A stretch of DNA of 63,768 nucleotides, the filler included, from Phoronis australis (Eukaryota; Animalia; Phoronida): the NCBI GenBank assembly GCA_002633005.1. It is 4 parts of 4 records of this genome, joined end to end, with 100 filler letters (N's around TTAATTAATTAA, not from the genome) between each part and the next. Parts side by side here need not be neighbours in the genome. Positions count along the whole stretch, not along the records: positions 29,641 to 59,418 come from NMRA01001196.1; 3 more parts are not named here. One strand, 5' to 3'. Below, in pieces: positions 1-63,768 of this stretch (position 1 is the stretch's first letter; the number at the start of each line of letters is the position of its first letter). Both the position numbers and the translations under genes were made by a program. Below the pieces are notes generated by a model. That model made no database searches. It was not told the origin of the DNA and saw nothing but the letters and a program-made list of their open reading frames with translations.

Positions 1-3000
1 AAGTCAGGGGGCTAGAGAGAGGCCGTAAAGTCTACTCCCAGAAGATATGTCAAAGAGAATTTATAGCTTGAGGAACGAGTCGGGGGAAAAGGTATTTGCC
101 AAAGATTACTGGCTTATACCACAACAGGTCCAAAGTAATTTGTTGAGATAGGCCACTCTCAGCAAATGTGGGGAAACTGGGAGAGAGGAAGTGGAGTATG
201 CATTGAAAGACGCAATCTGCGATTGTCAAGGTTGTAGCATTGTAAAAATTCAAAGGGAGGAAACAGTACAGTGGAAATACTCTGGCTGATCTGCTAAATC
301 CAGTGGGGGCATTATTGTATCAGCACATCTGTGTAGGGAAGTAGGCTTGTGTGTTGTCGCAAGCTTTGTTCATTTGCACCAGAACTGCTTGTGTTAACAG
401 CACAAATCTAAAATTTACCTAGTCTAAGACTGAATTTTTCTCCAGGCACGGATCATTATCTTGGGCCACATGGTAATGGTACATTGTTCATTTCGTTTAG
501 CCACTGGATTTTTTGGTCTGACAGGATTTCTCAGTGTGGCCATCACATTTAGATGATTTCTGACCACTGTACTGTTCATTTTCCTTGAAGATGCATAATT
601 GATCTGAATTTATGTTTTCGCCTTTTATTCACCATTGTAGATTTTTGTTTGTAAATTGGTTTCTATTACTGAAATTTGAGACCCTGTTGCAGTTAGGCTG
701 GTTTTGTTAACTTATCTTTCTACCTGGGTTGTAAACCCATATTCTGTCCAGGAGGTAATAAGTTTTGATTTAGACCATTTACCTCTATAAACTTTGCTCA
801 GTTTGTTCCTTATCCAGATGGGAAGTGATTTCTGGAATTATAGCGAATTGACAGTTTGCTATTCCTTGAGACCATGCTGTGTATATAAAATCACACACTA
901 TTAGTCTGGTCTCTAGCAATTGCATATTGCCAGATCTTTCAAAGTTTTGAAATTGCTCAAAAGTGACCTGGAAGTAATACCTATTTCGTGATGGTAAAAT
1001 GTCTAAATCAAAAGTTGTTTTATGTGATTTTAGGCGAGTTTATGTCCACTTCAAATGATTTTTTGTTGCAGTACTGAAAAGTATTGGCACATTAGCTCTG
1101 GTGGCTCCTTGTTTTTTTGGCGAATTGACCATTTTATGGTTCCCATGGGTAATTTTGTTACTGGTCTAGTATGTATGTACAACTGTAATCGTGGGCAATT
1201 GTAATGCAAACCATGTTGCAAAAGTATTTTTTCATGACCATTTCATTGTAAAATGCTGCCTAATTGGAACCGACAAGCCAATTTTTCATTTTGTGGTGGT
1301 TAGTTTTGATAAGAACATTGATGTGGTAAATACAGCTACCTCAAGTTTGTGAAGAAGAGATTTCCAGCGATATTGCGAAATCACTTTTTCGCAGTGGGAC
1401 TACATCACCTTAAATATAATTCCCTGACTTTATGGGCTTTGTGTGGTTGACTCTGTCCTGTAGCAATTGGAGTGTTGAAAAGATCTAGAAGGCATTTTTT
1501 TATTAGAGTCATAATATTTGCACTTTTGACTGTTCAGTTATCTTTGCATTGTATTACCAAAATATATTCTGTAGTACACAAGTCTCTGGTTGGTATTTTT
1601 ATATTTTTCACAAGGAATATTTTCAACTTAGATGAGTTGTCTGTGAGGTAGGCCAGTTTCAAATAAGATAATGAATAAAATTGTCAAACATTGCTTTATT
1701 TTTTAGATGTGTGATCTTCCAATAAGTGATTACTTTTAAAAAACCTGTGCAGAATTTGATATTTACTCTTCATTTAAAGGAGAATAAATCCATAGACCTG
1801 CATTGTCTTGAAATTTTACTTAAACTACAGATTACAGGGTTGGGGATTGGAATCTTAATACAACAGACTGAACCCGTACCATGAGCAATACAACAAAATA
1901 CGCGGATATAAAAATTTGGTGTTTAGGTTCCACGGAAAGGATTCGTGTGCGCGGTAATAGCTACTAAGGTGCGTCATTGTTTGTGGATACTTTGGGATTC
2001 CTCTTCTGTGGTCATCCACGGGAAACCTGGTCGCATAGAGAACAATAGATTAGCACCTTCATTGTTATAATGAAGATATAATGACGAGCACTTATCGGCA
2101 ACGGCCTGATGTACGCAAGGTTCTATATCTATGCGACCTGTGTTGTTATATCCAATAATGACACAACAAAGGAAAACAATGATAGGACCGATGGGCGAAA
2201 AACATGCGACGAGTTGCCACAGACAGTGGCGGAGTTTGTCTTGTCATTCGAATGTTTTTAGAGAACTGCAAACCCGGTATTTCATCAGGAAAATTTCTGC
2301 GGACTTTTGTTTCAAGTCGTGGGAAAAACTGCGGTCATGCCACCAAACTTATCATTCATTTGATATTACAATGCATTGCATGAACATTTGATCAACAGAA
2401 AATCTGACTTGAATATGTGTGAAGAAATACCCATGAGGAAATTGCAAAGTAAAACAACTGTAAATCAAAATAACCTACATTTGTCGAGTTCATGTCTAAC
2501 CCTGTTCACTGTGGAGGACATAATCGGCTTTTTACAAAATGGAGCCATGTACATGTGTATGGTATTTAGGGGTACTATAGCCCAAAGTGATGAGTAGTAA
2601 AACGTTCAAAACATTCAGGAGGAACTAACTTGTTGCAAAATATCGAAACATATGAAGGACAATCGGATTTTACGGTGCTCACGCATCGATCTCAGATATA
2701 TGACAATTTCTCATTTTAGTACATTTGAGGTGCCAAAATGTATAACTAATAAACTGGCTGACAAAGTTTTTATTTTATGCAATGAAAGTAACATGTTTTG
2801 TCAACATTTTGGCTAAGTTTCATTCTCATAGCAGTGGGGGCAGATTTGGTACAGCAGTGTACTGAACACAACCTCAAAATGGCATAACGGGGGGCAGTGT
2901 AGTAAAACTACTAAATGAGGGCGGTAAATCGGAATCGTGTTTCAAGACATCTGTGTAACAATCTATAGGCACCACTAAACAATGCCAAGTGAATAATAAA

Positions 3001-3242
3001 TCAATAGCTTTCATTCAAGGAAAAATATGAACAGTTAAAACTGGACAGTTTTTATACCGTGAAAACATGGCTGCGAAACCGTAAAATGTGTTTGAACCTA
3101 TAACTTTAGAAAAACACAATATTTTGAGGAAATATTTTACCGCTGTTTATAGATCCCATAGGACTACATATGTGCCAAATTTGGTGAAAATCGGCTGACC
3201 CCCACCTTGCCGCTCATGGTTGGTGCTCTCGTGGACTAGTAC
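1..3242 (+). mobile_element. Degenerate TTAA-ended DNA transposon, copy A (left end outside window); possibly Sola3-like
   Basis: 1-~1895 is an inverted, diverged copy of ~19275-20873. The right end reads GGCTGACCCCCACCTTGCCGCT...CGTGGACTAGTAC followed by TTAA (3243-3246), nearly identical to the end at 22551-22617. GGCTGACAAAGTTTTTATT is shared ~500 bp inside both ends, suggesting long imperfect TIRs. The Sola3 label is an inference from TTAA ends, long TIRs and a C-terminal peptide motif. Confidence 0.6.
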
Positions 3243-3896
3243 TTAAAACCAATTTTAATCAAAATCTCTGATGGCAGACTGCAATCACTTCTGTTTCCAG
3301 ATCTGTCAGGGCAAACCTATTTCAAAAAGTCAAGCTGATGACATAGTCGGTAAGCAAACGTGAGCAATTGATCTGTTTATGGCAGGGAGTGACGTCATTT
3401 ACACAGAGGATTGTGGGATTACAATCAAGCCGAAAAGCACTTGCAGAAGGTAGACAGCCAGATTTTGGAGTTCACTACATGCCAAAATTTGGTAGTTTAA
3501 ATGTCACAAATTGTTTACTATATGCGCATGGAATATTCAGTGACGTCATTCAGTACACCATGTACTGCTTAAAGATGCACACTTTGACAAAGTAGCGATT
3601 ATTGATATAGCGTATTACTTTAATGAAAGGTCGTATAAAACTGAAAACAAACAATAACTTCAGTAGGTTTTTGAGATTGCATAACTAATATTTGGATCAA
3701 ACGATATAATATGGCCATGATATTGATATTGTTCAATTGTTTTGATTGCCTGTCTCTTTTCAGCTAAAAGGCATCAGTTTATGTAGACGATGTCATTTCA
3801 GAAAACATTCAAATTATTTTTGAGTTACATGTACAAATTTCGTGGATATTGACTGAGTTTTTTTCTATTACCTTAACATCATTTCAAGTAGCAAAA

Positions 3897-4033
3897 GGTC
3901 CAGGTGTTCATATAGATACGAGTTATCCGGTTACATCTATTCAATATCAACTACAGTTTACAGGTCCAGTTGTTAATTGATACATGCACGAGATAAGTGG
4001 TTACATCTATCTAGTATCAACAACAGCTTACAG
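3897..4033. repeat. Two-copy diverged tandem duplication (~65 bp)
   Basis: GGTTACATCTAT...TATCAAC.ACAG.TTACAG occurs twice in tandem. Confidence 0.6.
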
Positions 4034-5299
4034 AGCGGAATGTTGTAAATGCGTGGCACTTTCTGGATTCTGGGTTAAAAGGCTGAGCTTGCAGTGAATC
4101 AGTGATATTGAAAGCATGGTACGCATCGATTTTACGACACGCGAGAATGCCAATGCCTTTCATTTTATCAATATTCTTGTGTTTGTCTATCTGTCAATGT
4201 ACAGTGGAGTTCTATAGTATTCATTTACTTAATTTCAAGAACGCATGCGTAAGCGGTGTTTTGGCCCAACCTCTACCCCGCTATAGGGAACAGAGCATGT
4301 TGCGTGCTAGTGAAAGTCACAAGGGCCTCAATGGTCGAGGTCGAATGTTTTTACAATGCGAAGTATCTAGATACATGTAACTTCACATTCCTGAGCAGTA
4401 CTCTATAACAATGGATACTGTATACACAAAAATCTTAGGGAAAAAAATTTAAATCTGTGCACTTTGTGCTATTTACTGTACCTATGTGAGCTCTAGCTGG
4501 TTACGACATGTCCTAAATCACTGGCTCGTGTAACATTTCTGTTTTGAGTCAATTTTTGCTCAGGAGCATGTCATATATTTAAAAGGAGTTTTAAGGCAAC
4601 GGCAAGTTGTCACAATTTCAACAAACTGCGTGCAGTCTCACTCATGACTTGTCGAGATTTTGTCTAGAATCTGTCGTGAAATCTGCAATGCTAACGGTAA
4701 CATCGCAGTACGAAGTAAACAAGGTATACAATCGACAGAAATCGACACGCGAAATTTGTTCTTTAGAAGTACAAGTATCAACTACTTATAATTAATATGA
4801 TATTTATTGGAACATATAAATTTCTGTGGATCGTACGCATGATTTTGTGCTGCTTAAGTTATATGATTCCTATCAAAATCTATAAGGGTTCAATGGTAAA
4901 AAATGTATGGTGATGTGGTACAGGACTCTGGTTATGTGGTGCAGGACTATGATTATCCGATACCAGATTCATTATTTTGAATCATTCGCTTTAACGTAAA
5001 AATATGGAAACAGTTCAAGCAACTTATGCAAGAAATCAAATCTTTGGCTTTGTCCATAAACTCAAAAGCAATAGAGAATTATTTTAAAATACGTATAATG
5101 ACGTCAACAGCTAGTTGACAATCACGGTTGTAGATTGCGATAAGAAAAGGTTTTAGGTACCGCAATCCTGATGTACACAGCTCCACTTCGGGTAAAATTA
5201 GCCATAGCATGATATCCTAGCACGAAATATGTTCCACTTAAAACGCGTGATTATTTTCCTTCAAAGCAATCTATATCCGCTAATATAACTTTATTCCAG

Positions 5300-6898
5300 G
5301 TTATTGTCCCACAGGATGGAATAAATGGCAGGATAAATGCTACATACTAAAGCAATCCACGGTAAGTTCTTTGAACTGAAGCATCAAAAATACTGATTAA
5401 AGTTATTGTACATGTATGTTGTTGTGAACGAATCATGAAATATTCCCACCTAAAGAACATTAAGCACTTTTGTAGTCATCAAATTGGTTTTATCTTGATC
5501 TCTACTTAGTTTAGAAGCCATCTTCTATGTCGGGAAGTATTGATATCAGACCAACCAAATTTCAGGTCATTGTATGACCTGAGGTTTGATCAGCCACACC
5601 TTGTTCAAAATCATGGGTTCTTGTACTACTTCGAAGCAAGTTTAAAAATGACCTAAGTCAAGTGCTATTCAAGGAACATGCTGACTGAAGAAGGTTTTTG
5701 AACGGACAAACGTCAGACGTCTCAGACTTGAGTGTCTTTTTTGCAGAAACAATGGTCGTCTGCTGAATTTGACTGCAATCAAAATGGCGGTTATCTGGTT
5801 AGTGTTGATTCGTAAGAGAACCAAGAGTATGTGAACAGGTTGTTGGGTGGTAGAAGCATAAGGTGGGTTCATGAACTAGTGAACGCATATCAGACGTTAA
5901 CACAATAGATAAAGGATGTTGTTAAAATTATGACCACGGATACATGACGTCTACTTCTGAAGTCATAATAACCTGAATTCTATGTTACCATATTCATGCT
6001 TCCTCGAAATGAACACCCAACAGAATTAGACAGACAAGAGTTCGCTGAGAGCGTTCAGATTAATTTTAGATTGAGTTCCATGCTTACACTGTTGGCAATA
6101 TGGGGTTTTTCGGTTAAGTTTAAAGTTTATGTTAAACACGATTCCATTTGATGTCGCTTATTTCTTATTTTGCTTGATGTGATAATGCAGGTGAAACTGG
6201 ATGATAATACACAGTACCAGCAGTTGTTTACAGGCGACAGTAGTCCTCAAGATTCGAATGACCTGTACACAAACCCTTATGGATTACTAAATTTCATTAA
6301 GCTTGCGTTACTTTCGAAACACCTAAGGGAGTTTTGACTTATCGTTGATGATTTTATTACACTCTACTTACATGTAGAGGCATTTCAAGCAAAACTTTTA
6401 AAATTTACACGGCTTACAAAAATCATTTCTAATTGAATTTATGAAATACTTTCCAGATAGATTTTGGTTTCTTGTTGTCAGATTGCTGTCATTGCATTTT
6501 TCTAGCGTCAGTAACTTTTTTAAATTCTGAATACGTGAAAATTCTGCATTTAATTTCAGTGATTCATTTAATTTGGATTGGTCTCTCTGACAAAACGAGA
6601 GAGGGCGCCTGGAGGTTGTCTGACACGACACAGTTAAACTACACCAACTGGTATGACACAAAGAATCAGCCCAATGGGAATCAAAATAAGCCGATTTGAC
6701 ATATGCTGACCTAAAATATACTGCAAGTTAGGAACGTTTCTATTTGGGTGGATATCTCACAATTGTAATTCCTTGACAAATTTATTATTATATAGTCAAT
6801 GCCCACGTCAGGATGTGCAATCTGATTGGTGGTAACTACATGTGATGGGCAGGAAGGTTTTACATGCGCATATCAGCAAACTTGTTTGATACCAGAAG
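5300..6898 (+). pseudogene. C-type lectin domain (CTLD) exons, disrupted
   Basis: Exon 5300-5361 (AG/GT) encodes YCPTGWNKWQDKCYILKQST. Exon from 5747 encodes KQWSSAEFDCNQNGGYLVSVDS*ENQEYVNRLL with an in-frame TAA at 5813-5815. Exon from 6560 encodes IHLIWIGLSDKTREGAWRLSDTTQLNYTNWYDTKNQPNG. Segment ~6796-6898 encodes DWW/[frameshift]/TTCDGQEGFTC. CTLD motifs (CPxGW, CY, W..A...C, WIGL, NW..xPN, W...C...F.C) are in the expected order. Confidence 0.8.
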
Positions 6899-7781
6899 GT
6901 GAAATTTGCTGTTTTTCCTATACCATTTCCGAAGTTCAAAGTATATAGTGACATGTATAAAAGAATACCAGGCAAAAGACTTCGTGATAACAAGACTTTA
7001 TCTCCGACACACAGTGTTCAGTTAGTTCAATATGAGGTGTTATTGCGATCGAAAGGTATTCATCATCACAACATCAAGCAACTTAACGTGCTCGTAAAAT
7101 GTCAAAATTTTGTCTTCTAGCACTAAAATTGTGGAAAATGCTATAGTCTATGAGTTAATAAAGTGCATTGTACATTTTGTCACCTGTTGAGGATTTATGT
7201 AACAAAGCAAAGCGGTGCGTGAAGTACGGTTTCAGAATAATCGTTACGTCGAAACTCTCAATGTGGATTTGGTTGGAAGATTTTGAATAGAATTAAGATT
7301 ACAGTCGCTTATCTGAGAGGACCCAGGTATTACAGGGAAATAGTATTGCATTGTCTTAACAGGTTTCTGACGGTTTGCCTGTTATCTGACCGATAGCAGA
7401 CAAGCCAATATGAAATTGTTCAGGGGCAATATATTGTGAAAAATTTTAACGACATTTTACATGTACTTAACAGATGACAGCGGTAGCCACTTAGATGATC
7501 GTTTAGACACACAGTCCAACCTTAAGACTATTACGTCACACGTTAACTTTAGATCTTCACTTAGGCCTTTTTCGGTCTTAATTTCAATGTTGGTCTTAAG
7601 GAATTTAATGAAACGAGTCTGAGAAAATTTAGACTTAAGTTAACCAGAGATCTAAGTTAAAAAAGAAATCTGTTATGTAATGTGCTCATGGTCACTTGTT
7701 GGCGTTAGTTATGTTTGACATGAATGAACCTAGAGTGGGCATTAAGGAATTATGTATGATATCGTTCGAGAATTATGTCAG

Positions 7782-9313
7782 ACATGGACCGCCAACTCCG
7801 TATACATTCAAAGCACGAAATCTGTGATCTTACGCAAAAGCCCTTACGTCATTATTCACTGGCGACACCTGGCTAAGTTTTCTGAATCAATTTTCGGCAA
7901 GTACGTCGTCTGCTAATCCTCGTCGGCTACTGTGTGGCCGGTTGTTCGGCCACACCCACGAAATGCTAAGGAATTAGTTTCCATACCATCCGAAGACCGC
8001 ATAATCGGCTGCGGAAAGAAAAGCTTATATACTTCTTGTGCCTACGTGAATGGCAGTTGTCTCAGCAATAAGACTTTATACATTTGTTCAAGGCACTTCG
8101 AAGATGAATGTTTTTAAGAGGCTCTACTACTTAATCCTGTCCTTACAAATCCATTTTTCTTTTCTCCGTTTTGATGAAAACTATCTGGTAAACTTTTTTG
8201 ACGAAAATCGTCCGCTAAATTTCTTCCAAAGGTAGTGACTCATGAACTCCTGTCCTTACGAGGAACTTCAGTCATAGTGTAGTGAGCGAATTAACCAACT
8301 TACTCTTCGCTGGCCCTGATCAGACGGTTGGTCTCAGCAGAATGCGCACATTCGGCCAGGATTTGGATCAGCGATTTCAACAAATTCACATTCGTGTACA
8401 AATAAATAAAACGCTGGTAAAACCTTTAAGATAAATAACGATTGCATTAATACTTCAGAAATAACCAGCTGGACCAGTCAAACTCTCTCTCGCAATTCAA
8501 CAGCAGGTTACACAATATATGCCGCACTAAAGCTCTCGACTGTAGTCTATGAAAATGCAACCAACTCCTTTGAAAACATGGAACAGGAACCCCAAAGGCA
8601 TGTGAAGGTTGTTTTTATTCTTCAATGTTAAATTTGTGTAAGCGGACGAATGGTTTTTAAATTTCCGCCTTAAGTCCTAACATTTCCAAACTCAAGCCAT
8701 TGAAACGAAAGTTAATGACGAAAACAAAATTCTTCAACCAGTTTTGTAAATTCCTATGCCACATGTAAGGTACATAAAGAGCCAATCCCACTCCTAGTGT
8801 AACAAATGGGTCCCGTGCATAAAGGATACTAAGTATTGCCCTTATGAAATATTACCGTATTCGCCCTAATAAGCGGCCAGGGCGCTTGGAAAAATCCGCT
8901 TCAGGAAAGGGGCGCATATTTTAGCCCAATTTGGTTGAAACCCGGTCTCCGAAAGAGGTGAAATCATCAGCTAGAATTCATCAAATTTACGCTCTTTGAC
9001 GAATCTGTAACCTATGACAGAGTTTCTACAAAAATGCAGTGCATTGCTATCAAGCTTTGTTGTCAACTTACGACCATTTTTCAGAAAATCCCACTGAAGA
9101 AAAATTGCCGTGAATCAGGTTTCAAGCTCCTCAGCTTTTTTAACTATATATTAATAAACCATAAAAACGGTTCCAAGTGATTAGTGCATTGCCTGCGCAC
9201 GTCTATTGAATGTGTATCATGCAGCTCCTGATTTAAGCAGTGGTCTGATTTCTTAATTTTGGTCCGGTATAAATAACGCCACTGACCTGGAAATCCAGCG
9301 AAACATTTCTACC
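7782..9313 (+). mobile_element. P-element-like non-autonomous element, sibling of 44105-47974 (outermost TIR bases missing), with THAP remnant
   Basis: 7782-~8852 aligns to 44118-~45251 and ~9198-9313 aligns to ~46251-46368. THAP remnant at 7921-8117: VGYCVAGCS...LYICSRHFEDECF. Confidence 0.8.
8855..9190 (+). mobile_element. Tc1/mariner-pogo-like MITE fragment inserted in the P-like element
   Basis: TA|CCGTATTCGCCCTAATAAGCGGCCAGGGCGCTT begins exactly where homology to the 44105 copy breaks. TA plus CCGTA termini are typical of pogo-like MITEs. 8933-8992 is repeated at ~10895-10955. Right end not defined. Confidence 0.5.
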
Positions 9314-9649
9314 AAGGAGTGTAGTAGTATAGGAGAGTTCACTCCGCCATTTTGCCATGCGCCGCAATGGTTACCGATCGAAACACTGGCGCCCCAATCA
9401 GAGAATAATCAACACTTACTTAGGAGCGAAGTCCGGACAATGTAAACACTTCTAAATTCATACTTTAATGACGGTCAACGTGCTATAAAATTACTTTGTG
9501 ATTGGAAATGATTGAAATACGCAAGCTACCATCTATTTATAATCGAATAACAATGAAAATGTGTGTTTTTGTTCTCTTAAAGCTCCCTTCAAAAGCCATC
9601 ATGGTTTTGTTTTATGTTTGAGTTCTTAACAAGGCAAATTATCGATCCT

Positions 9650-10750
9650 TATAACAGTTCATACCTCCATGGACTACATAATTTGGATGATTGTTCCTGG
9701 GGGCTCAGAGGGTAATTGCCCCCAGGTGCCAACAAAGGGGTACCAGGCATAAAGTAGGTGGAGTCCAAATGGGTGTTGACCCCCTCCCAGGGGAGTTACA
9801 TGGGAACAGTGCTAAACAGGTAAAAACCAATGGAGTATGCCACATGAGTGATAAGCCCCCTCCAATCGTCACAAATTTGGTTGTTCCCCTAACCATTGAC
9901 AACATTTTGCTCCTAGCTCAGTGCTGGTTTCATCTCCGCCCAACAATTTCGCATGTGTTCCCTGCCCAATGCACCAGGATACTAGCAATGCGAACAATTG
10001 TTTCATGGACAAATAACAAGCAATTCATCACTACCACAAAATTGTAATCCATTCCGATGCACTCTCACATATAATTTTAGAACATTCCATTATTTCTTAG
10101 ACAAGGCAGTACAGAGTAAACTTCCCACTCTCCCACTATAATCACCAATAGTTACAAGTCAGTTGTTAAGCTGTAGAATAGCTCACAACTTACAAAATGT
10201 ACATGTAGTAACATTGAGTATATCATCACTCATAAAAAATTAAGAGAAACTGTACAACAATGAAAATATTCACTACCCACACAACTTCATACAAAACTCG
10301 GAATTAAAAAGACTTGGATGATAAGACCAAAATTTAATTTTATATACCCACTGTTCCTATTATCAATAACAGGAAAAAATTCAGGTAAGTTAAAGCCAGA
10401 CCACAAGATTTTATCTGTTACCTAGCAAAAACTGGGACTTAAATTAATCACAATCTCCAAAAACGTAAAAAATAGGCAACACATATACCAATATAACAAG
10501 AAAACCTGACCAACTTTCTCACTCTCTATTGATTCACTAGTAAACAACAGATCTTTTCGCCAAAGAAATGCGTCATAAATAAAGCTGAAAACTAATTTAC
10601 TCACAGAAGTGTTTCTCATCGAGAAGGAAACTGATTCGGATACCTTGGGTTTATCAAAATTTATGCCCACCATTCAGATCGATCAGTTTCATTTGGATCT
10701 CTCCAAATCACAGTCTAACCATTCAAAAATGTTTCAATCAAGATCAACCG
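9650..10750 (-). pseudogene. Degenerate intronless ORF(s) of unknown family
   Basis: Long minus-strand reading frames with scattered stops and protein-like composition, e.g. KILWSGFNLPEFFPVIDNRNSGYIKL and LYVRVHRNGLQFCGSDELLVICP*NNCSHC*...YLFSTVPM*LPWEGVNTHLDSTYFMPGTPLLAPGG. No family recognised. Confidence 0.35.
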
Positions 10751-10797
10751 CAGTAAAATATGAAAACCAGATTTTGACTAATTGCCCTTTCTACACG

Positions 10798-11135
10798 TAC
10801 AGCACACATCACGAATTTTTGGCCGACCGGTCGGAAATTGGTCGACGACCGGCCGTCGACCGGTCGTCTAGCCAGGCTCTTATTGTAACCCAAGGCGTTG
10901 ATACCCGGTCTCAGAAACGGGTGAAATCGGAAGCTAGGATTCATCAAATTTACGCTACAGCACACATCACGAATTTTTGGCCGACCGGTCGGAAATTGGT
11001 CGACGACCGGCCGTCGACCGGTCGTCTAGCCGACCAGCAGCCGACCAACAACGGTCGGCTGGGAGCCGTCTGCTTAGTCGCCTCTGTGGTCGGCACTTGG
11101 GTCGGCTAATTGGTCGCCTAGCGTAGACGACCAAT
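10798..11135. repeat. 76-bp perfect direct repeat (10798-10873, 10956-11031) in a CCGACC/GGTCG-rich palindromic MITE end
   Basis: TACAGCACACATCACGAATTTTTGGCCGACCGGTCGG...GTCGTCTAGCC is present twice, identical. It contains the palindrome CCGACCGGTCGG and the hairpin GGTCGACG...CGTCGACC. Confidence 0.85.
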
Positions 11136-12050
11136 TCGGATTAAGCGTGTCCTTGGTTGGCAATTACCATTTTATGACTTAGCGGGTGAACTTTGGACAA
11201 ACAAACATTTAACTGTTCGCTGTTCGTTTACCAGTGGCAACTCCGGTCTTGACATCGGTTAATCAAATTTTGTTCAACTATTAAATGGAAGTAAAATCGA
11301 ATCAACCTACAAATACGAAGTGCATGGCATTACACAAGCCGAAAACCTGATGTTGAATTAATGACGGCGTGGTAAAATCAAACGTTAAGTGATATAGCGG
11401 AAAATTAATTTCCAACTTTAGATATCAGACTTTTTATGCAGTGCATTATGCATAAAAACAAGCACGAAATTTGAAATTTACAGCAAAATTGCATAAAAAA
11501 TCAGAATACAACATTGGATATTTTACGACGTCAAATGTTTTCATGCCGCGGATTGCTCAACAAGCAGCACGCATTTGCGCTCATCCGTTATTGCTCTTGA
11601 TCATCACTTCATCACGCTGTATATTGTGCTTTACCACAGACAATTATTGTTTATTTCTGTATAATTTCTTAATATGTTGGTACAGCAATAGAACCCAAGT
11701 TTATTTTAGGAACAATATAAACAATGGTTTGAACATGGCGCCGATATTAAACCATGGGCGCATGAAAACGGAAGACTGTGATCGGTTTATAGTGTAATCC
11801 ATCATCCATCATCATTCTGAAATTGTTGTCACTTTCGCAGTAAAATTTTTTTCGAAGCTAGTGCCTTCCTATCTAGCCAGCTAGCTGTGAAGACTATTTT
11901 CAAAATACAGCAAGGTGCCACTGCGTATTGAGCTCAAAAAGACCTCGAAATTTCACACAGCCCGGATAGTTACATGTACGCTTGTCACCTCGTCGAAAAG
12001 CTTGTATCAACATGAGCTCAAGACCGGTGAGTTTGCATGCAAACTCTGGA

Positions 12051-12150
12051 NNNNNNNNNNNNNNNNNNNNNNNNNNNNNNNNNNNNNNNNNNNNTTAATT
12101 AATTAANNNNNNNNNNNNNNNNNNNNNNNNNNNNNNNNNNNNNNNNNNNN
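12051..12150. other. Assembly gap with artificial TTAATTAATTAA linker
   Basis: 100-nt N run with the linker at 12095-12106; same design at 29541 and 59419. Confidence 0.97.
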
Positions 12151-12565
12151 GCAGTGGCGCTGCGCACTACGACTCCGTTTTCGTCGTCTGCTCCACTGTG
12201 CAATGAAGAAAATTTACTTCATTTTTTAAAGAAAATGGAACCTGAGTGACGATGAAAAAACAGAAGCTGCTGGTAAGATGTGAATTTTAATCGAAGCCTT
12301 AGTGAATCACTCAGAAACTCACAATACTCTCTTTGTCAAACCTTAACTTAGACGATTTCCAAAGCAATCCCGTCATTATTGCCAACACGAAAAACGGATT
12401 TGGTCTTTTGGGCATTTGAAGACTATTTTAAATACGACAAATTTGTTAAGAATTCATGGCACAAAATATAAAACGTGTAACAAGCATTACGAAAAGAAGT
12501 AGGTTTCGCGCGCAAACGCTGTGGACCAAAACAAGTAGGTCTTTTAACAACAGGTTACTAGTTAA

Positions 12566-12632
12566 ATCGTGGTGGTGTAGTGGTAACACACGCGCTCTCT
12601 AAGCGCGAGGTCGTAAGTTCAAGTCTTTGGTA
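12566..12632 (+). pseudogene. tRNA-like sequence (SINE head or tRNA pseudogene)
   Basis: A box TGGTGTAGTGG, D stem GTGT/ACAC, anticodon stem CGCGC/GCGCG with 7-nt loop TCTCTAA (no U33), AGGTC variable loop and B box GTTCAAGTC. No intact acceptor stem. Confidence 0.55.
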
Positions 12633-13893
12633 CATGTACGTTTGGCAAACCCCCCTCCCGACCTCCCCCCATTCGGTGCTATGCGCATCTACAATCGTTG
12701 TTCAGTTTGCGCAAATGCTTACAGCCGGACGAAACGTTGGGCCCCCCCTTGTGATATCCTAGATCCGCCACTGATTTTATATGATTTTTAGTATGTAAAT
12801 GTATTGAATTAAATAGGTAAACTCCCGTTTAGTCCGGATTTTTACGATACCGGTTTTCATAGGCCTGGTATCAATCTTTTTTTCCGTTAATCGCCAGGCG
12901 CAGTCTTTTGTCGGACGTAATGACACAAATGTCAGTTATCTCCCACGTTGAATGAATACATTAATGCAAACATGCATCAACTCAAAACTATTGTTAACAA
13001 ACAAAAACCATTGCAGCGTTTTGGCCAACGTTTATCGCATTTCCACCGCGAAAGGATAATTTCACATTACCTTTCCACGAGGGTTTCAATTTCCGAAGCC
13101 AAACATATTAAAAAATACCTGTTTCTATCTTTGACATTTCAATTAATTTCAGCCAGTATTTTATTTCCGCTAATGCAGTAATTGTCCTGTACAACACATT
13201 AGGAGCTTGGATCAACGTTTGCGATATTAAGGGCGACCGGCAACACCGGTTTTCCCGGGTGCATGTACAGTAGAGAATTATAGTCCAACTACAACAAACA
13301 TGCACCACTGAACGGGCTTGTTTCATGCTCTCTCTCTCACAAAATTCACGTCCTTCAGCTTTCCACGACAAATCAGTTCTTTAGTTTTTCGGACAACCAG
13401 GGATTTTTATAGTTTTTACTTCGACGGTAGATTTCAATGAACATCTTCTGAACTCTCCTTGTAAATGAATGGACCTAAATTACAGCTTTGAAGGCAGCCA
13501 TTTTGTTCCCCTTGGATGGTGTCAATAAAGGAACCAATTTGGACTCGCGTGCATTTTTCATTACATATACCGACACTGGGGAAATTGTTTCGCCTAAATC
13601 CTGTTTTCCAAGTAAGACCTTCCTCAGTGGCAATTGGTGTAAACGCGAGTCTTTATATTCTTCACATATTTACGAGTTCTTGGACTGTCCTCATTTTACT
13701 AATTCTTTGAAATTGACTGAGCGCTGGCAGAACAAGTTTTTGGTCACCCAGAAACAAAAATCCTCTGGGATTAGAAAATTAGGCAGAATGTTCGGTGTTG
13801 TTTTGTTGTTCTTATTGTTGTTGTTGCTGCTACTGTTGTCTTTTTGTTGGTGTTGTTGTTTGAGAGGAATGCAATCGTAGTTACCTCTTGTAG

Positions 13894-14009
13894 TACAGTT
13901 TCGTCTGGTCTTAACTCACTCGCTGCGGTGGCGGTGGAGGACGTTATCAAGGCTTTCATTAAACCGGAAGCAAATGAAAAAAAATTGGCGTTTACAGCAA
14001 AGATAATTG
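13894..14009 (+). CDS. SLC5A8/12/6-like sodium:solute symporter, internal exon
   Basis: TGTAG acceptor, GTAAG donor; encodes (S)TVSSGLNSLAAVAVEDVIKAFIKPEANEKKLAFTAKII, the SLC5 ST.SS..NS...V..ED motif. Confidence 0.92.
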
Positions 14010-14519
14010 GTAAGTCGACGTGTACTACTGTATGAGGCCAATGCGGAGCATTCCGCGAGAATCTGCATTTCGCCACTGTGTTCTTGCCAATGGTAAATTC
14101 TTAACTCGAAGTGCTTCGGTATTTAACATTACCACGGTCACCCGATCTAAATATCAGGCGGAAACTGAAGTCGCAAGCAATGCGTATAATTATTAGCCTG
14201 TAACTGTATACTGTAAATATACAGCTTTGCACCTATGTGGATAAAAAAGTGGCAAGATAAAATCTGACACAAAATTAGTGTCATTAAAAACTACAGTCCT
14301 TGAGTAAACTAAATTATTTAACGGTGTTGGAAAAAATGGCGTTCTACCGTTTATTCTGATGCTTAAGTTGTGGAACGATCTTTAGCGACGACTTTCGGCG
14401 CCATGACAAGGTCACGACCCCATACCTGGAGCGTGAAACGAAAAGGGCTTTGTGTCGCCATATTTTATTGTAAACACGTCGTGAACATCATTTGACGTCA
14501 TTTGTTTTTAACACGAAGA

Positions 14520-14760
14520 GAAAAATCGACGAGAGCGGCGTGTGGCACCTAAAAAATATATCCTGCGATGGTGTTGTTGGATGACACTGAATTTTATTTT
14601 AAACAAGTCGTGAATGTCGTTTATTTAAAATTAACAAAAAACGACAAGAGTGGTGTGTCACTGGTGAAAATGAAATACCCTGAAGTGGTGTTTGTATTGT
14701 TGGATAACGCTGAATTTTACTTTAAACAAGTCGTGAATGTTATTTATTCAAAAATTGATA
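14520..14760. repeat. Intronic two-copy tandem duplication (~125 bp)
   Basis: TTGTTGGAT.AC.CTGAATTTTA.TTTAAACAAGTCGTGAATGT occurs twice; this explains the repetitive ORF 14568-14840. Confidence 0.7.
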
Positions 14761-15105
14761 GAACAATCGTGACCTTGTCTCGGCACCTGAAAAGGAGGCT
14801 TAGGCCAGAGGAATGTATTCCTACATATACTTACTATTAGGACCCAGGATCGGAACTAGGAAGCCCGAAATGGAAAAGTACATGGACACAAGTTAAAAAC
14901 CTCATTGCAAGAATAGGATAGTGACTTAAGAGTAGGCGACCCAGGCTCTTTGGGTAAACACAATACATCGATTGTTTAGTTCTAAATGTCAGCCCAGTGA
15001 GCTTATGGTCAGCCCAACTACTCGCATCAATTGTCCCGATTGACTCAGCTTTAGTGACGATTATCCTCAATACGCCACAGCCATCTTGCTCTCTTGTTTT
15101 TGCAG

Positions 15106-15263
15106 CAACCGCATTTGGTGTTTTGACCATTGGTTTCGCATCTCTGATCGCCTATCATGGCGGCACTATCATCGTGGTTGTCATGACAATACTGGGTGTC
15201 CTGACAAGTCCATTGGTTGCGGTGTACACACTTGGCCTCTTCTTTCCTTGTGTCAACTCGTAT
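15106..15263 (+). CDS. SLC5A8/12/6-like symporter, internal exon
   Basis: TGCAG/GTGAGT splice sites, phase-compatible with the previous exon; encodes (A)TAFGVLTIGFASLIAYHGGTIIVVVMTILGVLTSPLVAVYTLGLFFPCVNSY (two TM segments, LG.FFP..N motif). Confidence 0.92.
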
Positions 15264-16393
15264 GTGAGTATACATTTTTGCACAAGAAGCGACTGAATGC
15301 AAGTGCATCGCATATGTCACCAGCTCACGAATTGTTTTGGTTTTAGCGCGTTTGTGAAATTGAGGGGTTATTCTTGAAATTAAACCCTGAATTCTGAAAT
15401 GCGTTGAAGCCCCTGGATAACCAGAGCCGGATCAGGATTTTCAGTTAGGCGACCAGGGCAGAGTATTAGCCAGAATTTTGCCCGTCAGACATTATCACTC
15501 CCGAACTGCCAAATGGAATCTGGAAATATTTTAGATAGGACCATGGCCCCCTCCCCCCTTAAATCCGCCATTGATAATCATCCCCACTGAAAACCCTTGA
15601 ACAACACATCCAATCTTAGGCCCGCAGAAAACATCATTGGCGGCGTTGACATGGACACGAATGTTTCCAGAAACGTTCATTTGGTCAGTATGACGGAATG
15701 TTTTCCCTGCAATCTCTTTGCTAACACTCGGGTCGTCACCGACCCATCACCGCTACGCTGAAAATTTCAAAGTTATGTCATCACAGTCTGGTCTGTCCCG
15801 TCCAACATCGTCATCACTTTGTTGCCCTAAGATCATCTCTTCGTCAACAAATTTAAGTTAACTTGGCCTGCACTCAAGAACCCCTTGGTACCTCCCACGT
15901 CTTATTTTCCTGCTGATGAGAATTTTGTCGTGTCTTGTGATGGCGAACTTCACAGATTGGAATTTTTGTTTGTCCTGACCCAGAGGCAAACAATACTCGC
16001 TGTTAGAGTTTTGAGTCAACCTGTAGCCTGTTGAATAGGGAGGGGATATGACTAAAAAAACGTTGAGTGTGGGTACCGACTGAAGGGGAGGTGGCGGTGT
16101 TGAAACTGGTTGTGACCGGAGGGATTTCTGCAGAACCTGGGGAGCGAAGTGGTTGGCAAATTACCGACGACCGGTGGCCGAAAATGTGTTAACCGAGATA
16201 AATTTGTTTTCACATCCTCTCACCTATCCCAAAGCATTTGTCCCATGCGTCACATTGAATTATTCAAAAAGGGTGTGAACTGCCCGACAATTTTTTCTCT
16301 GCCGGACTTCATGGCGCACCATCAATACAGCCAAGCAAGCATTGATCGTGCTGCTGCCGCGCTTTATCAATCACTCGATCTGTTTCGTCACAG

Positions 16394-16626
16394 GGAGCGT
16401 TTTGCGGCATGGTGTCTGGTATGGCCTTGACACTATGGCTACAGATAGGGGGTATAGTGAACCGTGTGAGAGCAAATTCTTACGTCTACCCTGTGTCTAC
16501 CGAAGGATGCACGACATTAAATCACTCATTCTTGCACAGCGTTGGGACGTCAGAATTGACCATGACTACGAGAATGACAACCCCGATGGCCTCCAGGTTG
16601 CGGCAAACAGATATGTTGGAGTCTGG
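16394..16626 (+). CDS. SLC5A8/12/6-like symporter, internal exon
   Basis: CACAG/GTGAGG splice sites, phase 0 start; encodes GAFCGMVSGMALTLWLQIGG...YPVSTEGC... (GA..G and P.S..GC motifs). Confidence 0.9.
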
Positions 16627-17352
16627 GTGAGGCTTTCCATTCATTCACTTTACATACCGTTGTGACTCCTCTAGATACGTATTGTGTCCCGTGAAACTGA
16701 AGTTGGTGGTTTTATTTAACGGTTTTAAAAGAAAGTGAATTTCCTTTGCGTAGAGGTATAGCACTCACTTTGGGTTTTTTGGTCTACCAGGTCACCCGGG
16801 CACTGTCATATTCTAGGGTTGAGAACTTTTAAGATTAAAAGATAACTAAACCAACACGTGTTTTGGCGAGTCTACACAACACCTACTGTACACCGTTGGT
16901 ACCTTCACACTTCTTTGCCAGCGCCTATCCTTGAGCCCTTGTCACTTCTCCGGTGTCTCTTATGAAATATACTACTACTGTTTTATGGTAGTGGGAGTCT
17001 GTGGTTAGCGGTGAGTGGTCTTTCCCATATACAAAAAATGTACAGTGTAACTCCCCCACAGCAGTATGCTTGACGATTTTGTTGTCACTCTATATGGAAT
17101 TTTCAAACTTGATCCATACTTTGAGGGTTTTAGAACAAAATTTTGTTTCAAGGATTTATGCAGTCAAGACCTAGGTTATAATTATATGTTGTTATGTTAA
17201 GCCCTGGATTAGTATTTTAAAACGACAATGTGAGTACGTTTTCGGTGTTTTTCAACAGTTAGACTAAGCTAGATTGCCAGTACACAGGGGGAAGGGAAGG
17301 GTTGACACACTGCTGCGAGGATGTAGGCTAATCTCTGTTGTTTTCATTTCAG

Positions 17353-17453
17353 CCCATCGTTGACTGAGCTTTATAGGGTGTCATTCGCATGGTACGGTAC
17401 TCTCAACTTCATCACTGTAATAGTGGTAGGACTTCTTGTCAGCTTTCTCACGG
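17353..17453 (+). CDS. SLC5A8/12/6-like symporter, last-TM exon
   Basis: TTCAG/GTAAGT splice sites, phase-compatible; encodes PSLTELYRVSFAWYGTLNFITVIVVGLLVSFLT (Y..S..WY...VGL.VS..T motif). Not in the ORF track. Confidence 0.92.
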
Positions 17454-18090
17454 GTAAGTCTGATTCGTTGCCTAACATTCCTTAACCGTAGGAACTGGGA
17501 TCCGTGTTGAGAAATAGTGGATCGACGGAAACGAGGTCAGGTTTCTTGGGGAATATGGATGTGACTAGTGCAATTGCGTAAGATTTGTAGCTGTTATTTC
17601 CAGTAGATATGAGGTCACGACCACGTTCTTCTCAAAGTTTTGACATATACGACATCGAAACTGCTGTAGCGTATTCAAATTTGGAGAGAGTGGAACTGAG
17701 ACTCCGATAAACACAATCCTCCGTCCAACACTGCGGGAATAGGCTAGGATTCCAGGAGGCGAAGTGACAACAAATTTCGAAACCGTGGTGAAAGCGGCTT
17801 GCCAACCTTTTCTTTTTTGCCATGCCAGCAGGCGGGACCTGGGGCCCCCTAGCTTGAATTCCCCTGTACTCCCTCACACGTTTACTCCTCGGTCAACAAC
17901 AATGTTGGTCCTATCGCCATCGAAAAAAGCGTGAAACACGTAGCGAGATGTTTGAGCTAAGCAGCTTAATTCCTTGCATATACTAAAAAACGTTAATTCT
18001 GCATGATTCAACACTTAAAACACACGTCACGGGTCTACCCCCGCAGTGTTTCGTTTTAATTTGTGATTGGTACCATTTCATTTTTTTAAG

Positions 18091-18371
18091 TGAGATGGTC
18101 AAGACGCGATGTTGACGATCATCTTTTCTCACCATTGGTTAGACGATCATGCTCAAGGTCAAAGTACTTTCAAACCTATGACTTAGAGGTAAATGGACAT
18201 TTCAAAGGCGGATTCCAGGCTATTGCAGCGAAATACACTCAGTGCTGGAGTCAAAGCCATTATTGCATTAATTGTTGCAAATTCCAACTTGATCTTGAGT
18301 TCAAATTCGCACGGACACACTGCAGACGAATACTGGAGTCCGCTTTACATAGTTGTATCTGTTTACTTTAG
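18091..18371 (+). CDS. SLC5A8/12/6-like symporter, probable terminal exon
   Basis: Polypyrimidine tract plus TAAG acceptor, phase-compatible; encodes RWSRRDVDDHLFSPLVRR... (VD..L.SP tail motif) and is open to TAG at 18371. An internal donor cannot be excluded. Confidence 0.75.
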
Positions 18372-18720
18372 GTCTTGGTTTAAATTCAGTTACATGTATT
18401 TACTGCATTGGCTCAAAATGATAGAAGCCCATAATAAAAACTTGCGGCGGTGCAGCGTTTCAATTGTTTTCACTTGTGTGACATTCCCCTCATCCATTCA
18501 GCCAAATGACGGCACATCCCAAAAGACACGTTCGTAACCAGGGAAACGTTCACGGGCATGTAAAAGGTTGTGTTGGGCGACGGGATAAGCCCTTGTATTG
18601 GCCGCGGAATGGGCAAAGATTGTTAATAGAAAATTTAAATTAAACCTAATTCGCAATTTTGCCCTTTCCGCGCACTTTGCTAGTGCCCGTTTCCACCGAC
18701 AGGTGTGATTTTCAAACAGG

Positions 18721-18785
18721 TTTTAATTTTACGAATTAGGTTTAATTGTTACGAATTAGGTTTTATTTTTACGAATTAGGTTTGG
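18721..18785. repeat. 20-bp minisatellite, 3 copies
   Basis: TTACGAATTAGGTTT repeats at 20-bp spacing, with an inverted unit AACCTAATTCGCAA at ~18642. Confidence 0.8.
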
Positions 18786-19274
18786 TTTTTCTGTTAACTA
18801 TTTTTTGCCTTTTCCGCGGCCCATACACGTGATACCATTAATGATAACATTACCGCGCGGGACTGCATTATCGTGTGGATTTGAAAGTCTGTCCCGACTA
18901 GAAAATCAGTGTGCGCTGTCCCCGAACAAATTTTTCTCGTTGCGGGTCTGACGATCATTAGGGTTCCAGAATGACAAGGGTAGAATGATTGAGCGACTGT
19001 AGGCAAGATTTGTTTCGTTCAAGGTACTGGAAGATAAAGAGACAGAGAGCCGATATAAACACGTGAAATAAAACGGCCATGTAAACCCAGCGTACCAGTA
19101 ACCACCATGCTCCAAGGGTTGTCTGTGCAACTTATCTCACGAGGTGTCACAAAAAGAGCAACACCTACAGGGTGTATGCAGCCACAGCAGTCAGTTAGAG
19201 ATGCTGAGAATAGAATTAACCAGCTTTAAACAATATCAGAGAAATGTTACTAGTGCCTTATTTGACTTGATTTG

Positions 19275-22200
19275 TGTTGTATTGCTCATGGTACGGGTTC
19301 AGACTCTGTTGTATTAAGATTCCAATCCCCAACCCTGTAATATGTAGTTTGAATAAAATTTCTAGACAATGCAGGTTTATGGATTTATTCTCCTTCAAAT
19401 GAGTAGTAAAAATCAAATTCTGCACATTTTTTTTAAAAGTAATCACTTATTGGAAGATCACACATCTAAAAAATAAAACAATGTTTGACAATATTATTCA
19501 TTACATTATTTGAAATTTGCCTACCTCACAGACAACTCATCTAAGTTGAAAATATTCCTTGTTAAAAAATATGAAATACCAACTAGAGACTTGGGTACAA
19601 CAAAATATGTTTTCGTAATACAATGCAAAATTACTGTACAGTCAAAAGTGCAAATGTTATACTTTTGCAACATGGTTTGCATTACAAATGCCCTACGATT
19701 ACAGTTGTACATACATACTAGATAAGTAACAAAATTACCCATGGGAACCATAAAATGGTCAATTCGCCAAAAAACAAGGAGCCACCAGAGCTAATGTGCT
19801 AATACTTTTCAGTACAGCAACAAAAAATCATTTGAAGTGGACATAAACTCGCCTAAAATCACATAAAACAATTTTTGGTTAAGACATTTTATCATCACGA
19901 AATACATGTAGGTATTACTTCCAGGTCACTTTTGAGCAATTTCCGAACTTTGAAAGATCTGGCAATAAAAATTTGCTAGAGACCAGTCTAATAGTGTGTG
20001 ATTTTATACACACAGCATGGTCTCAAGGAATAGCAAACTGTCAATTCGCTACAATTCCAGAAATCACTTCCCATCTGGATAAGGAACAAACTGAGCAAAA
20101 GTCTGAGGTAAATGGTCTAAATCAAAACTTATTACCTCGTGGACAGAATATGGGTTTATAACCCAGGTAGAAAGATAAGTTAACAAAACCAGCAACAGGG
20201 TCTCAAATTTCAGTAATATATACCCATTTACAAACAAAAATCTATAATGGTAAATAAAATGCGGAAACATAAATTCAGATCAATTACGCATGTTCAAGGA
20301 AAAGGAATAAATAGTACAGTGGTCAGAAATCATCTAAATGTGATGGCGACACTGAGAAATCCTGTCAGACCAAAAAATCCAGTGGCTAAACAAAATGAAC
20401 AATGTACCATTACCATGTGGCCCAGGATCGTGATCCGTGCCTGGACAAAAATTCAGTCTAGGTAAATTTTAGATTTGTGCTGTTCACACAAGCAGTTCTG
20501 GTGCAAACAAAGCTTGCGACAACACAAAAGCCTACTTCCCTACACAGCTGTGCTGATACAATAATGCCCCCACTGGATTTAGCAGATCAGCCAGAGTATT
20601 TACAGGTCCAGCCACTACTATTTTTCTCCTTTTAAATTTTTACAATGCTACATCCTTGACAATCGCAGATTGCCTCTTTCAATGCATACTCCACTTCTTG
20701 TTCCTCTGTCCCAGCTTCCCCACATTTGCTGCAAATTACTTTGGACCTGTTGTGGTATAAGCCAGTAATCTTTGGCAAATACTTTCTCCCCCGACTTGTT
20801 CCTCAAGCTACAAATTCTCTTTGACATATGTACTGGGAGTAGACTTTTCGGCCTCTCTCTAGCCCCCTCACTTAGTTGTCCAGAAGGGTACCTTCTTGCT
20901 GGTTGTGAACTTTTCCATACCCAACCTTTACTAATAATCGGCAGGTCTCCAACTTCAGCAGAAGCCACTTCTTCAGCATAAGCCTTTCATGATTCCTAAA
21001 ATTGTATTAATGAAAAATTAAACGTATTAAATTTAATGTGGCCATTTCGGTTCAGAAAATATGAATAATCAAGCTAAAGTGAAGGCACCAATATTTTTGA
21101 CGGCTTTAGCATGTTTAATTAACTTCATAATCGCAGAAAATCAGTGGTAGACATAACATACTCCCTAGTTTCTAAAAGTAGTTCATGGGCAGAAGTTATG
21201 TTACACATTTGGTGGTTGTTATGAAAAGTTATGATGACTACCTATTTTCTAAGCCAATATAGTGGCATAAGCATCAACACATTTGAATAAGATATGATTA
21301 AGTTTTAAGCAATCACGGTGAGTCAATAAAAATATTTTTGCATGAATGACGTGCTTCTAAAAATATTCCTCAGGGTCGGACCCTGGGGTTTAGTGATTCC
21401 TACTTGAGCTCACACGAAGCTGGACGTTGAACCTTGACTTAACGTCTTTGGTCATTTTTCAGACCTCTATCAGATTTCTCCTCTAGTGTACAGTGGATGT
21501 TCTCAGTGTCTTTGGCGACGCCAATATATCTCGAGTGTTGTAACGATGATTCGGTTAAGTGAATCTAATACGGTAGATTATGTAGCTCCTGCACACCTGC
21601 CTCCGAGGCAGACACTGAGACAGACTACTTCTCAGGAGGACACGTTCCACCTCCACATCAGCTCCATGTACTCTTATAAGGTGCTCAAATGTCTCACTCT
21701 ATACCTTGTGCATTTCCCAAGAGTTTCCAAAGTTGTTTCTCTCCGCAGTTTTTGGAAATACCACATTCGATGCGACTGGCAGTGCCAGATAAATAGATAA
21801 ATTCGCAAACCCGCACTTTAGGTCAGCCATCATTCAACTAACGCATTGTAAGCTCTAGTTTGGTATTCAGACGAATTGGATGAATTAATTTAGGATAATT
21901 TCATATTTTATTTGGAAATGCTAGTGTCCTTAAAATTAATTAAAAACATTTAAGCAAACCAATTGTTTTAATTGTTGTATTATACCACGGCATATTAATG
22001 CGTAGAAACGGCGCACAACTAGTGACTGGTTTAATATGACAAATACACATACGCGGTCTGAAAATAGTGAAATTCAGACACCTATTACCAAGCCTGCCTG
22101 AAGGGCTGACAAAGTTTTTATTGTATTAATTTCAAGGGCATGGAGTCTTCTACATGCCCATGTTATTATTTTTAATTTTCTCGCGGGGGCAGCTTCGCTA

Positions 22201-22613
22201 TAAGGGTACAGCTTACTTCTGGTTTTTCACAAGACGGAAATGTCAGTCCACGGAAACAGTTCCAGTGTTACCATGGTAACCGATATTGCAGTGTCGTTGC
22301 CGTTTTTACTGACATTGGTCATGAACCTATCATGTGATATCAAAATTGTTCAGAAACGATTCTGTTTGAAGCAGAAACTGGAGTAGAAAAGTTGGTAAAA
22401 AATGACTCATTCCACACCAAGAAATTGCCGCATTTTGCCCCCCAGAACACTTCCCTTGTATCTCCTAAACCACCAAACTTTGTGGTGTCATACTTCACCC
22501 ATTTTCTCTCATCCCTAATGTGATTTATCAGACTAAACATGGATCTGAATGGCTGACCCCCCACCTTGCCGCTTGTTGGCTGTACAGTGGTCGGTGGATC
22601 CGTGGACTGATAC
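19275..22613 (-). mobile_element. Degenerate TTAA-ended DNA transposon, copy B (inverted relative to copy A)
   Basis: Reverse-complement homology to 1-1895, with a ~285-bp deletion near 19660. Minus-strand peptide ISKGWVWKSSQPARRY...RNKSGEKVFAKDYWLIPQQVQS resembles the GWALK...G...F...WL..QQ..S.F C-terminus of large metazoan transposon ORFs. Terminus CGTGGACTGATAC|TTAA ends at 22613. Confidence 0.6.
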
Positions 22614-23233
22614 TTAAATGCTACTGTGCCTTCACTACTAAGTTGGTACCTAGAGTAAAATCTACATCGAATCATTTATTAAATCTTATTGAAAACAAAC
22701 AGGACACATTCCATGCAACGCTCCTAACGTAAGGAATAAGCCGCCATATATTCCTGTTGATGTCCTACTATAGCAAATATCACCAATAAAAGTGGTTAGT
22801 ACTTATTATGAAACCTGCCACAGGTTGTTACCGTGGAAACAGGCGATGTACATGCTGACCCAAAAGCCCAAGCCCATCAAAATTTTAATTAGATTAAATG
22901 CTAACCCATTCATTTTTTCAACTTTCGTACCCAGGGTTAAACTTACTTTTGTATGAACTTTCCATAGTTTTCACCATATTGAATATTTTACTCTTTCCAA
23001 ACAATTAAGAAGCCTATTGAACAAAATTTTGGGTGTTCACTTTCTGGTTATCAATGGGGGATAATAGTTAAAGATATCTAAAATGCGTTTTTTGAATTAA
23101 AAACCCAGTTTACAAGGGGAACGGGTCCGCATATCAATCAGAGTACACTCTTATGGATAAACCTTTGGTACGTACGTGCTTTACGAGCTTATGTATAAAC
23201 ATGGGCAGAGGCGGAGGTACGCACATGTATTAA

Positions 23234-23770
23234 AGAGTTCCCACCATGATTTTTCTAGATTTTTGAGGTTTCATTCAGCTAATTATGGAATGATCGGCTA
23301 CCATTAAATCTAACTAAATAAGCACTGTTTATGCCAAGTAGTAGCGATTTTTTTAGTTTTGAAGAAAAATTAGTTACTTCCAAGTTTCCGGCCAAATGAT
23401 GTATTGGGTGGGAAACGTTTTGTCATTTATTGCAATGGCGGAATACAGCAGATCAGAAGACAAGGGAGATTTTGAGTGAGAACTGGACAATTACTATCCA
23501 CACAGAGCGGAGAGAAGATACGGGCATCAATGCATGAAAAATCAGACAATACACCTAATTCACGCAGAGAAGAAGCGCGGTCCAAAACGAGGCTCACTAC
23601 GATGTCTCCGTCAAATGGCTAATGGTCATAGTTGTGCTCCAGGTTGCTCGAACGGTAATAGAAAAAATACGGACATTCAACTGTCTCTTTTACAATCCTT
23701 AAAGGCGTTGAGATTCCGGAGGTTTGAGTCGTTGCCATAGGCCAATACGAAGGAATCTATTTCCGGGTAA
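23234..23770 (+). mobile_element. Highly degenerate THAP-bearing element end (Kolobok-like)
   Basis: TTAA|AGAG start near 23230; degenerate frame ...MANGHSCAPGCSNGNRKNTDIQLS resembles a THAP N-terminus. Right end not found. Confidence 0.35.
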
Positions 23771-24958
23771 AATTCATATTTTTTCAAAAATTTGATCTTA
23801 TTTTGTCGCATCTCGGTCAGGTTGTCGAGCATCATAGCAACGACCGCTGAATTTTCGGCCAGCCAGGCTGTGTTTTCATGACTACGGGTTGAAACATGAT
23901 GCATTTCTTTCCAAAAAAGACATGTCCTCAATCCCTTGATTCTGGGACGAATATCAGCGCTATTCCCATCTCCAAATGATTGGATAATCAGGTGAAATTT
24001 CCCCAAGAGGCAAAAAGTTCCCCTTAATTGGTTGAAAATTTCCCCTCGAAGTTCAAATCACTTGTAACCTCAAAGAGAGCACAAAATTCTACTCGGTACA
24101 GAGCCTATGAGAGCTTGCAACAGGGCGGGGGTGCTATTGATGGTGATCGGCGGGACGTAGAACTTCCTGTCACTCGGCGACGGAAAAAATCCCCTCACAA
24201 AAAGCCCAGGCACCTTTCCCCTCGGATGAATGAGGCCCCTGAGGAAACGTGATTAACTACGTGTATAGTTGCTCTGTCCAGTTAACTGAAATTGAGTTCT
24301 AACTATGAAACGGAATGAGTTATTTTTTCAGGTTATGCTTTGGACGAACAAACTATGTGTTTTAATTTTAAAATTTAACTTGGTTCAGATTGATATTTGA
24401 AACCGAACAGATGTTGCAGATCAATGCCACATCAACTGTTAATCCCGGTAGTCCCTATATCACTACCATGCAGGACCTAGGCTATGCTTGATGTTAACAT
24501 TCTTGCTCAGCAAATTAAACCACGAGCACATGACAGCAAAATTCGATGAGCCACCACTGTCAAATATATCTTCAACTCGTCAAAAATACAAGCAGGTGAC
24601 CTGGTTTGTGTAGAATGCATTTTTATCAACAATTTACAAGAAGAAACGTATCCCTGCTTTCAAAATATACCGATCGCTGCAATTTTGAAGTTTTATGCAA
24701 CCCAGCTCTGATGTGTTCACGTGACTATCGAAAAACTACGCGTATTAGCGTAGCTAGGTATTTGTGTTTGCATAAAATATTACTGTTTTAGAAACAATTC
24801 GTTTGTGCAATATTAACCTGTTGCCCAAATACTTTTTTGTTAATTCAATATTTGTGCAGCGAATATTATTTGTAGTATTTACATTTTCTTTTTTTATACT
24901 TCACCCACTCCGTTTCTTCAGTTTCATCACCACATTCCATTGCCTAAATAACTCTTAA

Positions 24959-26291
24959 AGGCAAAGGCAACCTTTTTCATGTCATTTTTGGCAAAAATAA
25001 GGTTCGTTGGTTATCCCAGACATATTTTTCACTTATTTCCTGCTTTTCGTAATTTAATTAATTGCTCGTCGTCTAGAAGTGACGTTTTGGGAGGCAAGAA
25101 TTTCGCGCCAATTTCTTTTCATATAGTCTGACTGTGAGAGCAGTCGAGTCAGTCATTGTTTTACCTCGGTTGTGATAAGTTCGGTCGTCGTTTGTTTTTG
25201 CTTACGAGTCAGTCAACATGCCACGATGTTGCTGCGTACTGGGGTGTACTCATTATAGTCTCACGTACAGAGGAAGAACTGTCCCACTTGCCCGAGTGTC
25301 CCGCGACACACTCCCACTGGAGGGTGATCTGAGCACTCAAACTGCTTACATCCCGCCGTGTGACTCCCTCGTCACACACCTGGCACCTTCCAAACAGCTC
25401 CAATACAAGTCCATAATAAACTTATCAAACTTAGGCTCACCGATCTGTTCATTGGATGACGAACTGTCCTCTTCACTGGGTGTCGAACTGGGCCTGTATT
25501 CACTCCCACTACTCAACATCGCTGCAGGGCTGCTTACAGGCTCTGCCGGGGCTAGAGACAACAACACTGGGCGAATCACTGCTAGTTCCCGGAATTGCAC
25601 GCAATGGGGTACGTTCGGAGGCACGGGTGACAGTAGATGAAGTGCCTCCAGTCACTGTATATAGTGGCCACAGCTCACGAGGCTTCTCGCTTCAAAAACG
25701 CACTTCTCGGGGTTGGCGAAGGGGCACTGCCGGGAATCAACAGCGACGGTATGGTACCCTTCTTCAGGCATCGTTTCGCAGGGACCTTCATCAATTCAGC
25801 GTACATATCTCTGTCATAATCTGACTGCAGAAAATGCTTGCCACACACTCGGTAACCCTCCACTGCTTTGTACGTTGCGTGGACGGGTAGCGCTGCGTTC
25901 TTCACATGAACGAGCTAGCCAAGTACGGCGAAATGTGTTATACTTCGGAAAGCTAAGCAAGGTACCCAAAGCGCGTGTGAGACGATAATGAGTACATCCC
26001 GGCACGCAGCAACAGCGTGGCATGTTGACTGACTTGTAAATAAAAGCAAACGACGACCGAACTTATCGCAACCGAGGTAGAACCATGACTGCCTCGACAG
26101 CTGTCACAGTCAGACTATAATGAAAAGAAATTGGCGCGAAACTCTTGCCTCCCAAAACGTCACTTCCGTAGTAGAGGACGAGAAATATTAATAAAATTAC
26201 GAAAAGCTGTAATTAAGTGAAAAATATGTCTAGGATAATCAACGAACCTTATTTTTGCTAAAAGTGACATGAAAAAAGGTTGCCTTCGCCT
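24959..26291 (-). mobile_element. Kolobok-type non-autonomous transposon with ~310-bp inverted ends (fold-back derivative)
   Basis: TTAA on both sides (24955-24958, 26292-26295) and AGGC...GCCT termini. A frameshifted minus-strand transposase 5' part encodes THAP (MPRCCCVPGC...FPK...W...RVCGKHF...LKKGTIPS) and KFIM...LFGRCQVC...WECVAGHSGKWDSS, the CxxC...CxxGHxxxWxS motif of Kolobok transposases. Confidence 0.88.
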
Positions 26292-27169
26292 TTAAAGTCT
26301 AGCTGATCGAATTGACAGTGGAAGCCGCGCGCTTTTGTCTTACGTATCTTATCAATTTTGTAAGAGTTACCAGGAATCCCCGAACTCCGAAAATAGATTC
26401 ATGGTTTTCGACAACAGATGTCACTGCTGCATACCTGGAATGGCTCGTTGACATTGTACCGCTCGTTTGAGGGACTACACTCTTTCACAGTGCTACGAAA
26501 AGTAGAGCCAGTATAGGTGGCGTTGTGTCAGAATTAAGGTAGTCTTTACCCTCTGACACAACGCCACCTATACTGCAAAGTGGCCCTGTCAGTGTGTCCG
26601 ACACACGGGTCCGTGTGGGCATCAATGCACATGCCTTGGTTTTACTCCCGATGTAAACAAAATGGTTCACTGTGTGCCTGAAAAGGTACTGGGTCTATTG
26701 CTTTGTGTTCTGTTGCACTGGAATAATAATCATTTTGATGAAGTGCATTTGGACTCATCCTGAATCTAATTTACTGATTTTAGACGTTTTATGTTCACGT
26801 TAGTTGTATAAAGTTTGAAATTGTGAACTTTCTAAGTCGTCATAGTTGGGTCTGGGACCGGCGCCAAGCCGGCTAGTAAGCCAAGTCCAAGCGCGAGCGT
26901 GTTGGGTAGCCCTATGTTTAAAAAAAATACCGTGGTAAGCGCCTGAGGTGCCAAGCTGATTAGCCTTGCCTTTTTATTGTCTTCTGTCGTTACAGCCTTC
27001 ACTACAACTTCGCCAGAGTGTTTTTAGGTATTTGATGTGATCAATTGTTACTTTGTCTAATATCAGGTCAGATAGTGTTTGTATGAGCCAGAGGCTGAAG
27101 ACTGTGCTTGTGTTTGATAAGTTGTTAAGATACAGTTCAAACTTTTTAGGTGATCAAGGCATGTCAAGT

Positions 27170-28830
27170 AGGGTAATACACCTGTGAAGACTCAGAGTTG
27201 ATCTTGCTGTGTCTGCAACTGTCCACTCACCAAGGGACGTTTTTCTATTATTGAAACATTTAGCATTGTATGGTGGGGTCAATATTTTTGAGGGGATTAT
27301 CTGCATAAATTGTGAAAGACTCTTACAGACGATTCACACCAAAGTGACTCATTTCAAATCAAAAATTAAACAAAGTCAGAAGTTGTGCAGACCCAAACGT
27401 TGTGCAGTGGAGAGCCCAACTCTACCCTTGGCCAGATCTGAAGTTAGAGGTGACCAGCGCTGAGAAACCCGTCGCAAACTTATTGAGCTCCAGCCAGCAT
27501 CAGCTGTTCAAGAAGTACAGAAACGCGCACCAGCTGATGAGAATATTTGCAGTGATTAGCACTGAACACTTCTCGAAATCTAAAAGTGCATCTTCGTCTG
27601 AAAAGAAGGTTGTTGAAAGAGCTTATAGTATTTTGAAGTATGAGGAAATCAAGTATGACATTACAAACAACGTATGAAGGAAAATGATACTATAGCAGAA
27701 TCCATAACTGGCTCAAAGCATGGATGTATTGTATTTCTCATTTGCAAGTACGGAACAAAAACTCTTATGACACGTTATTCCAGTTTGACTGGACCATCAT
27801 TGTCAATGAGATGAAACTTAAATTTCCGGTGTTGTTCTCCCTTATTGTAGGGTTTATGTTAACTCCTGACAATAGGTCAAGCGGAAAGAAGGTAGATAGC
27901 TTAATACCAAGAATTTCTGTTATAATGCCCTGTGCATGCAATTTAGAAGTCAGTCTCTTTGTCTGGTACAGCGAATGATATCGTATGTCCTGTCAAGTAC
28001 ATAGCTTAGTGGAGGTTAAGGTATATCCCGTTCATCTTGGCTTAAAACAACTTTATTTTAAAGTCAGTGTAAGTTGTGGCATTTTAGTACAATTTACAAT
28101 ACATGCCCGTACCCAGAATAAGAAAATGTAGAAAATTTCAAACAGCAAATACTAATTGATGCAAATCTGAAGAGTTTTCTTCAACAACTTGTATTTCAGA
28201 TAAACATAGCATCTCTTTTGATAAAGTTCTCTCTGTGGTCTGTTTGTTAAACATTGAACCAATGCATGAGCAGGTAATACATGAATACCTTAGCAATGCT
28301 ACCTTGAAGGAGAGACATTTAAAGTTATTTTTGTTTTATTTTTTTAAGTTGTCACTGCTACTTAAGGTGTAACCAGCTAAAATTCTACTACAGTCAAACC
28401 TTGTTAGAATGAACCCGTTTTTAACGTTTGCTCACTCATAACATTCTTTTCCGTAAGTCCTAAGACAGCTATGCCACTTGGAAATTACTTTGGTTGAATT
28501 TAACTTCAGATAAAACGGGTTTTTTCAAAAGTCTTTAGAGGTTTTGTTATAACATGATTTTACTGTGTGTAAGTGCTTCAAGGTATACATATTGTTGACC
28601 TTTCTCTATATGTAAGGGAATGTACAAGTCAGGTGGTAGGAGTGTGCCTTCTACAGCTTAGTTTTCTGTTTCCAGTGTCAAGAGGGATGCTAATAACCCT
28701 CCTGGCATATCCTGTAATGACTGTGGCCTTTCGAACTTTAATTTATAGATGCTTCTTCTGACTTTCTTCTTTGAGAGATGCTTAATGCTCTCTAGGTATT
28801 TATCCGTCACTGGTGTGTGACTGCGCAAGC
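27170..28830 (+). pseudogene. Degenerate transposase-like gene fragments (DUF6589/AcademH-like, tentative)
   Basis: N-terminal Zn motif CCVCNC...IICINCERLL...F, then LFQFDWTIIVNEMKLKFPVLFSL...IPRI...(S)LVQRMIS, with several frameshifts and stops. Family assignment is from recalled motif similarity only. Confidence 0.45.
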
Positions 28831-29540
28831 ATTTTGGGGACTAATTATTCATTGGTGAATGTGCATGCTCAAAAACTTTGAAAACCTATAAGAAATGAAA
28901 AAATATGCAATGCATGGTAAAAATTCTCCAGTTTGGGACAATGAACTTTTAAATTATTTTTGCACAGTGTCAGAGGTTGTACCGTATAAAATTTTGAAAG
29001 TAGGCAATACAGGGTTTACCATTATGTTGTTGAACAGCTGATTCTACTTTCACTCTATGTTGACACAAAATGCACTGCGAAATTTAATATAAATATGATG
29101 GACAACAACAAAATAAATCATTGTCTCTAACCATGAAAATTCAACTTTGGCTGGTCGTATTTTAGTGGCTGTCCCAAACTGGAGAATATATATATATAGA
29201 CTAAAAGTGGTTGGACCCTCAAGAAGAGGTCTCATTGCCGCACTCTCACTGCTTGTGATCATTTTTAGTGCCCGTGCCTGCACACATACACACTGGGATT
29301 GGAAATCAGCTTGTCCTATAGCATCGTTGTTTACAGCATGCACTTTTGTTTGTTTAAATATCAAAATAGCTTTTGTGGAAACTGGTGGTATATCTTGTAG
29401 TGTACTTAAGAGTGCAGTACACTTCAGACCAGGCAAAAATCCATGCAGGGGTGATAAACCCTATGTGACGGATTTGGATCATATTATGCATTTTTGTTTA
29501 CTTTCTTATGGTAATTACTAAAATGCACTTTAAACAAATT

Positions 29541-29640
29541 NNNNNNNNNNNNNNNNNNNNNNNNNNNNNNNNNNNNNNNNNNNNTTAATTAATTAANNNN
29601 NNNNNNNNNNNNNNNNNNNNNNNNNNNNNNNNNNNNNNNN
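29541..29640. other. Assembly gap with artificial linker
   Basis: 100-nt N run with TTAATTAATTAA at 29585-29596. Confidence 0.97.
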
Positions 29641-30137
29641 CCCCCCCCCTCTCGGCGCCACGCGCCTAGGATTCGACCTTTGCGGGAATCCTAAACCCCC
29701 CCTTACTGAAAACGTAGATCCGCCCCTGAATAATTAGTGATGGTTTTTGTCAAATAATACAGTCTTTTCATGGCTCAGTTTGGCCAAATGAGCTCAATGA
29801 TAGTTATCAGGTGGTGACACCTCGTTAAAAACTACCACACACGTCGCAGGAATCGATATTTTTACGTTTTCGCTTAAATAAAAATAGCTCAGTGAAGAGA
29901 AATTTTACGAGTAAGGGGGACAAGAGATAAAAGCACAATTATCACCAACAGAAATGGTCATCTGGGATTGCTTGTGAAGACCGCATGTGGTTATACAGGT
30001 GAAGAGAACTGTGACCGGATACCAGTAAAATAATGCACGCTACTGTTATAGCTTAAAAGAACTCCCTGAATCACGGCTTTGTTAACAGCGTCTGCTGAAC
30101 ACGCATTATATTTTTCAACTGTTTATTGTTCGACTAG

Positions 30138-30330
30138 CTTGCAATACACCACTGATGCAAACCAGAGTTGTGCAGGATCATCAGATATCGGCATCAAGCC
30201 AACTTGGACTGTGCCCTAGGTCCCATGCCAGATTAAACAGCCGAAAGACCGTCCGTGGATCACGCCCTTGCTACGCGTGGTGTACAGCTTCCCTTAGCGA
30301 TCCGTGGATACACGTGAAATTCGACATCAG
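30138..30330 (+). CDS. F5/8 type C (discoidin/FA58C) domain protein, first exon of the domain
   Basis: CTAG/GTGAAT splice sites; encodes CNTPLMQTRVVQDHQISASSQLGLCPRSHARLNSRK...YAWCTASLSDPWIHVKFDI (C..PL, QISASS, ARL, AWC, WI.V motifs). Not in the ORF track. Confidence 0.9.
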
Positions 30331-30675
30331 GTGAATAGACGGGTTTCCATATCCTGTTTCATACAGGAACCTTTATACGAAATTAATTAATCGTGCACTC
30401 GCTTGAGTAAAAAGGTCTGGTATACGATTTTCCTTGGACTACGAGGCCTTGACTTTTGTAATGAAAAAGATTCGCAGTTAAAAGAAAGGTGTAACTCCGT
30501 ATTCACACATAAATGGTCACTTCGCAAACCAGTTTAGATGTTGTAGATGAACTGTTGTAGAATTCCACCAGTTCGTCGAACGCTCCCAGTGAAGTCATTT
30601 TAGCGACCCTTTTAAAGCCACCAACCCCATAGATTTCTTAGAAACTGATCGAATTAAGTATTTCACACTTTTCAG

Positions 30676-30805
30676 ATATCGAATTACGGCTGTCGAAGTT
30701 CAAGGACGTGGTGATGAGAATTATCACTTAAATACGTATGCACTAAAGTACAGTAACAATGGCCGCTACTGGAGTTTGTACGTGGACAGGACGAGAGATT
30801 CAACG
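30676..30805 (+). CDS. F5/8 type C domain protein, middle exon
   Basis: TTCAG/GTAAG splice sites, phase-compatible; encodes YRITAVEVQGRGDENYHLNTYALKYSNNGRYWSLYVDRTRDST (ITAV..QGR, YS..G..W..Y motifs). Confidence 0.92.
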
Positions 30806-31168
30806 GTAAGTTGAAAGGATTTGTTCATGTCTGATATTACAATGCCCGTCAATACACCTTTTCGTGTACAGGCTAGTAATAAAAGGACGACTTGCAAAGA
30901 GACAAAACAGAGTTTGTTCGAAATCATTTGAGTTTGTCGGAGGGGGATAATAATCACAGCGCCCCCTCTGTTGGAAAGACATGATAATCACTTCTCGGAA
31001 TACCATAGCATCCCTCTGGTTCACATGATCATAAAATTGGGTTTTAATGAAGCAGTTTACACAAGGGAAATCCCGTGCACAAGCGTACATGCGCATGTAA
31101 CTTCGTTAAAGTCCCATGATTTGTTAAGTTTACAATTCGTTAACATGTAATATTGTTTCTTTTTGTAG

Positions 31169-31312
31169 TCGTTACTGGCCGGTCAAGGCAGTGTTAGCAC
31201 AAAACTCAACCCTCCACTGGAAACCAGATACGTTAGAATTGTTCCCAAGACTTGGACGCCACAAGCAATCGCCTGTCTCCGTTTTGAACTCTACGGATGC
31301 CCATTGGAATAA
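31169..31312 (+). CDS. F5/8 type C domain protein, terminal coding exon
   Basis: TGTAG acceptor, phase 0; encodes SLLAGQGSVSTKLNPPLETRYVRIVPKTWTPQAIACLRFELYGCPLE* (RYVRI.P..W...LRFELYGC). AATAAA occurs downstream at ~31627 and ~31691. Confidence 0.93.
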   Translation, partial: SLLAGQGSVSTKLNPPLETRYVRIVPKTWTPQAIACLRFELYGCPLE

Positions 31313-34084
31313 CGCCGCATTGTTGGTGGAAGAACGTTTGTGGACTTATGCCTAGACTATTGTTCATGGACAATTGCAAAATTACATTGTAACACTGCAA
31401 TTTACTTTGTGAATATATTGACTGAAGCCATTACATAACTGATCTTGAATGTGACCCTCGTTACGGCTCCAGACAGGGCAAAGATTAGAGGTGAAAGTCT
31501 TGTCAATGCGAAAGATATTTTGAACAGACAAAGAACATCAAACGATACGCTGTTGTTCTACATGTATACTCATAGCAGAATTGTTTTAGATAAAAACAAA
31601 TGCAAGAATACAGTCCACACTTCTGTAATAAATTAATTCATCACTCGATTCCTGCGACAGTGAAACGTTATCGAATATCAAATCTTGCTAAATAAAACCT
31701 GGGGATTTTGCCAAGGATTGAAAGTTCACGGCTTTCAAACTTGTCACAAGACAAGCCTATGCAGAGACCACAAGCTGCTATTGGTCACGGTGTTGCACAC
31801 TGTGTGTCGGTCCTAGCACGAGATCACTCACAGATGGCAGCCAGAGTATTGGTTGGGGTCCTCGCACCATGAAAGTTTTATAGGTCCTCGTGTGTAAAAA
31901 TGCGTATTATACTTGGACGCTAACTAAATTTCGGCAGAACAACACTTTCTGACACTTTAAACAGTGCAATATGCTTTTTCATAGTTCTTCTCCCAATGTT
32001 TTCAAAGTGTCTTGTAAGCGGGTATCAAATGACCCTTCCTAGTATCAAAAAGTGGAAATTTTGACACATTCCCATTTTGCAGCCGAATGGAGGATAAAAT
32101 AATACATAAAATCTAGTTTCAAGTTGATGTCCATGTAGAAAAGTTGACAGAACCTGAAATTAAACCTGAAAATAAAAAATTCTAGCAGTATGCCAAAATG
32201 TAAGTGTTCCCAAGTTCCCCAAAAATTCATGATTTACATTTTAAAATGTTTACAGTTTTGTCTGTTTTTGTTCTTAATTCAACAATGCTTAAGATCATTT
32301 TCCTCTGTTATACAAATTTTAGCCTTTATATAATTTGAGGCTAACTTTTACCTTAGTGATATGCGTAGAGATTTATGGGTGTACAGTACAAAAAAAATGA
32401 AGTTGCCCATTACTTAAAACTGTGCAGCGCGTATAAAATGACTGGCCGTGCAGACAAAGTTGTGGGACCTGATCACAAGCAATGAATAACTACCAGTTCT
32501 TTCAAAACCCTGAAATCCTCACCAATTTGACTAATTAATAATTTGGAGCCATTATCTTAGCGGTAAGTCGTCTAGCTAAAATGATTATTCTTAGAACAGA
32601 GGATGGGTCTACAGCCGCTATCTGGCAACTATTACGTAACTTCAAACTCAAATTTCTCAAACATGCAACCTTTTATGGGAACGTTTTAGGCTTTAAAAGT
32701 GCAATAGTAAACGAACTTAAAACCATCAAAATTAAGTTGCTCCCATAAATCCCACGTTTTCTAGCAACTCTGCAAAATTGAGTCCAGCAGCTAGAGTTTA
32801 TCAGCGATTTCTGACATTACAGCAAAGCAAAATCTGTCACAAAAGCCAGGTGTTTCGAAATTTTACTGTATAAAAGACCCCAGGACAGATCCATTTTTTC
32901 GATGAATGCCCGTACCAACCAAAGAATGAAAGTTCCTGACGTAATTTATCAATGTGATCAAAAAAAGTCCCGCACTCGATCACTTTCCTTTAAGGTCCGT
33001 GACCACTGTTATCTCAGTTTAGTCAACTGGGAGCTCCATAATGTCGTTGAAGGTGTTCTTGGTTGCTGGTTTGCTGCACGTTTGTATCTCTGCGGAACTC
33101 TAAGAAGACGTACAAGATAATAAATGTAGACGCACGTTGTGATTCTAATTCAACTTTCGTTCCTTTAATAAAATGGAATTGCATGTCACCCAGATATTTG
33201 CAACTTCTCAATAGCATTTGTGAAAATGATTTACTGACTTTATGTTTTTTTCAGAACCAATGATGAAAACTTAAGTCACCACGCTTTCGCAATTCATGGG
33301 GGTTTGCATATTTTGTCTGTTTTGATTAAAATCAGGATAGTTCGAAAACCATTCTATCCCCTCGAAGGGGTTTTAGAACTATCCTTAAAATCATGCTTCA
33401 GTCATTTACACAAATTCCCACTTTCTTATTGACTGTGGAATTGTATCACCCTACATGTAACTCGGAACTAATCTGAGTAAATTTGTTAACAACTTGCTTT
33501 TTACATTAATCAAATTCGCGTATACCTTTCTAAACTTTTGCTCACTTTGTTCCTCGTTTTTTATGTATATGTGTTTCATTTTGTTGGGTGTCGCACATAC
33601 GTAACCATTCAGTATGTACCGCTATATTGCTGTTAATGCAGAGTCAGAATGAAAAAAAAATCCGCAATCATTGCAGACGAATCATGTTTGGAAGATACAA
33701 TATCCTCGAACCTTCAATTGATCAAAGAATACAGTTTCGTAATATCTTGAGCTCCAAACCAACCCCAATGAAATAAAAATATTCTGTTCAAAGCACTATA
33801 GTAAGGACAACAGAGATAGTTATGAAAGTTTTCAAACCACATCAAATGGGTATCATGAACTCCACCATCTACAGACATTTTATACACTTTATATATAAAC
33901 CATAGAATTTGTGAGTGTTTTATTTGAACTACAGGTGTATGAACATTCACATATTAACGGTAGTTGACCTCGTCTAAATTGACTTCAAATCTGCAGTAAG
34001 TGCGGGCCCTTGCATTTTTGTGTTGACTGGCTGTAGATGAAAAAGTTGTAAACAGGCAAAATGCAGGATTTTAGCCTTATTTCC

Positions 34085-34220
34085 GAGAAATAAAGAGAAA
34101 AGGAAGGGGAGAGAGGGGAGAGAGAGAGAAAGGGAAGGGGAGGGGGAACGGAGGGAGAGAAGAAGGACGGGAGAAAGGGGAGGGACAGATTAGGTAGGGA
34201 AGGAGGAGGCAGGGACAGAT
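34085..34220. repeat. Polypurine (G/A-rich) low-complexity tract
   Basis: ~135 nt almost entirely G/A on the + strand. Confidence 0.85.
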
Positions 34221-36292
34221 ACAGTCAATGTCTACAGGATTGTCACATTCCTATAGTATTTGAGCACCTAATTTAAGGCCTGAATTCAGGGCTCAGCTTT
34301 TTTCCAAAATTTGGACATCTTATGCATAGGTGTGATGTTTCTATATTTTACTAGTGTCAGACATTGGCACTTAAACTACGCAAAACAAAACCGCTCCCCA
34401 CCAGTTTCTAATCCCCGTGGTTACCAGGGACTTCCACGCTTGAATCGAAGTGAAACAAGATTGCCTCGTCTCTGACATCCAAGGCCCTGACAGTTGGATT
34501 TAGCTGTAGGAGGAATTAAACGAAGTAAAGTTATGCTTATTTCAAATTACATATATCAGCCCTTCAGTTAAATCTTAGAAGCCAGCGGCCCTACAGAACT
34601 GGCCACTCGTAGACATGGAGTACGTGTACTCTGAAGTTGTGTTAACAGAAGGGGTGTGGGGGGGGGTCAATATTGTGAAGTATAACTAGGAATTTTATGA
34701 TATGCATTTAAATTATGTAAACCAAATAAAGTTGGATGAGACACAAAATTTACACTCAGTCTTTTAGATAGGCGTTCACATTTTTAAATAAATTATTAAA
34801 CCTAGCTGGAAATCAACCGAGGAACAGCCGTTATCTTGTTACAAAATTTCTTATATCTGCTTTAAGTTTTGGAATTTTTCTTACACTCGTCACTAGACCT
34901 TTTGGTCGTGAACTGGCTGAAATTAAAGGATTATAGTAAAATTCAAATTCCGGACAAACTGAAATTGACAGTGTAATTCAAACTATGTAAAATTATGTTC
35001 ACTATTGTGTTTCGCACTATGGGCAATGAACTTCACCTACTTATGAAATTTGACATTACCACCCACCCCGCTCTTTTTTCGCTGACGATTTTACCCTAGT
35101 GGCACCTCTGTGGTTTCCAAATAAAGTGGACTCCTTCCCATTTTTCAAGCTATGCATTCTCCTCCTCTGCTGTCTCCATAGACGTTTTTCACTTAGCGTT
35201 ATGTAGAGGTAATGAACTGACTATTTGTTGCGCCTACGGTTTCCATGCTAAGAGGCAACTGTAATCCATGATAACCATCCTAATAAGTTTTTACTTCAGG
35301 TATTTGTTCTTAAAGGTAACACGACGATTCGCTTAAATTCATCGGCTCTAAAATGAATAATGTGAATAAAACTTGAATGGGTCCGTTTCCACGATTTTGC
35401 TTTCTGCATACCTTGGCGACATAGCACGTTTTCCTAACTGGGTTTTTAAAATGTTACGAGCCCCACGAAAATGTCCATAAATTGCTACCTTCGGAATATA
35501 TAACTTTGAAATGGACAATCCGACCCAAATGTAGTTTTCAGACAGTTCAATTTATGCCTTGTTTTAAAGGACGCAATAAGGAATTGGTTTTAAAATGATT
35601 CTCTAGTTTTCGCCAAGTACTATTAAGAGCAGGCTTACGATTTTGATGAATTTAGATGTCTTTTAACAAAAAAGTACTTTAATGTTGTATCAACTAATAC
35701 CAAAAAGTTAGAAACTGTAAAGTATTTTCTTTACATTTCATATTTGCATAATACGTAAAGAAATTTAGTCGCGTTCATTAACTCCCTTTTGTTATATTTT
35801 ACTAAATTACAGGGTCACCTGCCCCTACCAGCAGCTGATTTTTATAAAGTTCAGCAGTTGATATATTTACAGAGACAATATGCATTTTTTTGGATAATTA
35901 CACAGCAGACATGCTAAAAACTGAGATCATTTATGAAAGAAAAACTGAAAAAGTTATTGTTTAACACGTCGGAAGAATTAACAGCTTTTAGAAACAAGAA
36001 TGCTAAAAATAATGTAATCATATATACCAGAGATGAGATTGCTTCGCAAACACTATGAACAGTAGTGTTGCGCTTTCTGTAAACATATGCATTTTAAGCA
36101 CGACTTGACACAGTTATGTGAGTGTATTGGCTGGGCAATAACTCCCTGAAACACCCTTGATGGCTTGCGTTTGCGATGAAATCTTAGGCACAATTCAATG
36201 CAGACTTTTCAAAACGCGTCCTTTTTCAAAGTACCTGCAAATACCTCAAAACATTCAATTGTATTGTCGATTTTTCAAAATATTTCATTTTA

Positions 36293-37764
36293 AACAAGAG
36301 CAACGCGGAGTGTTGAAATGCGCCCACGAATACATGGCAAATGGTGTGAATTTAGGGTTAATTATTTGTATCGCAAAAATGGCCACTACATGGCACAAAA
36401 ACGGGAACACACCATGTTTCATAAAAATCTGTCAAGGAACTTCAAAGAAACAAAAGAAAACAGAATAAAACGAAGTTGCCATTAGTGGGCACAGCAACCG
36501 TTGGACCCGCCTGAAAGTCGTCGTCGTCTTTTGTTAACTTCATATAAATACACTTACTACTAAATTTAATGAAGATCCTGCAGTGGGTTTAGGAAATACA
36601 GCTATATTGGGCGCAAAACAAAAAAAAAAACTACCACTAGGAGGTGCCAAAGTAGCCAGTCGTCATCATTAAACGTCCTCTTCACACTGAGAACATATAT
36701 GCCAGTTTTCAAAACCATCCCTAGAGTGATTTGGTTGATAGAGGGGTAGAGGCCCAAAGCAAGATTTGAAAACGGCAAAAATGGCCACTAAGTGGCGCAA
36801 AACATCGATTCCATTCGAAAACAGGAGCATCGCGTCATTTCACCAATAGATTTCTATAATTAAAATTTCATGAAAATCTGTTGAGGACCTTTGAAGATAT
36901 AGAGGTAAACGTAAAAAACTAAAATTGCCACTGCGAGGCGCACCAATAGTCTGATCCGTCCGAAAGTCGTCCTCATTCGTTGCCAACATCATATAAATAT
37001 ACTGTACTTGCTAAATTAAGTAAAGATCCTGCAAATCGTTCAGGAGATACAGCCATGAGCGCAAAAAAAAACTTCCACGAGGGGGCACCACAGCAGTCGA
37101 AGTTGTCAGAAAATCATCGTCAGCCGTCCACTTCATAGCAAAAACATTTATACCAATTTTCACAATTCTCCTGAAAGCGGTTTGGTTCATAGACGAGTAG
37201 ATGTCAAAAAGAGTCGAAAACAGTAAAAATGGCCACTAGGTGGCGCAAACTAGGTCGAATCCATCTGAAAACTGAGAGATAGCGTCATCTCATTAACAGA
37301 TGCCTGTATGCCAAATTTTATGAAAATACGTTGAGGATCTTTAAAGATACAGAGGTAAACGTAAAAAAAATAAAGTTGCCACTAGGTGGCACACCAGAAG
37401 TCAGATCTGTCCGAAAGTCGTCGTCGTTCGTTGTTAACATCTAGTGCAAATACACTTACTAAATTTAGTAAAGATCCTGGGAATGGTTTAGGAGATACAG
37501 GCATAGGCGCAAAAAACAAAACTCCCACTAGGAGGCGCCACAGTAGTCAAAGTTGTCGGAAAATCATCGTCAGCCGTCTACTTCATAGTAAAAACATACA
37601 TGCCATTTTTCACAATAATCATCTAAGCGGTTTGGTTGATAGAGGGGTGGACGCACACAAAAAGATTCGAAAACAGTAAAAATGGCCACTAGGCGGCGCA
37701 AACTACATCGAATCCATCCGGAAACGGGAGGATAGCGTTATCTCACTATTAGGTGCCCATATGC
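36293..37764 (+). repeat. Helentron/HINE-like element with a higher-order tandem array (~450-bp unit made of three ~150-bp subunits)
   Basis: Starts AACAAGAG. Units begin AAAAATGGCCACTA at ~36376, 36778, 37226 and 37679. Each subunit carries a CCACTAGGTGGCGC-like motif. The right side is cut by the LTR element. HINE assignment is an inference from the architecture. Confidence 0.75.
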
Positions 37765-38271
37765 AGTCTGGAATATTCTAGAGACTGGTATACAGTGTGT
37801 GTTTGTGGAATGATTGGGCAGATTCAGGAAAGTTCTAGAATGTGCTTGAATTGATGTTCCAGAACAATGCATTAGGCTATAAATACACAAGCACGGGTTT
37901 GTATTAGTGAGATCAACTCAGTTCAAGAAAGTTAATCAGGAGAATTACAAATGAGTTGCAGTAAGAGAATCAGCAGTTACAGCGATAGTCAATAGAGAGC
38001 CAGCTATAGAGACATCAAGTTAATGAATCGACGAGTGATACAGTTGCTGAACGTGTCTCAGAAGTTCATCACAAATCAAGGCTTCGCAGTACTGGCTGGA
38101 GCATAAACAGACATTACGTCGGACGTTTTGTTTGAGTAGGCTTTTGAACATACGGTCGGCATTAATAAAACGATTAACTAGAACCAGTCTTCAGTTAATC
38201 GTCGCACCGAAAGCTATTAACACCGGTCTGTAACAACCTGCGCCCACCCACACACGGGGAAAAACGTGACA
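37765..38271 (+). mobile_element. 5' LTR (5'-truncated) of Gypsy element
   Basis: TATAAATA at ~37878, AATAAA at ~38164, TGACA end at 38271 immediately followed by the PBS; its 3' part recurs at 51546-51654. Confidence 0.8.
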
Positions 38272-38273
38272 AT

Positions 38274-38291
38274 TGGTGAGCACGCCAGGAG
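38274..38291 (+). promoter_or_regulatory. Primer-binding site, tRNA-Arg-like
   Basis: TGGTGAGCACGCCAGGAG lies two bases after the LTR end and resembles the reverse complement of metazoan tRNA-Arg(ACG) 3' ends (TGGCGA....GCCAGGAG). Confidence 0.65.
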
Positions 38292-38356
38292 CTTACTGAC
38301 GGTAACAAGGTGTGATAAAGTGGACTGTGGAGACAAGATCTCAACTAAGAGAGTTG

Positions 38357-40133
38357 ATGGCCCTCGGACAAGAAATGGGTCTGCAGGGGGACAATCTCAG
38401 ACAGTTTGATTAGAAACAACAAGCTGAGGCTTGTGCTGAGGCTGAGGCGGTGGAGAGAAGGCAGGCGCGAGGGGCTGAGGCGGAGGAGAGAAGGCAGGCG
38501 CGATAGGCTAAGGGGGAGGAGAGAAGGCAAGCTCGTGAGGCTGAAGAAAGGGCGCGAGAGGCCGAAGAAAGGGTGCGAGAGGCAGAACAGCAGATGGAGT
38601 GACAAAGAATGGAACACGAGAGGGCGCTAGCAGCACTGAAAGCTGAACAGGTTGCAGCGGAGGGTAGCCATGTTAGATCAACTTGTGGTGTGAAGCCGAA
38701 GCTACCTAAGTTTCACGAAAAGCAGGACGACATAGACAACTTCCTGGAAAGGTTTGAAAGACACTCAGAGAGGCAGGGTTTGACACAGAGTGAATGGGCA
38801 ATTAGTCTCAGTCCCTGTTAACAGGTAAGGGCCTGCAGGTTTATACTACCCTTCCTATGGCTGATGTACTGGACTATGCTACACTAAAAAGAGCCTTGAT
38901 AAAGCGCTATGAGCTGACCGAGGAGGGCTTTTGCAGACAGTTCCGGGAAGCGAGGGTTGAAAGGGGTGAGACGGCTTATCAGTTTCTGGCCTGCATACAG
39001 CGTTACCTAGACAGGTGGATCGACATGTCCGACTGTGGCAAAGACTTTGCCGAGTTGAGAGACATGTTAGTGCGTGAGCAGTACGTTAACACTTGTAATA
39101 AAGACTTGGCTTTGTTCCTGCGAGAGCGGATACCCAAGTCAGTTCCAGAGATGGTGGGCTTAGCGGAGAGTTATATTGAGGCCCATGGAGTGGATATAAG
39201 GAGCACTCAGTCGAAGAAATCCCAAGAACGACCAGTCAAGACAGACAACCAGAATGTCGACCAGAAGAAAACTGACCTCTCAGTGGAAAGATGTTCCTTC
39301 TGTCACAAAACTGGACACCTGGCTAGAGACTGTCGGAAGCGGACACAAGGGATGCAATACCAAAAGTCAGCAGCGGTCAACTACCGAGATTCTCAGTATA
39401 AGGAGGATTCGATGAAGTGTGCTAACCCTGAATGCGCCGTCAAACGATGGCAATGTCTCAAGGAGGGGCATGTTGGCACGAAGAAGGTCTCAGTATTGAG
39501 AGACACAGGCTGCACGACCGTTGTGGTTCGGTCCAGTCTAGTCGAACCAGGAGATATCACCTGCCAGAAGAGGTCATGTGAGTTGGCGGACTCTACCAAG
39601 AGGTGGCTGCCTGTCGCCAGGATCAACATCAAGACACCGTACTACACGGGAGAAGTGTTTGCGATGTGCATGGAGCGCCCAGTGGCCGATTTGATTATCG
39701 GGAACGTACCTGATGCCTTGAACCCAGGGGATGTTGAGCGACAGCAGAGAGCAACAACTGCCAACGAGGACAGTACAGGCAATAGCCTTGTGGAGGGTAC
39801 ACAAGATGACTCTCAAGAAGGTACTACTTCTCAAGAGAAGAAGCAAGTGGCCTCAACTCCAGAGGGAGAAGAGGTGGCCGACATATCGGTAGAAACAGAT
39901 CCTGATGAATACAGCAGGGAAGGGGTAGCAGTGACTACCAGGGCTCAAGCAGAGCGACAAACAAGCGGACATTAAGCCGTTAGCTGTGTCTCCGACTATA
40001 CAAGAGGTGGGACTAAAGCAGTTCAAAAAGCCCAGCATGAAGATTCATCAATGGAAAAGTTGTGGGAGCAAGCTGAAGCCAAAGTTCAGCGACATACCAA
40101 AGGCAAGGGGTCATACGTGATGGAGATTCAGTA
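38357..40133 (+). pseudogene. gag: Gmr1-like Ty3/Gypsy gag-protease, disrupted and truncated before integrase/RT
   Basis: Coiled-coil E/R/A repeats, then KLPKF...DDID.FLERFER...W; SCAN-like capsid (YATLKRALIKRYELTEEGF.RQFR; LVREQY...FLRER.P); Zn knuckle CSFCHKTGHLARDC; aspartic protease LRDTGC; AVTTRAQ. Stops near 38413, 38506 and 38599 and a frameshift near 38820. Confidence 0.92.
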
Positions 40134-41913
40134 ATGGCAACTTCGATGACAACATGGTCATGTACTGCTTACTTCCATGTCCGTTAACTACCAAAGCCGG
40201 TATAAACGGTTCAGTTAACTTCGCAGTTTACGTCGTCGCTCCGCACAGACCGGAGTTAAGTGAGTATGAAAGGGCTTTATATCAATTTCAACAGTGTAGC
40301 AGTTGGTGTAAAGAATTGTGCTGGGGGAGAGAGGGGGGAGGGAGTTTGAAGGATGTACTATGGACATGCTGCCCACTCTCCATCACATGGGCATGACAAT
40401 AGCTTTATTAGAAAGTTCATATCCCTGTTGGTCGTATTGAGTACAGTGGGTGGTGAGTCTTGGTCAACGTGGCTATACTTGAGAATATCTAATTAGGTTT
40501 CCTCATTTTTCCAGTTATAAGAATACTGAGCACCTTCCCATGCCCATGTAACTGTAAGTTGATCTCTCTTACTCCATTAAGATTTAAAAGAAAGAATAGG
40601 TGTGCTAAATTGAAGATTATTCAGTTATTGATAGGCACTTTTTCTCTGTATTCCCATCTTAGACTGTACAGGTTAGGAGAAAATGGTTACTTGTAGCATG
40701 CATGATCCAAGCACATTACTTGAACCCACAACCTCAGTAACAACAATCAAGTTTCATGATTGGAGTGGAAATCTGTAAAGTTCCTCATGTCATGGAATTG
40801 CTCAATTTTTGAGTTGTGTATTCAATACAGAGATTAGGCTATGGGCTCTAACGGAAGCCTGAATTTTCGTCACTTATAAGTCGCTTAAGTCGTTGTCAGT
40901 TAAGAATGATCCTGTGTCAGCTACAAATTTTGCCTACTTGTAAATCAAAACTGTTTTAAGCGTAAAGGTATGACAAATTGACTTAAAGTAAATTCTTAAA
41001 TCTTGTGATTGCTCCTAGTAAAATGAGTCAAATTGTAGAATTTAAACCCTTCTGAGTCATCTGTACTTTCAAAATGAGTGGTTTAGACGAACCCCCCATA
41101 CAAACTTCTTCGGAGGAGTCCCAAACTGGTTATAGAAGCAGATTGCCTGAAGAGACTTTGATGTATTATTCCATTTCATTTCCTTTATAGCCCATGTAGT
41201 GACATTGCACATTTTATTCAACTCTCAGCTGGAAATCGTTACCAGACATAGGTATCAGCATTTCGATTAAAGTTTTTAAATTTGCCTTGATTAAAACATG
41301 TTCAGTTTGCATTCAGGAATTCACACAGGATTTTGAAAATAGAATGCTTAAAATGGGGTTCGCAATATTTTAGGGTGCCTGTGATTCCGACAACGCATTA
41401 CCCCTACCATCGTGCACCAGCACCACCCACACAGTGATTTGTTGAGTAGATCAAGGCGTTTATGTCTGAGTTTTCAAATCAATCCACCCCCTGTAGCGAG
41501 ATGTTTTAATGAGAAACTGCTTGGACCTAGACTTCCACGTTTAAATTTACGAATACAGCCAAGCAGCTTAGCAGACAAATATTAGATATTTTTTAATGAT
41601 GAGTGCACTTCGCAGATGACCTGTGGTTTATATTTTGGTAGCAGTTGTCACTGCTGGTCCATATTAAAACATGAACATGCACAATGAAATGCATGAAACA
41701 GTGTTTAGTTTGAGTTATTTATATTAGATTTGTGTAAACTCTACTTCAATCATATCAGTGTGATGTTTTTACTCTAACTTATCAGTGCTTTTGGAGGATG
41801 TCCAGGAGAGCAAAGAAGTATTGTAAGGTAACTAATTTGCTTACAACTGTACTATAACTGTAATCTAACTCCAGTTGATGGTTGAAATTCTGTGTATCGT
41901 GGGTGTAGCGAGC

Positions 41914-42000
41914 AATCACGATTTCCAAAAACCTTATTTTGATAATTCGCCTTTGCAATCACGAATATCCAAAAACCCTATTTTGATAATTCGCCTTTGC
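41914..42000. repeat. Two-copy ~44-bp tandem repeat
   Basis: AATCACGA.T.TCCAAAAACC.TATTTTGATAATTCGCCTTTGC occurs twice. Confidence 0.85.
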
Positions 42001-44254
42001 ATGATTCCATCTGTCGATTGAATGTTACTGTTTCAGATTCTTATCTACAGGTCTGAGTTTTCAGCGTAGAGGCCTCATAATGAATTTTAAACTGAATGTC
42101 TTCTTACAAATGTCACTATTGTCATTTTGCAGGGATTCAGAGCTGTTGTTCATCCTTGTCCTTGTCTTCTTTGTCACCTCACAATCAGCTACAAAGATTA
42201 ATTTGTGTTTCTGCTCTTGTAAAGACTCTATGCTGTATTGGATTTTAAAGTAGATATACACTTTAAGCATGCCTTCTGTCACGAAAACCAACCTTTCATT
42301 TAATAGACCATGTATTATTAGTATGACATTTATCTCAACTTGTTCCTTGATAAAAATAGGTGTGAATTTTGGGCTTGTTACCACTAGAGACAGTTTCTTT
42401 AGGTTGGCTTGTTACAGCATGCCATTTCATTCACCTGACATGGTCACAACCATACTGAACTGAAGTTCTTTGCAAAACAAAAATATTTCTCATTTGAATC
42501 TCATTTGAATAAGGAAAAAGCCGAGATCAATTTTATACTGGTAGGTGGTTAAAATCAAATGTCAATTTGCATGACTAGAACAGGGTTTTATAGCCACTGT
42601 AATTGTTCTGCGAAAAATGCAACTCTATCGTCTTTAAGTGTTGATTTGTCATTGCTTACTGATACGCGATGATAGTATGAACCTTGTTTGAGCTTGATAA
42701 AACAGTTGTAGTAACTGTATATACATATAACGGCTGCTGAGTAGCACTAAGGGCACAACCATATTGCCATGTGTTCTATTTCCAGTCTAAGAAATCTAAG
42801 ATACATGTACAGACCATTAAGTGTTTTGCAATGGTCATCAAAAGTTATGATGCGATGGAGATTTATACTAAGAATTAAATGACAATATGTGCATTAGTTC
42901 TTGCGTCATCTTTCTAACTTGCATCCTCTCGCACATGTTGATACTAGCATTCAGTCTGTGCCATGGGTACGGTTATCACTACTTGTACCCAATGGTGATT
43001 TTCTTTGCCCTGTATCTTTGGTTTTAGTGTTTCAGTGCTCAATTATATTTTACACGGGTACTTCAGTGAAAAATCAAAGAAGCAGTCACAGATTAAGAAA
43101 GGTCTATACTCCACTGCCACTGGCGTCCATAATTAACAGATGCTTGAGAGAAAAACAAAGCGTGCACAAATTTGACACATGACTTCCTGGTGCCACCCAG
43201 TACATTACCTTGAGTTCAATGGTCTTGCAATGACAACACATGTTAATTGATCTATCAAAGAAACTACCATTGCTTCAGTGAACACTTGACAAAAACGTTA
43301 AAATTAATTTTGCACAGTACCTTGACGTGGATATAGACTCTAGTCAATACAAAAGGGCACGCCATTATTCTTCATTCTATTCGTTCACCGCAGAGTATAT
43401 AAGTCTGACATTTCACTTTTATATAAGTTAACCAAGAATACTTGATCACTGTTTGCCTAAATGCGACTCCAAAGCTGTGATACAGTACCTGCTTTGAAAC
43501 TGAAATGTTCATGTAACTCGGTTCAGGTTAATGCTATCAAATTGCTTCATCTGCTTTTTTTGATCCACGTGGTGTGAATTGACTACGCAATTAAAATAAA
43601 TATGTCCGCAGCTCGATTAATTGCCTGTCATGCTGCATCTCTTGTTTGTATTTACACTTCTGTTATGTTTTAATTACTACAGTCAAATGCATTTGATGTT
43701 GTGCAGGTTAAACTTTGGCACTGAAAATCCATTCTGTTAATGTGATTACGTCATTGCTGTTAAAGCTGCTATAAACCTTCAAATAAACCAAATCTTGATT
43801 TTGACCATATATTATCGGCCCAGTACACGTGATTTCTGGAATTAGAAAGAACTGATTATAGGTCTAACCTCAGCCTATCAACTTAGCTTGAAACAGCATA
43901 TTTTTTTCTAAGTGAATTCGTTCCAAGGCAAGAAACTCATACTCACCTGGTTAAAGAAAATTACTGAAAGGAGGTTTGATGCAGAAAATGGTGTAAATCA
44001 AAAGTTTATTATTGATGGAATGTGGGTTTATAGAAACTTTAATAATCCTATTGCATTAAACGAGAATGCCACCCAAAAACAACCTATTTTGTATTGATTT
44101 AGATCATAGACTATAGTACATGGACCGCCAACTCCGTATACTTTCAATGGACGAAATCTGTGAGCTTGCGCACAAGCGCTAACGTCATTATTCACTGGCG
44201 ACACCTGGCTAAATTATCTGGTGTAATTTCCGGCAAGTACGTCGTCTGCTAATC

Positions 44255-44448
44255 ATGGTCGGCTGCTGTGTGGCCGGTTGTTCGGCTACGCCGGCGAAAT
44301 GCAGAGGCGTTAGCTTCCATAGTGTACGGAGATCCCAAAATCCGCTGTGGGAGAAAAAGTTATTTTCTCGCGTCGACGTGAATGGAAGTTGTTCTTCCAA
44401 AAAAAAACTTGTACATTTGTTCACGTCACTTCGAAGATGTTTTTTAAG
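44255..44448 (+). pseudogene. THAP zinc-finger remnant (transposase N-terminus)
   Basis: MVGCCVAGCSATPAKCRGVSFH...LWEKKL.../frameshift in A-run/LYICSRHFED: the C2CH THAP signature. Confidence 0.85.
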
Positions 44449-46091
44449 AGGCTCTGGTAGGCCTACTACTTAATCCTGTCTTCACAAATCCATTTTTCTT
44501 TTCTCCGTTTTGATGAAAACTATCTGGTAAACTTTTTGACGAAAAATGTCCGCTAAATTTCTTCCAATGGTAGTGACTGGTGAACTCTTGTCCTTACGAG
44601 GACCTTCAGCCATAGTCTAGTGAGCGAATTAACCAAATTACTCTTCGGTGGCCCTGATCAGACGGTTGGTCTCAGCATAATGCGCACATTTGGCCAGGAT
44701 TTGGATCAGCGATTTGAACAAATTCACATTCGTGTACAAATAAATAGGACGCTAGTAAAACCTTTAACATAAATAAAGATTACATTAATACTTCAGAAAT
44801 AAATACCTGGACCTGTCAAAATCTATCCCGCAATTCAACAGCAGGTTACATACTCAATTATTTATGTCGACTGTATGCCGCACAAAACTTGAACCATCTT
44901 AGCCAAGTACGCTGCAGTCTATGAAAATACCGATAACTAACCCGAGTTTCAACTTCTTTGCAAACATGGAACAGGGATATCAAAGGGGTATGAAGGTTGT
45001 TTTTATGCTTCAATGTTACATTTTTGTAAGCAGACAAATGTTTTTTTTTAAATCTACCATAATTCCTACTATTTCAAAAGTATTTCCAAACCTTTGGTCT
45101 TTCAAACGTACATTGATGACAAAACCATATTTCTTCAACCGGTTTTGTAAAGTCCTACACCACCTCCACATAATATGAACCAATCCTACTCCTAATGTAA
45201 CAAAAAGGTCCCGTGCGTAACGGATACTAAGTATGGTCCTTCTGAAATATTGGATAGGTTCTGCTAACGCAACCTCGCGAAAAGTCACACAAGAACTCGT
45301 GACATGTACCATCGCGTTACAAGTGAGCAATAACGAATTGTCAGTTATGTCGAACTTTACTCCAATTAGACATTGATATTGCATTTAAAAAAGTAAGAGG
45401 TCTAATCAAGAGAAAAATACTTTTGTGACGGAAGGCGAATTTAGTCATGTAGCCGATTCAATTTTAAACAAACTCATTTGAGAAAAATACTGAAACCACC
45501 ACCTTCCATTTGAAAAATCGCCATTGTCAAACAACTGCAAACACATATAAAATCGTTTCATATGCTGTTTGGAAAAGATGCCTTTAACATAATTCAAATT
45601 CAAATTATCTTTAAGCACATAAATGTATTTACTTGATTTTTTGATGAAAACATGGATTCAAGATCCTCGTTCCAGTTCGCCATCTCAGATTTTTCCTGGA
45701 AAAAAGTCGCTTGAAATTTTCACTGTTCAAATGCAACCGTAAAGTCATTATATTATTTCCCCGTGAAATTTGCTAAAGCTATGTAACCTCATTCACTGTC
45801 CAGAATAACGAAAAACCTCGGAAGCAAGGGAAATGAACCCTAAGAGGTAGCAAGCAAGATAAAGGGGGTGGTAGGGACGTGAAGCTGACGTGTGCTAATT
45901 TTCAATTTCATACTTTTATGTGGCATTTTCATAATTTTGATTTGAGATGTCAACTCAGATCAAACGGTTTGAAAGTTCGGATTTTTAATTTGTAATGAAC
46001 TTGAGTTGCACTGCACGTGACCTTTTATGAATTTACCGTAGTTGGCTACAGACAGGCCCACCTTTATAAAAACTAGCAACGTAGACAAACG

Positions 46092-46248
46092 CATGCGCGC
46101 ACCCAGGGGAAAAGTCCAAGAGAAAGAGACGAAAGTCCACAATACGGCAGTACCCCGTTTTTTATTTTAGTTCTCACGCTTTTTGTTAGCAAAAGGTCCA
46201 CTTTGCCAGAGATTCGAGCCCCCGTATTAGAGGCTGGGTGCGCGCATG
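46092..46248. mobile_element. MITE with CATGCGCGCACCCAG TIRs and 5-bp TSD AAACG
   Basis: 15-bp perfect TIR; AAACG at 46087-46091 and 46249-46253. Confidence 0.85.
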
Positions 46249-46527
46249 AAACGTCTACACAAATTGCACCCAATGCAGCTCCTGGTTTAAACGCGGGCTT
46301 CTTTTTCAAAGTTTGGTCAGGTATAAATAACGCCACAAACATGGAGGTTCACTGAAACACGTCTACCTTACAGATGTGACAATCCCTAGCCACGGAAAAC
46401 TTGAGAGGCCGACAAAAATACTAATGATGAAATACCGGTGATGATAATCATCCACTTTGTTAATTTACTTCACCTACACAATTGGAAATAGCCGCTAAAA
46501 TGAAACTCATTCGAGTAAGCACCACGT

Positions 46528-46670
46528 CATGCGCGCCACTCAGAGGGGGGGGGTCGGAGCCCCCCCCATTTGGCAAAGTGGGCAAAAAGGTCTGCCCGCT
46601 CTCTTGTTAACAACAGTTCCATAACGTCAGGAATTCGAGCCCCCCATTTTGAAGACTGGGTGCGCGCATG
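46528..46670. mobile_element. MITE of the same TIR family, 5-bp TSD CACGT
   Basis: CATGCGCGC...CTGGGTGCGCGCATG; CACGT at 46523-46527 and 46671-46675; shares the internal ATTCGAGCCCCC with the 46092 copy. Confidence 0.85.
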
Positions 46671-46841
46671 CACGTGAGTCCCTGGACAGCCCCAATATGG
46701 TAAAACCCAAGGAGCTCAAGTCGGGGTTAAATCAGGATGGGCATAAATAAGGAAATTTACTGTATCAACAGATTAGACAAATAAGAATAAGATACAAAGC
46801 ATTGATACAGTGTACACGCGCACAATAACTGGGTCTATCAA

Positions 46842-46940
46842 TTTTCCCGCCGCAAGCGATTGAACCAATCGGATCACCAATGGCGCAAACCTTTCGAAAA
46901 CAAGCCTAATTTTTAGGGAGTCTGTTACTGCTCTTTATAT
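46842..46940 (+). promoter_or_regulatory. Putative cell-cycle-type promoter (E2F, 2x CCAAT, CHR-like, TATA-like)
   Basis: TTTCCCGC 46843-46850, CCAAT 46865 and 46877, GGCGCAAA 46882-46889, TTTCGAAA 46892-46899 and TTTATAT ~46934, 120-220 bp upstream of ATG 47061. Motif matches only. Confidence 0.45.
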
Positions 46941-47060
46941 TTTCAAAACTTTAATTTGTTATAGTTAATTTATTTGCTGTGCACCTCAATGAGACCAGTT
47001 CATATATATGCATTTAACACTATTAATACATTGTAAAACCATAGATTATGCACTATCAAC

Positions 47061-47243
47061 ATGAGCCAAAAACAGTACACCCCTTTATTAAAAAATGGGT
47101 TAAAGGTTAGAAACAAAGGACGAGAGCGTAGACAAGTTTCCATCACTTGCAACGTCGATTTTTTACGATGGACGTTGGAGAAGAACATCAGTCTGGTGAC
47201 AGCAACACGGAATCGTACGAAGGCGATGATTTTCGAAATTTGA
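47061..47243 (+). CDS. Short basic ORF (60 aa) overlapping the PHD ORF; possible N-terminus of a -1 frameshift fusion
   Basis: Good start context (CAACATGA); K/R-rich MSQKQYTPLLKNGLKVRNKGRERRQ...; T TTT TTA at 47159-47165 is in phase. Confidence 0.4.
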   Translation: MSQKQYTPLLKNGLKVRNKGRERRQVSITCNVDFLRWTLEKNISLVTATRNRTKAMIFEI

Positions 47244-47485
47244 TTCGTTGTGTTGTTTGTCATTTTTTTCCTACAGTTCAGGATTATTTGTGGATACAGG
47301 AACAAGAACTGAACGATGCAGGGTTCGTGACAACGTTGGTGAACGGTGATATCTATCTAAGGTGTTACAACTGTCATCGATATTGTCATCTCCTCTGTTT
47401 TCATCCAACCTTTCCAGATGAAAACTTTAATGAAGAGGACCTTCAGTACTTGAGTGAGCATGGCATACTGTGTGATTTATGTTGA
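47168..47485 (+). CDS. Intronless C4HC3 PHD-like zinc-finger protein (105 aa)
   Basis: Intact ORF with C28-x2-C31-x34-C66-x2-C69-x4-H74-x2-C77-x24-C102-x2-C105. It has an acidic N-terminus and stops immediately after the last Cys. Confidence 0.8.
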   Translation: MDVGEEHQSGDSNTESYEGDDFRNLIRCVVCHFFPTVQDYLWIQEQELNDAGFVTTLVNGDIYLRCYNCHRYCHLLCFHPTFPDENFNEEDLQYLSEHGILCDLC

Positions 47486-47495
47486 ATTATTCAAC

Positions 47496-47511
47496 GGTTC
47501 TTTTAAGAACC
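47496..47511 (+). terminator. Histone-type 3' stem-loop 1
   Basis: CAAC-GGTTCT TTTA AGAACC-A: 6-bp stem and 4-nt loop matching the metazoan consensus GGYYYU-UYUN-ARRRCC, 10 nt after the TGA. Confidence 0.8.
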
Positions 47512-47536
47512 ATTTCACGCTATACCTACAACCAAC

Positions 47537-47576
47537 GGCCCTTTTAAGGGCCACTCAACACTGCCCAGAAGAACTG
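47537..47576 (+). terminator. Histone-type 3' stem-loop 2 plus HDE-like element
   Basis: CCAAC-GGCCCT TTTA AGGGCC-ACTCA (stem-loop 47537-47552) has canonical A/C-rich flanks. Purine-rich AGAAGAACTG at 47567-47576 sits at the usual HDE distance. Confidence 0.88.
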
Positions 47577-48142
47577 CTCACTTGAGAATGTTGATTTATA
47601 AACACGCTTTCGTAGTTTTCTCAGTAGGCCTATGTGAACCGTAAATCAAAAACTGTCCGATAACTATGCTGCTATTGGGCAAGCAGACGACATAAAGGGT
47701 CGGAACCGAAGTTTGAATTTTGAAATTAATTACCAGTAGCATTGCCAAAAGTACTCACAATACCAACACTTCTACTATTGAAAGACTTTGAAAAGCGTTT
47801 CAATACCGAAATTGATATAAATTAATGTTTTTTTCGCTGTTTTGGACAGTAAAGTAGATGCAAGTATTTCTCGTCAAATTACACTGACCGGAAACTGCAG
47901 CTGATAGGTCAGGAGAGTTGAACTCAGCTCGTAAGAATATGCTGGAGTTGCGAATCTGTTGTCTATAATCTATGTTTAGATCGAGTAGCTCTACTCGATA
48001 ACGGCACGTTCGGTTGCGTTACCTGACACCTGACGGCAGACGGAGGAGTTGAAATTATCCAATGACGTTTCACACGCAGTCTGTTCAGCAGTTCACAACA
48101 CGGGTTAGTGGTGTCAGCTTATCGCTTGAATTTATAGTTTAA

Positions 48143-48378
48143 CAGAGGCGGATCTACAGGGGGGNNNNNNNGGGGGGGGGGGGGTGCAGGGAGCTTAACC
48201 CCCCTCGGGACAAGATCAAAAATAAAAATTGAAAAAAAAATTGCCAGAAAACCGAAATTAGCTACTAAAAACCACAGAAAATATTACACAGGAGGAAGGA
48301 AACCTTCCTTCCCCTCCTACGCGTCTCGGATTCGCTCGAATCCCAACCCCCCTTACGAAACACGCATATCTGCCACTG
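48143..48378. mobile_element. MITE with CAG(A/T)GGCGGAT-type TIRs (hAT-like)
   Basis: CAGAGGCGGATCTA...ATATCTGCCACTG; flanks AGTTTAA/TGTTTAA are similar. Related ends at ~12760-12773, 15422-15573, ~29716-29728 and 59410. Confidence 0.65.
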
Positions 48379-48539
48379 TGTTTAACACCAATAAGTCATC
48401 AAAATTCGATGTAAAACCCTTAAAAACACACCGAGTTTTTATAAAAACATGTTTTATTTCGCTGTTACGGATTTACTGGTATTTGGACACACCGTAGCCT
48501 ACAAAGTTCGGCAGACCAATTTACCGAGATCCGTCTCCG

Positions 48540-49713
48540 TCTGTTCGGAGTAAATTCGATATATTCTTCCGTGAAATGCAGACAGGAGAACCTAGATCTG
48601 TGTTGTTTATACTTGTGATTTTTTAGCTCTAAACACACAAAACGCTTGCTATCCCGCCCAGTGGCTCGGAACCCGATCACTAGGCCCGGCGTAGCGGCCG
48701 GACTGACTCGCTATCCCGGCCAAAGATACTTGTCCCGGCCAGTGGCTCGGAACTCGATCATGCCCGTCGCGGCCGCCGGGACTGGCATGAACATAAATCA
48801 GCTTGAGTTGGAAACTAAACCTCCAGTAACGAAAATACTATAATAGTGAAATAATGTGCACGTAATTATTAATGGGAATGAAACTGAAAAGCTAATTGAT
48901 TTGCGAAGTCGGTTTCCCCTTTCAAAGACCGTCAGGGAAAAGGTTGTACAGTAACAATGATTTGAATAATGTATTTGTATTTCTAAATAAAGATTCCCCT
49001 AACATGTGACCATAGCATATATAATCGAGTAATTGTTTCACAACAGCTTTCTGTCAGCAAACACTGAATTAGTATGCGCTCACACGGCCTCGGTGCCCGG
49101 TCATTTACCTTTGTTGCAGGCATCAAAAGCCGGTAAAGCAATGGTTTATTCATTGCTGGCTTCTCAAAGCATTTGCACTCTCGAGCACTCCAAGGCATTA
49201 CAAATTGTATCTAATGAGACAGACTTTGTTTCAGTTTCATTAAGCATTGGTTAGTATGAAAATAATTCGTTTTGAAACAGAACGCAGAATAATAAACTTC
49301 TACATTGCAACTCGCCCGGCGCCAATCCTGTCTTAGTCAAGAGCTCATCCGACGAAGACTTCACGGCTCGGATCCTCAGGTTTCATAGGGCCTGGCTATA
49401 AGTTCGAACCGGAAAACACTGATCAAGTAATACTAGAGAGGCAACGGAACGTATGGATTGGATAATTACTTGGTAAGCCGACGTTCGTCAGGCACTGTCG
49501 ACGACTGCAGGCCACAGTTACGGACTCTGAGATGTTTCACGGCCTCATACTTGCTATTTACAGCGTACTTTTCATTCTTCACTATCATGAGCCACTTCCT
49601 AAGCATTTCGGTCTTTCGAGGAAGTCGAAAAAATGATTTACCCGCTTTTCTCGCAGCTGCATAGTTCGGACAAGCGGGAATGATGCACCACAACATAGCG
49701 GCATTCACTCTGA
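48540..49713 (-). mobile_element. Kolobok deletion derivative (THAP start plus opposed KolX-like start), inverted copy of 56948-58050
   Basis: Minus-strand THAP MLWCIIPACPNY...SFFRLPR...LRKWL...HLRV..CGL; plus-strand GYKFEPENTD (YxFEP, KolX-like N-terminus); sub-terminal GC-rich repeats at 48646-48780. Confidence 0.75.
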
Positions 49714-51545
49714 TTTACAGTATGAAGCTAGGAAATGATATTGGGCATAAATTTTGTTTATTAATACCATAAAGAAATCACATTTATCCGAGTACTAAGT
49801 AGTAGGCAAAGTGAATATATACATTAGACACATAAACGTTTGACACCAAGCTAAGTAGTTAAAGTGGCACGATTTGTAACATAACCCTTGTATTGCAAAA
49901 ATACATTTGGGTGGGAGCCTTTTGATGTAGTCAATACCTTTGTCGAAGGCCAGCATATCATTACAATAGACTCTTACCAAATCGTCAGTTATCATGAAGA
50001 CACCAAAAGTCCTGAATCAAAAATAAAAATAAAATTTTCTTCTTAGCCATATAAGAAAAAATCATTGTCTAGTGTAATTCAACAGCTGAATACCTTATAT
50101 TTGACATATAACGTTGGCAATCCATTGTCATGGCTATTTTGGTATTTGTACTAAAATTTCAGACAAACATTAAACAGAAGTGTCCAATAATAAATGTGAA
50201 TTGTGCTTTGTTTAGTTTGCCTAAACCGGACCTTATTATGAACCTGCCAATAATCCTTCGACAACCTGTATTGAATGTTCTCGTCAGAGGGAGGCAGTCA
50301 GGGCCGTAATAATGTTTCCACTTCACAATTGCAAAGTAAAGGTTTAGTCCTGTAATCATTAATATATAATAGCCTGGAAACAGTTTATACAAATTTTCTC
50401 AGTAAGTAACAATTATGAGTATATTTTCAGATAATTTATTTATTTGCTAAATTGAGTTATACAGTAGATATTTGTCTGAAAATTTATGTGGATTGCAAGA
50501 TAAAATTTCTGTATTAAATGAATTCATGAAACGGACCCCTGGGAGGCTGTTACTGTACTTTAATTATATCGTCACAATTATCGTACTGCCCCCTCTCTCC
50601 CTCCGCAGTCGCTTCCACTTTCGAGAGGCACATAAAGCGACGAGACAGGGGCCCCTGATTCATGCATGTCCCTAAGCTTATTTTATTTAGGTCAGTGCTT
50701 CCCCCGCTTGCAACAAATTTTGAGTTACTCCCGCGAGGAAAAGATGTGGACCATATTTTGCACAGGGCCCCAGCCAGTAGCTTATTTAGGTAAATGGATA
50801 AGAATTACTGCATACAGTAATAAATGTGAATAAATGACAGTATACAAACAGCCCTATCAGTCTTCCCATATAGCACACACTCTCAGCCTATGCAAATTTG
50901 CTTTTTTGTTATTCTCAAAGCCTATTGGCTGTTCAATTGACACACAACAAAAAATGATTAGGTTTGTCACAATTCAATTTCAGACAGTTGTTACCTATTG
51001 CTAACTGCAACAGATTCAACGCTGCATTGACAACACTCAGCACCATTCTGAAGTGAAACAACGCTCTGACACAGACTGCACACATGTGGATCTAGGATGT
51101 TGTCAGGGGGTAGCTTTGGAAGGAAAAATAAAAAAGGCTATTCCAAATGTCATGCCAGCTGTGTATTCTTTCACAGAGTAAGATTTGTGCATGGAGAGGG
51201 CGCTTAACTGCATTTCCAAAATTGTCTTTATAAGAAATACTCACAGGCATGAGCAAAACACAGGTGACAGGTTGCTTCTTATAGATCTTTTCACCTTACA
51301 GTGGACACTTGTCCGCATCTTCTACAGGTAAAGCATAATGACAATCACACTACTGGTGATATCCACTAATACCCATGGTGCATGGACACATCAAGTTGGA
51401 TACAGTGCCTTTAATCTCAAAAATACTTACTTGAGGCTGAAAAAACAAACCACATTATTTTTGAGTTGCAGTTAAAAATGACCTCACCATGAAGGGGGAT
51501 GTTGTTTTCAGCAACATTCTTGTTGGCGTGAATAGGTTCGAGGTT

Positions 51546-51654
51546 AATAAAAGGATTAACTCGAACCAGTCTCTTCAGTCTATAATGGCACCGAAAGCTA
51601 TTACCACCGGTCTGTAACAACCTGCGCTCACCCACACACGGGGGAAAAGTGACA
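51546..51654 (+). mobile_element. 3' fragment of an LTR related to 37765-38271
   Basis: TTAATAAAA.GATTAACT.GAACCAGTCT...GCACCGAAAGCTATTA.CACCGGTCTGTAACAACCTGCGC.CACCCACACACGGGG...GTGACA; no PBS follows. Confidence 0.85.
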
Positions 51655-51779
51655 GTTTTATGCTATAAAAGTATGACTTTGAATCTTTGCATTGGTCTTC
51701 TAGGTTTTGTCCACAATTCAATGGGAAACACAACTTGGAAGAAATAATATTCTTTGAGAACGTACGCCGGTTCCCGCTA

Positions 51780-52810
51780 ATGACATTAATGGATAAATTT
51801 CCACAGGTGCTGATTACCAGCACACACTCAGATGCAAATCTCACACTCTTTGTGAAGATTTGAAGGTTATTGGCTCTTATATGTGATTTACTGTCATGCC
51901 GTTGTGAGTTTATGAACTGCATAGAGTAGGCATCACATTTTGTGAAAACGTGAAACCTTATGCATAAATGTCTTGGTAAGTCTCTTCTATGTGTCCAGAA
52001 GTAAGCATCATGTGTTTTGTGAATGTGGAAAACTTAGATATTGCCGTGAATCACTGTTGTGCGTCCAGATGGAAGTAACACATACTTTGTGAAAAACAAG
52101 AAACCTGGTACATGAACATGTCTGTTAAACCACTTGGAGTATATGCATCGAGAAGGGGCCATTACTGTGGTTGTGAAAATGTGAAAAAGCTGGTTCATAA
52201 ATGTCATTGTGAGTCACTTACCCTCTTCCAGACGAAAGTTTAAAGAAGATACAGAACACATTGTTTAAGGCTCTGTGTGAACCACTTCTATGCTTTCTGA
52301 AAGGGCTTAGATGTCTTTGTGAATCGTTCTAGTGTACAAAGACGAAAGTTTCACTTTTTTAAAAATACGAAACCTGGGTCATCGATGTCTTTTTGAATAT
52401 GTACTTACCGATGCAGTTGTCACATATCTTATGAAAATGTAAAGACTAAGGCTCAGTGTTGCGTGAAAACTGGTGCATAGTTACCTTTGCGAATGACGTC
52501 TATATGTCCTGCTGCAAGATCCATATTAATTTGTTGTTAGTGCAACAGATGTACGCAGTCGTCTTGATACCAACATCACATACTAAGTTTAAGTGTGACC
52601 CTGAAGAGCAGTTGCATTGTAGTGATCTTAGTTACCTGTTTTCGGTAAGATATGTGTCTCAATAAATCACCTTTTGCAATCCTTTGACTTATATTTTTTT
52701 GAAAATGTTAACTCTGCACTACGCCTTGTATTTGTGATCAATCTGGCATGAAAACATCTTGTTATGTTATTTTTGCAAGCATCATCTGCTTTGTGAAACT
52801 GTAGAAAACA
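51780..52810. repeat. Decayed tandem array (~70-90-bp period)
   Basis: Recurrent TTGTGAAAA.GTGAAA...ATGTC.TTGTGA.TC motifs at ~51851, 51940, 52018, 52088, 52172, 52430 and 52792. Confidence 0.45.
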
Positions 52811-55308
52811 AAAGCCCTCTACTTGTACATGTATATGTGAAATACATATCCACCTTGCATGCACCACTTGTCAACGCAAACACACTAATGGGGGTACATC
52901 TGCCTTTCACAAATAATGGTCTCAATCTGCCACTTTGTTTATTTATGAGAATCATAATGATGGAAAGATGGTAATAGAACTATATTTTTGACGTCAGCCA
53001 GGTATTATAGATGGAGATTTGTAACCGAACGGTCCACGCATTTTGTTTACCCGAATAGGTAAACTGCTTAAGTTTCGCTTCTAAGTTTGTTAGGAGAAAC
53101 TAACAGTATTAAGAAAAGAAACCCGTTAGGTTAAAAAGCAACATTGCGATTGAACTTATTTGAAACCTAGCTGGGTCACCTACTAATGATATTGATAATG
53201 ATAAAAACTACAACGATAACGTTAATAGTTATAGTGGTTATGCTAATCATCACACATGATTTTAATCCAGATTTGGAAATTGGTTAAGATAACAAGCGCT
53301 ATGAAAATATCGAAATCACATGCAGGCCTATGAATGGGAATGCACTTTTAATTTTGTAGCTTATAGTCGCAAATGATTAGTATTCTTTAATACTCAACGG
53401 CACTTAGGACTGGTATGCCTCTACGGTATACTGAGGCGACATGGAGGGCGTCGGTGCAGAAGTCTCCGTTGTTTCATTCAGCCTAGAGCACTCAGCACCC
53501 GAAAAACCAATATCGTCCAACTTTACAACGTCTCCTTGACAGCTTATGGAAATTTGAATATTTCAATACATGTTTTGACATTACATTTGCGGGTATTTTT
53601 AATTTACGAGGGCTTAAACCAGCACCGCTTATAGCCTCAGGCGCTTACCATGTCCACTTGGCCTCCAATCCGTGGACGTTAAAATCAAGCATTTTCGCGA
53701 GATTATTTCCTCTCAGCCCGCCTTCCGAACGAGTCCAGGTGATCACGACAGACGACATGCATCATGATGGTTTAAGTTAGAGAGAAAGGGCCAAAAGTAC
53801 AAAAAATGATAAAATTTTTGCACTCATCTGTAGGGTCTTCGATGTGAAATGACTAAAAACTTTTCATTTTTGCACTTAGTTGTGTACAAAGTTCAAAAAA
53901 GTGACAAGACCATTGGTTTGAATCTTATTTTTGTAACTAGTTTTCTTTGAAAGCAAGAATGAATTTACATGGACGGGAAAATGTTTTGACGTTTACGGTA
54001 TATATTCATGTTAACCAGCTCGTCTGTTGACGTTTTTCAACCAATGTATTATTCATTTTAGTCTTTCAACGGTTACCAAGCATAATAAACACCCATACAG
54101 GTCAATAAAATACGTGAAATGACGTGGCATAGCCAGCAATAGCAAACTATTGTCAAGGGGTGATGCAGTCTGGAAATTTGAATAACATTTGAATTAAAGT
54201 TGCTGTTACCAAATTTAGTTGAATAAAACGGCTAAAATTCAAATTGGAGTGATTTTCTCATATTTCGTACATTCAAAACGGGTACTAACATGCCCAAACC
54301 AGCAGTAATGTACGACGGTCAAGGATAGAACAAGGAGGCAACCGGTGGGGATTGGTGTCGGGGAGGGAGATTGACGACCAAGGGGCGGAAAAATAAAAAG
54401 AACAACAACAAGAATAACAATCTAAGAGGAGAGTACGCCAATGTTTGTATTGACTTAGCTTGACAAAAAATAAGTTCACACAGGTGCGTTTCAGAGACAT
54501 TCGATCACAAAAAATCTCGCAAGTTAAAGACAAGTGTTTCGCGACTAAGCTCCTGAACTCATTTCAAATGTAATGTTGAAATACGGGGTAAGACTTGGTG
54601 TTTCTGATGCATAGGAGAAGTTTTCTCACCCCAAGTGTTTGCAAATGCCTTAGGTCTACGCAACAGATCCTCGGTAATCTTTACTCCGGACTCCAGTTCT
54701 GGGCTGCATGTGAAGTACATGTACAACGTATTAGGCCGTACCGGCAACTAAGTGACATTTCTTTGCATTACACTGTACACACATTTGTGTTTTAAAGGGC
54801 ACTAAACCCTGTTACATGGCCTTTGATTTCTTAATATTCGGCCTCATTCCCCTCTCAAAAAATCGCGCACAATTCGCCCATCGGGTCAAAAAATCCCCCT
54901 AGTAGTTTTAACCTCAGACAACCTTAAAAATATCAAACCCACTGACTTTAGTCGCGAGGCCGCCAGACACTGGGAACGTCAAATATTGGTTTCCCTATAA
55001 ATAAGGTCCACATGCAGGAGTACTAGAACCAGTTTTGCATTATTTCACTCTCTCGTATTGAAAGAAAAATAAAAGACAGCTTCCGTTCGTCTGCGGTTCA
55101 AAATGAAACACATGCAAGTCCTACAAGAAAAGTATTGTGATAAGCCATGCGGCGGAGCTTAGAAACATGTAGGAAAGCGTGTTTTCACTTATGAACTTGC
55201 AGTGCATTCCTCTCAGAAGCAGTCTCAAGCAGACTGCGTTTGAACAGCTAGCTAATCACGATTATTCATTTACACTGTGGCCAAAAACACTGCCCCCGTC
55301 ATTGTCAG

Positions 55309-55584
55309 TATATGTTATATACAGCGTGCAGATTCGCAACTCCGACGTTTTCTCGCGTATGCTAGAGGATGTGCCACTCTCCTAAATTATCTGTTTCAGT
55401 TTCCGGTTAGTGTATTGTGACGACACAACAGCCGACCATTAGCAGACTACATACTTGCCGGAAATAAAACCTGCTAATTTGGCCAGGTGTCACTAGGGAA
55501 TAATGACGTCATTGCTGCTGTAAGAGCACAGATTTTGTCCTTTGAAAGTATACGGAGTTGGCGGTCCATGTACTATAGTCTATG
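55309..55584 (-). mobile_element. Miniature (276-bp) derivative of the P-like CATAG element
   Basis: 55430-55584 is the reverse complement of 44105-~44270 (through ATG GTC GGC TGT TGT), joined directly to sequence matching ~47870-47974. Flanks TTGTCAG/GTGTCCG match at 5 of 7 positions (decayed TSD). Confidence 0.8.
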
Positions 55585-56789
55585 GTGTCCGGTAAGAACA
55601 TTTAAGAATTGGTCTTCTTGTCTATTCACTGAGGTGCACGAAGTACTGAATGGTCAAATTCAAGGAAGTGTAACACTATACACTGTTTGGATAGATCAAA
55701 TTCTAAAGGCATTTTCAAAAACAATGCTTTTAGTAAAAATCTATACCTTTGTCCATATTTAGCTAAATACACATACTGGTCAATAAGCCCTGACCTGATT
55801 ACTGAGTCATAGAATACAATATGATAATTAGTTATTACAATTGTCATTTAATTTGCGCAAATCATGTCATATTTGAATACTTAGCAGACTCTGTAAAGAG
55901 CTTTCAAATTTTTCCAAACATTTTGGGATTGACTAGGCTTAAAGAACATAATTTTATTTGAGAAATCTGGGTGGGAAGTCGCTGTCAATCTATTAATGCA
56001 TGTAGGCCAGAACTGGGTTCAGCAAACTTTTGACTTAATATCGCATTGTTGTTGAAGTACCTATTGGCCTCACTGGTATGCGCTACAATGTATTAATTGG
56101 TGCACAATTTACATTTTGTTGCTTTGACCGGTGTTGTGACGTGTTAGTAGGGGGTCAGTGCACTGTTGTCCCCGGGCCCACGTTTCCTTGCATTGCTCAT
56201 GGCTTAAACGGTCGTATGTACAGGTACGCACACGCACGACAAACGAAAACTACGTTTTATTTTTGTTTTCCGCAGGATCTTTCTATGCTACGTACACACC
56301 GTTGACTAAGATTCAAATCGAATAAAAACTCCAGAACCTTTGAAGTTGGATAAGTAATGAACAAATTTCCACGCGGCTGGAGGTGGTTCCGCAAAACTTT
56401 TTTCTCGCCACATGTTATGTATTTCGTTTTTTGAAGTTCCCCACTAATGAAGGCGTATTTTGCTAGAAAGATGTGGAATATTGCAAAAAATGGCCAATTT
56501 TTGTGAACAAGATTTGAGTTCACCAAAGTGAGTCCTTTGGCTCATACTTTGGCGATGAATCGTGGCATTTAGTGCTGGCTCTTGGATTTGCAACGTACTC
56601 ACAATTATAGTTTTGTTAAATACTACGCTCCATAACTAATTACGAGCTCCAGCTAGGCTACGGTTCATCTATTATTTGAGAAAAATAAAACCAGGGAAGA
56701 AAACCAAATATTTTAAGGTGTATTGGGAATTTCAGGGTCACAGCTCTACAGATAATTGTTTCACAGAAGGTACCAGATAGGTACCTTAA

Positions 56790-58050
56790 AGGAGAATGCC
56801 ACCCGATTTAATTAGTCTTTTATGCCGTCTTGATCGGTCTATATCCACTTCGCCTCGCATACGGTCGACCTTACCTTGCCAAGAGATGTCGCTTTAACCT
56901 GTGAGGAAGGTGAGAAAGGACGCTAGCGACGTCAGTGGTTCATCTGCAGAGTGAATGCCGCTATGTTGCGGTGCATCGTTCCCGCTTGTCCGAACTATGC
57001 AGCTGCGAGAAAAGCGGGTATATCATTTTTTTCGACTTCCTCGAGAGACCGAAATGCTTAGGAAGTGACTCGTGATAGTGAAGAATGAAAAGTACGCTGT
57101 AAATAGCAAGTATGAGGCCGTGAAACATCTCCATGTCTGTGGCCTGCAGTCGTCGACAGTGCCTGACGAACGTCGGCTTACCAAGTAATTATCCAATCCA
57201 TACGTTACGTTGTCTGATCTTGTTCACGGCGCCTCTCTAATATTTCTGCATCACTGTATTCCTGTTCGAATTGATAGCCAGTGAAACTTAACGATCCACC
57301 TGCGAAGTCTTCGTAGGGATCGACTGATGAGCTCTCGTCTAAGTCGAGATTGTGAGTTGCCATGTTGATGTTTATTACTGAGCGTTTTGTTTCAAAATGA
57401 ATTATTCTCACCCTAACCAATACTTACATAAAACTGAAACAAAGTCTGCCTCATTAGATGCAATTTGTAATTCCTTTGGAGTGTTCGTGAGTGCAAATGA
57501 TTTGAGAAGCCAGCAATTAATAAATCACTGCGTTACCGGCTTTAGGTGCTCATGCTAATTTAGTGTTTGCTGGCAGAAACTGTTATGAAACAACTCAGTC
57601 GATTTCCACCCCACGGACTGTTAGGGGAGTCTTACATTTACATAATTAAAATATTGTCATTGTACAACTACTGCCCTGACGGTGCTGTGGCCAAAGCGGA
57701 ACCTAAATTCGCGGCTCCCGACGAGTAAGTAGATTTGCAATTCGTGTGTAATTCACCAACATAATAACGTGTGCATTACTTTGGCTCACTAGTATAGTAT
57801 TTTGTTGACTGGAAGTTTAGTTTCCAACTTTGGCTGATTTATGTTCGTGATGTCTGATCAGTTTCCGAGCCACTGGCCGGGATAACGAGTCAATCCGACC
57901 GGCCGCGACGGGCCTGATCGGGCTCCGAGCTACTGGCCAGGATAACAAGCGTTTTGTGTGGTTAGAACTCAAAAAATCACAAGTCTAAACAACACGGATC
58001 TAGGTTAGCCAGTCTGTATCTCACGGAAAATACTTCGAATTTGTCTCCGA
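56790..58050 (+). mobile_element. Kolobok deletion derivative (THAP start plus opposed KolX-like start)
   Basis: TTAA|AGGAGAATGCC terminus; THAP MLRCIVPACPNYAAARKAGISFF...HLHVCGL; minus-strand MATHNLDLDESSSVDPYEDF...GYQFEQEYSDAEILERRR; cut at ~58050 by a LINE fragment. Confidence 0.8.
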
Positions 58051-58600
58051 GAAGAAGTTACAATATCAAGCTGCCTTACTCATAACCGGAGCTTACAGGG
58101 GATCCAATAGTGTTAAGGTTTTGAATAGTCTCAAGTGGCCGAAAGTGTCTACTCGACGCAATCTTCACATGACCACATTTACTTTCAAGGTAATAAACAA
58201 TGTCAACAACGTTTCTGTCAAAAAAATATTTGATCTATACACTAGACAAGGCCATCGTAGTGATTTGAGATCCTCCACCCCATATGCAATTCCTCCGTCG
58301 TTCAGTCAGGCATTCAGAAGGTCTACAGTCATGATGTGCATCAACAACTGGAATTCTCTTCCAGTCTCTGTTAAGGAAAGCAACTCTTTTACGAGTATAA
58401 AAAATAATTTTAGAACTGTTTTTCATAATTTTGATAACTCAACACCCTTGACTCAATTATCTCTTCACCGCGATAATGAAATAGCATTGTACAGATCCAG
58501 ATGTGGCCTTTTCCTCAACTCTGACAAGTTCAGGCACAACTTTAGTAATGTCTCTCCAAACTGTAAATGTGGTGACCATCAATCTTATCCTCATAACCAT
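58050..58600 (+). mobile_element. CR1/L2-type non-LTR retrotransposon ORF2 3' fragment
   Basis: KLQYQAALLITGAYRGS...LKWPKVSTRR...WNSLP...RCGLFLNSDKFRHNF...PNCKCG...H: the post-RT C-terminal region of CR1-group LINEs. Confidence 0.85.
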
Positions 58601-59418
58601 GCGCACGGTCGGCTCGAAACTAAATGTACTTAGTAGGCTATCTTGTCCTTGTCAGTCGTACGGATGTTGTCTCTACTTGAGAATGAATTGTGAGTTGGAT
58701 GAGAATCACTAGTGGCAGTGATTGGAACTAGGCTCATTTGAAAAACATTGTAATCAATATTTCCATCCCTTGTTACCCTATGGTGTAGCCGCATCGCGCG
58801 TTTATTGCCGATGAATAACATAAAACTTTCCCTAATCGTCTGCACGATCCTCAGTGACAACTATGCAAACACCACTCAGACGAAGTTGGCTCGTCACAGC
58901 CGATTATTACGTGAAGTGGTTTGAATCAGAAGTAAATTCAAAATGATTACTAACTTAGTTATTATTATAGTTAGCAGCACCAGTAGGTGCAACATTTTTG
59001 TTTTTATTGTCCATCTATATCCTATCTTTAACGGTTACTGGGCTGGGGCGACCTTTTCTGCAAAGGTTAAAGGGCTTGCAATCAAATCGAATCTCCCGCC
59101 AGGTACAGAACAGGTTCGTATACCCTCAGTCCGAGGTGCACTTATGGTAGAATGGTGCCGGGAAAAACCAAGACAAAACGTAGTTTTGATTCTAAGGGAG
59201 TTGTGCGTCTACATGCATACGACCTTTGGCATTGAGAACGAATGCTACTGTCGCCTCAGGCCTCTGTGGTCATGAACACAGCAAATTGTGAAAAGAGATA
59301 AATCCCAACCCTAATTCCTTCTTTCAATTAATAAATTGAGATTTCAATCCTTCGGTCTCATGCTAACGACATGCTTTAACCACCGATTCTATCTTTGTTA
59401 TCCAGAGTCCAGTGGCGG

Positions 59419-59518
59419 NNNNNNNNNNNNNNNNNNNNNNNNNNNNNNNNNNNNNNNNNNNNTTAATTAATTAANNNNNNNNNNNNNNNNNNNNNNNNNN
59501 NNNNNNNNNNNNNNNNNN
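59419..59518. other. Assembly gap with artificial linker
   Basis: 100-nt N run with TTAATTAATTAA at 59463-59474. Confidence 0.97.
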
Positions 59519-60178
59519 GCTCGCATTGGATCAACGGTATCAGAAAATCTCGAATAATTCAAAAAGTAGACGTCGTAGCGCAAAATGGAAAATATCTTCT
59601 GAAAGCCCGTTCAAATCTCTATCTAAATTGGTAGTTTGGCAAAAATCCAAAAAATTTTCGAGAAAATTGAAAATTTGCCGTTTTTTTTGAAATTCAAAGT
59701 CAAATAACTCTAAAACGGTAAGTCTGAGAAATACGCTCTCGAAGACTTTTTGAAAGGCCATACTTCAAGGAATCCACATACAAAAATTCACGTCATTTGC
59801 TCTCCCCATAAAAAATGCGACACCAGAGCGATTGAAACCGTGTGAACATGCCCCACAGCCACCATCTTGAAGGTGACTTCCGGTTCAATAATTTTTTATA
59901 AAAGCTTATTAAACTCAACAATCACGTGACCAGTTTGAAAGTGATTGGTTAGCAAATGCGCCCTCTACGGGAGAAAACGTTTTTGGCCATATTTCGGGGT
60001 GCGCATGCGCCACGTCCAATATTTCCGCCATCTTTAACCGGAAGTTAACGATTTTCTGCACAATTTTAGCACATGCGTTTGAGTATATTCGTGCCGATTT
60101 TCAGCCATGTAGGTAGAAAAATGCGGCCTCTACGAGTATTTGACTGTGAAATTGGATACAAAATGGCCGCCACGTCCG
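59519..60178 (+). repeat. Interspersed repeat (HINE-like), copy 1
   Basis: Colinear similarity with 63030-63700 (TATCAGAAAATCTC...TCTTCTGAAAGCCCGTTCAAA...AAACGGTAAGTCTGAGAAA...GGTGCGCATGCGC...AAAATGGCCGCCAC). Confidence 0.8.
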
Positions 60179-62330
60179 NTTTGAAAATGCGACCTGGGAT
60201 TTTGGCTAGGTCGCAAAATGCGACCTGGCGATTTTAATAGCGTCGAGCCCTGCAAGCAATCAGAGAGATAAGGAATTTGCCAGCAAGTTCACACTTTTGT
60301 ATAGACTTGAGAACAAAGGTGGCCTACCTGTGTTAGTAAGACACCAAATGTAGACCAATGAGATGAGATGAAGCTTCATGTAACCGGGTGATTTGCACAA
60401 GGTTTTAGAAATCTCAACAAATCCACACGCTACTTCGCCAGCACTTCTGAAATTTAACATCAAAGGGTTCAGAACAAGCACTCTCTCATGTCACGAGTAA
60501 CAACACCATCACTCACATGCCTCAGAGACCTCAATCTAATGTCGACATTTACTTCAGCCTAGATAATGTCCTCACTGGCAAGTGCATTGCTTTTCAAGTA
60601 CCACACAAAGTTAAAAGTAACAAAAAATAAACCAGAATGGCAAGTTTCCACACACTTTGCACACAATACGGTGCACATGCGATACTTTTCTGTTTTCAAA
60701 TTCCTTGACAAAAGCACAAATTAAAAATAGTTAATATTAGCTTGGATGCCTTAAAATACCATTTGGTAAAGCCCAATGTATTTGCAGCACGGCAATTAGC
60801 CTTTGAGAATACCAAAAACGCAATTTTGGCAAATTGTTTTGGCGGCGAAATAATCATGAGAATTACTGTAAACTGTGAGGATGAGAATCTCAACTCAAAC
60901 AGACCTGCTCCGTGGAGCTGTTTCCTGGTCATTCTTGAATCGTCAGTACAATCTGAAATGACGCAAGTTAGTTGAGTAACATGCTACACTGTTAGTTGTC
61001 AATAACGAAGACTATTTTCAACACCTCAGTGACCTAGCTCTGTCTACATTCATGATCATGTTACGACAAGCATGGTTCATCACAGGTTTGTTTCATTTAC
61101 ACAATACAGTAGAACCAGGCGACTAAAAACCTTGCCAGGCGTCGTTTCATGAAAATGGTTCAAGACACAATTTGGTTTCACCACCCCACTTCACAATTGC
61201 TCAATAAAGCTTCACCCTAGTAATTATGAGCATATCAATGTATAAGAATAATTCAAAGAAATTATTAACAAGCACTTTTGCATACATTCTCGGACTTTTC
61301 ACTGTTGCTCAAATGAAATAGTTGTGTGGATCATAAGACCAGTCCTTGTATAACTATGAGAAGCAAGTAGTTTCATAGCTGGCGGAATTTGTAAACAATG
61401 GCTTAGACCAATCAGATCATTCAGAATCTGTCACGTGATCATTTCTCCCGAAGTGCAAAACTCTTCTCATGAAAAATGTCAAAATAAATTGAAATACATA
61501 AACGGCAATTTAAAACACAAATGCAATAACGAAAATAGCACTTTGTATCCCGTTTCGGTGACACGTAGAAAATCGCACTCAAGACGGTCAGGCTTAGCAC
61601 TAGCAGCCAACGGCAACGGCCGTGCATGTGGGATCAAACAAAAGAATTTCATACATCACTCACATGCTAGGATTTCAATCCCAACGAATAACCGGTTACA
61701 GTTGAATTTCTTTCAGGAAGCGTTATTTCAAGCGTTTCATCATTTTCAGTTGGTCCTCAGATTCCAACTTTGACCAAGGCGACTTGACCAAGCACAATGT
61801 AATTGTTCCTCTCTCAAAATTTACAGAGCAAAAACCTTGACTTATGTTGTTTGTGAAGACATTGATCGTTTCTTTTATCTGCTTTTCCCACGAAATATAC
61901 AGTCTACTCCACGCTCCATGCATTTTTGACCGCAGACGTCATTGATGTACCAGGCACAGGCACTTGAATTTATTTGTTCCCCGATTGCCGCTGACGTCAC
62001 TCACTACTAAGAAAACATGTTTCTTGTATCAGGGCTTGCAATGGCCTATGACAAAAAGCGGAAATTTTTACGGCCCAAAACGTGTACTTCGCAGCCTTGA
62101 AATAGTCGAAATCGGCCGTTTGCCGACAAAAATCGGGACTAAAAAAAAAAAACGGTGCCACCTCCAGAAGCGTATGTCAGCGTCTTTTTAGCAGGGGCGT
62201 CCACTCCCACCCCCACACATTTTTGGCTGCAGTCATAGTATTTGTCACCGAGGTTTACAATCACAAGGGACGCCATTTAAAAACCCACCATGCTATCCCA
62301 GGTGCCTCGACAATGTTGACAATTTACGTA

Positions 62331-62670
62331 TCCTCCGAAACATAAAGAGCAACTTCCGCTTTTCGAGGTGAAAGTCGTCGGCAACGCCGCGGTAAGAAAT
62401 TAATTTGCAGCGGAAATTTTATATCAAATCAGATTTTTTAACGCGGAAATATAATAAAATACGTGGACAATTACAAGCCTTCTTATATATAGTTTACAAG
62501 TCATCCGGAAATTAGAGCGCCTGTGATCCGCAAGTACAGTTTTCATTCCTCCGAAACATGAAGAGCAGTTTCAGCTTTTCAAGTCGTAAGCTATGCTGCG
62601 GTGAGAAACCAATTTGCCGCGATAATTTCATGGCACATCAGATTATTCCGCGGACAAATGACGTATATAT
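62331..62670. repeat. Two-copy diverged tandem duplication (~215-bp period)
   Basis: TCCTCCGAAACAT.AAGAGCA..TTC.GCTTTTC at ~62331 and ~62547. Confidence 0.65.
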
Positions 62671-62703
62671 GCGGAGGGAATAAAAAAATGAAAGCGCTCT
62701 GAG

Positions 62704-62998
62704 GAGCGAAACTTGGCGAAATTAACTAAAAAGATGACGATAAAGATGATGACGAATATGACGACGATGGTGGCGAGGATGAACAAAAGAAGTAATAATA
62801 ACATACACATGACGAACGTAGAAGTCTGAAATCAGTAAGAAAAAGGCTACAGTCTTGAGCGACACTTGGCGAAATTAACGGAAAAGACGACGGAGATGAT
62901 GACAAATATGATGGTGGTAGCGATGATGAACAACATCACAACATTCATATGACGAACTTAGATGTCATAAATCAATAAGAAATAGGATACAGTCTACT
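62704..62998. repeat. Two-copy ~155-bp tandem duplication with GAC/GAT-rich core
   Basis: GAGCGA.ACTTGGCGAAATTAAC...ATGACGAAC.TAGA.GTC...TACAGTCT occurs twice. Confidence 0.75.
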
Positions 62999-63027
62999 TC
63001 AATAGAAGATAAACCAACATCAATGCA

Positions 63028-63768
63028 GCAAGAGCGCTCAACAAAGGAACAGCGTTATCAGAAAATCTCAAATAACTCGAAAAGTTGACGTCCTAGCGAA
63101 AAATGGAAAACATCTTCTGAAAGCCCGTTCAAAATTCTGTCTAAATTGATGGTATCGCCTAATTCCGTAAATTTTTCGAAAAAAAATGAAATTTTGCGTT
63201 TTTTTAAGAAATTCAAAGTCAAATAACTCGAAAACGGTAAGTCTGAGAAAAAAATTGTTACAGGCCATTTGAAAGAATATACTTCAAAGAATCCACATGC
63301 AAAAATCACGTCTTTTTCTCTTCCCGTTTAAAATCGCACTCCAGCACGACTGAAAATGGGTCAACATGCGCCAGATCCGCCATCTTGAGAGAAACTTCCG
63401 GTTTTTTGGGTATATATAATAGCATGTCATAAAAAACTAAAATCCGTAAAGTTTCAAAAGAATTGGCCTTATAATGCGCCCTCTACAGGAGAAAACGTTT
63501 TAGGCCAAAATCGAGGTGCGCATGCGCGATCGCCGATATTTCCGCCATCTTTAACCGGAAGTGAACAATTTCCGGTATACTTGTAGCAAACTTCCGTTAC
63601 ATTTACTGTGCCGATTCTTAGCTTTTTACGTAAAAAATTGTAGCCTCCAGAAGCATTTGAACCTTTAAATGAAAACAAAATGGCCGCCACAGCCGCCATC
63701 TTGGATCCGATTTCGACGAAAAATAATAGGCTTCCAGTACTTCCGGTAGTGCGTGTTATGTGTAAATT
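63028..63768 (+). repeat. Interspersed repeat (HINE-like), copy 2, runs off the window
   Basis: Begins AGCAAGAGCGCTC; colinear with 59519-60178. Confidence 0.78.

Follow-up and report, generated by a model that had tools for sequence, protein, structure and literature searches.

What is carried by the DNA transposon at positions 44105–47974 of a 63,768-nucleotide stretch from Phoronis australis (filler included; hereafter the window), where does its gene come from, and how would the message of that gene be made? The first-pass annotation described a P-element-like transposon mobilized as a unit with an intact promoter–ORF–stem-loop cassette. The reading that we favor, and that we hold to be about evenly balanced between right and wrong, is that the locus belongs to a non-autonomous P-like transposon present in many copies, with an intact, selected PHD gene followed by a histone-type hairpin, and that the message of this gene is likely both cut and regulated by the host histone-mRNA machinery.

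Ends, mobility and relatives of the element

The element starts with CATAG at 44105, stops with CTATG at 47974, and is flanked by identical 7-bp TTTAGAT sequences at 44098–44104 and 47975–47981. Its left terminus (44105–44135, plus strand) and right terminus (47944–47974, minus strand) form a short imperfect terminal inverted repeat (TIR) alike at 11/12 bases, and both ends have the subterminal motif CAACTCC (44129–44135 on the left). Among the 1233 CATAG/CTATG pairs in the window this is the sole one with a 7-bp TSD; because chance alone would give 0.10 pairs of this kind, proof of the boundaries was taken from RNA reads. An empty-site joint from 44097 to 47975 was observed in three RNA runs (39, 21 and 17 reads) and omits 3877 bases, that is, the element plus one TSD. 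Loose read ends were stacked at 44105 (129 and 159 reads) and at 47974 (153 and 126 reads), and the consensus agreement among them was only 0.44–0.49, indicating many different flanks at both termini. The host repeat that received the element has outer limits of 44056 and 48144 (about 44056–44104 plus 47975–48144), as seen from loose ends and empty-site joints. The element is real and multi-copy, and the ends and the TSD that had been read from the sequence were borne out by the termini and the empty-site reads. Its mobilization as a unit is supported: many flanks and many cargo variants were seen, but none of the RNA reads or contigs links the cargo, a terminus and a second TSD.

The sole recognizable transposase remnant is a frameshifted THAP stub at 44255–44447 (plus strand), which matched positions 1–59 of the 87 of PF05485 with 29.4 bits (cut-off 23.9; E 1.4e-6) once one frameshift was read through, in agreement with the annotation. 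Because the transposase is reduced to this stub, the assignment to a P-like, non-autonomous DNA transposon is supported. THAP domains also occur in superfamilies other than P. The features of the P superfamily present in the element are a TSD of the 7–8-bp class, terminal inverted repeats and an N-terminal THAP domain; the P-type catalytic domain (DDE, D(2)H) is deleted from this copy, so that the transposase cannot settle membership and the element is filed as P-like only. Compared with the P superfamily as excerpted from PMC4168063 (P element, Galileo, 1360), the element shares the N-terminal THAP domain with C2CH ligands, the TIRs, the numerous internally deleted derivatives and, with Galileo, the TSD of 7 bp, whereas it differs in its very short imperfect TIR, in the loss of the catalytic domain and in bearing a gene that is intact, unrelated to transposition and equipped with a 3' signal of its own. 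A full-length relative of the THAP stub was not found, which is a weak negative, and the left-end motif had no exact match in metagenome contigs.

Related sequences also occur elsewhere in the window. An older truncated relative at 7782–9313 (plus strand) is 79% identical over element bases 14–1147 (7782–8853) and 77% over bases 2169–2263 (9219–9313), and a short internally deleted derivative at 55329–55584 (minus strand) has both ends and a decayed 7-bp duplication (5/7, read by eye). Within the element, a block of obscure role at 44470–44800 shows 91–94% identity to the second window copy; a second, convergent gene in this block was considered and rejected, as every frame has stops and codon-position bias is absent. 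Two nested mini-elements, 76% alike over 67 bases, were also seen: a hairpin element with CATG ends and its own 5-bp duplication AAACG at 46092–46248, and another of the same kind at 46528–46670 with its own duplication CACGT. The latter was covered by RNA reads at high depth.

The cargo gene and its protein family

The cargo ORF at 47168–47485 (plus strand) is intact and intronless and encodes 105 aa, namely an acidic N-terminal tail with SGDSNTES and an atypical PHD finger; the ORF is continuous, and the RNA reads show no splice joint across 47020–47640. The annotated cassette therefore keeps its intact ORF and its stem-loop, of which there are two, whereas its “promoter” (46843–47010, plus strand) consists of motif matches only: TTTCCCGCC at 46843, which we take to be E2F-like, CCAAT at 46865 and 46877, and a TATA-like sequence at 47003. 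Upstream ATGs are present (e.g., 47061) and would hinder translation if transcribed, which we count against our best reading. The 60-aa ORF at 47061 was rejected as the true start, since its ATG is polymorphic and 1–10-base deletions occur in other copies.

The ligands of the cargo protein, C28-x2-C31-x34-C66-x2-C69-x4-H74-x2-C77-x24-C102-x2-C105, follow the order and spacing of C4HC3. In a canonical PHD a Trp lies two positions ahead of the seventh ligand, and the cargo protein has Ile100 there; the unusually long loops (34 and 24 aa) and the missing Trp had thus been described correctly. Because Ile stands in place of Trp in all 11 aligned rows that reach the position, the PHD was classed as atypical. 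All eight ligands are kept in 8/13 aligned family rows. The cargo protein scored 10.1 bits against Pfam PHD, below the cut-off of 24, and its homologue P0004 scored above the cut-off against PHD_NSD (27.7 bits; cut-off 23.9). The charge is strongly acidic (20 D+E, 4 K+R).

The cargo model had a pLDDT of 78.3 and was confident in just one of five models. As had been proposed, it was submitted to Foldseek, and the five best matches were all PHDs (best probability 0.89, E 0.11; none at E 0.001 or better), the nearest folds being the H4-binding PHD6 of MLL3/MLL4 (PDB 6mlc, 6o7g), with which the cargo shares the C4HC3 ligands. A single-sequence model reached a pLDDT of 53.3, and fold searches with it returned nothing. 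Atlas matches at 0.85–0.90 comprised PHD clusters together with unnamed ones and serve as leads only. In addition to the loops and the Ile, predicted extra helices and the acidic SG-x-S-x-TES tail set the protein apart from known PHDs. Transposon proteins with PHDs are already known, as in Ginger1-9_HM (excerpt of PMC2836005), whereas the cargo is a stand-alone protein of 105–114 aa rather than a domain of a transposase.

A search of 1.84 billion representatives returned 7 matches, 6 of which are in the small stand-alone PHD family of the cargo; the cyanobacterial P0007 was dropped because it aligns to the acidic tail only. The relatives are about 40% identical and have the same acidic N-terminal motif and the same Ile for Trp. 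The cargo is thus a member of a small, unnamed family of atypical PHDs that stand alone, and the suggestion that it may define a distinct family is supported. The cluster of P0004 has 5 intact members, 87–99% alike, on 5 contigs of 0.7–9.2 Mb, and such near-identical members on separate contigs are the pattern that a dispersed mobile gene would give. A longer fused form of the cargo was not found (a weak negative), and metagenome contigs held no relative of the window cargo. Two matches in prokaryote genomes (L002 and L003) span 10–17 residues; on inspection, L002 was dismissed as a chance match.

Variants among the cargo copies were read from RNA reads pooled over many copies, and the figures refer to the 40 variant rows listed. 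Twenty-eight of these lie within the ORF, 17 of them silent and 11 not, and 22 of the 28 fall at third positions (p 1e-6). The resulting pN/pS was about 0.2 (0.15–0.28, depending on the transition weighting, with p between 2e-6 and 7e-4), well below 1 in the dN/dS check that had been called for, and the cargo copies are under purifying selection. In run X1 the contig with the greatest depth is the window version, with 0 differences over 47020–47387 and a depth of 137.5 versus 4–43 for the other listed pieces. Broken copies are common among the variants and count against our best reading: a 1-base deletion at 47262 occurs in contigs with 79.5 of 228.9 depth, one variant lacks the first two cysteines, a change at codon 42 in about a third of reads would be a stop if alone, and the start codon is lost in some copies.

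Rival origins of the cassette

We favor the interpretation that the cargo would be an old mobile-element accessory gene and not a freshly captured host exon. An unlikely alternative is Pack-type capture, in which small PHD genes with their hairpin make up a host family outside transposons, one copy was captured and amplified as a passenger, and the selection signal came from reads of the host paralogues; a true capture of this type presupposes a host parent gene. Short reads do not separate host copies from element copies, and broken subfamilies have been amplified, implying that the cargo is dispensable in cis; homologues at about 40% identity in other assemblies and the existence of multicopy Pack-TIRs in animals (PMC8277862, in excerpt) also fit capture. 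However, the 1.84 billion representatives yielded the 6 family matches and no host orthologue that is named or widely conserved, the best homologues are the near-identical copies on separate contigs, and in diverged copies the homology persists on either side of the ORF. The element resembles Pack-TIRs such as Ssk-FB4 in that its TIRs enclose a protein-coding sequence and that it is likely multicopy, but what it carries is an entire intronless gene from a family without a name; the animal Pack-TIRs reported in the same excerpt are mostly hAT or TcMariner (323/370).

It seems improbable that the cassette spreads by itself, as a mobile unit in its own right or one of virus/Polinton origin that once landed in the P-like element. 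The element does tolerate nested insertions, as the two mini-elements, each flanked by a 5-bp duplication, demonstrate, no cassette was found in the older window copy at 7782–9313, and an IMG/VR stretch appears to code for a protein related to homologue P0014. On the other hand, no inverted repeat encloses the cassette alone, none of the 15 joints listed omits just the cassette, and the overlap between the loose ends at 47600/47604 is what an insertion present in some copies would give; the proposed check for ends or a TSD of its own thus gave no cassette-specific ends among the rows listed. At 47040 lies a sequence close to that of the right TIR, which was rejected as an inner boundary because the homology of diverged copies continues upstream of it. 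There was no confirmed relative in viral contigs (three other queries), phages or BFVD, and the element has no long ORF (longest stop-to-stop frame ≤122 aa) and no Polinton gene (pPolB, capsid, ATPase, integrase). Between the two origins that the first-pass annotation had offered, the selected passenger is backed by the pN/pS range given above and almost nothing supports the viral or Polinton insert.

Histone-type hairpins and the proposed timing of the message

Two histone-type stem-loops, both on the sense strand and ≤70 bases from the stop codon, follow the cargo ORF. Stem-loop 1 (47496–47511), with a 6-bp stem and a 4-nt loop, scored 22.8 bits, below the cut-off, and a purine-rich element is absent behind it. 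Stem-loop 2 (47537–47552) starts 41 bases farther downstream and matched Rfam Histone3 (RF00032) over 47532–47578 with 34.8 bits (gathering cut-off 34); judged by sequence, this is the 3' stem-loop of replication-dependent histone mRNAs. The stem-loop had been annotated without this identification, and the histone mRNA 3' hairpin is the most unusual feature of the element. Perfect hairpins of this type are expected 0.005 times per window and 2 were observed. A contig with about 85% likeness extends from the end of the ORF over the positions of both hairpins as far as 47640. A candidate core of a histone downstream element, GAAGA at 47568–47572 (plus strand), starts 16 bases after stem 2 and is imperfect, with one G-U pair against the UCUUU box given in an excerpt of PMC5054213, a box that may not match the U7 of the host. 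The cargo itself is not a histone, as profile searches gave no histone family match. In viral contigs the tandem-hairpin pattern had 0 matches, and the 1 match to the single-hairpin pattern lies inside a long ORF and was taken as chance.

Set against histone mRNA 3' ends (RF00032; PMC4604434, PMC1635294 and PMC5054213, all in excerpt), the cargo gene is alike in its intronless ORF, the lack of a poly(A) hexamer, the 6-bp stem and 4-nt loop soon past the stop and the purine-rich stretch after it, and it differs in having a non-histone ORF and two tandem hairpins within a transposon. Because the PHD gene ends in a histone-message hairpin, it likely borrows the host histone-message machinery to time its production. 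In the mechanism that we propose, a related transposase would move the element in trans, SLBP would bind stem-loop 2, and U7 snRNP would cut just past it, giving a non-polyadenylated mRNA restricted to S phase, oocytes or early embryos. The acidic PHD protein, as its fold neighbors and charge suggest, would bind the basic tail of a histone and use no aromatic cage in doing so, and it would aid the element family in replicating chromatin, either by guiding insertion or by buffering silencing.

The RNA reads, from libraries of unspecified selection and pooled over many copies, showed no pile-up of RNA ends at the expected cut after the hairpin. The presumed sense depth did not drop from the ORF to the region after the hairpin (28.6 to 29.8 in X8, 24.4 to 33.3 in X9), and antisense reads were plentiful, with an antisense excess of 6.0 versus 2.3 in X10. 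We count these both-strand reads, the absence of a depth drop and the absence of an end at the hairpin against histone-type processing. Together with the imperfect downstream element and the many broken cargo copies, they agree with a different explanation, namely that the hairpins are a captured and duplicated 3' piece of a histone gene without a role and that the PHD gene has its poly(A) site elsewhere, is silent or is now decaying. We consider this improbable: both stems are perfectly paired although their sequences differ, they lie in sense 10 and 51 bases past the stop, and neither is hit by any of the 40 variant rows listed. Moreover, no histone coding remnant was recognized beside them when the frames were read by eye, and the remaining 489 bases from the stop to the element end (47486–47974) contain no AATAAA or ATTAAA.

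Replication-dependent histone mRNAs have been described as the sole cellular mRNAs with this stem-loop end (PMC4604434 and PMC6303110, in excerpt), and the excerpted text of PMC4604434 reports that SLBP in HeLa cells bound no RNA besides histone mRNAs. If our reading of the P-like element and its timed PHD gene is true, a selected non-histone gene with a histone-type signal inside a transposon would break this histone-only rule. The protein also defines an atypical PHD family that has no name yet. More tentatively, stand-alone PHD “histone-reader” genes may form a family within animal DNA transposons, with mRNAs that pass through SLBP and U7 and supply a chromatin-binding helper timed to S phase or to oocytes. 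A mobile element would then use RNA processing to have a helper protein made during replication or oogenesis, at stages when cut-and-paste movement could raise its copy number.

Element ends, copies and transposase remnant

The P-like element at 44105–47974 starts with CATAG, finishes with CTATG and is bordered on each side by TTTAGAT; its termini are alike at 11/12 bases and have a subterminal motif in common. The TTTAGAT pair was the sole 7-bp duplication among 1233 end pairs window-wide, with 0.10 expected by chance, and read evidence was therefore required for the ends. A joint from 44097 to 47975, with the element and one duplication removed, was found in three RNA runs (39, 21 and 17 reads), together with a second joint having 19 intervening letters (99, 88 and 42 reads), which represents this empty site as it occurs in variant copies. 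These empty sites belong to the host repeat family that received the present element copy (about 44056–48144), and not necessarily to the 44105–47974 locus itself. The sequence points to an animal host. Loose-ended reads exceeded 120 per run at each end in two of the RNA runs (X8 and X9), and their low consensus agreement indicates many insertion sites. The ends and the perfect target-site duplication proposed in the first-pass annotation were thus borne out, and the element is real. Joints such as 44273 to 47745 are internally deleted derivatives, and the window also contains a truncated relative (7782–8853, 79%) and a 256-base derivative (55329–55584).

A THAP domain at 44255–44444 scored 29.4 bits (Pfam cut-off, 23.9) after one frameshift was read through, confirming the frameshifted stub claimed earlier; the Pfam search of eight other element frames gave nothing above cut-off. 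The THAP and 7-bp duplication fit the P superfamily, with which they are compatible according to the available part of PMC4168063. Because the catalytic domain is deleted and a search found no full-length relative of the stub, we call the element P-like only. Most likely it would have moved in trans.

The two long copies are 91–94% identical between 44470–44800 and about 8130–8460, as against 57–84% in neighbouring stretches; this block, which has no coding signature, is possibly a cis-acting region or a product of gene conversion. A 13-base inverted repeat across the two arms (44238–44250 and 47682–47694) is a candidate transposase binding site, and the right terminal repeat has an internal near-copy (47040–47053, 10 bases exact) just 5' of the cargo ORF. 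A related pair of hairpin mini-elements with CATG ends and their own 5-bp duplications is nested inside (46092–46248 and 46528–46670), and very high read depth over both suggests a large family. Elsewhere in the window, a 389-aa ORF with a SCAN domain and zinc knuckle (38806–39975) is a gag-like retrotransposon remnant, and a tRNA-like match barely above the Rfam cut-off (12573–12629) is perhaps a SINE head. Two further frames, at 58004–58633 and 14958–15296, look by eye like the C-terminus of a LINE reverse transcriptase and an exon of a membrane transporter; neither had a Pfam match.

Selection on the cargo gene and its origin

Contigs from two read runs, 57 from X1 (organism A) and 12 from X6 (organism B), matched 47020–47640 at 80% likeness. 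Among the best-supported 40 of 180 variants, 28 fell within the ORF, all also present in a DNA-type contig; 17 of these were silent and 22 at third positions, giving a pN/pS of 0.15–0.28 as an unphased count over the variants listed, not a tree-based one. The window's version is the deepest contig listed (0 differences over 47020–47387). Broken copies were also seen: an uncompensated 1-base deletion at 47262 occurred in contigs totalling 79.5 of 228.9 depth, one variant had an intact frame with C28 and C31 lost, a change at 47293 in about one third of reads would make a stop codon if no change accompanies it, and the start codon varies. Selection has therefore acted on the cargo lineage, alongside amplification of broken subfamilies, and the earlier suggestion of a selected passenger is supported. 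Over 47020–47640, T>C differences were found at 28 and 47 places in RNA versus 12 in DNA-type X1, an excess that may mean that repeat RNA undergoes A-to-I editing.

One contig, with a likeness of about 85%, spans the ORF end to 47640; none of the X1/X6 contigs on 47020–47640 joined the cargo to an element terminus. Loose ends from two sides overlap by about 5 bases at 47600–47604 in both organisms, probably an insertion in some copies. The cargo would most likely be an old accessory gene of the element. Pack-TIRs (PMC8277862) and PHDs in transposon proteins (PMC2836005) are already known, as the available parts of these papers describe. It is unlikely that the cargo is a captured host gene. 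Still less probable is an independent or viral cassette, the virus- or Polinton-like insert suggested earlier: no inverted repeat encloses the cassette alone, no joint among the 15 of 42 listed skips it alone, and viral contigs, phages and BFVD yielded no confirmed relative, apart from one IMG/VR stretch, returned with no locus, that is related to a distant homologue (P0014).

The cargo protein

The cargo ORF (47168–47485) encodes 105 residues with C4HC3 spacing; the ligand spacing, with loops of 34 and 24, and Ile100 at the expected Trp position agree with the long loops and missing Trp described earlier. A word-based search gave 2 relatives. When 1.84 billion representatives were searched with a profile, there were 7 matches, 6 of them the cargo family; the seventh, a cyanobacterial protein, was unrelated and excluded. 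All eight ligands are kept in 8/13 aligned rows and an SG-x-S-x-TES motif in 9/13, with a close variant in one further row. The cargo protein by itself was below the Pfam PHD cut-off; a homologue, P0004, was above that of PHD_NSD. The P0004 cluster consists of 5 proteins, each of 110 residues and 87–99% alike, on 5 contigs of 0.7–9.2 Mb from one or possibly several assemblies. With the family alignment, the best of five predicted structures had a pLDDT of 78.3 (remainder, 44–63). In the Foldseek comparison that the first-pass annotation had proposed, the top five matches were PHDs, led by histone H4-bound MLL3 PHD6 (probability 0.89, E 0.11), but none reached E 0.001. The cargo protein is probably an atypical stand-alone PHD. 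MLL4 PHD6 is described as an H4K16ac reader in the available part of PMC6534582. The putative ligand of the cargo protein is a histone tail, a basic tail that the acidic PHD would bind.

Histone-type 3' stem-loops and expression

Two stem-loops follow the cargo stop, both in sense orientation and no more than 70 bases away; about 0.005 perfect hairpins of this type would be expected per window. The second (47537–47552) scored 34.8 bits against Rfam Histone3, the window's sole match above the gathering score of 34, and the first (47496–47511) scored 22.8, below it. GAAGA begins 16 bases past stem 2, and its pairing with the conserved U7 box UCUUU (PMC5054213, available part) needs one G–U pair; hairpin-to-downstream-element distance affects processing, as stated in the part of PMC1635294 available. 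No poly(A) hexamer was found from the cargo stop to the element end. About 300 bases upstream of the cargo are what we take to be a putative E2F-like site and two CCAAT boxes.

The three RNA runs had reads across the entire element on both strands. With first-mate-minus reads assumed to be sense, ORF depth was 28.6 sense versus 19.3 antisense in X8, 24.4 versus 10.3 in X9 and 2.3 versus 6.0 in X10, the sense excess being absent in the last. Neither a depth drop past the stem-loops nor an end pile-up at the expected cut was seen in these runs, which is mildly against hairpin processing and favours the hairpins being an inert histone 3' fragment, a reading we nevertheless hold improbable. Hairpin-ended mRNA escapes oligo-dT libraries. 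Because the element-mapped reads pool many copies, many of them probably intronic, and library selection is unspecified, the expression data are not decisive on processing.

We give an even chance to the overall reading of a trans-mobilised element with an old accessory gene, histone-like mRNA processing and a chromatin-binding PHD. Of this reading, the anatomy and the selection are demonstrated by the data, and the processing, timing and ligand are proposed. SLBP would bind the cargo mRNA and U7 snRNP would then cut it, and such handling may confine the mRNA to S phase or allow its storage in oocytes. The PHD protein could aid the element family in insertion into, or silencing escape in, replicating chromatin. 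Our literature search, mostly outside subscription journals, found nothing among the titles listed on histone-type ends in transposon genes or on CATAG-ended THAP elements; the available text of a 2026 preprint on histone-end pathway evolution contains neither 'non-histone' nor 'transpos', and that of PMC13525598 has nothing on histone-type ends of transposon genes. In HeLa cells, histone mRNAs were the sole SLBP-bound mRNAs, according to the available part of PMC4604434; the cargo 3' end offers a testable chance of breaking this histone-only rule.

Follow-up and report, generated by a model that had tools for sequence, protein, structure and literature searches.

Two hairpins of the type found at the 3' end of replication-dependent histone mRNAs stand in tandem behind a small ORF for a PHD-like protein, and this pairing is real and well beyond chance. 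The stretch examined, hereafter the window, comprises 63,768 bases of repeat-rich animal genomic DNA with a GC content of about 39%. The account we tentatively prefer, as quite possible without being probable, is that the ORF belongs to a transposase-less transposon derivative that has kept its PHD gene, that the hairpins lie at the site of the transposase, and that the second of them may end part of the transcripts via SLBP/U7. Within this account the origin of the ORF as a transposon gene is fairly clear, and use of the hairpins by SLBP and U7 is plausible. The features at the 3' end of the gene are:

47168..47485 (+), PHD-like C4HC3 ORF of 105 aa, from translation and family homology
47496..47511 (+), histone-type stem-loop 1 (SL1), RF00032 score 22.8 bits, below the gathering threshold of 34
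47537..47552 (+), histone-type stem-loop 2 (SL2), RF00032 score 34.8 bits, above the gathering threshold of 34
47567..47573 (+), candidate histone downstream element (HDE) AGAAGAA, read directly in the sequence

Two histone-type stem-loops behind the ORF

The initial annotation had placed two histone-type stem-loops and a purine run behind the ORF, and direct reading, a consensus pattern and the MFE fold all confirmed them. SL1 begins 10 nt past the ORF stop and has no purine run behind it; the AGAAGAA purine run starts 14 nt past stem 2. Both hairpins have a 6-bp stem, a 4-nt loop, the invariant G-C and U-A pairs and the loop U residues. The strict stem-loop consensus matched exactly twice in the 63,768 bases, at SL1 and SL2, and no match of any kind occurred in 100 shuffles. 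The MFE fold contains both hairpins, with z-scores of -4.1 for 47483-47600, -4.4 for SL1 alone and -1.5 for SL2 alone. The comparison with Rfam RF00032 that had been proposed for the pair gave a divided answer, with SL2 above threshold (E 2.4e-6) and SL1 below it (E 0.075), the model's 3' flank being unmatched in SL1.

A preprint gives an expected distance of 25-60 nt between the stop codon and the 26-nt histone element (bioRxiv 10.64898/2026.10.14.759114). SL2 falls within this range at 46 nt and SL1 falls outside it at 5 nt. Only SL2 combines a canonical score, suitable spacing and a candidate HDE. The absence of AATAAA from the hairpin region, remarked on earlier, was borne out, the first AATAAA or ATTAAA downstream of the stop being at 48221. 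Also in agreement with the earlier remark, no histone coding remnant was seen in the window ORF lists or in a rough search for a handful of histone peptide motifs.

The two hairpin units align in a 41-nt register and many of the differences surrounding the hairpins are transitions, a pattern that fits an old tandem duplication. Judged from this alignment, SL2 probably arose from SL1 by a 41-nt tandem duplication and has diverged from it. Both hairpins are perfect despite the divergence around them. The differences between the stems had been described as compensatory changes; they do amount to two valid hairpin variants, but with two copies only they carry no phylogenetic covariation signal.

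These observations bear on a different explanation, in which the gene is a decaying transposon gene, the hairpin pair is an unused passenger (a captured piece of a histone 3' UTR or a two-hairpin cassette), and the RNA over the unit comes from several copies, as read-through or as background. The perfection of both stems within diverged units argues against this, as do the orientation of the hairpins and the spacing of SL2, which suit use, and the lack of a visible histone coding remnant. We regard it as rather unlikely while giving it real weight, and the observations in its favor are given with the relatives' loci and the RNA coverage below.

The PHD-like protein and the loci of its relatives

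The 105-aa C4HC3 ORF of the initial annotation was recovered at 47168-47485 (+). Its zinc ligands are C28, C31, C66, C69, H74, C77, C102 and C105, in C4HC3 order, and the stop codon stands immediately 3' of the last ligand, C105. No splice joint over 46800-47600 appears among the read joints listed. The protein stays under the Pfam cut-offs (PF00628, 10.1 vs 24), and PDB sequence searches returned weak matches only. With an AlphaFold model of mean pLDDT 77, named PHD fingers took ranks 1-9 in Foldseek (best E 0.04) and ranks 1-11 in VIA (best Z 4.8, rmsd 2.8, 62 residues), both scores being modest. In the ESM Atlas the recognition value was low, with PHD clusters at 0.85-0.88 that serve as leads only. 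Given this predicted fold, PHD-like is a fair label for the product. The description of the protein as chromatin-reader-like holds as far as the ligand pattern and the predicted fold, in which PHD fingers top both Foldseek and VIA, can carry it. A 60-codon ORF at 47061-47243 (+) overlaps the beginning of the PHD ORF in a different frame and would be relevant only if transcription began upstream of 47061; it has no Pfam match and was treated as chance.

A phmmer search of 1.84 billion representatives returned eight hits, seven of them true homologs and the eighth (P0008) rejected as a repeat artefact. Of 1,133 candidates, 31 matched an eight-sequence profile (A2) at E<=0.01, and one of these is named (Dreissena polymorpha). 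Conserved across the family are the zinc ligands and, near the N terminus, an acidic motif resembling S-D-T-E-S; PHD_NSD was matched at E<=0.1 by 24 of the 27 aligned members, and P0016 scored above the PF22908 cut-off. P0001 is 96% identical to the window protein with a shifted tail, and P0006 and P0039 are short-tailed homologs. P0003 has five near-identical members on five separate Mb-size contigs; these five PHD ORFs (P0003, P0009-P0012) are intact, which suggests that the family was recently active in some animal. For longer, fused versions of the protein, none of 7,986 candidates scored, which is weak evidence.

In a tree of 34 rows, from which fragments, near-copies and the artefact were left out (P0001, P0004, P0005, P0007, P0008, P0009-P0011, P0037 and L002), the window protein has a long branch of 1.59 substitutions per site and groups with P0002 only. 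The four relatives' loci described below (L001-L004) are therefore distant relatives. This long separate branch, together with an intact ORF that has all eight ligands, would also suit domestication of the PHD gene by the host lineage, in which it would now form a small, non-mobile family of host genes whose 3' ends are of histone type. We consider domestication improbable, and return to it with the copies seen in sequencing reads.

Relatives' DNA comprises four loci out of 129 pattern matches from one metagenome scan, all of them distant, and the window ORF matched them by tblastn at E 1.6e-13 to 9e-7. Past the PHD stop a second ORF starts, after 31 nt in L001 and after 2 nt in L002, L003 and L004. 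In L004 the C-terminal part of this second ORF matches DUF7869 above the cut-off (27.7 vs 26; Atlas 0.97) and carries three Asp motifs (D99, D176 and D217), which we take to be those of Sola1 DDD transposases. The L004 protein is matched by the second ORFs of L001, L002 and L003 at E 5e-54, 5e-77 and 5e-7, respectively, and a Dreissena gene model (P0033) has a PHD ORF and a tail matching the L004 protein (54% over 50 aa, E 2e-13). For the DUF7869 protein, a model of pLDDT 41 gave weak top rows in Foldseek that were largely nuclease domains (E at least 0.008) and unrelated alpha/beta folds in VIA; as the model is too poor, nothing is drawn from these matches. Several of the relatives' loci are broken by stops or frameshifts.

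Read from their sequences, the PHD-then-DUF7869 pairs most likely represent a two-gene cut-and-paste transposon. With an adjoining DUF7869 gene in 4/4 loci and in Dreissena P0033, the window ORF is most likely the first gene of such a transposon and not viral. Of the earlier proposal of a mobile or virus-derived gene, the first half is thus supported, as in all four loci a member of the PHD ORF family is the first gene of an element that bears a transposase, and the second half found no support. Relatives were absent from viral contigs queried with the ORF, the ORF alignment, the L004 protein and the strict hairpin pattern; no viral fold match was found in BFVD at E<=0.001, although viral collections contain few animal endogenous elements; and the prokaryote genomes scanned gave no match. 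A gene from an endogenous virus or Polinton-like element with histone-type ends is the least credible of the readings, and we give it very little weight: besides these negative searches, no viral gene is evident among the long window ORFs, part of which were scanned against Pfam, and all contexts read are transposase-like.

The window itself holds no DUF7869 partner, as the L004 protein has no tblastn match at E<=1 in the 63.8 kb, so the window copy would be non-autonomous. The lack of a transposase nearby also accords with domestication. None of the four relatives carries a hairpin behind its PHD ORF, whether sought with RF00032 at E<=5, with the strict pattern or as a relaxed hairpin. The expectation that homologous ORFs would keep the stem-loop was accordingly disappointed in these distant relatives; the hairpins are not ancestral to the family, and the result favors their being passengers.

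Two further features of the relatives' loci were observed. The 2-nt gap between PHD stop and DUF7869 ATG (L002:3378-3385, L003:2341-2349 and L004:181-188; 3/4 loci) points to one message with both ORFs, whose translation would be coupled or involve re-initiation. At L003:1270-2120 a reverse-transcriptase-like fragment of another element, identified by eye, cuts the 5' end of the PHD ORF.

Promoter-like cluster, element ends and RNA coverage

Upstream of the ORF and at the possible ends of the element, the following candidates were noted:

46842..46889 (+), promoter-like cluster from a motif search: E2F-type TTTTCCCGCC, CCAAT boxes at 46865 and 46877, E2F-like TGGCGCAAA
45792..45815 (+), weak candidate left terminal inverted repeat, 20/24 pairing with 47830-47853
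47830..47853 (-), weak candidate right terminal inverted repeat, 20/24 pairing with 45792-45815

The words in 46842-46889 are presumably E2F-type sites and CCAAT boxes. One of 53 window tiles contains the cluster, shuffling of the 1.2 kb upstream produced it 23 times in 1000, and a cluster of like type precedes the PHD ORF in L001 (2/1000 shuffles) and L002 (5/1000), these shuffle figures being generous because the motif was chosen after looking. The cluster is absent from L003, whose 5' part is the reverse-transcriptase piece, and L004 is without 5' DNA. A splice-acceptor-like site lies directly before the ATG in L001 and L002, and none is present in the window.

Under one scoring, 2 of 100 shuffles contained an inverted pair as good as the candidate; under another, at least 10 of 100 did. 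No target-site duplication, AWWT included, was found at the candidate ends 45792 and 47853, and the true ends may lie elsewhere. Depth in run X11 falls near 47830-47853; a contig of run X5 (47699-47911) and reads of runs X9 and X10 cross it. Such unconvincing termini are a further point in favor of domestication.

Very high-copy short repeats flank the gene at 46560-46670 and 47975-48144 (summed X5 contig depth above 1,000, with many loose ends). Each of two families of repeats about 1.1 kb long occurs twice in the window, at 44118-45251 and 7782-8853 (79%, direct) and at 48545-49712 and 56947-58050 (74%, inverted), and 51800-52810 holds many degenerate short direct repeats with TTTGTGAA in common. 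A 372-aa gag-like ORF at 38857-39975 (+), with a SCAN match at E 4e-8 and a weak zinc knuckle, is probably an LTR-retrotransposon remnant. Between masked or gap runs, 12573-12629 (+) is tRNA-like (Rfam 29.6 vs 29 bits), possibly a SINE head or a pseudogene. The hydrophobic open frame at 14958-15293 (+) has no Pfam match and resembles a sodium:solute symporter exon.

Five runs from one organism and two studies, their kinds guessed and one of them possibly the source data, contained 70-82% of 73 sampled words in assemblies of only 16-177 million letters, which suggests repetition or transcription of the stretch. An X5 contig covers 47299-47594 with three differences, none of them in the stems, and so links ORF and hairpins outside the source assembly. 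Another X5 contig has three gaps at the ORF start, and a 1-nt deletion at 47263 was seen in 12 of 97 reads (X9-X11). Together with the shifted tail of P0001, these are signs of several copies, some of them broken. Several versions of the unit co-occur within single runs. Five of the eight ORF variants listed, these being the best-supported rows of the list, are non-synonymous, giving no sign of strong constraint. Domestication is weakened by all three observations, namely the frameshifted variants in reads and contigs, the non-synonymous variants and the several versions within single runs. The existence of frameshifted copies suits a decaying gene with passenger hairpins.

X9, X10 and X11 are three RNA runs of one study, of each of which 18-19% was read, with library selection unspecified and copies mixed. 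Over the far upstream, near upstream, ORF, hairpin and just-behind regions, mean depth was 6, 18, 54, 38 and 57 in X9; 3, 14, 32, 42 and 50 in X10; and 1, 2, 10, 6 and 7 in X11. RNA depth 7-10 times as high as in the far upstream flank is the remaining point for domestication. The reads lie over the unit in both orientations. In X9-X11 depth neither drops past the hairpins nor spikes over them, and read ends do not pile up at 47516 or 47557; the only listed pile, of six molecules at 47526, is off the predicted cleavage sites. The unit is RNA-covered above background, and nothing shows termination at the hairpins.

Depth that does not fall behind the hairpins, with reads in both orientations, is what unused passenger hairpins would give, and on this evidence U7 cleavage is unproven. 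The missing spike counts the other way, as it means that in these data the hairpins do not occur as an abundant repeat in their own right. With library selection unspecified and with read-through known for H2A.X (see below), the RNA depth weakens U7 use and does not refute it.

Possible 3'-end use and comparison with known systems

The reading that we tentatively prefer, of a transposase-less transposon derivative whose hairpins are in use, would work as follows. A non-autonomous derivative of a two-gene cut-and-paste transposon would keep its PHD-like first gene and a cell-cycle-type promoter, and the hairpins would occupy the place where the relatives' transposase-like gene begins. The E2F/CCAAT cluster would give S-phase transcription, and host SLBP/U7 would cleave near 47557 at SL2 and AGAAGAA. 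The product would be a short, non-polyadenylated S-phase message that coexists with read-through RNA, as for H2A.X. The PHD protein may read histone tails for the element or, in trans, for its autonomous partners, and DUF7869 would be a Sola1-type DDD transposase, to judge by its motifs.

A bolder version holds that a transposon lineage put the stem-loops behind its PHD gene, making a chromatin reader a non-histone client of SLBP/U7 that is timed to S phase by both its E2F/CCAAT promoter and its 3' end; this we consider doubtful, if worth stating. If it were true, a U7 cut in the autonomous parent would sever the PHD message from the transposase, acting as a switch. The SLBP/U7 pathway is described as serving replication-dependent histone mRNAs only, and a transposon-derived user, if true, would be a natural non-histone client. 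The system also has a built-in comparison, in relatives that share the ORF and the type of promoter but have a transposase where the window copy has hairpins, which makes the acquisition of S-phase 3'-end control by a gene testable.

Full-text literature searches yielded no paper on histone stem-loops behind a transposon gene, on a PHD ORF in Sola elements or on DUF7869 as a transposase; Repbase or Dfam may already annotate the PHD ORF. In the bivalve transposon library of PMC10294476 the search covered roughly the opening 400 letters of each sequence, and the full library may annotate the PHD ORF as well. A small PHD gene 2 nt before a DUF7869 transposase-like gene is apparently an undescribed two-gene layout. 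Independently of the hairpins, this layout is a lead on the content of DUF7869 elements and on possible chromatin reading by them.

Histone mRNA 3' ends involve SLBP, U7 snRNP and CPSF73. The unit resembles the 3' end of a replication-dependent histone mRNA in its 16-nt hairpin with invariant pairs and loop residues, its A/C-rich 5' flank, its position close behind the stop, the purine run 14 nt past SL2 and the lack of a nearby poly(A) hexamer. Unlike such an end, it follows an ORF for a PHD-like protein and no histone, and its hairpins are in tandem, with SL1 too near the stop and without an HDE, and with reads crossing both. Histone mRNAs are described as the only known non-polyadenylated cellular mRNAs, and H2AFX (H2A.X) as a gene with stem-loop and HDE that yields both a stem-loop form and a longer read-through RNA (PMC4604434). 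H2A.X is thus alike in being a stem-loop gene with RNA running past; it differs in being a histone with proven ends, whereas those of the window unit are predicted.

Among transposons the closest likeness is to Sola-type DDD elements, probably Sola1, in the relatives' DUF7869 ORF with its three Asp motifs and in being multi-copy and often broken. The window copy differs from Sola1 in lacking a transposase and in showing no AWWT duplication at either candidate end; a 4-bp AWWT target-site duplication is given as the Sola1 hallmark in PMC3845634. Sola1 elements are reported in bivalves (PMC10294476), and among the consensus starts in its supplement file 24, E2F-like words can be made out by eye close to the 5' end of some curated bivalve Sola1 sequences.

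The protein shares the C4HC3 order of PHD fingers (MLL3/4 PHD6, Pygo, NSD-type), and such fingers top Foldseek and VIA. It differs from them in that the window family consists of stand-alone proteins of 94-111 aa, with an extra helix separating ligand pairs 1 and 2, an acidic N-terminal motif and a G-I-x-C-x-x-C motif. At that site the usual PHD motif is W-x-C-x-x-C. PHD cargo is known from other transposons, in Mutator-like elements and in RAG2.
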